NCBI GenBank assembly: GCA_963697275.1
Contig: CAVONF010000006.1
Coordinates: forward strand, 20,802 to 84,801
Source: an uncultured Chloroflexia bacterium
GTDB taxonomy: Bacteria > Chloroflexota > Limnocylindria > Limnocylindrales > CSP1-4
DNA length: 64,000 nt
Reading direction: 5' to 3'
A program made the position numbers and the translations under genes. Shown piece after piece: positions 1 to 64,000 of the stretch. Each line of letters starts with the position of its first letter. Position 1 is the first letter of the stretch. The notes beneath the pieces are model-generated. The model was not told the DNA's origin and searched no databases. It saw only the letters and a program-made list of their open reading frames with translations.

Positions 1-328
1 CAGCCGGCAGCCGCCGACATGGTCCGCGAGCGCGCTCGAGCGGCGGGGGTCGCCAACGTCATCACCGTCGCGTCCGGGCGCGACACGGGCCTCGCCCCCG
101 CGAGCGTCGATGTCGTCCTCCACTGACGACGCCATCGCGAGCATCGCGGACAAGGCCGGCGTGCTCACGGAGACTTCGAACGGGTCCCTGCAAGCCGTCC
201 GGCGTGCTCTCGGTATGGGTCGAGCACGGTCTGACCCGGACGCCACGCTGCCGCTCGTCACCGGGAACAGCCACTTCGTCCTCCGCGAGCGTGCCGGAGA
301 CATCCTGAACTTCACCCGGCCCATCTGA
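1..328 (+). CDS. 5'-truncated SAM-dependent methyltransferase-like C-terminus, frame broken
   Basis: Frame 1 from base 1 reads AAADMVRERARAAGVANVITVASGRDTGLAPASVDVVLH, then TGA at 124-126. The listed ORF 110..328 continues in the next frame. The similarity to class I methyltransferases is short and weak. Confidence 0.25.
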   Translation, partial: SRQPPTWSASALERRGSPTSSPSRPGATRASPPRASMSSSTDDAIASIADKAGVLTETSNGSLQAVRRALGMGRARSDPDATLPLVTGNSHFVLRERAGDILNFTRPI

Positions 329-539
329 CTCCTCGAACACGAAGATGGAACCTGGCGGGACCTCGGAATCCCCATGCATGCTGTCGGGAAGGTGACTTCC
401 GACTCTTGAACCAGGCGCTGCCCCTGTGGCGTCATGCCTCGTGAGCGGGAGGCGATGAGAACACGCGGCCTGCGCACTGGCCGCCTGGACCGCGTGGAGC
501 CACTGGCGGACCCGGCCCGCGCATCGATGGGGGGGTGCC

Positions 540-1329
540 ATGCGTGGGTTGCGCTTGTCTCTCGTTGGGACGGTCATCATCGGGCTGCTCGCGTGGGCGG
601 GCGGGTCGGCGGCACTGGCCCAGCACGAGCCGCAGGTCGCCGCGGTCCGGGATACGAATGGGTGACGTTCGTCAGTACCGAATGCACGGACCCCGACCAG
701 CAGCCTAATGGCGGCGAAGCCGATGGCTTCAGCTGGTTCCGGGACTGGAACTACCGCTGCGTGGACACGCTGAGCGACCCACGAGTCAGCGGCACCAGGA
801 CGGGCATCGACAACGATGACTGCTGGGGCGGCGCCATGGCGAAGCCCTGCGTGACCTGGGGCAGCGAGCAGGTCGGACGGTCCCGACGGCACCTGGAGCG
901 GCGCCTGGCGGGGCACCCTTCAGTATGGGGATGTCCATACGAGCCTGAAGATCATGACCGGGAGCGGTGCCTACGAGGGCCTCACGTTCATCTGGCACGG
1001 GACGGGCACGCTCGGCCAGCCCGATGGCTTCGGGTCTCATCTACGAGGGCGTCGTGCCTCCGGCTCCCGCATCGCCGATCGCGACCGTGTCCGAGGGTGA
1101 GGTGGCGCAGGAGTCGGTCGAGGCAGCCTCGATCGAGGAGGACTCGACCGAGGAGGCGACCGAGACGGAAGTGGAGCAGGCGCTCGCCTCGGTGGTGGCG
1201 AGCCAGTTCACCGGGACCTGGAGCGAGCGGCTCTCCGGGGCAGGCCTCGATCAGTTCGAGTGGAGCCCCGGACCCGGTTACTACGAGTCACGTGACAACG
1301 AAGCGCTCGCCATCTTCGAGAGCGAGTGA
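540..1329 (+). CDS. secreted hypothetical protein, reading spread over three frames
   Basis: ATG at 540 follows a G-rich RBS. The signal-like N-terminus is MRGLRLSLVGTVIIGLLAWAGGSAALAQ. A protein-like reading then continues in other frames: YEWVTFVSTECTDPDQQPNGGEADGFSWFRDWNYRCVD, then DGPDGTWSGAWRGTLQYGDVHTSLKIMTGSGAYEGLTFIWHG, then GLIYEGVVPP...FESE with the stop at 1329. Frame changes lie near 655, 885 and 1035. Confidence 0.4.
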
Positions 1330-1676
1330 CGCCGCGCATCAGCGGCACCTGGACGCAGGTCCTGCACGTGCGCAGCTTCCCCATCGACCCGGGCCGGACC
1401 GTGGGCCCTCGTCTGGACGGGGGTCGCGCGCATCGAGAACGAAGCTGGCGCCTGGTGCAGGGGGGCATCGATGGCTACGGCGGCGACAACGGCGGGCGCG
1501 AGTTCTACCGCCTCGACGGTGAAGGGGCCTACGAGGGCCTGACCGCGGTGCTCCGCTGGGTCGCGGAGGGCGACGCTTACGAGGGCGTCATCGTGCCCGG
1601 CGTCCCGCCCGAGTACCGCGATCATCGCGGCTGTCGGACGCGCCGCGAGACGGCGGATGAGGAGCCAACGGCATGA
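1326..1676 (+). CDS. hypothetical protein fragment sharing the G-x-G-A-Y-E-G-L motif with the preceding gene
   Basis: ORF 1326..1676 contains GGREFYRLDGEGAYEGLTAVLRWVAEGDAYEGVIVPG, which resembles MTGSGAYEGLTFIW in 540..1329. The flanks up to about 2470 read as protein-like text only by hopping frames. Boundaries are unreliable. Confidence 0.25.
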   Translation: MTPRISGTWTQVLHVRSFPIDPGRTVGPRLDGGRAHRERSWRLVQGGIDGYGGDNGGREFYRLDGEGAYEGLTAVLRWVAEGDAYEGVIVPGVPPEYRDHRGCRTRRETADEEPTA

Positions 1677-2649
1677 CGGAGGCGTCACGATCTCGGTGCC
1701 CAGCGACTGGGTGTCATGCTGGAGGCCATCCCCGACGATGCCGACCATGTGACGTATGGCCGCATCTCCGTCGAGCCCGGGTCCCGGCGGAGGACCCGGC
1801 AACGCCCCGCAGTCGGGGTCGAACCTCGAATATGTCTCCAGCGGGTCGCTCGTGGCGACCGCGGAGACGGACCGGGTCTTCTGGCGCGCCGATGGCCAGG
1901 AGGAGGAAGCTCCGTGCAGGCGACGCCCGATGACGCTGCGAGCGGGTGACACGGTCCTCTCATGGAACGGCGGTGCCGCCGAGGAGTGGGAGAACGCGGG
2001 GCCCGAGGAGTACGTCTCGTTCTTCCTCGGGGCTGGCAACAGCCATGACCCCGCGGTCGAGCCCAGCTCGTCCCCGGTGTGGAGTGGCGTCACCTCGACT
2101 ACATCTTCCCACCCCAGGAGACCGTCGATGCCTGGTTCAGCGCGCCCATCGAGGTCTCGTACCAACGGGCGACCGGGAGACAGGCGCGCAGCTCGTGCTC
2201 GGGCCTGATGAGGTGCCCATGCTCTCGTTCGACTGGCTCGAGAGCGGCAAGCAGGCGATCGGCCGTCGCGGCTCGATGCGGCGACCGGGCAGCGCCACCA
2301 GGATTCTTGGGGCGGAGGCCGCGAAGACAGCCCGCACCGGAGGGCATCGTCCACGTGCTGGAACGAGGGCGACGAGCCACCGTGGCTATCGCTGCGTTCC
2401 CTCGCATCCATCGCTCGGGGAAGCTGCGGCCGGCGCCAGCGGTGAGTTGACCGAGGATCGACCCGCTCGCGGCCTGAGCCGACCGTCCTGTTCCAGTGGC
2501 CCGCTATCATCCGCGGGTGACTGGCCCGCGACTCACCGGCCGCGAGTGCTCCGGTCCGCTGCAGGGGAGAGGGACATCAGCGACATCGGGATGGCCTGCC
2601 CGGATGGGCGGCCGCTGACAGGTTCCAGCATCGCCACGGTGACCCGCTG

Positions 2650-3948
2650 ATGCCGGCCAGCGTCATCGTCGGCCTGCAATGGGGCGACGAAGGCAAGGGC
2701 AAAGCCGTCGACCTGCTGTCCGAATCGGTCGACATGGTGGTCCGCTACCAGGGCGGCGACAACGCCGGCCACACCGTGGTGCTGGGTGACGAGGTCTTCA
2801 AGCTGCACCTCGTGCCCAGCGGTGTGCTCCACGAGCACATCACCCCGGTCATCGGCAGCGGCGTCGTGGTCAACCCGCGCACGCTCATCAGCGAGATGGC
2901 CATGCTCGCCGAGCGCGGCATCGACCCCGGGCGGCTTCGCGTCAGTCGCGCCGCCCACGTGATCATGCCCTACCACGTGGCCCTGGACGGGGCCGCGGAA
3001 GCCCGCCTCTCCGGATCGGAGATCGGCACGACCCGACGCGGCATCGGCCCCGCCTATGCCGATCGCGCCTGGCGGGCCGGCGTGCGCATGGGCGACCTGC
3101 TCGATGCCCGCGTGCTGCGCGCCCGCCTGTCGCGCGTGCTCCCGGAGCGCAACGCCATCCTCCACGAGTCCTACGGACAGCCCGGCTTCGACCTCGAGCA
3201 GCTCCTGGAGGAGGCCGTGGGCTGGGGTGAGCGCCTGCGTCCCTACATCACCGACACGACGATGCTCATCCAGGATGCCCTGGCGGTGGGCAAGCACGTC
3301 ATCCTCGAAGGTGCCCAGGGCACGCTGCTGGACCTCGACCACGGCACCTACCCGTACGTCACCAGCTCCAACCCGGTCGCCGGCGGCGCCTGCACCGGCG
3401 GCGGCGTGGGCCCACTCCAGATCGAGCAGGTGCTGGGCATCATCAAGGCCTACTCCACGCGCGTCGGCTCCGGGCCGTTCCCCACCGAGCTGGACGATGC
3501 CACCGGCCGCTACCTGCTGGAGAAGGGCCGCGAGTTCGGGACCACGACCGGCCGCCGGCGTCGTTGCGGCTGGTTCGACGCGGTGCCATTGCGCTACGCG
3601 GTCGCCATCAACAGTGCCAGCAGCCTGATGCTCAACAAGCTGGACATCCTCTCTGGTCTCGACGAGCTCAAGGTGGCGACGTCCTATCGCGTCGATGGTT
3701 CGACGGTGCGCTGGCCGCTCACGCTCGAGGAGCTCGAGCGCGCCGAGCCGGTCTACGAAGTGCTGCCCGGCTGGGCCGAGGACATCGCCGGGGCGCGCAC
3801 CATGGCCGATCTTCCCGCCGAAGCGGTGGCCTACGTCCAGGCCATCGAGGACCTGGCGGGCGTGTCCGTCGCCATCGTCAGCGTCGGCCCTGAGCGGACG
3901 CAGACGATCATGCGCGCCGAGATGATCACGGGGCGCCGGCGGGCGTGA
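2650..3948 (+). CDS. purA: adenylosuccinate synthetase
   Basis: Intact 432-aa ORF. The N-terminal P-loop VIVGLQWGDEGKGKAVDLL, plus GGDNAGHTV, TTRRGIGPAY and FGTTTGRRRRCGWFD, are PurA hallmarks. Confidence 0.97.
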   Translation: MPASVIVGLQWGDEGKGKAVDLLSESVDMVVRYQGGDNAGHTVVLGDEVFKLHLVPSGVLHEHITPVIGSGVVVNPRTLISEMAMLAERGIDPGRLRVSRAAHVIMPYHVALDGAAEARLSGSEIGTTRRGIGPAYADRAWRAGVRMGDLLDARVLRARLSRVLPERNAILHESYGQPGFDLEQLLEEAVGWGERLRPYITDTTMLIQDALAVGKHVILEGAQGTLLDLDHGTYPYVTSSNPVAGGACTGGGVGPLQIEQVLGIIKAYSTRVGSGPFPTELDDATGRYLLEKGREFGTTTGRRRRCGWFDAVPLRYAVAINSASSLMLNKLDILSGLDELKVATSYRVDGSTVRWPLTLEELERAEPVYEVLPGWAEDIAGARTMADLPAEAVAYVQAIEDLAGVSVAIVSVGPERTQTIMRAEMITGRRRA

Positions 3949-3981
3949 TGACCGGGGTCCTCGCGTGACCCGCGGCAGCCT

Positions 3982-5284
3982 ATGATCGGGCGCTACACGC
4001 TGCCCGAGATGGCGCAGCTGTGGTCCGACGAGAGCCACTTCGAGCACATGCTCGCGGTCGAGCTGGCGGTCCTGCGCGCCCTGGCGGATCATGGCGATGT
4101 CCCCTGGGCTGCCGTGGACGCCATCGCCTCCCGGGCGCGCGTGGACGTCGACCGCATCGCGGAGCTGGAGCGCACCACCGACCACGACGTCGTCGCCTTC
4201 GTGACCCAGGTCGCGGAAGCGGTGGGGGAGGAGGGCCGCTACCTCCACTTCGGCCTGACCAGCAGTGATGTCGTGGACACCGGCCTCGCGCTGCAGTGCC
4301 GCGCCGCTGCCGACCTCATCCTGGCCAGCCTGGACACGACCATCGACACGGTCGTGGCCCGTGCCCGCGAACACCGTGACACGCTGATGATGGGCCGCAC
4401 CCACGGCATCCACGCGGAGCCCATGACCTTCGGGCTCAAGCTCGCCTCGTGGGCCTTCGAGCTGGACCGCGACCGCACGCGGCTCCGGGCTGCCGCGGCC
4501 GACCTGGCCACGGGCAAGATCTCCGGCCCGGTGGGGACCTACTCGCTGCTGCCGCCGGAGGTGGAGGCGGCGGCGCTGGCCGCGCTGGGGCTGGCGATCG
4601 ACCGGGCCAGCACGCAGATCGTGCAGCGCGACCGCCATGCCGCGTTCCTGGCCGCCATCGCCGTGACCGGCGGTTCCATCGAGCGCTTCGCCGTGGAGAT
4701 CCGCAACCTCCAGCACACCGAGATCGGGGAGCTGGCAGGAGCCCTTCCGCCGGGGCCAGGCCGGGTCCTCGGCGATGCCGCACAAGCGCAACCCCATCCT
4801 GTCCGAGCGCCTCACGGGCCTGGCCCGGCTGCTGCGCGGCTATGCCCTCGCGGGCATGGAGGACCAGGCGCTGTGGCACGAGCGCGATATCAGCCACTCC
4901 TCGGTGGAGCGCATCGTCCTGCCCGGCGCCACGACGCTGCTGCACTACATGCTGGAGCGCTTCCGGGGCCTCGTGGCCGACCTCGTCGTCCATCCCGAGC
5001 GCATGGCCGAGAACCTCGCGTCGGGCCAGGGGCTGCATGCCTCCTCCCGGCTGCTCAGCACCCTCGTCGAGCACGGCATGTCGCGGCAGGCTGCGTATGC
5101 CGTGGTACAGCGCAACGCCCTGCGGGCCGGCGATGAACGGACCTCGTTCCGCGCCCTGGTCGAGGCCGATACCGACGTGGCGGCCACGCTCTCCGCCCAG
5201 GCGCTCGAGCACTGCTTCGACGACCGTGCCTGGCTCGGTCATGTCTCCGAGGTCATCGACCGACTGGGTTCGCTGGACCGATGA
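3982..5284 (+). CDS. purB: adenylosuccinate lyase, one frame break near 4735
   Basis: The N-terminal part is in ORF 3982..5136 (MIGRYTLPEMAQLWSDESHFEHML...). The C-terminal part is in ORF 4775..5284 (MPHKRNPILSERLTG...). Dropping one G at about 4735 restores EIGELQEPFRRGQAGSSAMPHKRNP, the lyase signature. Confidence 0.92.
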
Positions 5285-6847
5285 GCGAACGCCCGACGCG
5301 ACGCGCGCTCCTCTCGGTCTCCGACAAGCGTGGCCTGGTGGAACTGGCCAGGGGTCTCGCAGCACTGGGCTTCGAGCTTGTCTCGACCGGTGGCACCGCG
5401 CGCACCCTCCGCGAGGCCGGCCTGGCGGTGACCGAGGTGGCCGAGGTGACCGGCGCTCCCGAGATGCTCGACGGACGGGTCAAGACGCTGCACCCGCGCA
5501 TCGCGGCGGGCGTGCTGGCGGACAGGCACGACGCCTCGCACCGGCAGCAGCTGGCCGAACAGGGTATCGAGCCCTTCGACCTCGTGGTCGTCAACCTCTA
5601 CCGTTTCGAGGAGGCGGCCGCACGACCGGGCATCGGCGATGCCGAGCTCATCGAGGAGATCGACATCGGAGGCCCGACGCTGGTTCGAGCGGCGGCCAAG
5701 AACCATGCCTCGGTGGGCATCGTCTGCGATCCGGACGACTACACGGCGGTGCTGGCCGAGCTCGAGCAACAGGGCGCGCTGTCGGACGATGCGCGGAAGG
5801 CCCTGGCACTGAAGGCCTTCCGGCTCACGGCGCACTACGACGCCGCCATCGGCGCGGCCCTGGCAGCGCGCTGGGCGCCTGCCGATCGCTTCCCTGAGCG
5901 CCTCAGCCTGGGGCTGACCCGATCGCAGCCTCTGCGCTACGGCGAGAACCCGCACCAGGCCGCCGCGCTGTACACGCTGGCAGGCGCTGATCGAGACAGC
6001 GGTCTATTCGCCACCGGAGTCACGCTGCTGTCGGGCAAGCCGCTGTCCTTCAACAACCTGCTCGACGCCTCTGCGGCGGCCGCACTTGCCCGGGACCTCC
6101 ACGGCGCAGCCGTGGTCATCGTCAAGCACGGCAACCCCTGTGGCGCGGCCGAAGCCGGCGACCTGATGACGGCCTGGCAACGGGCCCTCGCCGGCGACCC
6201 GGTGAGCGCCTTCGGCGGCGTGGTGGCGGTGCGCGGCAGCGTCGACGCGGTCCTGGCGGGGGCCCTCACAAGCATCTTCCTGGAGGTCGTGGTGGCCGTG
6301 GGCTTCGACGCGGCTGCCACCGCCATCCTGGCTGCGAAGCCCGACCTGCGCCTGCTCGAGGACCGCACCCTCGAGCTCCCGACAGCGAGTGTCGCTCGAC
6401 GTCCGCAGCGCCGGCGGTGGCCTGCTGCTGGCCGAGACGGATGTGGGGCCGGATGATCCGGACGAGTGGTCGGTCGTGAGTGCCCGCCAGCCGGATGCTC
6501 GTGAATGGGCTGACCTGGACTTCGCCTGGCGCGTCGTGCGCCACGTCAAGTCGAACGCCATCGTGCTCGTCCGCGATGGCGCCGTGGTGGGCGTCGGCGC
6601 GGGCCAGATGAGTCGCGTCGAGTCCGCTCGGCTCGCGGTCGCCGGCGCAGGGGCGCGCGCTGCCGGCGCGGTCGCGGCTTCGGACGCCTTCTTCCCCTTC
6701 GCGGACGGCGTGCAAGTGTGCCTCTCCGCTGGCGTCTCAGCCGTCGTCCAGCCAGGCGGCTCGAAGCGCGACGCCGAGGTCACCGCTGCCGTCGATGCGG
6801 CCGATGCGGCGATGGTCTTCACCGGCCGACGCCACTTCCGTCACTAG
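5281..6847 (+). CDS. purH: bifunctional AICAR transformylase / IMP cyclohydrolase, one frame break near 6385
   Basis: ORF 5281..6456 contains ALLSVSDKRGLVELARGLAALGFELVSTGGTA and DGRVKTLHP. ORF 6389..6847 contains VKSNAIVLVRDGAVVGVGAGQMSRVES and FTGRRHFRH. The start overlaps the purB stop (ATGA). Confidence 0.93.
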
Positions 6848-7036
6848 GGAACCTGGGAGTCGGTCGGTACATCGAGAGGCGCACGGACCACGCTGGCCCG
6901 GGGGCTGTGGCCTGACCCCGGCCGTTTCCTGGTCCCCGCTCGATCTAGGCCGGTTCCTGGCGCCCCGACCGGGGTGCCGCGACGGGGCTGCCGCGACGGC
7001 CCGACTGGGCTACCCTGATGCCCCGACCCAGCCGGT

Positions 7037-7238
7037 TCCCGCCACCTATGCACCGGGGGACTGGTAGACCGGACGGTGGCACCCCGGCGCGGCCAACCTA
7101 CCGGCGGCCGGGCCTGCTCGCGCTCGGCCTGAGCGTGGCGAGGACCTCGCGGTGCCGTCCGGCGTGACCCGGAGGCGCGTCGGCCCGGACAGTTCCCGCC
7201 CAACAGTCCCCCCGGGACTGGCTGACAGGAACGACCAG
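7037..7238 (+). repeat. copy 1 of a ~200-nt structured repeat element (candidate ncRNA); partner at 39485-39688
   Basis: The two copies align by eye. The shared 5' 19-mer is TTCCCG(C/T)CACCTATGCACC. The shared core is GAGCGTG-G(C/G)GAG-GAC-CTC(G/C)C. The shared 3' end is CAGTCCC-loop-GGGACTG followed by GACAGGAACGACCAG. Two hairpins keep pairing through compensatory changes. Confidence 0.55.
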
Positions 7239-7436
7239 CAGTGGCCCGACGCCGCGACCAGCAGCGGCTCGACGCCGGGTGCCGCGAGCGATGCTGTCGG
7301 CTGCGCCGAGAACTCGATGCGGACCCGGGGTTCGGCGCTCCCCCGGCCATGCCTGCCGGCGAGGCACCCCCGGCCATGGCCGCCGGCAAGGCGCCGAGGC
7401 TTGACGCGGGGCCACGCCTGCCGCCATCGTTGGCGC

Positions 7437-8126
7437 GTGGACCTCGACGTCGCCATCGGCATCCTGCGCACGTCGTGTCTGTTCGAGCGCGCCGACGAGT
7501 CCTCGCTCGCCGACATCGCCCGCCAGCTGCGCCATCGCCGCTTCCGGCGCGGCGAGACGATCTTCCACCAGGGCGATCCGGGCGACGCGCTGCACCTGGT
7601 GAGCTCGGGTGCCGTGAAGATCGTGCTGCCCAGCACCGAGGGCGAGGAAGCCATCATCGCGACCCTGCGCAGCAGCGACTTCTTCGGAGAGCTGGCCCTG
7701 CTCGACGGCGCGCCGCGCTCGGCGACGGCCGTGGCGCTGGAAGCGACCGAGACGTGGACGCTCTCGCGCGAGCTCTTCCACGATCTCCTCGACCGCGACC
7801 CCAGGCTGCGCGATTCGCTGCTGGCGGGCCTGGCGCGCGAGCTGCGCCGTCTCACCGGACAGGTGGAGGAGCTGCACTTCCTGGACCTGGCTGGCCGCCT
7901 GGCGATGCGCCTCGCCCGGCTGGCCCGTGAGGCTGACCCGGCCGCCGTCGAGGTGCGCCTCGACTGGCCGTACACGCAATCGGACCTGGCCTCCATGATC
8001 GGCGGCACCCGTCAGTCGGTCAACAGACTGCTCTCCGGTCTCGTCGAGCGCGGCCTCGTGGTCATCGAGCCCGAGACCCTGACCATCCCGGACGTGGACG
8101 CGCTGCTGCGCGAGGCTGACCGATGA
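7437..8126 (+). CDS. Crp/Fnr-family cyclic-nucleotide-binding transcriptional regulator
   Basis: The cNMP-binding domain reads LFERADESSLADIARQLRHRRFRRGETIFHQGDPGDALHLVSSGAVKIV...FFGELALLDGAPRSATAVA. The C-terminal HTH reads YTQSDLASMIGGTRQSVNRLLSGL. The GTG at 7437 is in frame with ORF 7152..8126 and gives the usual length of about 229 aa. Confidence 0.85.
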   Translation: MDLDVAIGILRTSCLFERADESSLADIARQLRHRRFRRGETIFHQGDPGDALHLVSSGAVKIVLPSTEGEEAIIATLRSSDFFGELALLDGAPRSATAVALEATETWTLSRELFHDLLDRDPRLRDSLLAGLARELRRLTGQVEELHFLDLAGRLAMRLARLAREADPAAVEVRLDWPYTQSDLASMIGGTRQSVNRLLSGLVERGLVVIEPETLTIPDVDALLREADR

Positions 8127-8908
8127 GCGAGCTGACATCCTCCACGGGTTCGCTCGAGCGCGCGCGCGCGATCCTCCTCCGCGTGGCTCGCGAGACGGCC
8201 ACGGCGCGGCGCCTGCAGGGCGACGTCGAGACGGAGCTGCTGCAGTCGGTCGTCGATGCCGCGGCCGCCCTCTTCGAGGCTGAGGCAGCTTCCATCGCGC
8301 TGTTCGAGCGCGACCCCGACCGGCTCGTCTTCCGCGTCGCCGCGGGGGCCAGGGGCGACGGCGTCATCGGCCTCGCGGTGCCTCCGGGCCAGGGCATCGT
8401 CGGCCATGTCTTCAGCAGCGGAGAGGCCGTCGCGCTCTCCGACGTGGCGTCCGATCCCCGTTTCGACCGGGACACGGCACGACGGACCGGCTATCAGCCG
8501 CGCAGCATCGCTGCCGTGCCGCTCATCGATGCCGGTGTCTCGGTCGGGGTGCTGCAGATCCTCGACAAGCGCTCCGCGGACGCCTTCTCGCTGCGGGACA
8601 TGGAGCTGCTGTGCGTCTTCGCGCGGCAGGCGGCCGCAGCCATCCAGGCCGCGCGCGTCGGACGCGATCCGGAACGCCTGCTGCGCGACGCCATCGCCGC
8701 TGTCGCTGCCGGAACGCTCGAAGACGCGGCGTTGGACGCGCTCGTCGGCGAGGTCGCGAGTGAACTGGATCGGGATGCCGCTGCGCCGTTCTGGAAGCTG
8801 GTCGATGCGGTGGCGGGCCTGCAGGGATCGTCCCGGGCAGACCCCGGGCTCGTCGGCGAGATCCTCGCAGTGGCCGCGCTCCACCACCGCAGGTCCGGCG
8901 CCGTTTGA
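8123..8908 (+). CDS. GAF domain-containing protein
   Basis: GAF-like sequence: ASIALFERDPDRLVFRVAAGARGDGVIGLAVPPGQGIVGHVFSSGEAVALSDVASDPRFDRD...SIAAVPLIDAGVSVGVLQILDK. ATGA overlap with the Crp stop suggests translational coupling. Confidence 0.8.
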   Translation: MSELTSSTGSLERARAILLRVARETATARRLQGDVETELLQSVVDAAAALFEAEAASIALFERDPDRLVFRVAAGARGDGVIGLAVPPGQGIVGHVFSSGEAVALSDVASDPRFDRDTARRTGYQPRSIAAVPLIDAGVSVGVLQILDKRSADAFSLRDMELLCVFARQAAAAIQAARVGRDPERLLRDAIAAVAAGTLEDAALDALVGEVASELDRDAAAPFWKLVDAVAGLQGSSRADPGLVGEILAVAALHHRRSGAV

Positions 8909-8949
8909 CAGCCCGCCTGTCGGCCACCTGACAGGCATCGCCGCTCACG

Positions 8950-9246
8950 GTGCGTAGGCTGATGCTACGCAGCGCGAGGTCAACGATGAACGGGATGCTC
9001 CAGCACAGCGGATACCTCGAAGTGGCGGCACAGCACCGCCAGGAGGCCGAGGCGCGCGCTCATGAAGCGCGGCTCGAAGCCATGGCCAGGGCAGCCCGAC
9101 AGGACGACGTCCGCCAGGCCGACATCCGCCAGGCCGACATCAGGAGGACAGCAGGGCGCCACGTCCGCCGCCGCCCGGCCCTGTTCCGCAAGAAGGCACG
9201 GCCGACGGTCATCGCCCATCACACGGCGGGTAGCCGGGGCGGGTAG
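8950..9246 (+). CDS. small hypothetical protein (start uncertain; ATG at 8986 is an alternative)
   Basis: 98-aa ORF with an Ala/Arg/Glu-rich helical-looking N-terminus and an internal 15-nt tandem duplication that encodes DVRQADIRQADIRR. No recognisable family. Confidence 0.3.
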   Translation: MRRLMLRSARSTMNGMLQHSGYLEVAAQHRQEAEARAHEARLEAMARAARQDDVRQADIRQADIRRTAGRHVRRRPALFRKKARPTVIAHHTAGSRGG

Positions 9247-9432
9247 CCGGGCCGGCGCCAGCCACACGACGCTCACCTACCCACCGCTCCCTGAACCGAG
9301 CGGTTCTCCGGCGGCGGGGTCCTGGACGCAGGCAGGCCCCGTCGCCTCTCTGTGTCCAGCCGCCCTCGCACAGGCAGGGGGCGCGGTCCCGCCATCCGTC
9401 AGCGCCGTCGCACGTGTAGCATCGGGTCGCCC

Positions 9433-11062
9433 ATGACCGCACGACGCCGCTTCTACCTGACCACCGCCATCGCCTACGCCAACAATCGGCCCGGCCTGCA
9501 CACCCTCTACGAGGTCGTGGGGGCCGACGTCATCGCCCGCTGGCACCGCATGAGCGGGGATGACACCCGCTTCCTGACCGGCACCGACGAGTACTCGGTC
9601 AACATCGCCACCACGGCAGCCCAGCGCGGCCTCGCGCCGAAGGCCTTCGTGGACGAGATGGTGGCGCTCTTCCGCAGCGCCGAGGATGCCCTGGGCATCA
9701 GCCCCGATCGCTTCATCCGCACCACCGACCCGGACCACACCGAGGCCGTCCACGAGATGATCCGGCGGGCCTACGAGAACGGCGACATCTATCTCGGCGA
9801 ATACCAGGGCTGGTACTGCCCCAACGAGGGCTTCCGCAACACCAGCGACCTCATCGAGGACGAGCGGGGGTTCCACTGCCCCAACCACCCCGACGTGGAC
9901 CTGCAGTGGCTCTCCGAGCGCAACTGGTTCTTCCGGCTCTCGGCCTACCAGGAGCGCCTGGAGCGGTACTACGCCGACCACCCCGACTGGGTGCAGCCGG
10001 AGTACCGCAAGAACGAGATGCTCGGCTTCATCCGCCAGGGCCTCGAGGACTTCTCGGTGAGCCGGGAAGGCGCCACCTGGGGCATCCCCTTCCCGCTCCT
10101 GCCGGACGGCTCCTCCGCCCGCCGCGAGGACGGCAGCTGGGACCCGGCCGCCGGCACGGTCTACGTCTGGTACGACGCGCTCATCAACTACATCACCGGG
10201 GCCGGCTTCCCGGGCGACCCTGCGGCCTTCAGCCACTGGTGGCCGGCCGACCTGCATGTCATCGGCAAGGACATCAACCGCCTCCACACCATCTACTGGC
10301 CGGCGATGCTGATGAGCGGCGGGCTGCCGTTGCCCCGGCAGGTCTGGGTCCACGGCTGGCTGCTGGCCCAGGGCGAGCGCATGAGCAAGAGCCGCGGCAA
10401 CTTCCTCGACCCGGTGGACGTGGTCGCAGCGCTTGGCCCCGACGGCGCGCGCTACACGATGCTGCGCGAGGTCGCCTTCGACCGGGACAGCGACGTCTCC
10501 TGGGACAGCTTCGTGCGCCGCTACAACGCCGATCTGGCCAATGACTACGGCAACCTGCTCAACCGCACGCTGTCGATGACCGGCCGCTACCTGGCCGGGC
10601 AGCGTCCTGGGCCGACCCGGGGGGACCTGGCGGCCAGCTGGTCGACGACCTTCGGGCGCTACGCCGAGAAGCTGGAGGCCTACCTGCTCCACGAGGCGCT
10701 CGAGGTCGCTCTGGGGGTTCGTCGGCGAGGCCAACCGATACGTCGATGCGCAGCAGCCCTGGATGCTGGCCAAGGCCGCCAAGGGCGGTGACGAGTCGGC
10801 CTCCGCTCGCCTCTCCGAGGTGCTCGGCGACCTGCTCGAGGCCTGTCGGGTCATCTCCTTCGCTGCCGCGCCGTTCATGCCCGGAACGGCTGCCCGCGCA
10901 GCTGGGCAGCTCGGCGTCGAGTACACCTATGGCGCCGACGGCAACGGTGGACCGCCGCTGGCCGAGCTGGTCGCCTGGGGCGCGCTCCCGTCCGGCGGGG
11001 CGATCGGCGCGCCGGCCCCGCTGTTCCCGAGACTCGAGGTGGACGAGAAGGAAGAAGGGTAG
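9433..11062 (+). CDS. metG: methionyl-tRNA synthetase, one frame break near 10715
   Basis: From the ATG at 9433: FYLTTAIAYANNRPGLHTLYE (HIGH-region equivalent), then KMSKSRGN. The C-terminus is in ORF 10763..11062. The break sits in a G5 run (ctgggggttc). Repair gives HEALEV..WGFVGEANRYVDAQQPWMLAK. Confidence 0.93.
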
Positions 11063-11070
11063 GGGAGCGC

Positions 11071-11938
11071 CTGCCTGACCTGAACCCCGACGGGCTGCGG
11101 CTCGTCGATTCCCACGCCCACCTGCAGGCCGACGCGTTCGACCGCGATCGTGACGCGGTGCTGCTGGCCGCCTACGACGCCGGCGTGGAGCGTCTGCTGA
11201 TCCCGGCCTGGGACGTGCCCTCCACGCCGAGCGGGCTCGAGTTCGTGCGCTGGCACGGCCTGCGGACGACGACGGGCATCCACCCGCACATCGCGGCCAC
11301 GGTGGATGACGCGATGTGGGAGGCGGTTGCGGCAGCTGGCCACCGAGACGGACGTGATCGGCATCGGCGAGACCGGCCTTGACTACGACCGCGGCTTCTC
11401 GCCCCGCGAGGACCAGCTGGTCAACCTGCGCCGCCACATCGCGCTGGCACGAGAGGTCGGCAAGCCGCTCATCCTGCACTGCCGCTCCAAGCCCGACCAG
11501 CGCGACGCACAGGACGACCTCATCGCCGAGCTGCGAACCGCCGGCGTCGGAGAGCAGGACTGGCGCGATCGTTTCGCCGGCCGACCGCCGGGCGTGCTGC
11601 ACTCCTTCAGCGGACCGGTCGACTACGCCGAGCAGGCCCTCGAGATGGGCTTCCTCATCGCCTTCGGCGGGCTGGTCTTCCGAAGCGGCGAGGAGGCCAG
11701 TGCCGACGTCGCGCGCATCGTGCCGCTCGAGCAGCTGCTCGTCGAGACGGACTCGCCCTATCTCAAGCCCAGGGGAGTCCGCGGCAGCCGCAATCAGCCC
11801 CTCAACGTGGCGGTCACCGCGACGTGGCTGCGCCGGCTTCGCGGCGACGATCCGGAGCTCTTCGGCCAGGCGCTGGTCGAGACCTTCGACCGTTTCGTGG
11901 GCGCCGACCCGACCCGCCTCAGTCCTTCGCCCGAGTAA
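11071..11938 (+). CDS. tatD: TatD-family metal-dependent hydrolase, frame break near 11329, start unresolved
   Basis: LVDSHAHLQADAFDRDRDAVL lies in the frame of ORF 11158..11382. VIGIGETGLDYDRGFSPREDQ...LILHCR...LHSFSG...VETDSPYL lies in ORF 11306..11938. No canonical start codon is visible upstream of the HxH motif in that frame. Confidence 0.8.
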
Positions 11939-12695
11939 GCAGCACGCGCGTCAGCTCTGCCCCCTCGCCGTGACTATCGGGCGCGGCATCGAGGATGCGG
12001 CAGGCCACCGAGCCGTCATCGGTCTGCCAGCAGGTCACGATGAGGGTTGCGCCGGGCTGTGCCGGCCGCAGATAGCCGACCCGATAGCAGTCCGGCATGA
12101 GGGCAGGGCCAGCGGGCATCCGCGCCATGGCATCGCCGACGACGTCGAGGTAGGCGGCGTTGTTCATGTGACCCATGGGGTCCACGTCCGGGGGTCGTAC
12201 CCATGTCGTCAGCCGCGTGGCATCAGGCGGTGTCGCGGGCAGCGTCACGCGGCTGCGCGTGAACGTCCGACCCGGCGAGAAGTAGGCCGCGATCTCCCCT
12301 GGGACGCGAGCCGGCTGCCCATCGACCGTGAGCAGGACCCAGTCGGTGTCCACCACCGCCACCAGCGCACCATCGACCGGCCCATCGGCGGCCTCAGTGC
12401 GCCACATCTCGGCATGGCGCCGTGCCCAGACGTGCCGCCAGCCGGTGACCTCGGTTCGGACGGTGACCGTGTCGCCGTAGGTGACCGGGGCCGTGATGCG
12501 CAGGGCCACGTTGCGCACCAGCCACTGCATCGACCGTTCCGCGTACCACTCTCGCCCGAAGCCGGCCACCTCGCTGTGCCGCCAGGCCATGTCCTGGGCG
12601 TAGCGCAGGAATCCCGAGGGGCGCAGCAGGCCAGCTGCGTCGGCCTCGTCGAACCGGACACGGTACTCGGCCTCGAGGATCCGGGAGACGGTCAC
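11919..12695 (-). CDS. acyl-ACP / acyl-CoA thioesterase (tandem hotdog fold)
   Basis: Intact 258-aa ORF. Two hotdog-like halves: YRVRFDEADAAGLLRPSGFLRYAQDMAWRH and VRPPDVDPMGHMNNAAYLDVV. Confidence 0.65.
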   Translation of the reverse strand: MTVSRILEAEYRVRFDEADAAGLLRPSGFLRYAQDMAWRHSEVAGFGREWYAERSMQWLVRNVALRITAPVTYGDTVTVRTEVTGWRHVWARRHAEMWRTEAADGPVDGALVAVVDTDWVLLTVDGQPARVPGEIAAYFSPGRTFTRSRVTLPATPPDATRLTTWVRPPDVDPMGHMNNAAYLDVVGDAMARMPAGPALMPDCYRVGYLRPAQPGATLIVTCWQTDDGSVACRILDAAPDSHGEGAELTRVLLTRAKD

Positions 12696-12773
12696 GTCGC
12701 CCAGTGTATGGCCAGTCGCCTGGCGGCCGGATGGTCAGGCAGTCGATAGCCACGGCACACGACGTCGCGTAGC

Positions 12774-15700
12774 ATGCGCGGCATGAGGTGCCGGAGTTGC
12801 GGCCGCGCCCTGGATGCGGAGACCCGCTTCTGCCCCGGCTGTGGCACGGCCGTGGACATGCGCTGCGCCGGCTGTGGTGCTGCGCTCGAGGCGGATGCCC
12901 GCTTCTGCAAGCGCTGCGGCCATGCCGTCGAGACTGCTGACGCGACCGGGACCGCTCCGGTCACCGGGACCGCCCCGGCCACCGGGAGCGCTCCGACCAC
13001 CCTGACCGCTCCGACCACCCTGACCGCGCCGACCACCCTGACCGCGCCGGCTTCGGCGCTCCGCGAGCGCAAGGTCGCCACGCTGCTCTTCGCGGACATC
13101 GTGGGCTTCACCAGCCTGAACGAGGCACACGATCCGGAGATCGTGTCCTCGCTCGTGGCCCCGACCTTCGAGCGGCTCTCCCGCGAGGTCGTGCGCTACG
13201 AGGGCACCATCGAGAAGTTCGCGGGCGACGCCCTGCTGGCCGTCTTCGGCGTACCCGCCATCCACGAGGATGACCCCGAGCGGGCGGTGCGGGCGGCGCT
13301 CGAGATGCAGGCCGCCATGTCGGAGATCGCCACATCCTCGGCTGGCCGACCCGACCTGCGCCTGCGCATCGGTATCGAGACCGGCGAGGTGCTCGTGGAC
13401 CTGGCCCGAGCCCGCGACGAGCGTGACCTCTTCGTCACCGGCGATGCCGTCAATACCGCGGCGCGCCTGCAGGCCGCCGCCGAACCCGGCACCGTCGTGG
13501 TCGGGGCATCGACCTACGCGGCCTCGCGCGACATCGTCGAGTATCGCGAGCTGACGGCGCTTCAGCTTCGTGGCAAGGCGGCGCCGGTCGCCGCCTGGCA
13601 GGCCATCTCGGTCAAGGCCCGCCGGGGAGGCCGCCGGACCCCGCTGGGAATCGAATCGCCGCTTGTGGGCCGCGATAACGAGCTGACCCTGCTCAAGGAC
13701 ACGGTCCGACGCGCCGTCGAGGACGGGCGGCCGCACCTGGTCACCATCATCGGATCTGCCGGTGTGGGCAAGAGCCGGCTTGCCTGGGAGCTGGAGAAGT
13801 ACGTCGACGGACTACCCGAGACCTACCACTGGTGCAAGGGCCGCTGCCTTGCCTACTCAGGCCAGTCGTTCGGGCCGATCGCCGATGTCGTCAAGGCCGA
13901 TGCGCGCATCCATGATGACGAGACCCCCGAGCTGGCCCGGGAGAACCTGGCCAGCCGCCTCTCCGAGCTGCCCATCCCCGTCGCCGACCGACCGGCCATC
14001 CAGGATGCCCTCGAGGCCGTCCTGGCCATCGGTGAGCGACGCGAGCGACCGCGAGATGAGCTCTTCGAGGCCTGGCGCCGCTACCTCGGCGCCATCGCAG
14101 CGGTCGGCCCGCTCGTGCTGATCGTGGAGGACATCCACTGGGCGGATGATGGGATGCTCGCTTTCGTCGACTTCCTGGCCCGCTGGGCCGAAGGTCCCAT
14201 GGTCGTGATGTGCCTGGCCCGGCACGAGCTGCTGGAGGCTCGGCCGAGCTGGGGCGGTGGCCTGCCCAACGCGTTGACCGTCTTCCTGGAACCATTGCCT
14301 GCATCCGCCACCGCCCGGCTGATGGACGGACTCCTGACGGGAGGCGTCCCGGATTCGCTCCGTGACCGCATCGTGGCCCTCTCGGACGGCAATCCGCTCT
14401 TCGCCGAGGAGATGGTGCGCATGCTCGTCGACCACGGTGTGCTGCGCTTCGCCAACGGGCGCTGGGAGGTCGCGCGGGACATCGAGAGCCTCGAGATCCC
14501 GGGCTCCGTGCAGGCAGTGCTCGCAGCACGCCTGGACACCCTGCCGAGCGAGGAGAAACGCGTCGCCCAGGACGCTGCGGTCGTGGGTCGCATCTTCTGG
14601 GACATCGTCGTGGCTCACCTGGCCCGGACCGAGCGAAGCTCGACACAGGAGCTCATCCGCCGGCTTCGGGTCAAGGACCTCGTGGTCCAGCGCAAGCCAT
14701 CGTCGCTCGCGGACGCCAGCGAGTACGGCTTCCGCCACGTGCTGATCCGGGACGTCGCGTACGACTCACTGCCCAAGCGGGACCGGTCCCGCTTGCACCG
14801 GGACATCGCCCTGTGGGCGGAGGCGGAGCTGACCGATCGCATCGAGGAGTTCAGCGAGCTCATCGCCAGCCACCTGGCGGCCGCGCTGGCGTACGAGGAG
14901 GAGTTCTCGGTCGACACGGACGGGAACCTGCGCGAGGTGCCGTCAGCTGGCCAAGGACGCGGCCCTGCGTGCCGCCAGGCGTGCGTCGGCCATGAGCCAG
15001 CTCGCCGCGGCAGGTCGCTGGCTGAAGCTCGCCGTGGACCTGGCCCGGAAGCTCGAGCTGCCGCCCCGGGAGATCGCCGAGCTGGCCGTCGAGTACGCGC
15101 TGGTGGCCTGGGAGAACGTCGAGCCGGCGGAGCGGGATGCCGTGCTCGCGGATGCCATCGACAGGATGCTCGCGCTGGACGACCGGTCGGCCGCCGATGA
15201 GCAGCTCATCGCGCGCTTGCGTGACGGTCGCGCCCAGGCGCTGTTCGAATCCGGGGACCTCGAGGGGGCACGGGGACTCGCCCGCACCGGGCATCGCGGC
15301 CCTCGAACCCGGTCCTCCGACACCTGGCCGAGCGCTGCTGCTCACGCGGCTGGGCTGGACCTACTGGCGAGGGGGCCCGGTGGAAGACTCGGTGGCCATC
15401 CTGGAGCGCGCCATCGAGGAGGCTCGCGCCAGCGCCGATGCAGCGACGCTGCGCTGGGCCATGCACGACCTCGGTGTCGCCCTCTCGTTCCTCGGGAGGC
15501 GGGACGAGGCCGTGGCGCTGCTCGAGGATTCGTTCCAGCGGGCACGCGAGGCCGACGACCGCAACCTGCTGATGCGCTGCTACATCAACCTGCCGGCTGT
15601 GAGAGTGGGGCGTGGCGACCCGCCGGAGCCTCTTATCGCCATGATCGTCGAGGGTCTGGGGCTGGCGCGGCGCTCTGCGGCGAGTCAGACCATCGCGTGG

Positions 15701-16405
15701 CTCGCCTCCAACCTGACGGAGTTCATGGTCGACACCGGCAGACTGGATGAGGCCCTCGCCTACATGGACGAAGCCGTCACGGCCGCGCGTGCCGTCGGGC
15801 ACGCTCACCTCCCCAGCTCACTCTGGCATCGGTCCGTCCTGCACCGCATGCGCGGTGAGCCGGAGGCCGCGGCTCGTGACCTGGCCGAGGCCGAGCGCCT
15901 GGGCGAGATCTCCGAGCCGCAGCTCGCCGGGGTGCGGCCGCTCAGCCAGGCGTGGGCACGCTGGCCGGACGATCCTCGCGGCGCGCTGGACACGCTGGCG
16001 ACCTGGCTGTGGGAGCACGCGACCGGGCTCGGGCCGCGACCGGCTGTCGCCCATGAGGTCGCCCGGATGGCCTTGCGGCTGGGAGAGCGGGTGACCCTGT
16101 CCCGCGCCGTGGAGCTGCACCGCGCGAGCCGCGTGAACACCGAGGCTGCCCTCTTCCTGGCCAAGGACCAGTGGGTGGATGGGCTGGCGGCCGGTGACCA
16201 GCACGCGGTCGAGCACGCGGCTGCCATGCTCGAGGAGATCGACTACCGCACACCCGCAGCCGAGGCATGGGCGGATGCAGCGTTCCTGGCGGCGAGCGCG
16301 CGGACTCCATCGGATGCCGAGCGCCGGGCCGCCGGGCTGTGCGCGGAGATCGGCCTGCACCCACTCCTGGGACCCTGTGCCGGAGACGCCCTTGCACCAC
16401 GGTGA
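12774..16405 (+). CDS. double zinc-ribbon / class III adenylate-guanylate cyclase / AAA(STAND) ATPase / TPR-like multidomain protein; frame breaks near 14940 and 15292
   Basis: - N-terminus: CRSCGRALDAETRFCPGCG and CAGCGAALEADARFCKRCG.
- A 3x PTTLTA linker (18-nt repeat, 12993-13046).
- Cyclase core: RKVATLLFADIVGFTS...KFAGDALLAVFG...GDAVNTAARL.
- P-loop: IIGSAGVGKSRLAWE.
- The helical-repeat C-terminus continues in ORFs 14992..15750 and 15137..16405. Confidence 0.85.
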
Positions 16406-16450
16406 GGCTCCAGCGGAGGGCGGAGCAGCGCGCAAGGCTGCGACGAGTGC

Positions 16451-16481
16451 TTGACAACGGCGCGCCCACATCCCGTACAGT
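16451..16481 (+). promoter_or_regulatory. candidate sigma-70-type promoter of groES-groEL
   Basis: TTGACA (16451-16456), 19-nt spacer, TACAGT (16476-16481), immediately upstream of the CIRCE operator. Confidence 0.5.
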
Positions 16482-16482
16482 T

Positions 16483-16510
16483 CTGGCACTCTCGACACTG
16501 AGAGTGCTAA
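16483..16510 (+). promoter_or_regulatory. CIRCE-like HrcA operator
   Basis: The site reads CTGGCACTC-(10 nt)-GAGTGCTAA, against the known consensus TTAGCACTC-N9-GAGTGCTAA. It lies 87 nt upstream of the groES start. Confidence 0.8.
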
Positions 16511-16596
16511 CCAAGCCGCGAAGCGGGTCGGCCCCCCAACCACCCCCGGGAGCTGGCTCCCCGCCGCGAGATGCACAACCTTAGGAGGGAACCGCG

Positions 16597-16905
16597 TTGG
16601 CGACTGCCACTGCGACCAAGCTTCGCCCCCTCGGCGATCGCGTCGTCGTCAAGCCCACTGCCCGTGAAGAGATGACCAAGAGCGGCATCGTCCTGCCCGA
16701 CACGGCCAAGGAGAAGCCGCAGGAAGGCCAGATCATCGCCGCCGGCCCCGGCCGCCTCAACGATGAGGGCGAGCGCGAGCCCATGGACGTCAAGGTCGGG
16801 GACAAGGTCCTCTACGCCAAGTACGCCGGTACCGAGTTCAAGATCGATGACGAGGAGTACCTCATCGTCAGCCAGAAGGACATCCTGGCCGTCGTCGAGG
16901 GCTAG
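16597..16905 (+). CDS. groES: co-chaperonin GroES
   Basis: TTG start 7 nt after AGGAGGG. The sequence reads [44 protein letters not shown]. Confidence 0.96.
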
Positions 16906-18600
<1,695 letters not shown>

Positions 18601-18639
18601 TCGACACCGACCTTCGCGGTCGGTCATCTGATAGCGGAA

Positions 18640-18665
18640 AGCCCGGGCCGGGACTGGCCCGGGCT
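18640..18665 (+). terminator. candidate terminator hairpin after groEL
   Basis: AGCCCGGGCC-gggact-GGCCCGGGCT is a perfect 10-bp GC stem 40 nt after the stop. No clear T-tract follows. Confidence 0.5.
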
Positions 18666-18713
18666 CTCCGATTCCGCGGCAGGTTCGGCGGGTCCGTTCT
18701 AGACTCCGCGGCG

Positions 18714-20129
18714 ATGAGCGTCGTCATCGTCCCCCCGCACGCAGGCGTCCGTCGCCTGGCCGTCTCGACGGTCGTGGCTGGCCTGCTTGCTCTGACCTCG
18801 GTCGTCGTGACCAGCGCGCAGGACCTGCCGCCCTGCGGCGACCGCGCGACCGCTTCGGAGTGCCGGCTGCCGGCCTGGCCGGAGGATGCGCAGCGTGATG
18901 CGCCGAGCCTCTTCGGGGAGGTCACCGGCACGGTCTGGCTGGAGGATGCCGCTGGCGACGCGCCGGACGCCGGGCTGGACATCCTGGCCGTGGGGATCGG
19001 CAGCGTGAACATCGCGGACCCCAGGGCCGTGCGTGATGCCGAGGGGCTGCTCAAGACCGGCAAGGCCAAGCAGGCTGTCCGGCCCGGCGACAACGTGCTC
19101 GTACGGATCGTGCTCGATTCGCCCCTCGACCAGATCGAGGCCGGCCACAGCGGCGTCCACGTGGCCACGGACATCGACGATTCACGCAGCAACAACGCAC
19201 CTGCCGGCGTCCGCAACCGCGAGCAGCCCTTCGCCGGCAGTGAGGACATCTACTCGGTGACCTACGCGACCACCACCGGCAAGACCAGCCTCCAGGACAG
19301 CGACCTCTCGCGCGGCTGGTACAAGGGCAAGGACGCCTTCGCCGCCGCCTGGGCCTCGCCCACCGTCCTCGATGTGCTGGTGCGCCCGGAGGGCTTCGGG
19401 TCCGGGTTCCGCGTCATCACCTTCACGAGTGGCGCGGATGGCGGCTACGACAGCCTCACCCTTGGGCCCGGCGCCATCCCCGCGAACGGCCTGGTACCGT
19501 TGCGGCCGGTCTGTCTGGAGGCCTCCGTCGCCATGGAACCGCTCGTGGTGCGCCGGCTGGTCGAGAACGGGCAGACACTGCGCGACGTCGAGGCGCTGGC
19601 TTCCTGGCGCGGGGGCGCCTCGTTCGCGGTCGATGACGCGCCGCGCCAGGCGCTGGAGTCGCTCATCTCGGACCTGGACGAGGATGGCGACGGTCGCATC
19701 AGCCTGGCATCGACGGTGAACCTCTTCGAGGACGGTGTCGTCATCGGGCACCGGCCGGAGCTGGAGCTTGCGCTGGTCGATGGCCAGGCCCAGCTGGCGC
19801 TCGAGCTCGGCCTGACCAGACGTGGCTACAACGTGCTGCGGGCGATCGACCTCGAGCCCACCGGGAACGACGTCGCGGATGCCTGGTTGGCTCGCGCCTC
19901 CGATGCCCTGACCGAGGCCATGCCGCCCTTCCGTTCCGCCCGTCGCGCCGGCCCGCTCATCGGTGATGGCATCGGGGCCTGTGCCACAGCGCTCATCGCG
20001 CCACCCCCGTCCGAGGCTGAGGAGACCGCCGCACCCGACGCCACCGCGGCCACACCCGCACCCGACGCCACACCCGCACCCGACGCCACACCCGCACCCG
20101 ACGCCACACCCGCACCCGAGGACGCCTGA
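18714..20129 (+). CDS. secreted hypothetical protein with C-terminal (PDATPA)n tail
   Basis: Signal-like N-terminus RRLAVSTVVAGLLALTSVVVTSAQD. An internal DEDGDGRISL (EF-hand-like) segment. An 18-nt tandem repeat ACACCCGCACCCGACGCC, about 3.7 copies, at 20052-20119. Confidence 0.6.
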   Translation: MSVVIVPPHAGVRRLAVSTVVAGLLALTSVVVTSAQDLPPCGDRATASECRLPAWPEDAQRDAPSLFGEVTGTVWLEDAAGDAPDAGLDILAVGIGSVNIADPRAVRDAEGLLKTGKAKQAVRPGDNVLVRIVLDSPLDQIEAGHSGVHVATDIDDSRSNNAPAGVRNREQPFAGSEDIYSVTYATTTGKTSLQDSDLSRGWYKGKDAFAAAWASPTVLDVLVRPEGFGSGFRVITFTSGADGGYDSLTLGPGAIPANGLVPLRPVCLEASVAMEPLVVRRLVENGQTLRDVEALASWRGGASFAVDDAPRQALESLISDLDEDGDGRISLASTVNLFEDGVVIGHRPELELALVDGQAQLALELGLTRRGYNVLRAIDLEPTGNDVADAWLARASDALTEAMPPFRSARRAGPLIGDGIGACATALIAPPPSEAEETAAPDATAATPAPDATPAPDATPAPDATPAPEDA

Positions 20130-20543
20130 GCGGCGGCACCGCGTGGCGCCGGAGCGGCAGTAGCCGCATCCTCGAACACTCCGAGTACCGGCTTGCCGCC
20201 ACGCGGTCGATCTTGACCAGGCTGCAGGCTCTCGGCGGCCCGTAGCGGGTCGTGGTCGGCTGATTCGTCGCCGGACTTGCTGATTCGTCCCGCCTCCCAG
20301 GCTGGACCCGGCGACGCTTGCCGCCTGCCGGGAAGGATCGGCATGCTGGCGGGACGGAGCGGCTGTAGCGGCTGCCGACTCGTCAAGATCGACCGCCTGG
20401 CGGCAATCGGCCGGGCTTGCGTCCGCGCCGCATCGCTGCGTCGCGGCACACCGCGCTGCGCCCGCGGCACACCGCGCTGCGCCGCACACGGCGCCGGACG
20501 CCTGAGCGACCCAGGCGCCGCGACTGCGTCATAGACTTGCGCC

Positions 20544-21170
20544 ATGGCAGGCGGCTGGATCCACATCATCACGGGCTGCATGTTCAGCGGCAAGACCGAC
20601 GAGATGCTGCGGCTCATCCGCCGCGCTGAGATCGCCGGTCGCCGTGTGCTGCTGGTGCGCCCCTCCGTGGACGACCGCACCGAGGCCGGCTCGGTCGAAT
20701 CCCGCTCCGGCGTGGCCTACAAGGCGCAGACCGTGCGTGACAGCAGCGAGATCCCGCCCCTGGTGACGGCGGCGCGCGCCTCGGTGGTGGCCATCGACGA
20801 GGCCCAGTTCTTCGACGACGGCCTGCCCGGGATCGCCGAGCTGCTGGCGGCCGAAGGACGCTCCGTGCTCATCTCCGGGCTGGACCAGGATTTCCTGGGG
20901 CGGCCCTTCAACCCCATGCCCACCCTCCTGGCGCTGGCTGACCAGGTCACCAAGCTCACCGCCATCTGCACCGTGTGCGGTGCAGATGCCACGCGCACGC
21001 AGCGCATGGTCGGCGGCCGGCCGGCCGCGGCCGATGATCCGCTCATCGTGGTCGGTGGCATGAACGACGATCGCTACGAGGCGCGCTGTCGGGCTCATCA
21101 CGTCGTGAGCCCGGCACGCGGCACCGTGGGTGCCCCCATCTGGGAGTCGCTGCCGGCCGCCCACGAGTAG
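20544..21170 (+). CDS. tdk: thymidine kinase
   Basis: P-loop ITGCMFSGKTDEML, then AIDEAQFF, and the zinc ribbon CTVCG...RYEARCRAHH. Confidence 0.93.
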   Translation: MAGGWIHIITGCMFSGKTDEMLRLIRRAEIAGRRVLLVRPSVDDRTEAGSVESRSGVAYKAQTVRDSSEIPPLVTAARASVVAIDEAQFFDDGLPGIAELLAAEGRSVLISGLDQDFLGRPFNPMPTLLALADQVTKLTAICTVCGADATRTQRMVGGRPAAADDPLIVVGGMNDDRYEARCRAHHVVSPARGTVGAPIWESLPAAHE

Positions 21171-21312
21171 CCCGTCGGGGCGACCACCGGCATGACCTCC
21201 TGCGAGTAGCCGGCCGCCACCATCGCTGCCAGCGTGGCCACGAGCGCGGCAGCCCTGACCGAGTGACGTCCGTTGCCGCAGGCCCGAAGACGCGCCTGGA
21301 GGTGACCACATC

Positions 21313-21774
21313 ATGGCAGGACGATCTCACGCGACGATCGTGCTGGCGGTCGGCTCGGTCCTGGTCGGGTTCTACAGCCAGTTCGCTGCCGTGGCCCTCC
21401 TCGTCACCGGCTCAGCGTTCGCGCCGGAAGGGTCCGTCGAGGCACGGGTGGCCCTGCTGCTGGGGTCGATCTTCCTTGTCATCACGATCGCAGCCTGTGC
21501 CGTCGCCTTCGGATTCTGGGCTGGTCATGGCTGGTCGTGGGCCGGCGGCCTCCTCGTCTTCGGTGCGCTCATCGTGGCCAGCGTGATGCTGTCGCTACTG
21601 TCCACCAATATCCTGTCCGCAGTAGGACCGACGCTCGGAGCCTCCGCCGCCCTGTGGTACCTCACTCGGCCGGGCGCCAGGGCTCAGTTGTCCGTCCCGG
21701 CCGCCGTCGGTCGTGCACGAGCGAAGGCCCCGACCAGCCCGGGACCGATGGGATCGTCGCGAATCACCGGCTAG
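21313..21774 (+). CDS. small integral membrane protein, hypothetical
   Basis: 153 aa with about four hydrophobic segments (for example IVLAVGSVLVGFYSQFAAVALLV and ALLLGSIFLVITIAACAVAFGFW). Confidence 0.55.
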   Translation: MAGRSHATIVLAVGSVLVGFYSQFAAVALLVTGSAFAPEGSVEARVALLLGSIFLVITIAACAVAFGFWAGHGWSWAGGLLVFGALIVASVMLSLLSTNILSAVGPTLGASAALWYLTRPGARAQLSVPAAVGRARAKAPTSPGPMGSSRITG

Positions 21775-21841
21775 CGGTGCGGCCCTGCTGACCGTCGTGG
21801 TCGGCGTGGCCATGGAAGCGGCATGGCCATAGAATTGGTCT

Positions 21842-24693
21842 GTGCCGGATCCGAGGGAAGGCGCACCGGCGGGTCCGCTGCCGACGCCTCAGAACCACCT
21901 GCGGCAGCTCGATGGGCTGCTGAGGCCTGACGATGCGCCCCCACTCCCGACCGAGACGGCTGCGCCCGAGATCGATGATCGGCCCGCGAACGACGCGCTC
22001 GATCCCCGCGGGGTGCGACGCTCCGGCTCCCCGGCCCCCGATCCCGAGCCGCCGGACGATGCCGAGTGGTTCTCGATGGTGGCCGCCACGGCCGGCGAGG
22101 CGGCGCCTGCGCGTCCTCCGCCCGATGCCGCAGCCAGGGCGCGCCGCGAGGCAGACGCGCGTGCGCTCGGCGCCGCCATCGTCAAACGCCTCAACCCGGA
22201 ACAGGCCCGGGCCGTCACGACCACGCAGGGCCCGCTCCTGATCCTCGCCGGCGCGGGTTCTGGCAAGACCCGGGTCCTGGCGCACCGCATCGCGTACCTG
22301 GTTGGCGTGGAGGGCGTGCCGCCCTGGCAGATCCTGGCCGTGACCTTCACCAACAAGGCCGCCGCCGAGATGCGCGAGCGCATCCTCGCCCTCGTCGGCG
22401 AGCAGGGCCGCCAGGTGGCCATGGGCACGTTCCACGCGTTGTGCGCCCGGGTGCTGCGCCGTGACGGTGCCGCCATCGGCATCGACCCGCGCTTCACCAT
22501 CTACGACACCGACGATCAGGCCGGCCTCGTGAAGCAGGTCCTGCGCGACCTTGAGCTCAGTGGCACCGGCGAGCTGCGGCCGGCCGCCGTGCTCTCGGCC
22601 ATCAGCCGCTGGAAGAACGACCTCGTCAGTCCCCTGGAGGCGGACGAGGAAGCGCAGGGCTACCTTGAATCGCAGTACGCCCGCGCCTACGCCCGCTACG
22701 CGCGCCGCCTGCGCGAGGCCAGTGCGCTCGACTTCGACGACCTGCTCATCGAGGCGGTGCGTCTCTTCGAGCGCGCCCCCGCCGTGCTGGCGCACTACCG
22801 GCAGCGCTGGCGCTACCTCCACGTCGATGAGTACCAGGACACCAACCGCGCGCAGTACCTGTGGGTGAAGCTGCTTGCCGGCGAGCACCGCAATCTCGCC
22901 GTCGTCGGTGACGACGACCAGTCCATCTACAGCTGGCGCGGCGCGGACCTGCGCAACATCCTCGACTTCGAGCGCGACTACCCCGAGGCCACGGTCGTGA
23001 AGCTGGAGCAGAACTACCGCTCCACGCAGCTCATCCTCGATGCCGCCCACGCGGTCGTGGCCCGCAACGAGGGCCGGGTGGACAAGAAGCTGTGGACGCA
23101 GAACCCGCGGGGCACGCTCATCGAGCGCTTCGAGGCCGATCGCGAGGACGAGGAGGCCGAGTGGGTGGCCCGCCAGATCGAGGCCCTCGTGGCCGGACGG
23201 GGCAGCGCCGGCTCGGTGCTGGCGCGCCGTGCCGACGACGGCGACGACGACGTCTACCGGCTCCAGGACATCGCCGTGATGTACCGCACCAACGCCCAGA
23301 GCCGCGCCATGGAGGAGGCGTTCCTGCGCTACGGCCTGCGCTACCAGCTCGTGGGCGGCACGCGCTTCTACCAGCGCCGCGAGGTCAAGGATGCCCTGGC
23401 CTACCTGCGCGTCCTGCGCAACGACCACGACGTGGCCGCCTTCGAGCGCATCCTCAACGTCCCGCCGCGCGGCCTGGGGCAGCGCTCGCTGGAGGAGTTG
23501 CGCGAGCTGGCGGCGGCAGCGGGGTGGTGACGTCTGGGCGGCCCTCGGAGCGGCTGCGGAGGGGGCCGGCGAGCTGACGCCCAGGGCGCGCCACGCCTTC
23601 GCGCGCCTTCCGGGCTCGTGATCGCCCGTCTGCGCACGCGGGTCGGCCTGGCCGCCCTGCCGGAGCTGCTGGACACGACGCTCGAGGAATCGGGCTACCG
23701 GGCCATGCTCATGGACGGCTCCCAGGACGGCGAGGACCGCTGGGCCAACCTGCTCGAGCTGCGCGAGGTGGTGGACCGCTACGGCGATCTGGACCCGGCC
23801 GATGCGCTGGACCGCCTGCTCGAGGAGACAGCCCTGGTGGCCGACCAGGACGCCTACGCCGGCGACACGGACAAGGTCACGCTCATCACGCTCCATGCTG
23901 CCAAGGGCCTCGAGTTCGAGGTCGTCTTCATCAGCGGGCTCGAGGAGGGCGTCTTCCCGCACGCCCGCGCGCTCGAGGATCCGCGCCAGATGGAGGAGGA
24001 GCGCCGCCTCGCGTACGTGGGCCTGACCCGTGCCCGCAAGCGGCTCTACCTGACCCACGCCGCCCAGCGCGCCACGTGGGGTCGCTCCGGCTTCTCCGTC
24101 CCCAGCCGCTTCCTGCTGGAGATCCCGGAGGGGCTGATGCACGGGCCGAGACTGGTCTCCCTCGCCGACGACGATGACCAGCGGCCCGACGACGAGCGCC
24201 TCGAGGGCTACGACCTGGGGGCCATCATCGGCCGGCGCCCCTCGGAGACACGCCTCGTGGGTCGCCGCCCCATCGGCCCTGCCGGCGCACGTCGACTGCC
24301 CCCGGGCGGCGGTTTCAACCCCCCACCGGGAGCACCGCGTGCGGGCCAGCCGTTCCGCACCTCGCGTGACCTCGCCGCGCGCCGCGAGGCCTACTACGGG
24401 CGCGTCGGTGGCCCGGCCGCGATCGCTCGCCGGCTGCCCGGGCCGCAGCGCCACCCGATCTCGACGCCGCGCCTGAGGCCCCCCCGGACCGCTGGTCGCT
24501 GCCGGCCGCCTCGAGCGTGCCCGGCGAGCGCCGCTACCACGATGGCCAGAAGGTCCGCCACAAGGTCTTCGGGGAAGGCCAGGTCGTCTCCTCGAGGCTG
24601 ACCCGCAGCGACGAGGAGGTCACGGTCGCGTTCCCGGGACAGGGCGTCAAGAAGCTCATGGCCAGCCTCGCCGGCCTCGAAGTCGCTGGCTGA
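21842..24693 (+). CDS. pcrA: ATP-dependent DNA helicase PcrA/UvrD family; at least three frame breaks (about 23525, 23608 and 24400-24460)
   Basis: - Helicase motifs: LNPEQARAVTTTQGPLLILAGAGSGKTRVLAHRIAYL, TFTNKAAAEMRERI, VDEYQDTN, QNYRST and LHAAKGLEFEVVFISGLEEG...RRLAYVGLTRARKRLYL.
- The C-terminus ERRYHDGQKVRHKVFGEGQVV (Tudor-like tail) is in a further frame that ends at 24693.
- The N-terminal extent is uncertain. Confidence 0.9.
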
Positions 24694-24744
24694 CAGACAC
24701 TATGATGCAGCTGGACCACTCCTAGCCAGCCGTCGGAGGGGTAC

Positions 24745-25698
24745 ATGGCCGGGGATACGCTTCAGCCACTGCTGACGTGCACGGACCTGCGCAAGCGCTA
24801 CAAGAGCATCACCGCTGTCGATGGCGTGAGCTTCCACATCGCCCGCGGCGAGACGTACGGCCTGCTCGGTCCCAACGGCGCCGGCAAGACCACCACCATC
24901 TCCATGGTCTGCGGTCTGCTGGAGCGCGACGGCGGTACCGTCACCGTGGCCGGCCGGCCCATGGACATCGAGGCCACGGAGACCAAGGCGCTCATCGGCT
25001 ACGTGCCCCAGGACCTGGCCATCTACCCCGATCTCTCGGCCCGCGAGAACCTGCGCTTCTTCGGCCGGCTGCAGCGGCTGCGGGGCGCGGCCCTGGACGA
25101 GGGTGTCAAGGCCATCCTGGAGCTGACCGGCCTCACGGACCGCGCGGACGATCGCACGGAGACCTACTCGGGCGGCATGAAGCGGCGGCTCAACATCGGC
25201 ATCGGCCTGCTGCATGAGCCGCAGCTGCTCGTCCTCGACGAGCCCACCGTGGGTGTCGATCCGCAGAGCCGCAATGCCATCCTCGAGGCCGTCGATGAAC
25301 TGCGCCAGGGAGGCATGTCCATCCTCTACACGACCCACTACATGGAAGAGGCCGAGCGCCTGTGCGACCGCATCGGCATCATCGACGCGGGCCGGATCCT
25401 GGCCGAGGGCACGCGCCGCGAGCTGGTGGCCACGGTCGGGCAGCTGGACCGTGTGACGCTCACCGCGACCGGATCGCTGCAGGCGGCCGCCACCGCGCTG
25501 GCCGCCCTCGAGCGCGTCGAGAGCACCAGCACCGCGGACGGCGCCATCGAGATCACGGTCCAGGGTGCCCGGACGCTCCTGCCTGCCATCATCACCACCG
25601 CTGCTGGTGCGGGTGCGGTGGTCAACAGCGTCGAGGTCACGGAGCCGGACCTGGAGGCGGTCTTCCTGAAGCTCACCGGTCGGGCCCTGCGGGACTAG
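24745..25698 (+). CDS. ABC transporter ATP-binding protein (ABC-2 / DrrA-like)
   Basis: Walker [13 protein letters not shown], signature YSGGMKRRL, Walker B LLVLDEPT. Confidence 0.9.
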
Positions 25699-25722
25699 CG
25701 ACGGCCAGGAGGACCAGCATCG

Positions 25723-26904
25723 ATGCGCGCGGCCCTCGACATCGCCCTCAAGGACCTCCGTCAGAAGCTCCGTGATCGCTCCGCGATTCTCGTCGGCATC
25801 GTGGCCCCGTTCACGCTGGCCGCACTCTTCTCGGCCATCCTGGGTGGCCTGGAGGAGGACTTCCAGGCGCACTGGGCCTTCGTCGATCTCGACGGCGGTG
25901 CCGTCGCGACAGCCTTGCAGGAGGGCCCCATCGGCGGCATGGAGACGGCCGGCATCCTCACCGTGGAGCGCCTGGCATCAGCCGAGGCTGCCCGGGCCGC
26001 CGTCGAGGAGGGCCGCGTCGAGACCGCCATCATCGTCCCGGAGGGCTTCTCCTCGGCCACGCTGGCCGGCAGCGGCAGCGAGGTCGAGCTCATCGTGGAC
26101 CCCGATGCCGTCATCTCCGCCCAGGTGGCGCGCTCGGTCCTGGCCGGCTTCGCGCACCAGATCGATGCCGTGCAACTCTCGGTGGCGACGGCGCTCTCGA
26201 CGGCCCGGCGGCTCCCCGACCCCGCCACGACCGAGGCACTGGCCGAGCAGGCCCGCACCCTGCCCGACCCCATCGTCATCCGCAACGCCGCGGCCGAGGA
26301 CCGCCGGGCCTCCAACTCGACCTACTACGCCGCGGCCATGGCCATCCTCTTCGTCTTCCTCTCCTCGCAGTTCGGTCTCACCAGCCTGCACGCGGAGCGG
26401 CGCGGGCGGACGCTCGCGCGCATGCTGGCCGCGCCCCTGCACTGGTGGTCGGTCATCGCCGGCAAGATCGTCGTCTCGCTGGTGATGGGCACCGTCTCGA
26501 TGACCGTCATCGTGGTCGGCACGGCGCTGCTCCTGGGCGCCAGCTGGGGCGATCCGGTCGCCGTGGTGGCCCTCGTGGGCGCGGCTGCCATCGCCGCGAC
26601 CGGCCTGGCCCTGTTCGCGGTCGGCTTCACCCGGACCGAGGAGCAGGCCGGCTCCGCCATCGCCGTCCTGACCATGCTCCTGGCGGTGCTGGGTGGCTCG
26701 TTCTTCCCGGCCAACCAGGGCCCGGAGCTCCTGGCGCAGGTCAGCCTCGTGACGCCCCATGCCTGGTTCCTGCGCGGCGTCCAGGATGTCGCCTCCGGCG
26801 GTGACATCACGTCGGCGGCCGGCCCCGTGGCTGTCCTGCTGGCCATCGGCCTCGTCGTCGGCGGGTTGGGGCTGCTCCGCTCTCGCCGCCTGGTGGTGTC
26901 CTGA
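25723..26904 (+). CDS. ABC-2 family transporter permease
   Basis: 393 aa. One N-terminal TM segment, a long extracytoplasmic loop, then a C-terminal cluster of TM helices. Directly follows the ATPase. Confidence 0.8.
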   Translation: MRAALDIALKDLRQKLRDRSAILVGIVAPFTLAALFSAILGGLEEDFQAHWAFVDLDGGAVATALQEGPIGGMETAGILTVERLASAEAARAAVEEGRVETAIIVPEGFSSATLAGSGSEVELIVDPDAVISAQVARSVLAGFAHQIDAVQLSVATALSTARRLPDPATTEALAEQARTLPDPIVIRNAAAEDRRASNSTYYAAAMAILFVFLSSQFGLTSLHAERRGRTLARMLAAPLHWWSVIAGKIVVSLVMGTVSMTVIVVGTALLLGASWGDPVAVVALVGAAAIAATGLALFAVGFTRTEEQAGSAIAVLTMLLAVLGGSFFPANQGPELLAQVSLVTPHAWFLRGVQDVASGGDITSAAGPVAVLLAIGLVVGGLGLLRSRRLVVS

Positions 26905-28070
26905 TGGCCGTATTGGAGATCGTCCGCGTCAACCTCCTGCGCGTCGTGCGCGACCGCACCAACCTCTTCTTCGTCTTCCTGCTGCCGCTCATCATCATCG
27001 TGGCCCTGGGCGCGGTCTTCGGTGGCGCCGGCACCAGCCGTCTGGGCGTGGTCCGCAGTGACGCCGGCCCGCTCGGGGACGAGCTCGTCGCGACCATCGA
27101 GGCCGGCGAGGTGGACGTCGAGATCCGTGAGCGCGGCTCCGCCGACGAGCTGCGTGGCGATGTCGGGCGGGGCGCGCTCGAGTTCGGTCTGCTCATCCCG
27201 CCCGGCTACGACGAGGCCCTCCGATCCGGGCAACCGCAGGAGCTCGTCCTCGTGGCCAGACCGGAATCGGTCTTCGCAGCCCTCGGTCAGAGCGTGGAGA
27301 CGGCCGTGGCCGAACAGTCGGCCCGGCTGCGGGCGGCCCGGGTGGCCGCGGAGTTCGCGGACATCCCCTTCGATGAGGCGCTCGAGGAGGCAGGGGCGAG
27401 GCAGGATGCCCTGACCGGCATCGGGGTGCGCAGCACGACCATCGGCGCGGCCACCTTCCCCGTCATCACCAACGTCTTCGCCCTCGGTGCCCAGGCCCAG
27501 ACCATCCTGTTCATGTTCCTGACCTCGATGTCGGCCGCGGCGCAGCTCATCCTGACGCGTCAGCTGGGTGTCTCGAGGCGCATGGTGGCGACTCCCACGC
27601 CCATGCGCTCCATCCTCCTCGGCGAACTCGGCGGGCGCTTCGGCATCGCCATGGTGCAGGGGGTCTTCATCGTCATCGTCTCGTCGCTGGTCTTCGGCGT
27701 CAGCTGGGGTGACCTGGTGGGCGCCTCCGCGGTCATCGTCATCTTCGCGCTCGTGGGGACCGGTGCGGCCCTGACCGTGGGCGTCTTCGCGCGCAACGCC
27801 GACCAGGCCGGCGCCATCGGGGTCGTGCTGGGCATGGTCCTGGGCGCGGTCGGCGGGGCCATGGTGCCGCTGGAGCTGTTCCAGGAGCCGATGGCTACGC
27901 TGGCCCGGTTGACGCCACATGCCTGGGCCATCGACGCCATGCGCGGCCTGGTCTTCGAGGACGCCGCGATCACCGACATCCTGGTCCAGCTGGGCGTGCT
28001 GGCGGCCTACGCCGTGGGGCTGGTGGCGCTCGGGACCTGGGGCCTGCGCCGCTCCCTCACCCGCGCCTGA
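26904..28070 (+). CDS. ABC-2 family transporter permease (second subunit)
   Basis: 388 aa with the same topology as the preceding permease. ATGA overlap with its stop. Confidence 0.8.
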   Translation: MAVLEIVRVNLLRVVRDRTNLFFVFLLPLIIIVALGAVFGGAGTSRLGVVRSDAGPLGDELVATIEAGEVDVEIRERGSADELRGDVGRGALEFGLLIPPGYDEALRSGQPQELVLVARPESVFAALGQSVETAVAEQSARLRAARVAAEFADIPFDEALEEAGARQDALTGIGVRSTTIGAATFPVITNVFALGAQAQTILFMFLTSMSAAAQLILTRQLGVSRRMVATPTPMRSILLGELGGRFGIAMVQGVFIVIVSSLVFGVSWGDLVGASAVIVIFALVGTGAALTVGVFARNADQAGAIGVVLGMVLGAVGGAMVPLELFQEPMATLARLTPHAWAIDAMRGLVFEDAAITDILVQLGVLAAYAVGLVALGTWGLRRSLTRA

Positions 28071-28455
28071 CGTTCAAGGTCAGCGTCCGGGGACTGGGTC
28101 CGGCGCCCGGATCGAGTCGCCTCGGCCAGGGATTCGGCCGCCTGCGGCACCGGCTCTTTGCACTGGACTCGGATAGGGGAGTCCCCGACGCCAGCAGCAT
28201 GCTCATGGCCATGGCCTGCCCCGCCGTCCTACCTCCGCCGTTCCTACCTCCGCCTCTCCTGCTCCGCCTCTCCTACCTGTGAGGTCAGTAGTGACCGGCG
28301 GGAGCACGCTCATCCTTCGTTTCGTTGCTTGCGGCGCCGTCCCTCACCGGGGAGGTGGGATCTGGCCGTCGAAGTCCGTGCGTGGACCCTCTCCGCGCTC
28401 CTGGAGCCTCGCCGAGGGTCACTACTGACCTGTGGCGTGAGGAGCCGGGGTGGCG

Positions 28456-30055
28456 TCAGGAGCTGGGGTGGCGCACCCCGGGGTTCACGGCGCCACCCTG
28501 GGTTCGCGGCACCCCACCGGCCCACTCCCTCAGCCGCCCGGCAGCGGCAACTGGTCGGTGACGTCCTCGGAAATCGTAGAGGTGGTCGTTGTCGGGCCAG
28601 CTGTAGGAGCGGTTGGGCAGGTCCGGCAGGTCCGCGCCGAAGTACTCCCGGAAGAGCATGCGGAAGATGTTCACGCCGCTGTCGTCGGCCGGCACCTCGT
28701 AGTCGAGGTCGGGCAGGTAGTAGGCGCGCAGCGTGCCGAAACGGATGCCGTACGTCTCGGGGCTGCCGTCGATGCAGTCGTCGTTGAAGCAGAGGAAGGG
28801 CCCCTCATCCCCGCTGATGACGATGATGGGCCGCTCCTCCTCCGGCCGGTCCAGCAATGCCGCCACGGTCTCGCGGATGCGCTGGTTGGTGTACTGCAGC
28901 TGCGCCTCGAAGAGCTCACCCTCCGGCGTGGCCTTCTCGATCTCCTTGAGCACGACCCCGCCCTGGGCATCGAAGCCGTAGGGCGGGTGTGGCAGGAGGA
29001 TGTGGGCGAAGACGAACTTGCGCTCGTCCACGTCGGCCAGGCGCTGGAGCTGGCGGAAGGCGAACAGCGCCTCATTGCGATGGCGGTCCCGGAACTCGTC
29101 GTCTTCGGGGGCCAGGCCGATGAGCCGCTCCAGCGCCGGCAGCATGGTGGCCTCGCGCAGCACCGCCTCCAACTCGGTCGTCTTGCCCCAGCGCAGCACC
29201 TCGTCGGCGATGGGGTTGCTGAGCGTCGGTCCGTACCAGGCCCCGAGGTGGTAGTAGCGGTAGCCGTTGGCACGCAGGAACTTGCCCACCTCGTGACGGC
29301 CCAGGCGCTCGCGAGCTGGTGTGCGATCGGATGACACCCGCCCGACCGACGTGCTCAGGTCGTCGAGCAGGTCCAGGCTCAGCGTCGATGCCAGGCTGAA
29401 GTCCGTGGCGCGGTAGTTGGCGCGAGCCCCGGGGACGACCTGGAAACCGGCCGCCTCCAGGTCCGGGTAGAGGTCGTTCTCGATGCCGAAGCGCTCCCTG
29501 ATGGACCAGTCCGATCCGTAGCGGTCGAAGACCAGGTAGTAGATGTCCCGATCCGGCCAGCGGGTGGCCTCGGCGATGACGTCGTCGCTGATGGGCTCAC
29601 CCTCTGACGCTCGAGCTGCGCGCGAGGTTTCGGCCGGCACGATGGTCACGAGCGTGATGACGAGCAGGGACAGGCCGAAGGCGTTGAGCGCCAGCGTCAC
29701 GTTGGCCAGTGAGCGCTCCGGCGCGCCAGGCGTAGACCCCGACCAGGACCACGAACACCGCCCAGGCACCAAGCTGCACGGCGTCGGTGATGATGGCCTC
29801 GTCCAGCTGAGAGCCGAGATGCCCGAAGAAGGCGAAGGCGACGACGATGGCCGTGGCCAGCACGGCCCCCCGTCGCAGGTCCCGGAAGAGCAGGGCACAG
29901 ACCGCCAGCACGACGGCGGCCGCGAGCAGCGCCGTCAGCAGTGGCTGGACCAGCTCACCCGGAAGCACCTCGCTGATGTTGGCGGCATAGACGAAGAGCA
30001 CCGCGTACGCGGCGAGCAGGAGCGGATGCAGGGGCAAGCGCGACAGGGGTCCCAC
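28456..30055 (-). CDS. membrane-anchored sulfatase-like (alkaline-phosphatase superfamily) protein; frame break near 29705, C-terminus ambiguous
   Basis: - The GTG at 30055 opens VGPLSRLPLHPLLLAAYAVLFVYAANI..., several TM helices in the frame of ORF 29597..30508.
- The catalytic-type domain is in ORF 28456..29898 (DIYYLVFDRYGSDW, FVFAHILLPHPPYGFD, IIVISGDEGPF).
- An alternative end ...YDF-EDVTDQLPLPGG* at 28530 is possible if there is one more indel. Confidence 0.6.
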
Positions 30056-30106
30056 GGCTGGTGGCAACGTAGCACGTGAGCGCGGGATGGGCCTATCCTC
30101 GCCTCC

Positions 30107-32623
<2,517 letters not shown>

Positions 32624-32677
32624 CCCGCGCGCCGGCTGACCACCCCGGGCCGCCCTCCGCCCCGCTATCCTTGGGCC

Positions 32678-32987
32678 GTGGCCACACTCTCCCGGCGCGA
32701 CGTCGAGCATGTCGCCCACCTCGCACGCCTCGGTCTCAGCGACGCTGAGATCGACGCTCCTCGAGGGCCAGCTCAACCACATCCTCGAGCAGTACGCCGT
32801 GCTGTCGGAGCTGGACACCGAGGCCATCCCGCCCACCGCCCAGACCATCGAGCTGGAGAACATCCTGCGCGACGATGTCGTGCGCCCCGGCTTCGACGTG
32901 GACACCGCGCTCGCCAACGCGCCCGAGCGGTCGGGCGAGCACTTCCTCGTGCCTGCTGTGCTGGGTGGCAGCGAGGACGATGGCTGA
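32678..32987 (+). CDS. gatC: Asp/Glu-tRNA amidotransferase subunit C; frame break near 32757
   Basis: The N-terminus MATLSRRDVEHVAHLARLGLSDAEID is in ORF 32678. The continuation LLEGQLNHILEQYAVLSELDTEAIPPTAQ is in ORF 32709..32987. Confidence 0.88.
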
Positions 32988-33012
32988 GCCGAGTGATCGC
33001 TGACCGACGCGC

Positions 33013-34588
33013 GTGACTCCCGCTCGCGCGCTGACGCGGCTCTTCGCGCACGAGATGGCCGCTCGCCTGCGGGCGGGTGAGTTCAGCAGCGTGGAGCTGC
33101 TGGAGGCTCACCTGGATGCCATCGGCGAGCAGGACCACGCCCTCCACGCCTGGCTGGCCGTGGACGAGGCCGGCGCCCGCGCCGCACGCTCGCGCGGCAG
33201 ACGAGCGCCTGGCAGTTGCCCGCCGCGAGGGCGCGTCCGCGGTCGCGGCGTTGCCCGCGCTGCTCGGCATCCCGCTCGGCCTCAAGGACCTCGTCCTCGC
33301 CAGGGGTCGCCAGGCCACGGCCGGCAGCCGCATCCTGGAGGGGTTCATCGCCCCCTACGACGCCCACATCGTGGAGCGTCTCGATGCCGCTGGCGCTGTC
33401 ATCGTCGGCAAGACCAACATGGACGAGTTCGCCATGGGCTCGTCCACGGAGCACTCGGGCTACGGGCCGACTGCCAACCCGTGGGACCTGGGCCGCGTGC
33501 CGGGAGGCTCGTCCGGTGGTTCGGCGGCCGCGGTCGCCGCCTTTCACGTGCCCCTGGCCATCGGCACGGACACCGGCGGCTCCATCCGCCAGCCAGCATC
33601 GCTGACCGGCATCGTGGGTGCCCGGCCCACGTACGGCCGCGTCAGCCGCTACGGCATCATCGCCTTCGCGTCTTCTCTGGACCAGGTGGGACCCTTTGGG
33701 CGCGACGTCCGTGACGCCGCCATGCTGCTCGGCACCGTGGCCGGCCGGGACGAGCGCGATTCGACCTCGGCCCCGCTGGCCGTGCCGGACTTCGGGACAC
33801 TGCCGGCCGACGACGACGAGGCTGCTGCCACGTTGCGCGGCGTGCGCCTGGGCCTGCCGCGCCAGTACTTCGTGGACGGCATGGAGCCGGGCGTGGAGGC
33901 CCGGGTGCGTGAGGCCGTAGCCGCGCTTCAGCAGGCTGGGGCCGAGATCGTGGACGTGGACATGCCCCACACCGACTACGGCCTGGCCACCTACTACATC
34001 GTGGCGCCGGCCGAGGCATCGGCGAACCTGGCCCGCTACGACGGCATCCGCTACGGGGCTGCGGTCCGGGAGGGCGATGTGCTGGCCAACTACCTGGCCA
34101 CGCGCGACCGTGGCTTCGGGGCGGAGGTCAAGCGCCGCATCATGCTCGGCACGTACGCGCTGTCTGCCGGCTACTACGACGCCTACTACCTCAAGGCGCA
34201 GAAGGTGCGCACGCTCATCAAGGCCGACTTCGACCGGGCCTTCGAGACGGTCGATGCGCTGGTGGCGCCCACGTCGCCGCTGGTGGCCTTCCCGCTCGGC
34301 GCCCGCCTCGACGATCCGGTGGCGATGTACCTGGCCGATGCCTGCACCCTGCCCGCCAACGTCGCCGGATTGCCGGGGATCTCGATCCCGTGCGGGCTCT
34401 CCGAGGGACTGCCGGTGGGGCTGCAGCTCATCGGCAAGCCCTGGGATGAGCTGCGCCTGTTCGGGATCGCGCGCGGCTACGAGGCCATCACCGCTTCGGC
34501 CGACTGGCGAGGCCTGGAGCCCATGGACCTGGCCCGAGCCTCGGATTCGTCGACCCCGGCCCCATCACTCCCGAGCAGCATCGCGTAG
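33013..34588 (+). CDS. gatA: Asp/Glu-tRNA amidotransferase subunit A; frame break near 33187
   Basis: Amidase signature: [45 protein letters not shown]...[13 protein letters not shown]. The N-terminus [24 protein letters not shown] is in ORF 33013. Confidence 0.93.
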
Positions 34589-35117
34589 CCCTCGACCGCA
34601 CCTCCTCGCCCGGTCGTCCCACCCAGGAGGCCAAGCGACCGGTAGCCAGACGAAACCGGCCCACAGGCCGGCCCGGTCGCCGCTGGCTGAGGTCCTCATC
34701 GTCCATCTGTCTCCTGTCCGTGGCCGAACGGCCACCGGCCGCGGCTGGCCTGCGCCACCGCTGCCCAGAGATCGCTGCCCGGCGGACGATCGGCATCGCT
34801 GGCGGGACACTGGGCTCGTTCGGCCCCGTGCCTGACATCACGGTCCCAGCCCGATCGCCGCCAGGCGGCCGATCTCGACCGCCTGGCGACCAGAAGGGCC
34901 CGGCATCAGGGTCGATCGGGACCGGATCGCGCTCCAGACGGGCCAAATCGTGGCGTCACGCGGGTCGTACCGGCGATTCCTGCCGCCCGGCAGCAAGGAT
35001 GGACATGGGGGCTTGTCCCGCGCGTCGAGATCGACCGCCTGGTGGCAGCCAGCACTGGCGCTACTCAGCCGCTGGCCTCCGATCCTCGAGCTGCCTGCCC
35101 CGAGGGGCCCACCGGCG

Positions 35118-36330
35118 TCAGTCCGGTTTGTCTCCCTCGGTTGCCTCGAGCTCAGGCTCGGCTTCGGGCTCCGGTTCGGGCTCGACCACCGGCGTGGGTT
35201 CGGCCTGCCACACAGCCGCCTCAGCCACTGGCTCGGGTTCCGGCTCCGGCTCGGGCTCCGGCTCCGGCTCGGCGCTCCGGCTCGGGCTCCGGCTCCGGCT
35301 CCGGCTCGGGCTCCGGCTCGGGCTCCGGCTCCGGCTCGGGCTCCGGCTCAGTCGCAGGCGCGACGTCCGTGGCCGGCCACGAGACAGCTTCCGGCTCCGG
35401 CTCAGCCACCGGCTCCGGCTCCGGCTCAGGCCGCCGGCTCGCCGGCTCCGGCTCAGCCGCCGGCTCCCGCTCGGGCTCAGCCACCGGCTCAGACTCGACC
35501 ACGAGGGCAGGCGCTGGCGTGGCCTCCACGACGGGCTCGAACTGGGGCTCCGGCTCCGCGGTGATCGGCTCGGGCGCCTCTGCGGGCTGGGGTTCGGCCG
35601 CGATCGCCGCTGCAGACCCGGCTGCCCCGGCCGCGCCAGCCACCACGGCAGCACTCGGCGGGGGCTCGAGATCACCCTCCGCCACCTTCTCCGCGGCTTC
35701 GCGGATCTTGCCATCCGCGCGCATCGAGGCCTCGTTGGTGCCGCCCTTGACGATGAAGCCGTCCGGCAGTGCCTGCAACGGCGCACCGGCGCGGATGGCC
35801 TCCTTGGCATCGAGGACGGCCTTCTTGAACTGCAGACCGTCCACCAACTGGTCGTACGTCGGATTGGCGGTGTCCGACGCGGTGAACAGCGTCAGGTCGG
35901 CGTAGCCCAGGGTGCGCCCCAGGAACGACTGGTTCATGCCGATGTCGTTGATCTGCTCGAGCGAGGCGTCGAAGCTGCTCTTGCGCAGCACACCCTGCAG
36001 GAACATCGCGCGCCGGCTGGTCAGGATGTAGCGCCGGCTCCACCAGCGCACCAGGTCGATGGGTAGCCAGACGACGGCCACGACGATCATGATGATGACG
36101 ATCCAGCCGACGAGCTGGTTGATGATGTCGAGGAGGCCCTCGTCGTTGAAGTCGAGCCAGTTGTTGAGCAGCCAGAGCAGGACCGCGGCACCGAGTAGCA
36201 GGATCGGCCGCAGCACGAAGCGCACGGCCGCGATCCAGTGCTGTCGCGTCTCGATCAGGACAACCTCGCCGCTGGAGAGGAGCCCCTTGACATAGGTCTC
36301 GACCACGGTGCCAACCATCCTTCCGGTCAT
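35118..36330 (-). CDS. bacterial PH-domain (YdbT/bPH_2-like) membrane protein with long Glu/Pro-rich tail; frame break inside the repeat near 35275
   Basis: - N-terminus: [37 protein letters not shown]...[35 protein letters not shown]...LGYADLTLF.
- The C-terminal third is low complexity: (EP)n and AEPEP.
- The last 40 aa continue in ORF 35118..35810. Confidence 0.7.
35229..35348. repeat. hexanucleotide microsatellite (GGCTCS)n encoding (EP)n on the minus strand
   Basis: About 20 consecutive GGCTCC/GGCTCG units are visible. One irregular unit (cggctcggcgctccgg) coincides with the frame break. Confidence 0.85.
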
Positions 36331-36482
36331 CGTCGTTGTGTAGAGCCGTAGTGTCCCACACCGGAAGGCCCGGCTGTCGCGTCCTATACTCCGAACGCCG
36401 AGCGACGCGCACTACCCAACCGAGGCCCAGATGACCACGTCAGCCATCACCCCCAGCCACCCGCACTCGCCTGTCGCAGCGT

Positions 36483-37621
36483 GTGAACGACGTGCCGCCC
36501 TCGGGCATCCGCAAGTTCTTCGACGTCCTCAACTCCATGCCCGACGTCATCAGCCTGGGCGTGGGCGAGCCGGACTTCGATACGCCTGCCGTCATCGTCG
36601 AGGCCGGCGTCAAGGCCCTGCGCGAGGGCCGGACCCACTACACCAGCAACTACGGGACCATCGAGCTGCGTCGGGCGCTGGCCGTCCACCTGCAGCGCCT
36701 CTACGGCGTCAGCTATGACCCGGAGCGCGAGATCGATCATCACCGTCGGTGCCTCGGAGGGCCTGGCGGCGAGCCTGGCTGCCGTGGTCGACCCCGGCGA
36801 CGAGGTCGTGTTGGCGGAACCCACCTACGTGGCCTACGTGCCGGATGTCGTCTTCGCTGGCGGCACTCCCGTCTTCGTACCCTGCCACCCGGAGGACGGC
36901 TGGCAGCTGGACCCGGATGCCGTGGAGGCCGCCATCACCCCCCGCACGCGGGCACTCTTCATCGGCTTCCCCAACAACCCCACCGGGGCGGTGCTCGATC
37001 CCGAGCGCCTGCGCGCCCTGGCCGCCATCGCCGAGCGCCACGACCTGCTGGTCATCAGCGACGAGATCTACGACCGGCTCGTCTACGGCGGCCACCGGCA
37101 CGAGGCCTTCAGCGCCATGCCCGGCATGCGCGACCGGACCATCCTGCTGGGCGGCTTCTCCAAGGCCTACGCCATGACCGGCTGGCGTATCGGCTATCGT
37201 CTGCGCCCCCGCGGACCTCATCGAGGGCATCGTGAAGGTGCACCAGTACATCATCATGTCCGCGCCCACGGTGGCGCAGGATGCTGCGCTGGTGGGACTG
37301 GCCGAAGCAGAGGCTGACGTGCAGCGCATGGTCGCGGAGTACGACCGCCGCCGGCGCATGTTCGTGCCCGGCCTGGAACGCATCGGCCTCCCGACCGCCG
37401 AGCCCCGCGGTGCCTTCTACGCCTTCCCGCGCGTCGCGAACTCGGGCCTGTCCAGCGACGAGTTCTGCGAGCGCCTGCTGTACGAGCAGCAGGTCGCGGT
37501 CATCCCCGGAAGCGCCTTCGGCCCCGGCGGCGAGGGCTACGTGCGGGCCTCGCTGGCGACCTCCTACGAGAAGCTGGAGGAGGCGCTCGTGCGCATCGAG
37601 CGCTTCCTGGCCACGCTGTGA
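36483..37621 (+). CDS. class I/II pyridoxal-phosphate aminotransferase (AspC-like); frame breaks near 36735 and 37198
   Basis: - First frame: PPSGIRKFFDVLNSMPDVISLGVGEPDFDTP.
- Second frame: IITVGASEGLAASL...FPNNPTGAVL...ISDEIYDRLVYGG...LLGGFSKAYAMTGWRIGY (PLP lysine motif SKAY).
- Third frame: HQYIIMSAPTVAQDAAL...GAFYAFP. Confidence 0.88.
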
Positions 37622-37683
37622 CCCCCGGCCACGCTGTGACCCCCGGCACTGGCCCGCTCCGTGACGAAGGCTGCCGCGACCCG

Positions 37684-39456
37684 ATGACCCTGGCCGCCCC
37701 GGCCGACGTCGGCTACGAGGCCGTCATCGGCATCGAGATCCACGTCCAGCTGCGCACGGCCTCCAAGATGTTCTGCAGCTGCTCCAACGATCTCGTCGAG
37801 GCGACCCCCAACTCGCGCACCTGTCCGGTGTGCCTGGGCATGCCCGGCGCGCTGCCGGTCATCAACCGCGAGGCCGTCTGCCACGTGCTCGCCACCGGCC
37901 TGGCCATCGAGGCGCGCATCCCCGAGGTCACGCGCTGGGACCGCAAGAACTACTTCTACCCGGACCTGCCCAAGGGCTACCAGATCAGCCAGTACGAGCT
38001 GCCCCTGGCGTCGGCCGGCCGACTGGCCGTGGAGACATCCCACGGCACCGTCGAGGTCGGCATCACGCGCGCACACCTCGAGGAGGACACCGCGCGCCTC
38101 ATCCACACCCGCATCGATGGCCGGCCGGTCAGCCTGCTCGACTACGACCGCTCCGGCGCGCCGCTCATGGAGATCGTCACCGAGCCGGTCATCCACGATG
38201 CCGAGACGGCCCGTCGCTATGCCGAGGAGCTGCGCCTGCTGCTGGTCACCATCGGGGCCTCGGACGCGGCCATGGAGAGCGGCCAGATGCGCGTGGAGGC
38301 CAACGTCTCGCTGCGACCCGTCGGCACGGAGGCCTTCGGGACCCGCGTCGAGGTCAAGAACATGAACTCGTTCCGCTCGGTCGAACGGGCCATCGACTTC
38401 GAGATCGAGCGCCAGGCCGCCGCCCTGCGTGCCGGCGAGCCGCTCACCCAGGAGACGCGCGGCTGGGACGATGACCGCGGCCTGACGTACCACATGCGCA
38501 CCAAGGAGACCTCGGAGGACTACCGCTACTTCCCCGACCCCGACCTGCCGCCGCTGCGCCTGGACCCCGCCTGGCTGGCCAAGATCCGCGACGCGCTGCC
38601 GGAGCTGCCCGCGGCCCGGCGGTCCCGCTACCGCGATGAGCTGGGCCTCTCCGCGTACGACGCGGGCGTGCTGGTCGCCGATGCGGCGGCCACGGGCCTC
38701 TTCGAGGCGGCGCGCGCGGCGGACCCGGCACTCCCCGCCAAGAGGCTGGCCAACTGGGTGACCGGCGAGTACCTCCGCCTGGCCAAGGGGGAGAGCGGCG
38801 CTGCCGCCGTGGAGCGCGTCAGCGGCGAGCAGCTGGCGGCCCTCGTGCGGCTGGTCGAGGATGGCGCAATCTCCGGCACCAACGCCAAGGAGGTCTTCGT
38901 GCGTCACGCGGCGACGGGCCGCCCGGTGGCGGACATCGTGGCCGAGGCCGGCCTCCGCCAGATCAGCGATGAGGGCGCGCTGCAGGCCGCCGTGGATGAG
39001 GTCATCGTGGCGAACCCGGCGGCCGTGGCCGATGTCCGCGCCGGCGCCGACAAGGCCATCGGCTTCCTCGTCGGCCAGGTCATGCGGAAGACGCGCGGCC
39101 AGGCCAACGCTGCGGTCGTGCAGGAGCTGCTGCGCGCTGCGCTCGAGCGCACGCGCGAGCGAGGCGGACTAGCGATGGAGCTCGTGGGCCTCGCGCTCAT
39201 CATCGGCGGCCTGGCCGCCATCGCCCTCGGCGCGCTGCGCATCCGTGGGCCCTTGGCGACCATCCGCCACCTCGATGCGACCGAAGCCAACCTGGCGCGC
39301 TACGAGACCTGGCGCGGCAAGCGCACCGGGGTGGAGGTGGATGGCCCCACCGGCGCCGACACGATGCGAGCGCTGATGCGCCAACGCGCCATCCTCTGGG
39401 GCGGCCTCATCGGGGCCGGCGTGATCGCCATCGTGGTGGGCCTGCTCGTCCGGTAG
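37684..39456 (+). CDS. gatB: Asp/Glu-tRNA amidotransferase subunit B, read through into a ~94-codon two-TM extension
   Basis: - The ATG at 37684 opens MTLAAPADVGYEAVIGIEIHVQLRTASKMFCSC...CPVCLGMPGALPV...YDRSGAPLMEIVTEP.
- The normal GatB end (GQVMRKTRGQANAAVVQELL) is at about 39130.
- The frame then stays open through MELVGLALIIGGLAAIALGAL...LIGAGVIAIVVGLLVR.
- That segment could instead be a separate small gene, 39175..39456. Confidence 0.88.
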   Translation: MTLAAPADVGYEAVIGIEIHVQLRTASKMFCSCSNDLVEATPNSRTCPVCLGMPGALPVINREAVCHVLATGLAIEARIPEVTRWDRKNYFYPDLPKGYQISQYELPLASAGRLAVETSHGTVEVGITRAHLEEDTARLIHTRIDGRPVSLLDYDRSGAPLMEIVTEPVIHDAETARRYAEELRLLLVTIGASDAAMESGQMRVEANVSLRPVGTEAFGTRVEVKNMNSFRSVERAIDFEIERQAAALRAGEPLTQETRGWDDDRGLTYHMRTKETSEDYRYFPDPDLPPLRLDPAWLAKIRDALPELPAARRSRYRDELGLSAYDAGVLVADAAATGLFEAARAADPALPAKRLANWVTGEYLRLAKGESGAAAVERVSGEQLAALVRLVEDGAISGTNAKEVFVRHAATGRPVADIVAEAGLRQISDEGALQAAVDEVIVANPAAVADVRAGADKAIGFLVGQVMRKTRGQANAAVVQELLRAALERTRERGGLAMELVGLALIIGGLAAIALGALRIRGPLATIRHLDATEANLARYETWRGKRTGVEVDGPTGADTMRALMRQRAILWGGLIGAGVIAIVVGLLVR

Positions 39457-39484
39457 CGTCGCCGACGTCCGCGGCGCGCGGGCC

Positions 39485-39688
39485 TTCCCGTCACCTATGC
39501 ACCAGCGGACTACTGGACCGAAGGACGGCGGTCCGGCGCTGCCAGCTGACCGACGGCAGCGCCTGGTGGAGCTCAGCACGAGCGTGGGAGGACCTCCCGG
39601 GCACGGTCGCTCGAGACCCCGGACGCCCGGCGGAGAGGGCGGTGTCCGTCTACCAGTCCCCCGGGGACTGAACGACAGGAACGACCAG
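39485..39688 (+). repeat. copy 2 of the ~200-nt structured repeat element (candidate ncRNA)
   Basis: See 7037-7238. This copy lies in the gap between convergent genes: 29 nt after the gatB-frame stop and 54 nt from the stop of the minus-strand BMP gene. Confidence 0.55.
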
Positions 39689-39741
39689 GGCTCCAGTCGC
39701 CCATCCGCCCTCCCACAGCGGCTCTCGTTACGCGGCCCCCT

Positions 39742-40976
39742 TTACGGTGCCGGTGACTCCTCCGCGGCGTCCGCGCCCGCGTCGGTGCCCCCGGTGCCCC
39801 CCTCGCCCGCGGGCTCGTCAGGCGTCGCCGCCCCATCCGGGGCATCCAGGCCGAGCGGCGCTCCGCAATCGGCCGAGCACGTCTCCACCTGGCCCGTGAG
39901 GATGGCCTGTCTCGGCCTGCTCGTAGCGCTCGGCCAGGTCCACGGGGAGGCCGGGCAGCCGCGTCCATTCGTCAGTGACCCCGACGTGACCGTCGGCACA
40001 GTCCCAGCCGCCATTCCGGTGCGAGCGTCTGGTTGGCGAACTGGAAGATCGACTCGCGTACGGCGTACTCGAAATCCTTGGTGATGCTGGCAAGGATGCA
40101 TTCGGCGAGCTCCGGGTAGGTGGTGGAGACGTCGACGTCCGTCCCCACCGCGTAGATGCCGGCCTCGCAGGCTGCCTCGATGATGCCCCGCGAGCCACTC
40201 CCGGCCAGCGGCAGGAGCACGTCTGGATCGTAGACATCGATGAAGGCCTTGGCGAACGTCTTGGCCGAGGTCGGGTCATCGAAGGCGACCGCCTCACCCT
40301 CGTCGGCCAGGTAGGCCACCTCGACATCGATGTCCGGCTTGACGCTACGGGCTCCCAGCAGGAACCCCTGGATGTAGCGGTTGCACTCCGCGCAGTCCAG
40401 CATGCCGCTGATGATGCCCAGGCTGTCGTCGCGACTGGCTGCGGCAGCGATCACTCCCGCGAGGTAGGCGGCCTGGTCGACCTCGAAGCCTACCGCCGAG
40501 TAGTTGAATGGGATGGCGTCAAGTCCTCCCTCGCAGGTCCCTGAAGGGTCGGCCCGACCATCGCGGGTGACGCAAGGCAGCGCCTGATCGATGTCCAGGA
40601 AGACCGTGTTGGGGTAGGCGGCTGCGAAGCCGACGGTGCCCTGGCTGTCCCCTCCACTGATGACGACCACGTTGCGGTTCTCCTCGGCCAGGTCGCGAGC
40701 GGCAAGGACGACGTTGGAGGTGGCGGGCAGCGTCACCGACAGGAACCCGGCCTTCTTGCCCTCAGGCCTCCCGCCGATCTCCTCGTGAGCGAACGCAGCG
40801 GCCCTCTCCACGATGGCGTTGATGGCGGGCTCGGTGACGTCGTTGCGGACGAGTCCCGTGGTCACACCCTCGACCTGATTCGGAGGCGGCGTGGCGACCG
40901 GCTCGCCGATCTGCGCGGAGACCGCGCCGCCACCAAGCAGCGCGAACGCTGCGGCCAGGCTGATGACCTTGATCAT
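39742..40976 (-). CDS. BMP-family (PnrA/Med-like) ABC transporter substrate-binding lipoprotein; frame breaks near 40018 and 39903
   Basis: - Signal peptide MIKVISLAAAFALLGGGAVSAQ. An alternative ATG sits at 40991.
- Body: VVVISGGDSQGT...YSAVGFEVDQAAYLAGVIAAAAS...LPLAGSGSRGIIEAACEAGIYAVGTDVD.
- The C-terminus ...GWDCADGHVGVTDEW...AILTGQVET... is recovered from ORFs 39818..40327 and 39742..40101. Confidence 0.8.
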
Positions 40977-41180
40977 GGGTATTCCGCGCATCGGGTCCCT
41001 TCCTCGGCAGGCTCGTCGACGACGCACGCATGGTACGTGCCCTGACGCACAACGCGCTGCAGGACCATCGGCGCAGCGGCAGGAACACCCGCGGAGGCAC
41101 CCATCAGGCCGCCGATACCGCTTCCCGGCGGCCCCTGCCCGCCCTCGACCACCCGATCGGCCCTCGCCCCGCCATCGGCC

Positions 41181-41470
41181 GCCGATGTGCGATGCATCGA
41201 TCATCCAGCCGCGCTACGCCCGGTCAGCCACCTCCGACGAACCCTTCGCACCCCGATGACCGATGTATCGATCATTCCGAGGCCGAAGCCGAGGTCGAGG
41301 GACGCCAGGGCGTCTCTTCGTGCCCCAACCGTGCGATGCATCGATCATCCCGGGCCGCTATGGCCCGTGAACCGCCACCGCGACGAGCTACGAGCCGAAC
41401 ATGGTCGATGTTCGACCACCCCGCCCTGAGGGCCCTCCCCCCCGCCCCGATGTTCGCCCCCGATGCGCAC
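41181..41470. repeat. degenerate ~72-bp tandem array carrying AT-rich palindromic cores (CGATGCATCGATCATCC)
   Basis: - Core copies at 41187-41206 and 41331-41350 are identical: GTGCGATGCATCGATCATCC.
- Variant GACCGATGTATCGATCATTCC at 41258-41278.
- Decayed copies near 41397-41420 and 41447-41470.
- CGATGCATCG is a perfect 10-bp palindrome. Confidence 0.8.
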
Positions 41471-41473
41471 CCC

Positions 41474-41908
41474 CTACCGCAGCGCGCGGTGGTCGATGGC
41501 CGTGCAGCGGTCCATGACCACCTTGAGACCGCCCTCGTGGGCGATGCGGGCCGCCTCCCGGCTGACGACGCCGAGCTGCAGCCAGAGCGTCCCGCAGCCG
41601 GTCGCCACTGCCGATCGAGCGATCTCCGGGGCATGCTCGGGCCGCCGGAAGACGTCCACGATGTCGAAGGGCCCCCCCTCGCTCGCGGCCGCCGCCGCCT
41701 CGAGCGAGGGATGGCAGGTCTGGCCCAGCACGCTGTCAGCGGTCGGGTTCACCGGCACGCACTCGTAGCCCTGCCTCAGCAGGTACGCCATGACCGAGTT
41801 CGACGCCCGCCAGGGGTTCGGCGACGCACCCACGATGGCGATCCGCCGAGCGACGCGCAGCACCTCCCGGGCCTCGGCGGCATCCAGGATCGGGACAGAG
41901 GCGTCCAC
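41474..41908 (-). CDS. CoA-binding domain protein (YccU/YneT-like)
   Basis: The sequence reads RRIAIVGASPNPWRASNSVMAYLLRQGYECVPVNP...FDIVDVFRRPEHAPEIARSAVATGCGTLWLQLGV. Confidence 0.8.
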   Translation of the reverse strand: MDASVPILDAAEAREVLRVARRIAIVGASPNPWRASNSVMAYLLRQGYECVPVNPTADSVLGQTCHPSLEAAAAASEGGPFDIVDVFRRPEHAPEIARSAVATGCGTLWLQLGVVSREAARIAHEGGLKVVMDRCTAIDHRALR

Positions 41909-41932
41909 AGACGGGTGTTCGAGCGTGCGTGC

Positions 41933-43009
41933 CTAGGTGGCACTCTCGCGTTCGTATGGCTTGCCGACGGCGGCCGGAGCCACGCTGCGCCCCACCACCC
42001 CGGCGAGCACGATGATGGTGACGAGGTAAGGCAGGGCGGACCAGAACTGGTCGGGGATGGCCGTCATGATCTCGCCCAGCTGCCCGGTCGGAGGCACGGT
42101 GCGGATGGCGATGTTGAGCGAGGAGGCGGCCGCGAAGAGCAGCGCCGCCCCGAATGAGCCCAGTGGCGTCCAGCGCCCGAAGATGAGCGCGGCCAGGGCG
42201 ATGAAGCCGCGGCCGTTGGTCATGCCCGACTGGAAGGTGGTGCCGAAGTCCAGGGTGAACCAGGCGCCCGCGAGGCCCGCGAAGATGCCGCCCAGGATGA
42301 CGTTGCGGTAGCGCAGCCGGATGACGTCGATGCCCACGGTCTCGGCGGCCTTGGGGTGCTCACCCACCGAACGCGTGCGCAGTCCCCAGCGGGAGCGGAA
42401 GAGCAGGACCTGCAGCACGATCGCCAGGACGATGACCGACATCGTGACCGGGCCCTGGTTGAGGAACATGTTGAAGAGCCAGCCCACGAAGGGCAGGTCG
42501 GTGAGCCACTCGGGCGGGATGAAGGGCGCGAACTTGCCGGCCGAGGGCGGAGCGCTGCGGCTGATGATGATGACGAGATAGCCGGTGATGCCCAGGGCCA
42601 CGATGTTCACGATCGTGCCGCTGATGATCTGGTCGGCCCGCACGGTGATGGAGAGCCAGGCGTGGACCGCGGACACCAGCATGCCCGTGAGGATGGCCAC
42701 CACGAGCCCGACGAGCAGGGCCGGGGTGACGCCGAAGAAGAAGTCGGCCTTGGGCTGCTCGGGGAACCACTGCACGACCATGGAGGCCACGAGCCAGCCG
42801 CTGAAGGCGGCCGCGATCATCATGCCCTCGATGCCGATGTTGACGATGCCGGAGCGCTCGTTCATGAGGCCGCAGAACGATCCCAGGGCGATGGGGGCGG
42901 CCAGGGCCAGGATGACGGCGCCGTTGATCGTCAGCACCCGGATCATGTAGTCGATCAGCTCGAAGAAGAGTCCGGCGACGGGGATATCGAAGAGGAACTG
43001 GAAGTCCAC
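41933..43009 (-). CDS. BMP-type (nucleoside-like) ABC transporter permease
   Basis: 358-aa polytopic ORF with a GTG start. Contains MNERSGIVNIGIEGMMIAAAF, typical of the second permease of this transporter class. Confidence 0.85.
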   Translation of the reverse strand: MDFQFLFDIPVAGLFFELIDYMIRVLTINGAVILALAAPIALGSFCGLMNERSGIVNIGIEGMMIAAAFSGWLVASMVVQWFPEQPKADFFFGVTPALLVGLVVAILTGMLVSAVHAWLSITVRADQIISGTIVNIVALGITGYLVIIISRSAPPSAGKFAPFIPPEWLTDLPFVGWLFNMFLNQGPVTMSVIVLAIVLQVLLFRSRWGLRTRSVGEHPKAAETVGIDVIRLRYRNVILGGIFAGLAGAWFTLDFGTTFQSGMTNGRGFIALAALIFGRWTPLGSFGAALLFAAASSLNIAIRTVPPTGQLGEIMTAIPDQFWSALPYLVTIIVLAGVVGRSVAPAAVGKPYERESAT

Positions 43010-43019
43010 AGCTACGCCC

Positions 43020-44165
43020 TCACGCCTGCGAGGCGGTCGAGCCGCCGTAGCTGCTGGTCACGGTCTTGAGCTCGTCGACCCCGGCGCCGCGAGCCGCCTT
43101 GATGCGGAAGACCCAGCGCACGATGAGGTCCGCGGCGAGGAAGAAGAGGATGACGCCCTGCAGGATGTCGATCATCTGGACGGGCACGCCGGCCTTGATC
43201 TGCATCAGCGGTGCGCCGGCGCGCAGGGCACCCAGCAGCAGGCCGCCGAACAGGATGCCCCAGGGGTTGGCGCGACCCAGGAGCGCCACGGTGATGGCGT
43301 CGCAGCCCACGTTGGTGGCATACGCGGCGGGCAGGTAGTCCTGCACCCCGAGGATCTCGATGGCGCCGGCGAGGCCGGCCAGCAGGCCGCCCGCACTCAG
43401 CGTCAGGATGATGATCATGCGCGGCCGCATGCCCGCGTAGCGTGCAGCGTCCGGGTTGGCACCCACGGTGCGGATCTCGAAGCCGATGGTGGAGCGGTAC
43501 AGGATCCACCACACGATGGGCACGGCAGCGAAGGCGATGAGCACGCCGGCATGCAGCTCGTGGCCGGTGGTCCCGAAGAGCACCGGGATGCCGGCCTCGC
43601 CCACGGAGGGCGTGCGCGCGAAGGTCGCGCCGGCTGCCCGCAGCGGCTCGCTGACCGCCCAGGAGATGATCTGGAGGGCGATGTAGTTGAGCATGATGGT
43701 GACCACCACCTCGTGCGCGCCGGTGTAGGCCTTCAGCCAGCCCGGGATGAAGCCGTAGGCGGCGCCCGCGGCGAGACCGGCCAGGAGCGCCACCGGGATG
43801 GCGATGAACGAGGGCGCATCGGCCAGGACGATGCCGGCTGTCACGGCCCCCAGGGCACCGATGAGGAACTGGCCCTGCGCGCCGATATTGAAGAGGCCGG
43901 CCTTGAAGCAGAGGCCCACTGAGAGGCCGCCCAGGATGTAGGGCGTGGCGCGGACCAGCGTGTCGATGATCCCGTTCACACTCAGCAGGGCACCCTCGAT
44001 GAGCGCCAGGTACGCCTCCGCCCAGAGCCACAGGTCCAGGCTGCCCGTGATGATGGGGCTGGTGACGGTCATGAGCACGGCACCGACGACGAGCGCCAGG
44101 AGGATGGCTCCGCCGGTGATGGCCAGCTGGCCCCGGAAGGAGCGGCTCATGAGCTGGTTGATCAT
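43020..44165 (-). CDS. BMP-type ABC transporter permease
   Basis: The ATG at 44165 opens MINQLMSRSFRGQLAITGGAILLALVVGAVLM..., with GLFNIGAQGQFLIGAL. It forms an ATGA junction with the upstream ATPase if that gene is read in its repaired frame. Confidence 0.85.
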   Translation of the reverse strand: MINQLMSRSFRGQLAITGGAILLALVVGAVLMTVTSPIITGSLDLWLWAEAYLALIEGALLSVNGIIDTLVRATPYILGGLSVGLCFKAGLFNIGAQGQFLIGALGAVTAGIVLADAPSFIAIPVALLAGLAAGAAYGFIPGWLKAYTGAHEVVVTIMLNYIALQIISWAVSEPLRAAGATFARTPSVGEAGIPVLFGTTGHELHAGVLIAFAAVPIVWWILYRSTIGFEIRTVGANPDAARYAGMRPRMIIILTLSAGGLLAGLAGAIEILGVQDYLPAAYATNVGCDAITVALLGRANPWGILFGGLLLGALRAGAPLMQIKAGVPVQMIDILQGVILFFLAADLIVRWVFRIKAARGAGVDELKTVTSSYGGSTASQA

Positions 44166-45754
44166 GCCGCACCCTCCGTCGGTCTCCGCCGCCACTCGGC
44201 CGCGGCCGCCGGTGGCCATGAGCAGGCCGATGGCCTCCTTGTTGGCGCTGCGGCCATCCACGATCTGGACGATGCGTCCGCGATACATCACCCCGATGCG
44301 ATCGGAGAGCTCGAGGATCTCGTCGAGTTCCGCCGAGACGAGCAGCACGGCCGTGCCGGCGTCGCGCTTCTTGATGATCTCGTTGTGGATGAACTCGATG
44401 CTGCCCACGTCGAGGCCGCGGGTGGGCTGGTCGAGGACGAGCAGCTTGAGCTCGCGGCCGAACTCACGGGCCACGATGAGCTTCTGCTGGTTGCCGCCGG
44501 ACAGCGTCCCGGCGGTCACGGTGGCGGACGGCGTGCGCACGTCGAACTGCTCGATGGCCTCCGTGGCGCGCTGCATGATGGCGGTCTCGTCGCGCACGAT
44601 GCCCCGCGAGAACGGCTCCGCGTAGTAGTCGGTGAGGATGAGGTTGTCCGAAAGGGGAAGGAGAGCACCAGGCCGAAGCGGTGCCGGTCGGCGGGCACGA
44701 GCGAGATGTCCTTCTCGTGCATCGCCCGAGTGCCGAGCGCGGTGACGTCCTCACCGTCGAGGACGATCGCTCCACCGCTCGGCTGGCGCAGGCCCGTGAT
44801 CGCCTCCACCAGCTCATCCTGCCCGTTGCCGGCCACGCCGGCGATGCCCAGGATCTCGCCCCTGCGCACCTCGAAGCTGACGCCGTTGACGGTCTGCCGG
44901 CCGCGGTCGTTGGACACGGTCAGATCGCTGACCTCGAGCATGACCTCGGTCGGGTGGCTCTCGCCGCGATCCACGGTCAGCTGGACCTCGCGACCGACCA
45001 TCAGCTCGGCCAGGTCCTCTTCGTTCGTCTCGCTGGGGATGCGGCTGCCCACCACCTTGCCCCGACGGATGACCGTGATGCGATCGGCGATCTCGAGGAC
45101 CTCGTAGAGCTTGTGGCTGATGAAGATGATGCTGTGGCCCTCGGCCGCCAGCCGACGCAGGACCCCGAAGATCTCGACGGTCTCCTGGGGCGTCAGGACG
45201 GCCGTCGGCTCGTCGAGCACGAGGATGCGGGCCTCCCGATAGAGCGCCTTGAGGATCTCGACGCGCTGCTGCCAGCCCACCGAGAGTTCGCCCACCTTCT
45301 GGTCGGGATCGAGTTCGAAGCCGAAGCGCTCGCCGAGCTCGCGGATCCGCCTGCGGGCCTCAACGCGGTCAAGGAAGAGACGGTCGCGCATCACCTCCTT
45401 GCCCAGGAGGATGTTGTCGGCCACCGTCAGCACCGGTACCAGCATGAAGTGCTGGTGGACCATGCTGATGCCACGATCGATGGCGTCGGAGGGCCCGGCG
45501 ATGTCGATGACCTCGCCGTCGAGCAGGATCTCTCCCGCGTCCGGCACGGCCAGGCCGTAGAGGACGTTCATGAGCGTCGTCTTGCCAGCGCCGTTCTCGC
45601 CCAGGAGCGCATGGATCTCGCCGGGCTTGACCTCCAGGTCGATGCTGTCGTTGGCGACGACGCCCGGGTAGGTCTTGGTGATGCCGCGCATCTCGAGGGC
45701 AGGGGCGGCGATGCGCTCGCCCTGGATGCTGGCGCCCGGTGCGGTCATGTCCAC
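44162..45754 (-). CDS. BMP-type ABC transporter ATP-binding protein (duplicated ATPase); frame break near 44655, and probably another near the 3' end
   Basis: - First half: LLGENGAGKTTLMNVL, LSVGWQQRVEILKAL, ILVLDEPT.
- Second half: GIAGVAGNGQDEL, then after the break LSGGNQQKLIVAREF, LLVLDQPTRGLD.
- As written, the frame runs without a stop into the next permease. Confidence 0.88.
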
Positions 45755-45852
45755 ACGACCCCCTCGCTCGTGGGCCGAATGATAGCGAACGGGCCGGCCC
45801 TCAGGGCCGGCCCGTTCGACATGGACTCAGCTGCAGACAGCGCGTGTGCCGC

Positions 45853-46974
45853 CTACGGCAGGATCACCTTGCAGAAACCGGTGGGCTCCACGGCCTCGCA
45901 GGGCTGGATGGAGCCGTCGGCCAGGCCGGCCTCGGCGGCAGCAAGCGCCTCGCGGGTCTCGTCGGTGATGAGCTCCTCGAACTCGTAGAACGGGGAGATG
46001 CCCACCGAACCATCACTGATGTCGAAGTACAGGATGCCACCCTCGTCGCTGCCATCGGCGATGCGCTGGATGGCATTGGCGACGGTGGTCTCCAGCTTCT
46101 TCTCGGCGCTGGTGACGGTGCAGGCGGCGGTTTCCGGGGCGGAGAGGTACTGGTCCACGTCTACGCCGATGGCGTAGATGCCCGCGTCGCAGGCGGCCTG
46201 GAGCACGCCGTTGCCGGTCTTGCCGGCGACCTGGAACATGACGTCGATCTCGGGGTCCTGGGCCAGCAGCTGCTGCGCGATGGCCTGGCCACCGGCCGGG
46301 TCGTTGAAGGCCGCAGTGTCAGGGGCGCCGGACACGTAGGTCACCACGACCGTCGCGTCAGGGTTCACCGACCAGGCGCCGTTGGCGTAGCCCTCGATGT
46401 AGTTGGGGACCGCCGGGACGACGTTCGTGCCACCGACGGCCGCGATGTGGCCGGTCTCGCTGATGGATGCGGCCACGATGCCGGCCAGGTAGCCGGGCTG
46501 CTGCTCGCGCCAGTTCAGACCCTGCAGGTTCGGCAGCAGCTCCGCCGGGTTGCCGGCGCAGGCGAACGTGTCGTCCGGGTCGCCCTCCTCGTTGATGCAG
46601 GGGGCCTGGTCGACGCCGATGAACCTGATGTCCGGGTTGGCCTTGGCGGCGACGATGGTGTCACCACCGGCCGCGAAGCCGACGGTCACGATGACGTCGT
46701 ACTGCTGGTCCACGAAGGCCTGGATGTTGGGCCCGATGTCGGCCGAGGTCTGGCTGATGGCGAACTGCGGGGCCGGTGCGCCGATGGCCTCGGCCCCTGC
46801 GAGCGTGCCTTCCCAGGAGTACTGGTTGAAGTTGCGGTCATCGATGGTGCCGACGTCGGTGACCAGGCCGATCTTGATATCGGCTCCATCCTGGGCCGCG
46901 ACCGCGACGGCCCCGGTGAAGAGCCCGGTCGCGGCGATGGTCAGCGCCAGCGATGCGGTGGTGAACCTGCGCAT
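45853..46974 (-). CDS. BMP-family ABC transporter substrate-binding lipoprotein (second copy)
   Basis: The ATG at 46974 is preceded by AGAGGAGG. Signal MRRFTTASLALTIAATGLFTGAVAVAAQ, then IGLVTDVGTIDDRNFNQYSWEG...FQVAGKTGNGVLQAACDAGIYAIGVDVDQ. Confidence 0.9.
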   Translation of the reverse strand: MRRFTTASLALTIAATGLFTGAVAVAAQDGADIKIGLVTDVGTIDDRNFNQYSWEGTLAGAEAIGAPAPQFAISQTSADIGPNIQAFVDQQYDVIVTVGFAAGGDTIVAAKANPDIRFIGVDQAPCINEEGDPDDTFACAGNPAELLPNLQGLNWREQQPGYLAGIVAASISETGHIAAVGGTNVVPAVPNYIEGYANGAWSVNPDATVVVTYVSGAPDTAAFNDPAGGQAIAQQLLAQDPEIDVMFQVAGKTGNGVLQAACDAGIYAIGVDVDQYLSAPETAACTVTSAEKKLETTVANAIQRIADGSDEGGILYFDISDGSVGISPFYEFEELITDETREALAAAEAGLADGSIQPCEAVEPTGFCKVILP

Positions 46975-47160
46975 GCATTCCTCCTCTGCGCCGGGCCGGC
47001 GCAAGGGCCCCCGCCCGGTCGGATACAACCGTCCAGTGCCACTCCGTGGACGGGCACTGCACGCATCGTAGCGGGTTCGCTCGACCCGCGGAAGCCGAAC
47101 GCCACCGCCAACTCGACATGGCGTCGCCCCGCTGACACGCCACCGCGGCGGGGTGCCCAC

Positions 47161-47493
47161 TCACGGCAGTGCGGCGATGATCCTTTCCAGGTCACGTCGG
47201 TTGACGACGCGTTCCACGAAGACGGTCCCTCGATCGACCGGCTCACCGCGGACTCGTGCCAGCTGCCGCACCTCTGCAGCGTCAAGCGGGCGGTACAGCA
47301 CGCGCCACTCGCCGACGCGCAACCGAAGCCACGGCGAGCGACTGGCGAGCGCCTTCACGTCAAGGTCAGGCGTAGGAGGTGTCCTCCCGATGGCCTCGAG
47401 TGATCGGACGATGGCACTGGCACGCCTGGCGTCAGCCCGGGCGAGACGTCTGAGGTCCGCGACCGCGCGGGGCGAGAGCGCCGGTTGGCTCAG
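47161..47493 (-). CDS. RelE/ParE-family type II toxin (start codon unresolved)
   Basis: The C-terminal part LRLRVGEWRVLYRPL...VFVERVVNRRDL matches the RelE/ParE core. The frame is open upstream to the antitoxin stop ([35 protein letters not shown]), but the only start codon visible there is CTG. Confidence 0.75.
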   Translation of the reverse strand: MSQPALSPRAVADLRRLARADARRASAIVRSLEAIGRTPPTPDLDVKALASRSPWLRLRVGEWRVLYRPLDAAEVRQLARVRGEPVDRGTVFVERVVNRRDLERIIAALP

Positions 47494-47738
47494 AGTCCAA
47501 GCTCCCTGGCAACGTCGGCGAGGTCGCTCGTGCGTTCCTCCATGACCTCCCGCGCGACGTCGGTATCGGACGGCACCAGAGCCCCCAGCGCCAGGTCGAG
47601 CAACTCCTCCTCGTCGATGGGAACCAGCGCGGCGACGGGCCGACCATTGGACGTCACAAGGATCTTGCGCCGATCGCGCTCGACCTCGCGCAGCACCTCT
47701 CCAGTCCGGTGTGCCAGATCTCGGACGGTTACCGTCAT
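47490..47738 (-). CDS. Phd/YefM-family antitoxin
   Basis: The ATG at 47738 follows GGAG. The sequence reads MTVTVRDLAHRTGEVLREVERDRRKILVTSNGRPVAALVPIDEEE. Its stop overlaps the toxin frame. Confidence 0.8.
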   Translation of the reverse strand: MTVTVRDLAHRTGEVLREVERDRRKILVTSNGRPVAALVPIDEEELLDLALGALVPSDTDVAREVMEERTSDLADVARELGL

Positions 47739-47765
47739 CGTAGCTCCGCTCTCTGCTCCATTGCC

Positions 47766-47787
47766 ATGTGAGACGATCGTCTCACAT
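47766..47787. promoter_or_regulatory. perfect 22-bp palindrome, candidate TA operator
   Basis: ATGTGAGACGATCGTCTCACAT equals its own reverse complement. It sits 28 nt upstream of the Phd start, in the divergent promoter gap. Confidence 0.7.
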
Positions 47788-47835
47788 TCATGCCGTGAGC
47801 GCCACCATGGGTGTGCGTCACGCGACCTGCCGACG

Positions 47836-47852
47836 ATGTATGATCCATACAT
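47836..47852. promoter_or_regulatory. second inverted repeat, candidate operator of the RHH-VapC pair
   Basis: ATGTATG-ATC-CATACAT lies immediately upstream of the GTG at 47854. Confidence 0.5.
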
Positions 47853-47853
47853 C

Positions 47854-48138
47854 GTGAAGCGGACACAGATCTACCTCCACGAGGAGCAGGCCAACGAGCT
47901 GACGCGACGCTCTCAGGCCCGGGGCGTGACGGCGTCCAACCTCATCAGGGAAGCTGTCGAGCAATACCTCGCCGGCCCGGACGATGAGACGACCGAACTG
48001 GCTCGCCAGCGGGCCTTGCTGCGTGAGGCGTTCGGCGTGCTACCCCAGCTTCCGGATGGGAGGACGTTCGTCGAGCAAGCCCGCCGCGACGAAGCCACGA
48101 GGGCGGAGGAGCTGGAGTCTCGATGGCGCGGCCGCTGA
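47854..48138 (+). CDS. vapB: ribbon-helix-helix (CopG/VapB-like) antitoxin
   Basis: The sequence reads KRTQIYLHEEQANELTRRSQARGVTASNLIREAVEQYL. An in-frame ATG at 47836 is an alternative start. The 3' end overlaps vapC. Confidence 0.75.
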   Translation: MKRTQIYLHEEQANELTRRSQARGVTASNLIREAVEQYLAGPDDETTELARQRALLREAFGVLPQLPDGRTFVEQARRDEATRAEELESRWRGR

Positions 48139-48557
48139 CGGTCGTCGACACGACGGTGATCATCGATATCCTGCGGGGCTTCCAGCCGGCCATCGAGTGG
48201 GTCGAATCGATCGAGCGGCGATTCGTCGCCTCGGAGGTCACCCGGATCGAGGTCCTGCAGGGCCTACGGAGTCACGAGCGCGGGGCCGCGGAGCGCGCCT
48301 TCGCGGCACTCCGGTGGATCGCTGTGGACGAGTCGATCGCCAGGCGCGCTGGGGAGCTTGGACGGCGGTGGCGACGGAGCCACCGTTCCCTGAGCCTCGC
48401 CGACCTGGTCATCGGCTCGACGGCCATCGAGTTCGGGGCGGAGCTGGCGACCAGCAACGTGCGCCACTACCCGATGCTCCCGAACCTCCGGCCCCCGTAC
48501 GCCGAGGCCACCGGAGCAGCCGACACGAGGCAAGGAGAGCGGCGTCCCCTCGGCTAG
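48123..48557 (+). CDS. vapC: PIN-domain ribonuclease toxin
   Basis: The sequence reads LTVVDTTVIIDILRG ... SEVTRIEVLQG ... SLADLVIGSTAIEFGAELATSNVRHY, with acidic residues at the PIN positions. Confidence 0.85.
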   Translation: MARPLTVVDTTVIIDILRGFQPAIEWVESIERRFVASEVTRIEVLQGLRSHERGAAERAFAALRWIAVDESIARRAGELGRRWRRSHRSLSLADLVIGSTAIEFGAELATSNVRHYPMLPNLRPPYAEATGAADTRQGERRPLG

Positions 48558-48680
48558 CAGCTGCGCAAGGGGAACGTCGGCACGACGGCCCCGAACACCC
48601 CACCGGACCCCTGGGTGCCCCTCGGCCGTGGCTATCATCAAGCGAGGACAGGCCGGGGGCTGGACAAGCAGAGGACGACG

Positions 48681-49409
48681 GTGAACGGACGCGACGATCT
48701 ACCGGAATGGGAGCTCCTGCTCCGTGCTGCCGCGCGGTTGCAGCGCATCCTTCCCGACGCGACGCTCGTCGGCGGTACTGCGGCGGCGCTCGAAGCCGGC
48801 CACCGGCGTTCGGCCGATGCGGATCACGTACTTCCTGGGCTGGCTGGCCGCTTCGACGATGTGCTCGCGCAGCTGGAAGCCGCTGCCGGCTGGCAGACCG
48901 GTCGTCGACAGCGGCCGGTCGTCATCAGCGGCCGGCTCGACGGGATCATGACGACGGTCCGCCAGCAGCGACGGTCCGCGCCGCTGGAGACCCGCGAGAT
49001 CGATACGGTGGCTGGACCCTTGCGCCTACCCACTGCTGCCGAGATCCTGCGCATCAAGGCATGGCTCATCGTGGACCGGAATGCGACGCGTGACTTCCTC
49101 GATGTGGCGGCGATCTCGGAGGTGCTCGGCCTCGAGCAGTCCGCCAGGGCGCTTGCGCCGCTCGACGAGCTCTACCCGCAGGGGGGCGACAGCGGCGCTG
49201 TGCGTCAGCAGCTCATGCGGCAGCTGGCCAAGCCTCGCCCCTTCGACCTCGATGACGTCCAACCTCGCATGGCCGACTACAAGGGCATCGCGCCTCGCTG
49301 GCGCTCCTGGTCGGCCGTCGTCAAGCGATGCCAGGCGCTGGGAGTCGAGCTAGCGGAGGCGGTCGCCAACCGTCGGCAAGGCTGGACCGACGTGGGTCCC
49401 GCCCGATGA
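48681..49409 (+). CDS. AbiEii/AbiGii-like nucleotidyltransferase (type IV TA toxin family)
   Basis: LVGGTAAALEAGHRRSADADHVL resembles the GGTA...R.S.D.D NTase motif of AbiEii/DUF1814. The GTG at 48681 is in frame with ORF 48615..49409. Confidence 0.55.
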   Translation: MNGRDDLPEWELLLRAAARLQRILPDATLVGGTAAALEAGHRRSADADHVLPGLAGRFDDVLAQLEAAAGWQTGRRQRPVVISGRLDGIMTTVRQQRRSAPLETREIDTVAGPLRLPTAAEILRIKAWLIVDRNATRDFLDVAAISEVLGLEQSARALAPLDELYPQGGDSGAVRQQLMRQLAKPRPFDLDDVQPRMADYKGIAPRWRSWSAVVKRCQALGVELAEAVANRRQGWTDVGPAR

Positions 49410-49702
49410 TTCACCGCCATCTCACGCACCGGCGACTGACGCTCGCGGCGCTGGATGATCTGCTCGAGAACGGCACCCTCGCGGACTGGCGACCGGTGCT
49501 GGCACGGGTGCGTCGGGACCCCGACGGTGAGGTCGCGCAGCGCATCCTGGCTCTCACCCGGCGCCGTGACTACCAGGAGACCGGCGCCCTGTGGCGAGCG
49601 TTCATCAGGAAGGCACGCGCTGACCGCTCGCGCCGCACCGGACCCACGTCCGGGTCCGGCCCCGTCGCGGTGCCCCGGGCCGCGCCCCGTCGCCGCTTCT
49701 GA
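49406..49702 (+). CDS. small hypothetical protein translationally coupled to the AbiEii-like gene
   Basis: ATGA overlap at 49406-49409. 98 aa, reading MIHRHLTHRRLTLAALDDLLENGTLADWRPVLARVRRDPDGEVAQRILAL..., with a basic disordered tail. No family recognised. Confidence 0.45.
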   Translation: MIHRHLTHRRLTLAALDDLLENGTLADWRPVLARVRRDPDGEVAQRILALTRRRDYQETGALWRAFIRKARADRSRRTGPTSGSGPVAVPRAAPRRRF

Positions 49703-49775
49703 CCTCCAGCGTCAGTACCGACCGCCGAAGGCCCCGTCGCGGTGCCCCGCGCCGCACCTCCCCGCATCGCGCCGT

Positions 49776-50897
49776 TCAGCAGTGCTCGCGCGCGGCGGCC
49801 TTCCCCAGTGCCGAATACGGGCACGCCGCCATCTCCATCAGGTACAGCACGGCCCGGTAGTTGCGCCTGGTCTCGCGGCCGATGATCTCGTCGGGCGGAT
49901 AGTGCCGCTCCCGCAGGCTCCCGCCCCGCGGGTAGAGCTCGAAGGTGAACGAGAAGACGCCGTGTCGGGCGTACATCCAGTCGATCATGTCTCCGTCGGT
50001 CCGGTACAGCGAGCTCGACTGCATGGCCCGGTAGCCGTTCGTGGCTGCCATCGCCCGGCCCATGGCCTGGAAGGTGCGCTGGTCGAGCCTGCTCATCCCG
50101 GGCCCCAGGTCCTCGAGGGTGTAGCCGTAGGGCCAGAGCACCAGCTCGCCCGCCGTGTGGAAGGTGATGTGCGTGCGGATGCGCTGCCGCCCGTCCACGA
50201 CCCGGCTGTTGACGAAGTCGCGGATGGCCCGGACCTCCCGGGCCGACCAGGGCCGCGGGCCGTGGTAGTACGGGCTGGCCGGATCCCCTGACGAGCCCCC
50301 GCAGCACCCGAACCGGTAGCCGTAGTTGCGGTTGAGGTCGACGCCGAATTCGCTGGGCCCCGACCCCGACCCCGACCCCGATCCCGGGCCCGGCAGCGGC
50401 TGGCGGTTCTTGCGCCAGGAGCGGTAGGGTGACCCGCCCAGGTCGTACTCGAGCCCGTCGGGGTTGACCATGAAGATGATCCAGGTGCGACGCTCGTTGA
50501 CGAGTCGGGTGACCTGCCGGCCGACCCGGGAGTCCTGGCCGTAGCGACCCGCCAGCAGGGTCAGGATCGAGATGGCCATCTCCGCGCTGAGGTGCTCGCG
50601 CGCGTGGTGCAGCCCATCGAAGAGGACCTCCGGCTCGCCCTCGTCCAGGCCCGGGTTGTCGCTGACCTCTGCCACGAGTAGCTCGCGGCCCTCGTGGCTC
50701 TTGCCGATGGAGAAGACGCGGACGATGTGGGGATACGCCGCCGCGACGCCCCTCACGTACGCCACCATCTCGGCGTACGAGTGATAGCCGGCGTCCCTGG
50801 GCGGATAGCCGGCCGCGCGCGAGTCAGCGGCCCGCGCACCACCTACCGGGGCGACCGCCGATACGAGGGCCATCAGGAGGGCGGCGACGTGTCGCAT
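49776..50897 (-). CDS. secreted M14-family zinc carboxypeptidase
   Basis: - The ATG at 50897 opens the signal MRHVAALLMALVSAVAPVGGARA.
- Motifs: FDGLHHAREHLSAEM (HxxE zinc motif), MVNPDGLEYD, WRKNR, DLNRNY, and a later FHTAGELVLWPYGY.
- [13 protein letters not shown] insert is encoded by a 6-nt microsatellite at about 50358-50390. Confidence 0.88.
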   Translation of the reverse strand: MRHVAALLMALVSAVAPVGGARAADSRAAGYPPRDAGYHSYAEMVAYVRGVAAAYPHIVRVFSIGKSHEGRELLVAEVSDNPGLDEGEPEVLFDGLHHAREHLSAEMAISILTLLAGRYGQDSRVGRQVTRLVNERRTWIIFMVNPDGLEYDLGGSPYRSWRKNRQPLPGPGSGSGSGSGPSEFGVDLNRNYGYRFGCCGGSSGDPASPYYHGPRPWSAREVRAIRDFVNSRVVDGRQRIRTHITFHTAGELVLWPYGYTLEDLGPGMSRLDQRTFQAMGRAMAATNGYRAMQSSSLYRTDGDMIDWMYARHGVFSFTFELYPRGGSLRERHYPPDEIIGRETRRNYRAVLYLMEMAACPYSALGKAAAREHC

Positions 50898-51333
50898 GGT
50901 CCCGGATGCTAGGGCCTGGGCGGGCGCGAGTGTCGCCCGACTCGCACGCCTGTGCGACCGGCTTCGCTGACCGCTCCGCCCCGGACAGGCATGTACCGCT
51001 CCTGACCGAGCAGGTGTGCCGAGTTGTCGCCTCTCGATGGCAGCAGCGGACATGTGTGGGGCCCGGTGAGGTCCGTTGCGCAGACGTGCAGTAAAGTGCT
51101 GGGAGTCACTAAGGATTTGTTGCCCTAGGTCACCACGTCTGACCCGAAGTACTGGGTTCCCCTTGCGGAGGTCCTGGGTACTGGACCAGACTTGACGTTC
51201 GCGATCGGCCTGTGCCGAGCCATGACAGTACGGATCGCGGACGGCTCCTTCGAGGAGAAGACAAGGAGCGAACTCATCCGGTCCAGGGGGTTGGCAGTCA
51301 GGACTGGCCCCGGTCCGCAAAGGAGAGGCAATC

Positions 51334-61222: not shown

Positions 61223-62445
61223 GCCGGCACCTCGAAGAGTCGGTCATAGCGGGTGAGGTCGACGACCGGGGCCTCGGGCTCACCCTCGGCGAGCCGGTCT
61301 CGGGCCTCGCGCGCGAGGCGGATGGCGCGACCGTGCGCCGGATCGAGCACGACGTCCGCGGGCACGAAGCTGCGCCGGTGCTCGGCGATGGGCGCGCCCT
61401 CGCAGGTCAGGTGCACGCGCTCGGGTGTGACCCTGATGCCGATGCGTCGGCCGACGAAGGCCGGGGGCACCGAGTAGTCGGCGGAAAGGACGCGCACGAA
61501 GGCGTCCTTGCCGGCCCGGGCCTCGAGGTGCAGGTCGGTGTCGGGCACCGGCTCGGGCAACCGATGGAGGAAGCCGCGCTCGACGAGGAAACGGTCACGG
61601 ACCCGGGCCCCGGTCCGCCGGAGCGTGCGGGCGAAGGCCACCTCGGCGGCCCAGGCGTCGTGCTGGGCCTGCAGGTCGGTCAGCGAGGCGAACGAGCGCA
61701 GCGGCAGGAAGCTCGTCTCGAGATAGCCGATGGTGCGCTCGACCTGGCCCTTCGACGTCGGTCGTCGTGGCGCGAGGGGCACCGCCGTCGTGTGCAAGGC
61801 CCCGAGCAGCGCCGTCACCTCGGGGTGAAGCCGGGCCCGCTTGCCGGCTCCTTCGGCCACGATGCTCGCGTCGTTGTCGTGCACCAGCTTCTCCGGTACG
61901 CCGCCCAGTCGTCCCAGGCAGGCCACGAGGGCGACCCGGAGGTCGGCCACCGTGCGCCCGAGGGTGAAGACCGTCGCGTGGGCGCCCGAGTGGGGCAGCG
62001 TGAGCACGAGGCCGAAGGCCTCTCGCTCGACGCCAGTGCCGACCGGCACCATGACGCCGGTGTGCCACCAGTCGAGCTGGCCGATCTCGCCGGGCAGGTA
62101 GCTCGTGCGCTGGAAGGCACGGGCGGCGAGGAAGCCCGGGCGGACCCGGGCGAGGTGCGCCTTCAGGATGCTGATGCCACCGCCGTAGCCCGAGCGGCGC
62201 AGATGGTCGAGGATGACCGTGGCGGGGGCTTCCGCGTCCTCGTCGAGCATGGCTGCGATCTCGTCAGCGAAGGGGTCGACGAGCGAGCCCTTCAGGCCTC
62301 GCACGTACCTCGGTGGCTCGCCCAGCCCGAGCAACCGGATGACGGTCGTGCGGCTCATGCCGAGCCGTCGGGCGATGGCGCGCTTGGTCAGGCCCTCGCG
62401 ATGGAACAGTCGCTGGACCTCGGCCCAGTCCTCCACTCGATACAC
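61219..62445 (-). CDS. istA: IS21 transposase IstA
   Basis: Intact 408 aa. N-terminal HTH EGLTKRAIARRLGMSRTTVIRLL. The DDE region contains GEIGQLDWWH...LVHDNDASIV...KGQVERTIGYLE. The 3' end overlaps istB. Confidence 0.92.
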   Translation of the reverse strand: MYRVEDWAEVQRLFHREGLTKRAIARRLGMSRTTVIRLLGLGEPPRYVRGLKGSLVDPFADEIAAMLDEDAEAPATVILDHLRRSGYGGGISILKAHLARVRPGFLAARAFQRTSYLPGEIGQLDWWHTGVMVPVGTGVEREAFGLVLTLPHSGAHATVFTLGRTVADLRVALVACLGRLGGVPEKLVHDNDASIVAEGAGKRARLHPEVTALLGALHTTAVPLAPRRPTSKGQVERTIGYLETSFLPLRSFASLTDLQAQHDAWAAEVAFARTLRRTGARVRDRFLVERGFLHRLPEPVPDTDLHLEARAGKDAFVRVLSADYSVPPAFVGRRIGIRVTPERVHLTCEGAPIAEHRRSFVPADVVLDPAHGRAIRLAREARDRLAEGEPEAPVVDLTRYDRLFEVPA

Positions 62446-62704
62446 TCCTCTCTCCCTCGGTGCCGGCGTCGTCTTGTCGGCCCGAGGGTGCCTGCGAAAC
62501 CCGGTGGGGTGTCCAGGTTTCGGCCGGCGGGGAGTGTTCAGTCTTCACCCGGCGTCGACAGCCCACAGGCCTGCCCCCATTGGGGCCCAACGGGGGCATC
62601 GCCCACGTGTATCCTCTCAACGTCCCATCGCGTTTGCGCGTGCTCGTCGGACGTACGAGCCCGCGCTGGACCAGTCGTCGTCACCTCATCGGGGGAGGTT
62701 CTCT

Positions 62705-64000
62705 GTGCGCTCACCGAGCCTGTCGCGCCACCGGTCGCTGCTGGTGCTGCTCACCGTCTTTCAGGTCCTCGTCCTGACCTCGACGCTGGCCTTCGCGCCA
62801 GCCTCCGTGGCAGCCCAGGAGGAGCCCGATCCGTCAGCCCCCGTTGCCGAGACGCAAGTCGCTTCAGACTCGGAAGCCGCCGCCGACACCCAGGCGTCCC
62901 CTGAGGACACCCAGGCGCCCGCCGGCCAACCCGCCGCCGAACCCCAAGCCGCTGTCGACGAGCCCGCGCCTGAGCCCGAGCCGAACACCGAGCCCGAGAA
63001 GCCCGAGCCCGAGCCCAAGGCCGAGCCGAGCAGAAGTCCGAAGCCGAACCCGAGCCCAAGACCGAACCCGAGCCCAAGGCCGAGAAGCAGGCCGAGCCCG
63101 AGCCGAAGGCGGAACCCAGGTCCGAGCCGGAGCAGCAGTCCGAACCGAAGGCCGAGAAGGAACCCGAGCCCAAGGCCGAGAAGCAGCCCGAGGCGAACTC
63201 CGAGCCCGGGCCGGAAGCCCGAGCCCAAGGCCGAGCCCGAGCCTGAGCAACAACCCGAGGCGAGATCGGAGCCCAAGCCGGAGCCTGAAGCCGAGCCTCA
63301 GAGGCAGCCCGAACCCGAGCCGAGCAGAGGACCGAGCCAAAGCCCCAACCCGAGCCGGAGCAGGAACCCGAGCCCAGGTCCGAACCCAAGGCTGAGCCGA
63401 GGCTCTTCATCCATCCCGATGGCGCGGATCTCACCGTAGGCGACAGTGTCCAACTGGCAGCGTGGATCTGCGACACGGCCGAGGACGGTCCCTCGCGTGG
63501 ACCCGACCGGGAGCCCGGGACGAGCGATGACTCGTGCGCGCCCGCGCTCGGGCGTCACATGGTCTGTCAAGGAGGACGGGGTCGCCTCGTTCGACTCGAC
63601 CGAGGGCAACAAGGCTCGCCTCCTGGCCGATGCGCCCGACGGCTGGTACCAAGATCCTTGTCAGGCTGGATGAGCTCACCGCCAGGGCCGAGCTGGCGAT
63701 CAAGGCCGGCCCTCAGCCGCGGACCGAGGAGTCCAAGGCCAAGGAGACTCCTGCCGAGGAGCCCCAGCCTGAGAACGATGCCGCCGAGGCGCCCGCAGTC
63801 CTCGGTGATGAGGAGGCTCAGCCCGAGGCTCCGGACCCGGTTCGTGGCGATGCGACGTCCAGGGAGCGCACGAACCGGGTGCCGAAGCCCGAGGACTCCA
63901 CGTCCGACGAGCCTGCGGCAGTAGATCGTCCCCTTGACGAGACCGTCGGCGACGGCGATTCGGATGCGTCCGCCGAGGAATCCGCCGCGACCGAGTCCAC
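62705..64000 (+). CDS. paralogous secreted repetitive surface protein, 3'-truncated by the window, frame breaks
   Basis: - The GTG at 62705 follows GGGGGAGG. Signal RHRSLLVLLTVFQVLVLTSTLAFAPASVAAQEE.
- A Glu/Pro/Lys-rich spacer of EPKAEPEP-type repeats (about 62960-63400), with frame slips.
- Then LFIHPDGADLTVGDSVQLAAWICD...WSVKEDGVASFDSTEGNKARLLA, which matches the N-terminal Ig-like domain of the 51334 gene. Confidence 0.7.

Follow-up and report, generated by a model that had tools for sequence, protein, structure and literature searches.

The segment at positions 7037 to 7238 of the window, the whole 64,000-nt stretch of DNA analyzed here, belongs to a real and previously unannotated family of non-coding repeats. 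Its three copies have sharp edges, inverted ends and no open reading frame, they occupy sites that are empty in close relatives, and their pairing is kept asymmetrically between the two strands. Because the repeat has inverted ends, is non-coding and rare, and is missing at the corresponding sites of close relatives, its sequence is best explained as a new, low-copy, lineage-restricted, non-autonomous foldback element of the MITE kind, a reading that we hold with about even confidence. If true, this would be the first described MITE-like foldback family in soil Chloroflexota (Limnocylindria-like lineage).

Comparison of 7037-7238 with the 64-kb window (blastn) reveals a co-oriented counterpart at 39486-39688 that is 73.5% identical to it across 204 nt (E=3e-28). 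This bears out the end-to-end alignment that an earlier, sequence-only reading of this DNA had made by eye. The next-best match (E=0.003) is the inverse match between the element's own ends, and pattern search, nhmmer and covariance model searches of the 64 kb count two copies. Alignment of these two with MAFFT gives sharp boundaries at TTCCCG... and ...GACAGGAAC(GACCAG), and the same boundaries are retained in a three-way alignment with a third copy (L001), located at an unrelated locus on contig CAVQRP010000006.1 of an uncultured Chloroflexia MAG. The blocks that had been listed as shared are present in both window copies: the 5' block TTCCCG(C/T)CACCTATGCACC, identical at 18 of 19 positions; the core GAGCGTGG, followed by GCGAG-GAC-CTCGC (7138-7150) versus GGGAG-GAC-CTCCC in copy 2; and the 3' block CAGTCCC-NNN-GGGACTG, followed by GACAGGAACGACCAG. 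The element core measures 198-204 nt, with a G+C content of 71-75% (70% for the window). Overall pairwise identity among the three copies is only 59-70%, so none of them is a recent transposition product; the terminal arms are 78-87% identical between copies, versus 46-64% for the interior.

Structurally, the element ends in imperfect inverted repeats of ~37-40 nt (GTTCCYGYCA.../...TGACAGGAAC), whose reverse-strand self-matches were found by nhmmer, the covariance model and blastn; in L001, the repeat search gives arms of 42 nt that are 74% complementary. The plus-strand layout is 5'-GTTCCYGYCACCTATGCACC..GGACTGGTAGAC ... CTACCAGTCCCC.GGGACTG...GACAGGAAC-3'. The right end is itself a 41-nt palindrome, whose 3' half is the right terminal arm and whose 5' half is a repeat of the left arm; in copy 1 its 19-nt arms are 74% complementary. 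The inner arms CAGTCCC/GGGACTG are invariant, and the 3-nt center varies (CCC, CCG and CCC in the three copies). Between the terminal arms lies a GC-rich, fast-evolving interior of ~120 nt that contains one small conserved hairpin, with four of its five pairs invariant and an invariant TGG directly after it, and a few short blocks. The 23-nt tandem duplication at the right edge of copy 1 is a secondary event outside the repeat family.

Table 1. Features of the foldback repeat in the window. Covariance model R1 was built from the three copies (copy 1, copy 2 and L001); hairpins 1 and 2 are those of the sequence-only reading.
Feature	Position	Strand	Remark
Copy 1 of the ~200-nt foldback repeat	7035..7238	-	strand of the conserved fold; from alignment, covariance model and strand tests
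Copy 1, extent GTTCC...GGAAC	7035-7232		the GACCAG that follows is common to copy 2
Copy 1, covariance model R1	7034-7240	-	200.6 bits
Left terminal arm, copy 1 (GTTCCCGCCACCTATGCACCGGGGGACTGGTAGAC)	7035..7070	.	pairs with the right arm
Hairpin 1 (7086-7094 with 7106-7114) and hairpin 2 (7138-7150)	7086..7150	.	compensated in copies 1 and 2 only
Interior hairpin CGCTC-loop-GAGCG	7121..7135	.	sole interior hairpin kept in all three copies; 5-nt loop variable
Right end, copy 1: 41-nt imperfect palindrome GTTCCCGCCCAACAGTCCC-CCC-GGGACTGGCTGACAGGAAC	7192..7232	.	
17-nt core palindrome, copy 1	7204-7220		
23-nt tandem duplication CGACCAGCAG(T/C)GGC(C/T)CGACGCCG, two units	7232..7277	.	begins in the final bases of copy 1
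Copy 2 of the repeat	39484..39688	-	from alignment and empty sites in relatives
Copy 2, covariance model R1	39483-39690	-	187.1 bits
Left terminal arm, copy 2 (CTTCCCGTCACCTATGCACCAGCGGACTACTGGAC)	39484..39519	.	
41-nt palindromic right end, copy 2	39642..39682	.	
Core palindrome, copy 2: CAGTCCC-CCG-GGGACTG	39654-39670		

To judge by the naming of GatB and Crp homologs, the source is a Limnocylindria-like member of Chloroflexota. Genomic neighborhood analysis places the three copies in contexts unrelated to one another, namely purH/Crp, gatB/Bmp, and sugar epimerase/periplasmic binding protein; each copy is at an operon end and runs in the same plus-strand direction as the gene upstream of it. 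The neighborhood in the window consists of housekeeping genes syntenic with those of relatives (purA, purB, purH, Crp, GAF and metG), with a second such run of ligA, gatC, gatA and gatB followed by a Bmp-type ABC transporter. Copy 1 is flanked by purH, whose stop is at 6847, and by the Crp gene, which starts at 7437 (229 aa, an exact match to P0121); the distances to both genes had been given correctly in the sequence-only reading. Conservation in this spacer is limited to the final ~40 nt before the Crp start (TTGACGC...CCATCGTT), with TTGACGC at 7400-7406 conserved in three relatives (L018, L019 and L022); the Crp promoter is therefore likely downstream of copy 1, and copy 1, being upstream of this conserved promoter region, falls outside the Crp leader. 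Copy 2 follows the gatB/93-aa gene, which stops at 39456, and precedes the true stop (~39742) of a convergent Bmp/PnrA-like gene; a frameshift splits the Bmp ORF in the window, and its stop was placed by comparison with L017. The L001 copy sits between the sugar epimerase gene and that gene's terminator hairpin, with the binding-protein gene convergent.

Eight orthologous sites in relatives are empty. The purH-Crp spacer lacks the element in L018, L019, L022 and the P0125 contig (83-90% Crp identity), all of which carry instead a conserved 61-66-aa minus-strand gene that the window lacks; a tblastn search ruled out copy 1 as a decayed ortholog of this gene. L015, L016 and L017 (84-91% GatB identity) show the same gatB-93aa-Bmp gene order without the element, with gatB-Bmp spacers of 0, 12 and 86 nt versus 285 nt in the window. 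In L020, whose epimerase protein is 97% identical, the same two genes and terminator are found with a spacer of 96 nt, versus 600 in L001. Parsimony favors gain rather than loss at these eight sites. The DNA extra to the empty sites amounts to ~270, 550 and 485 nt and thus exceeds the ~200-nt core by 70-350 nt. The extra flanks differ at each locus and are rich in short tandem duplications, which are common throughout the window; being unique to each locus, they are ruled out as part of a larger repeat.

In none of the three copies do the GTTCC/GGAAC ends adjoin a direct repeat, and no target-site duplication was found. An 11-nt direct repeat around copy 1 (6972-6982 and 7277-7287) is at chance level (~0.2 expected) and lies ~55-60 nt off the end of the left arm and 45 nt off the right one, and comparison of the filled L001 site with the empty L020 site shows a loose GGAGCAC/GGATACGC resemblance only. 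Within the window, transposase genes occur solely in an IS21-family element (60397-62560), which is ruled out as the origin of the repeat by its unrelated ends (TGTCAACGCCGG...), and no parent insertion sequence with matching ends was found in the window or the other loci examined.

Judged by its conserved blocks, this is a rare and narrow family, since searches of genomes, metagenomes, viral contigs, plasmids and phages gave one homolog. Across 185,579 species genomes, the exact 19-nt left block has one true homolog (L001) and one chance match in coding sequence; the MAG of the former (CAVQRP01) contains one exact terminal block only. Block scans of JGI metagenomes, viral contigs, plasmids and phages, supplemented by blastn for the last two, found no element. 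Covariance model R1 and nhmmer, run over ~175 kb (the window and nine loci), gave nothing past the three known copies, and model and profile searches of L022-L024 gave no element. In the literature, a conserved 12-mer matches unrelated primer sequences only. A looser block search of the JGI metagenomes returned 12 matches, 10 of them within apparent coding sequence; of the other two, L009 looks like a promoter site preceding a tRNA-like region and L013 shows a partial 29-nt resemblance.

MITEs are defined by their small size (generally <200 bp, up to ~400 bp) and the absence of a transposase gene, and are characterized by terminal inverted repeats, a target-site duplication, a long RNA stem-loop and co-transcription at 3' gene ends (PMC3184786). 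The element shares the small size, the absence of a transposase gene, the terminal inverted repeats, the filled and empty sites, the position at gene 3' ends, and the long RNA stem-loop, predicted here as a minus-strand duplex of -39.7 to -61.6 kcal/mol; the second foldback family that occupies one of the sites (L023, below) fits as well. A target-site duplication and a parent insertion sequence with the same ends were not found in the DNA covered, and their absence there, the low copy number seen so far, the old divergence and the insertions larger than the core argue against a textbook MITE. The sequence-only reading had named dozens of genomic copies with target-site duplications as the mark of a MITE rather than an RNA gene; the inverted ends and the insertion polymorphism point that way, but neither the dozens of copies nor the duplication was found.

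Several MITE-type repeats form RNA hairpins, among them ERIC (~127 bp) in Enterobacteriaceae, Correia/NEMIS (~104-157 bp) in Neisseria, Chunjie (178-235 bp) in Geobacter, and Nezha in cyanobacteria (PMC3184786). Compared by description rather than by sequence, the element resembles ERIC, Correia, Chunjie and Nezha in being small and non-coding, in its terminal inverted repeats around a variable core, in its predicted, very stable long stem-loop, in its intergenic location at 3' gene ends, and in having filled and empty sites among close relatives. Unlike these families, it shows no target-site duplication or TA-type flank, is present as two copies in 64 kb and one in another genome rather than in tens to hundreds, and is GC-rich, with old copies and more DNA gained than the core accounts for. 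REPs, as described in PMC3733652, are 20-40 bp long, carry a GTAG or CGTC head and reach high copy numbers. The element is similar to the RAYT-mobilised REP/REPIN sequences in being palindromic and extragenic, in lying between convergent genes, in forming RNA or ssDNA hairpins, and in showing no duplication of its target. It differs from them in its length of 200 nt, its GTTCC ends without a GTAG/CGTC head, its two copies, and the lack of any RAYT gene seen.

The conserved fold was evaluated with RNAalifold on the three-copy alignment against 300 column-shuffled alignments, which keep the conservation and gap patterns. The consensus fold of the minus strand reaches -72.1 versus -57.0+-4.5 kcal/mol for the shuffles (z=-3.4, 0/300), whereas that of the plus strand reaches -54.8 versus -51.2+-4.2 kcal/mol (z=-0.84). 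The 121-nt interior, for which three sequences give low power, has no fold beyond the column shuffles on either strand (z=+0.76 and +0.93). Since the interior alone folds worse than the shuffles on both strands, the conserved-fold signal is that of the terminal stem, which on the minus strand comprises 33 pairs over 39 columns, with 94-95% of cells paired. In each of the three copies the minus strand forms the more stable arm duplex (minus/plus: -52.5/-40.4, -39.7/-32.0 and -61.6/-50.9 kcal/mol), and the same is true of the 41-nt terminal hairpin (in copy 1, -26.5 versus -18.3 kcal/mol). At 70% GC, the folding energies of single sequences are uninformative (z -0.3 to -1.4). Among the variable stem pairs, the non-Watson-Crick states on the minus strand are 12 G.U versus 2 A.C (one-sided p=0.0065), a test in which the structure is derived from the very three sequences scored and to whose asymmetry a strand-biased mutation process could add; the plus strand shows C.A mismatches at the positions where the minus strand has G.U. 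The arms are probably conserved in their pairing on the minus strand, opposite to the strand of the sequence-only reading. This strand-biased upkeep of the stem, the single feature that exceeds a routine repeat, hints at selection on the element as a transcript.

The interior fares differently. The sequence-only reading had proposed that two interior hairpins are kept by compensatory change, and this holds between the window copies: hairpin 1 of copy 1 is compensated by GGCGCTGCC/GGCAGCGCC in copy 2, with one G.G mismatch in copy 1 that was absent from the original description, and hairpin 2 shows one compensatory exchange. In L001, however, a different stem takes the place of hairpin 1 and hairpin 2 is lost, and once this third homolog is added, the interior values given above speak against maintenance of these hairpins across the family.

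If the repeat is a MITE-like foldback, it would have entered, or recombined into, at least three unrelated operon-end intergenic spaces in two Chloroflexota genomes, close relatives having retained the empty sites. The complementarity of its arms would have been maintained mainly via G.U-compatible changes on the minus strand; because pairing is kept up in this form there, the minus strand of the element is probably read out in single-stranded form, RNA being the simplest case, with a predicted rod of 33-39 bp (-40 to -62 kcal/mol). For copy 2 and the L001 copy, this strand corresponds to the 3' untranslated end of a gene for an ABC-transporter binding protein. The likeliest effect, as in ERIC/Correia-type repeats, would be that of a strong 3' hairpin altering the formation or stability of the transcript end, which is the simplest mechanism because the minus strand is the 3' end of the binding-protein transcript in these two copies. 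It is in this sense that we infer the element's mobility mechanism, its transcription and its effects on neighboring genes. For annotation, recognition of the family would then keep such segments from being labelled riboswitches or sRNAs, and it would also help to explain breaks in assemblies and variation between strains in metagenome-assembled genomes.

The strand asymmetry would also suit a free-standing gene for a rod-like sRNA of ~200 nt on the minus strand, in which the closing stem with its conserved internal loops is functional (for example, as a protein-binding or RNase III-processed RNA) and which spread by horizontal transfer or recombination. Pairing conservation confined to one strand is what RNA selection predicts, conservation comes in blocks, some unpaired bases within the stem are invariant (such as AUA in GGUGCAUAGGUG), and the low copy number and old divergence fit a gene better than an active transposon; a gain per site larger than the core is as expected if a promoter and a terminator travelled along. 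Such a gene is nevertheless unlikely: no promoter or intrinsic terminator was detected for the element, and beside the core the unconserved flanks of the three copies hold no conserved promoter- or terminator-like element on either strand. Moreover, the interior lacks a conserved fold, there is no synteny, with the element absent from all close relatives examined, and the epimerase site of L023 holds a foldback of another kind. The promoter and terminator, the conserved flank and the presence at syntenic sites expected of a vertically inherited sRNA gene are thus lacking.

The absence of a target-site duplication, together with the invariant palindrome arms around a variable 3-nt center, is compatible with a site that acts as DNA or ssDNA, in which the palindrome CAGTCCC-NNN-GGGACTG, a third half-site in the left arm and the GTTCC termini are bound or cleaved. 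Candidate partners are a recombinase, an HUH/Y1-type transposase or a dimeric DNA-binding protein, acting on the minus-strand hairpin in ssDNA. IS200/IS605-type single-strand transposition is expected to proceed without target-site duplication, and G.T pairs are tolerated in folded ssDNA, so the strand asymmetry fits as well. This explanation is improbable, given that no recombinase, integrase or Y1 transposase is found near any copy (the genes over 2.6 to 47 kb are housekeeping) and that operators do not act between convergent gene ends, where copy 2 and the L001 copy are found. Integron attC sites are 57-141 bp long, run 5'-RYYYAAC ... GTTRRRY-3', and lie beside cassettes and an integron integrase. 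The element, in contrast, is 200 nt long and reads 5'-GTTCCYG ... CRGGAAC-3' on both strands, so that by eye its GTT...AAC ends are the reverse of the attC arrangement, and no integrase occurs among its annotated neighbors.

A further candidate is a gene, mobile by horizontal transfer, for a new kind of rod-shaped RNA of ~200 nt on the minus strand, with the conserved arms and their fixed internal loops as scaffold and the variable interior as specificity or filler region. Examples would be an orphan guide or scaffold RNA of an as yet unlinked transposase or nuclease, by analogy with the guide RNAs that some insertion sequences encode, or a self-propagating RNA-encoding cassette; we regard this as a long shot.

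Translation in six frames gives no reading frame common to copy 1, copy 2 and L001 on either strand, in agreement with the sequence-only reading, and stops break every frame in at least two of the three copies, even within invariant blocks, which rules out a small protein on either strand. The same stops bear on the very improbable case of a segmentally duplicated, decayed protein-gene fragment or solo end of a larger mobile element. Many genes in the assembly are split, so frames could be hidden by indel errors, and in one frame every copy's 5' block reads ...TYAP.DW.... Against this, the ends are defined and mutually inverted, unlike those of a random gene fragment, blastn to plasmids and phages gave nothing related, and no protein family or full-length element containing the 200-nt sequence internally was found.

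Neither window copy matches an Rfam 15 family at gathering score, and at E up to 10 the matches are at chance level (the best at ~18-20 bits, versus thresholds of 42-70). The search worked, because it recovered a c-di-GMP-II-GCG riboswitch at 439-526 of the window (58.6 bits). The plus-strand, riboswitch-like cis-regulatory RNA in the Crp leader that had first been proposed draws on the one compensatory exchange in each of the two interior hairpins, on alternative pairings (left-arm GGACTGG and right-arm GGGACTG both match CCAGTCCC) and on the co-orientation of the copies, and like riboswitches and leader RNAs the element is non-coding and GC-rich, with stems that have mutually exclusive pairings; that proposal is essentially excluded by the lack of an Rfam match, of a conserved plus-strand or interior fold and of a conserved gene association, by the C.A mismatches, and by the position of copy 1 upstream of the Crp promoter region, with orthologous Crp genes lacking the element and with copy 2 and the L001 copy, between convergent genes, having no downstream gene on the plus strand.

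The relative L023 (86%) carries at the orthologous epimerase/binding-protein spacer a different foldback of 206 nt (10981-11186), with perfect 18-bp inverted ends (TCCCACATAGAGCGAACG). It is like the element in size class, intergenic site, inverted ends and flanks rich in short tandem duplications, and it shares a TTCCC... start and a ...GGGA end around ~170 nt of GC-rich filler; it is unlike the element in that its ends are perfect and of different sequence. Homology with the three copies is not supported, as global similarity is not above that of shuffles (z -0.3 to 2.3). Operon-end spacers in these genomes thus appear to have been repeatedly colonised by ~200-nt foldbacks, with two unrelated families at one orthologous site.

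In the relatives compared at the purH-Crp site, the two genes are separated by a conserved gene of 61-66 aa that lies on the strand opposite to both and encodes a protein with the motif ...D(V/A)EGNS(M/L)(L/V)IG...DLAR...; it is also called in the P0125 contig. This gene is absent between purH and Crp in the window, where it is replaced by 550 nt of unrelated non-coding DNA that includes copy 1 of the 200-nt foldback repeat. Only the ∼40 nt immediately 5' of the Crp start (window 7400-7437; CTTGACGC...GCCGCCATCGTT...GTG) are kept in L018, L019 and L022, and the spacer beyond them is not conserved across relatives. Because conservation is confined to this short stretch, the Crp promoter is suggested to lie very near the start codon, and the Crp mRNA would possibly be leaderless.

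Features located in the window and in the compared contigs
Feature	Location	Strand	Details
c-di-GMP-II-GCG riboswitch aptamer (RF03170)	window 439-526	+	58.6 bits vs gathering score 47.9, full length
Conserved 61-66-aa gene between purH and Crp	L019 9568-9753	-	
Conserved 61-66-aa gene between purH and Crp	L018 6293-6493	-	
Conserved 61-66-aa gene between purH and Crp	L022 3-119	-	
206-nt foldback, distinct from the 200-nt repeat	L023 10981-11186		perfect 18-bp inverted ends (TCCCACATAGAGCGAACG)
GCCACCTATGCACCAGAGGACTGGTCGAC	L013 2500-2529	-	∼45 nt 5' of small membrane-protein gene start
GGCTCC hexamer, ∼43 copies	window 35230-35490		within bPH_2-domain gene (35221-36330, -)
Surface-type protein region, very large, repeat-rich	window 51750-59352		
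Exact 78-, 39- and 21-nt coding tandem arrays	window 51865-53111		in surface-type protein region
VWA and five SpaA_3 prealbumin-like domains	window 53184-57230		in surface-type protein region
IS21-family insertion sequence	window 60397-62560		
IstB of IS21-family element	window 60326-61222	-	
IstA-like transposase of IS21-family element	window 61219-62445	-	

The spacer between the epimerase and binding-protein genes, which carries the 200-nt element in L001 (another Chloroflexota MAG), is occupied in the relative L023 by the 206-nt foldback, 3' of which a 20-nt repeat unit is present three times in tandem (11265-11328). In L013, a metagenome contig of 56% G+C, the similarity of GCCACCTATGCACCAGAGGACTGGTCGAC to the left terminal arm of the 200-nt element is limited to the arm's first 29 nt, with 6 of 7 bases agreeing outside the search pattern; it may be a chance match or be distantly related to the terminal motif. 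The ends of the IS21-family element (52 nt, 79% complementary; TGTCAACGCCGG.../...CCGGCGTCGACA, with internal AAACCTG(A/G)ACA repeats) show no relation to the 200-nt repeat, and a CCCA duplication possibly flanks this insertion sequence.

Many conserved genes of the window are split or fused through apparent frameshifts (5281-6847, 21842-24601, 30537-31550, 37618-39456 and 39742-41204): purH is spread over two frames, uvrD forms two ORFs, ligA is truncated, the Bmp C-terminus is out of frame, and gatB is fused in frame with the gene for a 93-aa membrane protein, which relatives encode separately in an overlapping gene. This pattern suggests indel errors of a long-read MAG, or pseudogenes, so homopolymer runs within the element may be inexact and call for caution. 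Near the window start, the c-di-GMP-II-GCG aptamer is assigned with confidence; none of the ORFs 3' of it (434-2650) matches a Pfam family, and they look frameshifted.

The surface-type protein region contains a 330-nt repeat in five copies and a 435-nt repeat in seven, and the GGCTCC array constitutes a long low-complexity coding repeat.
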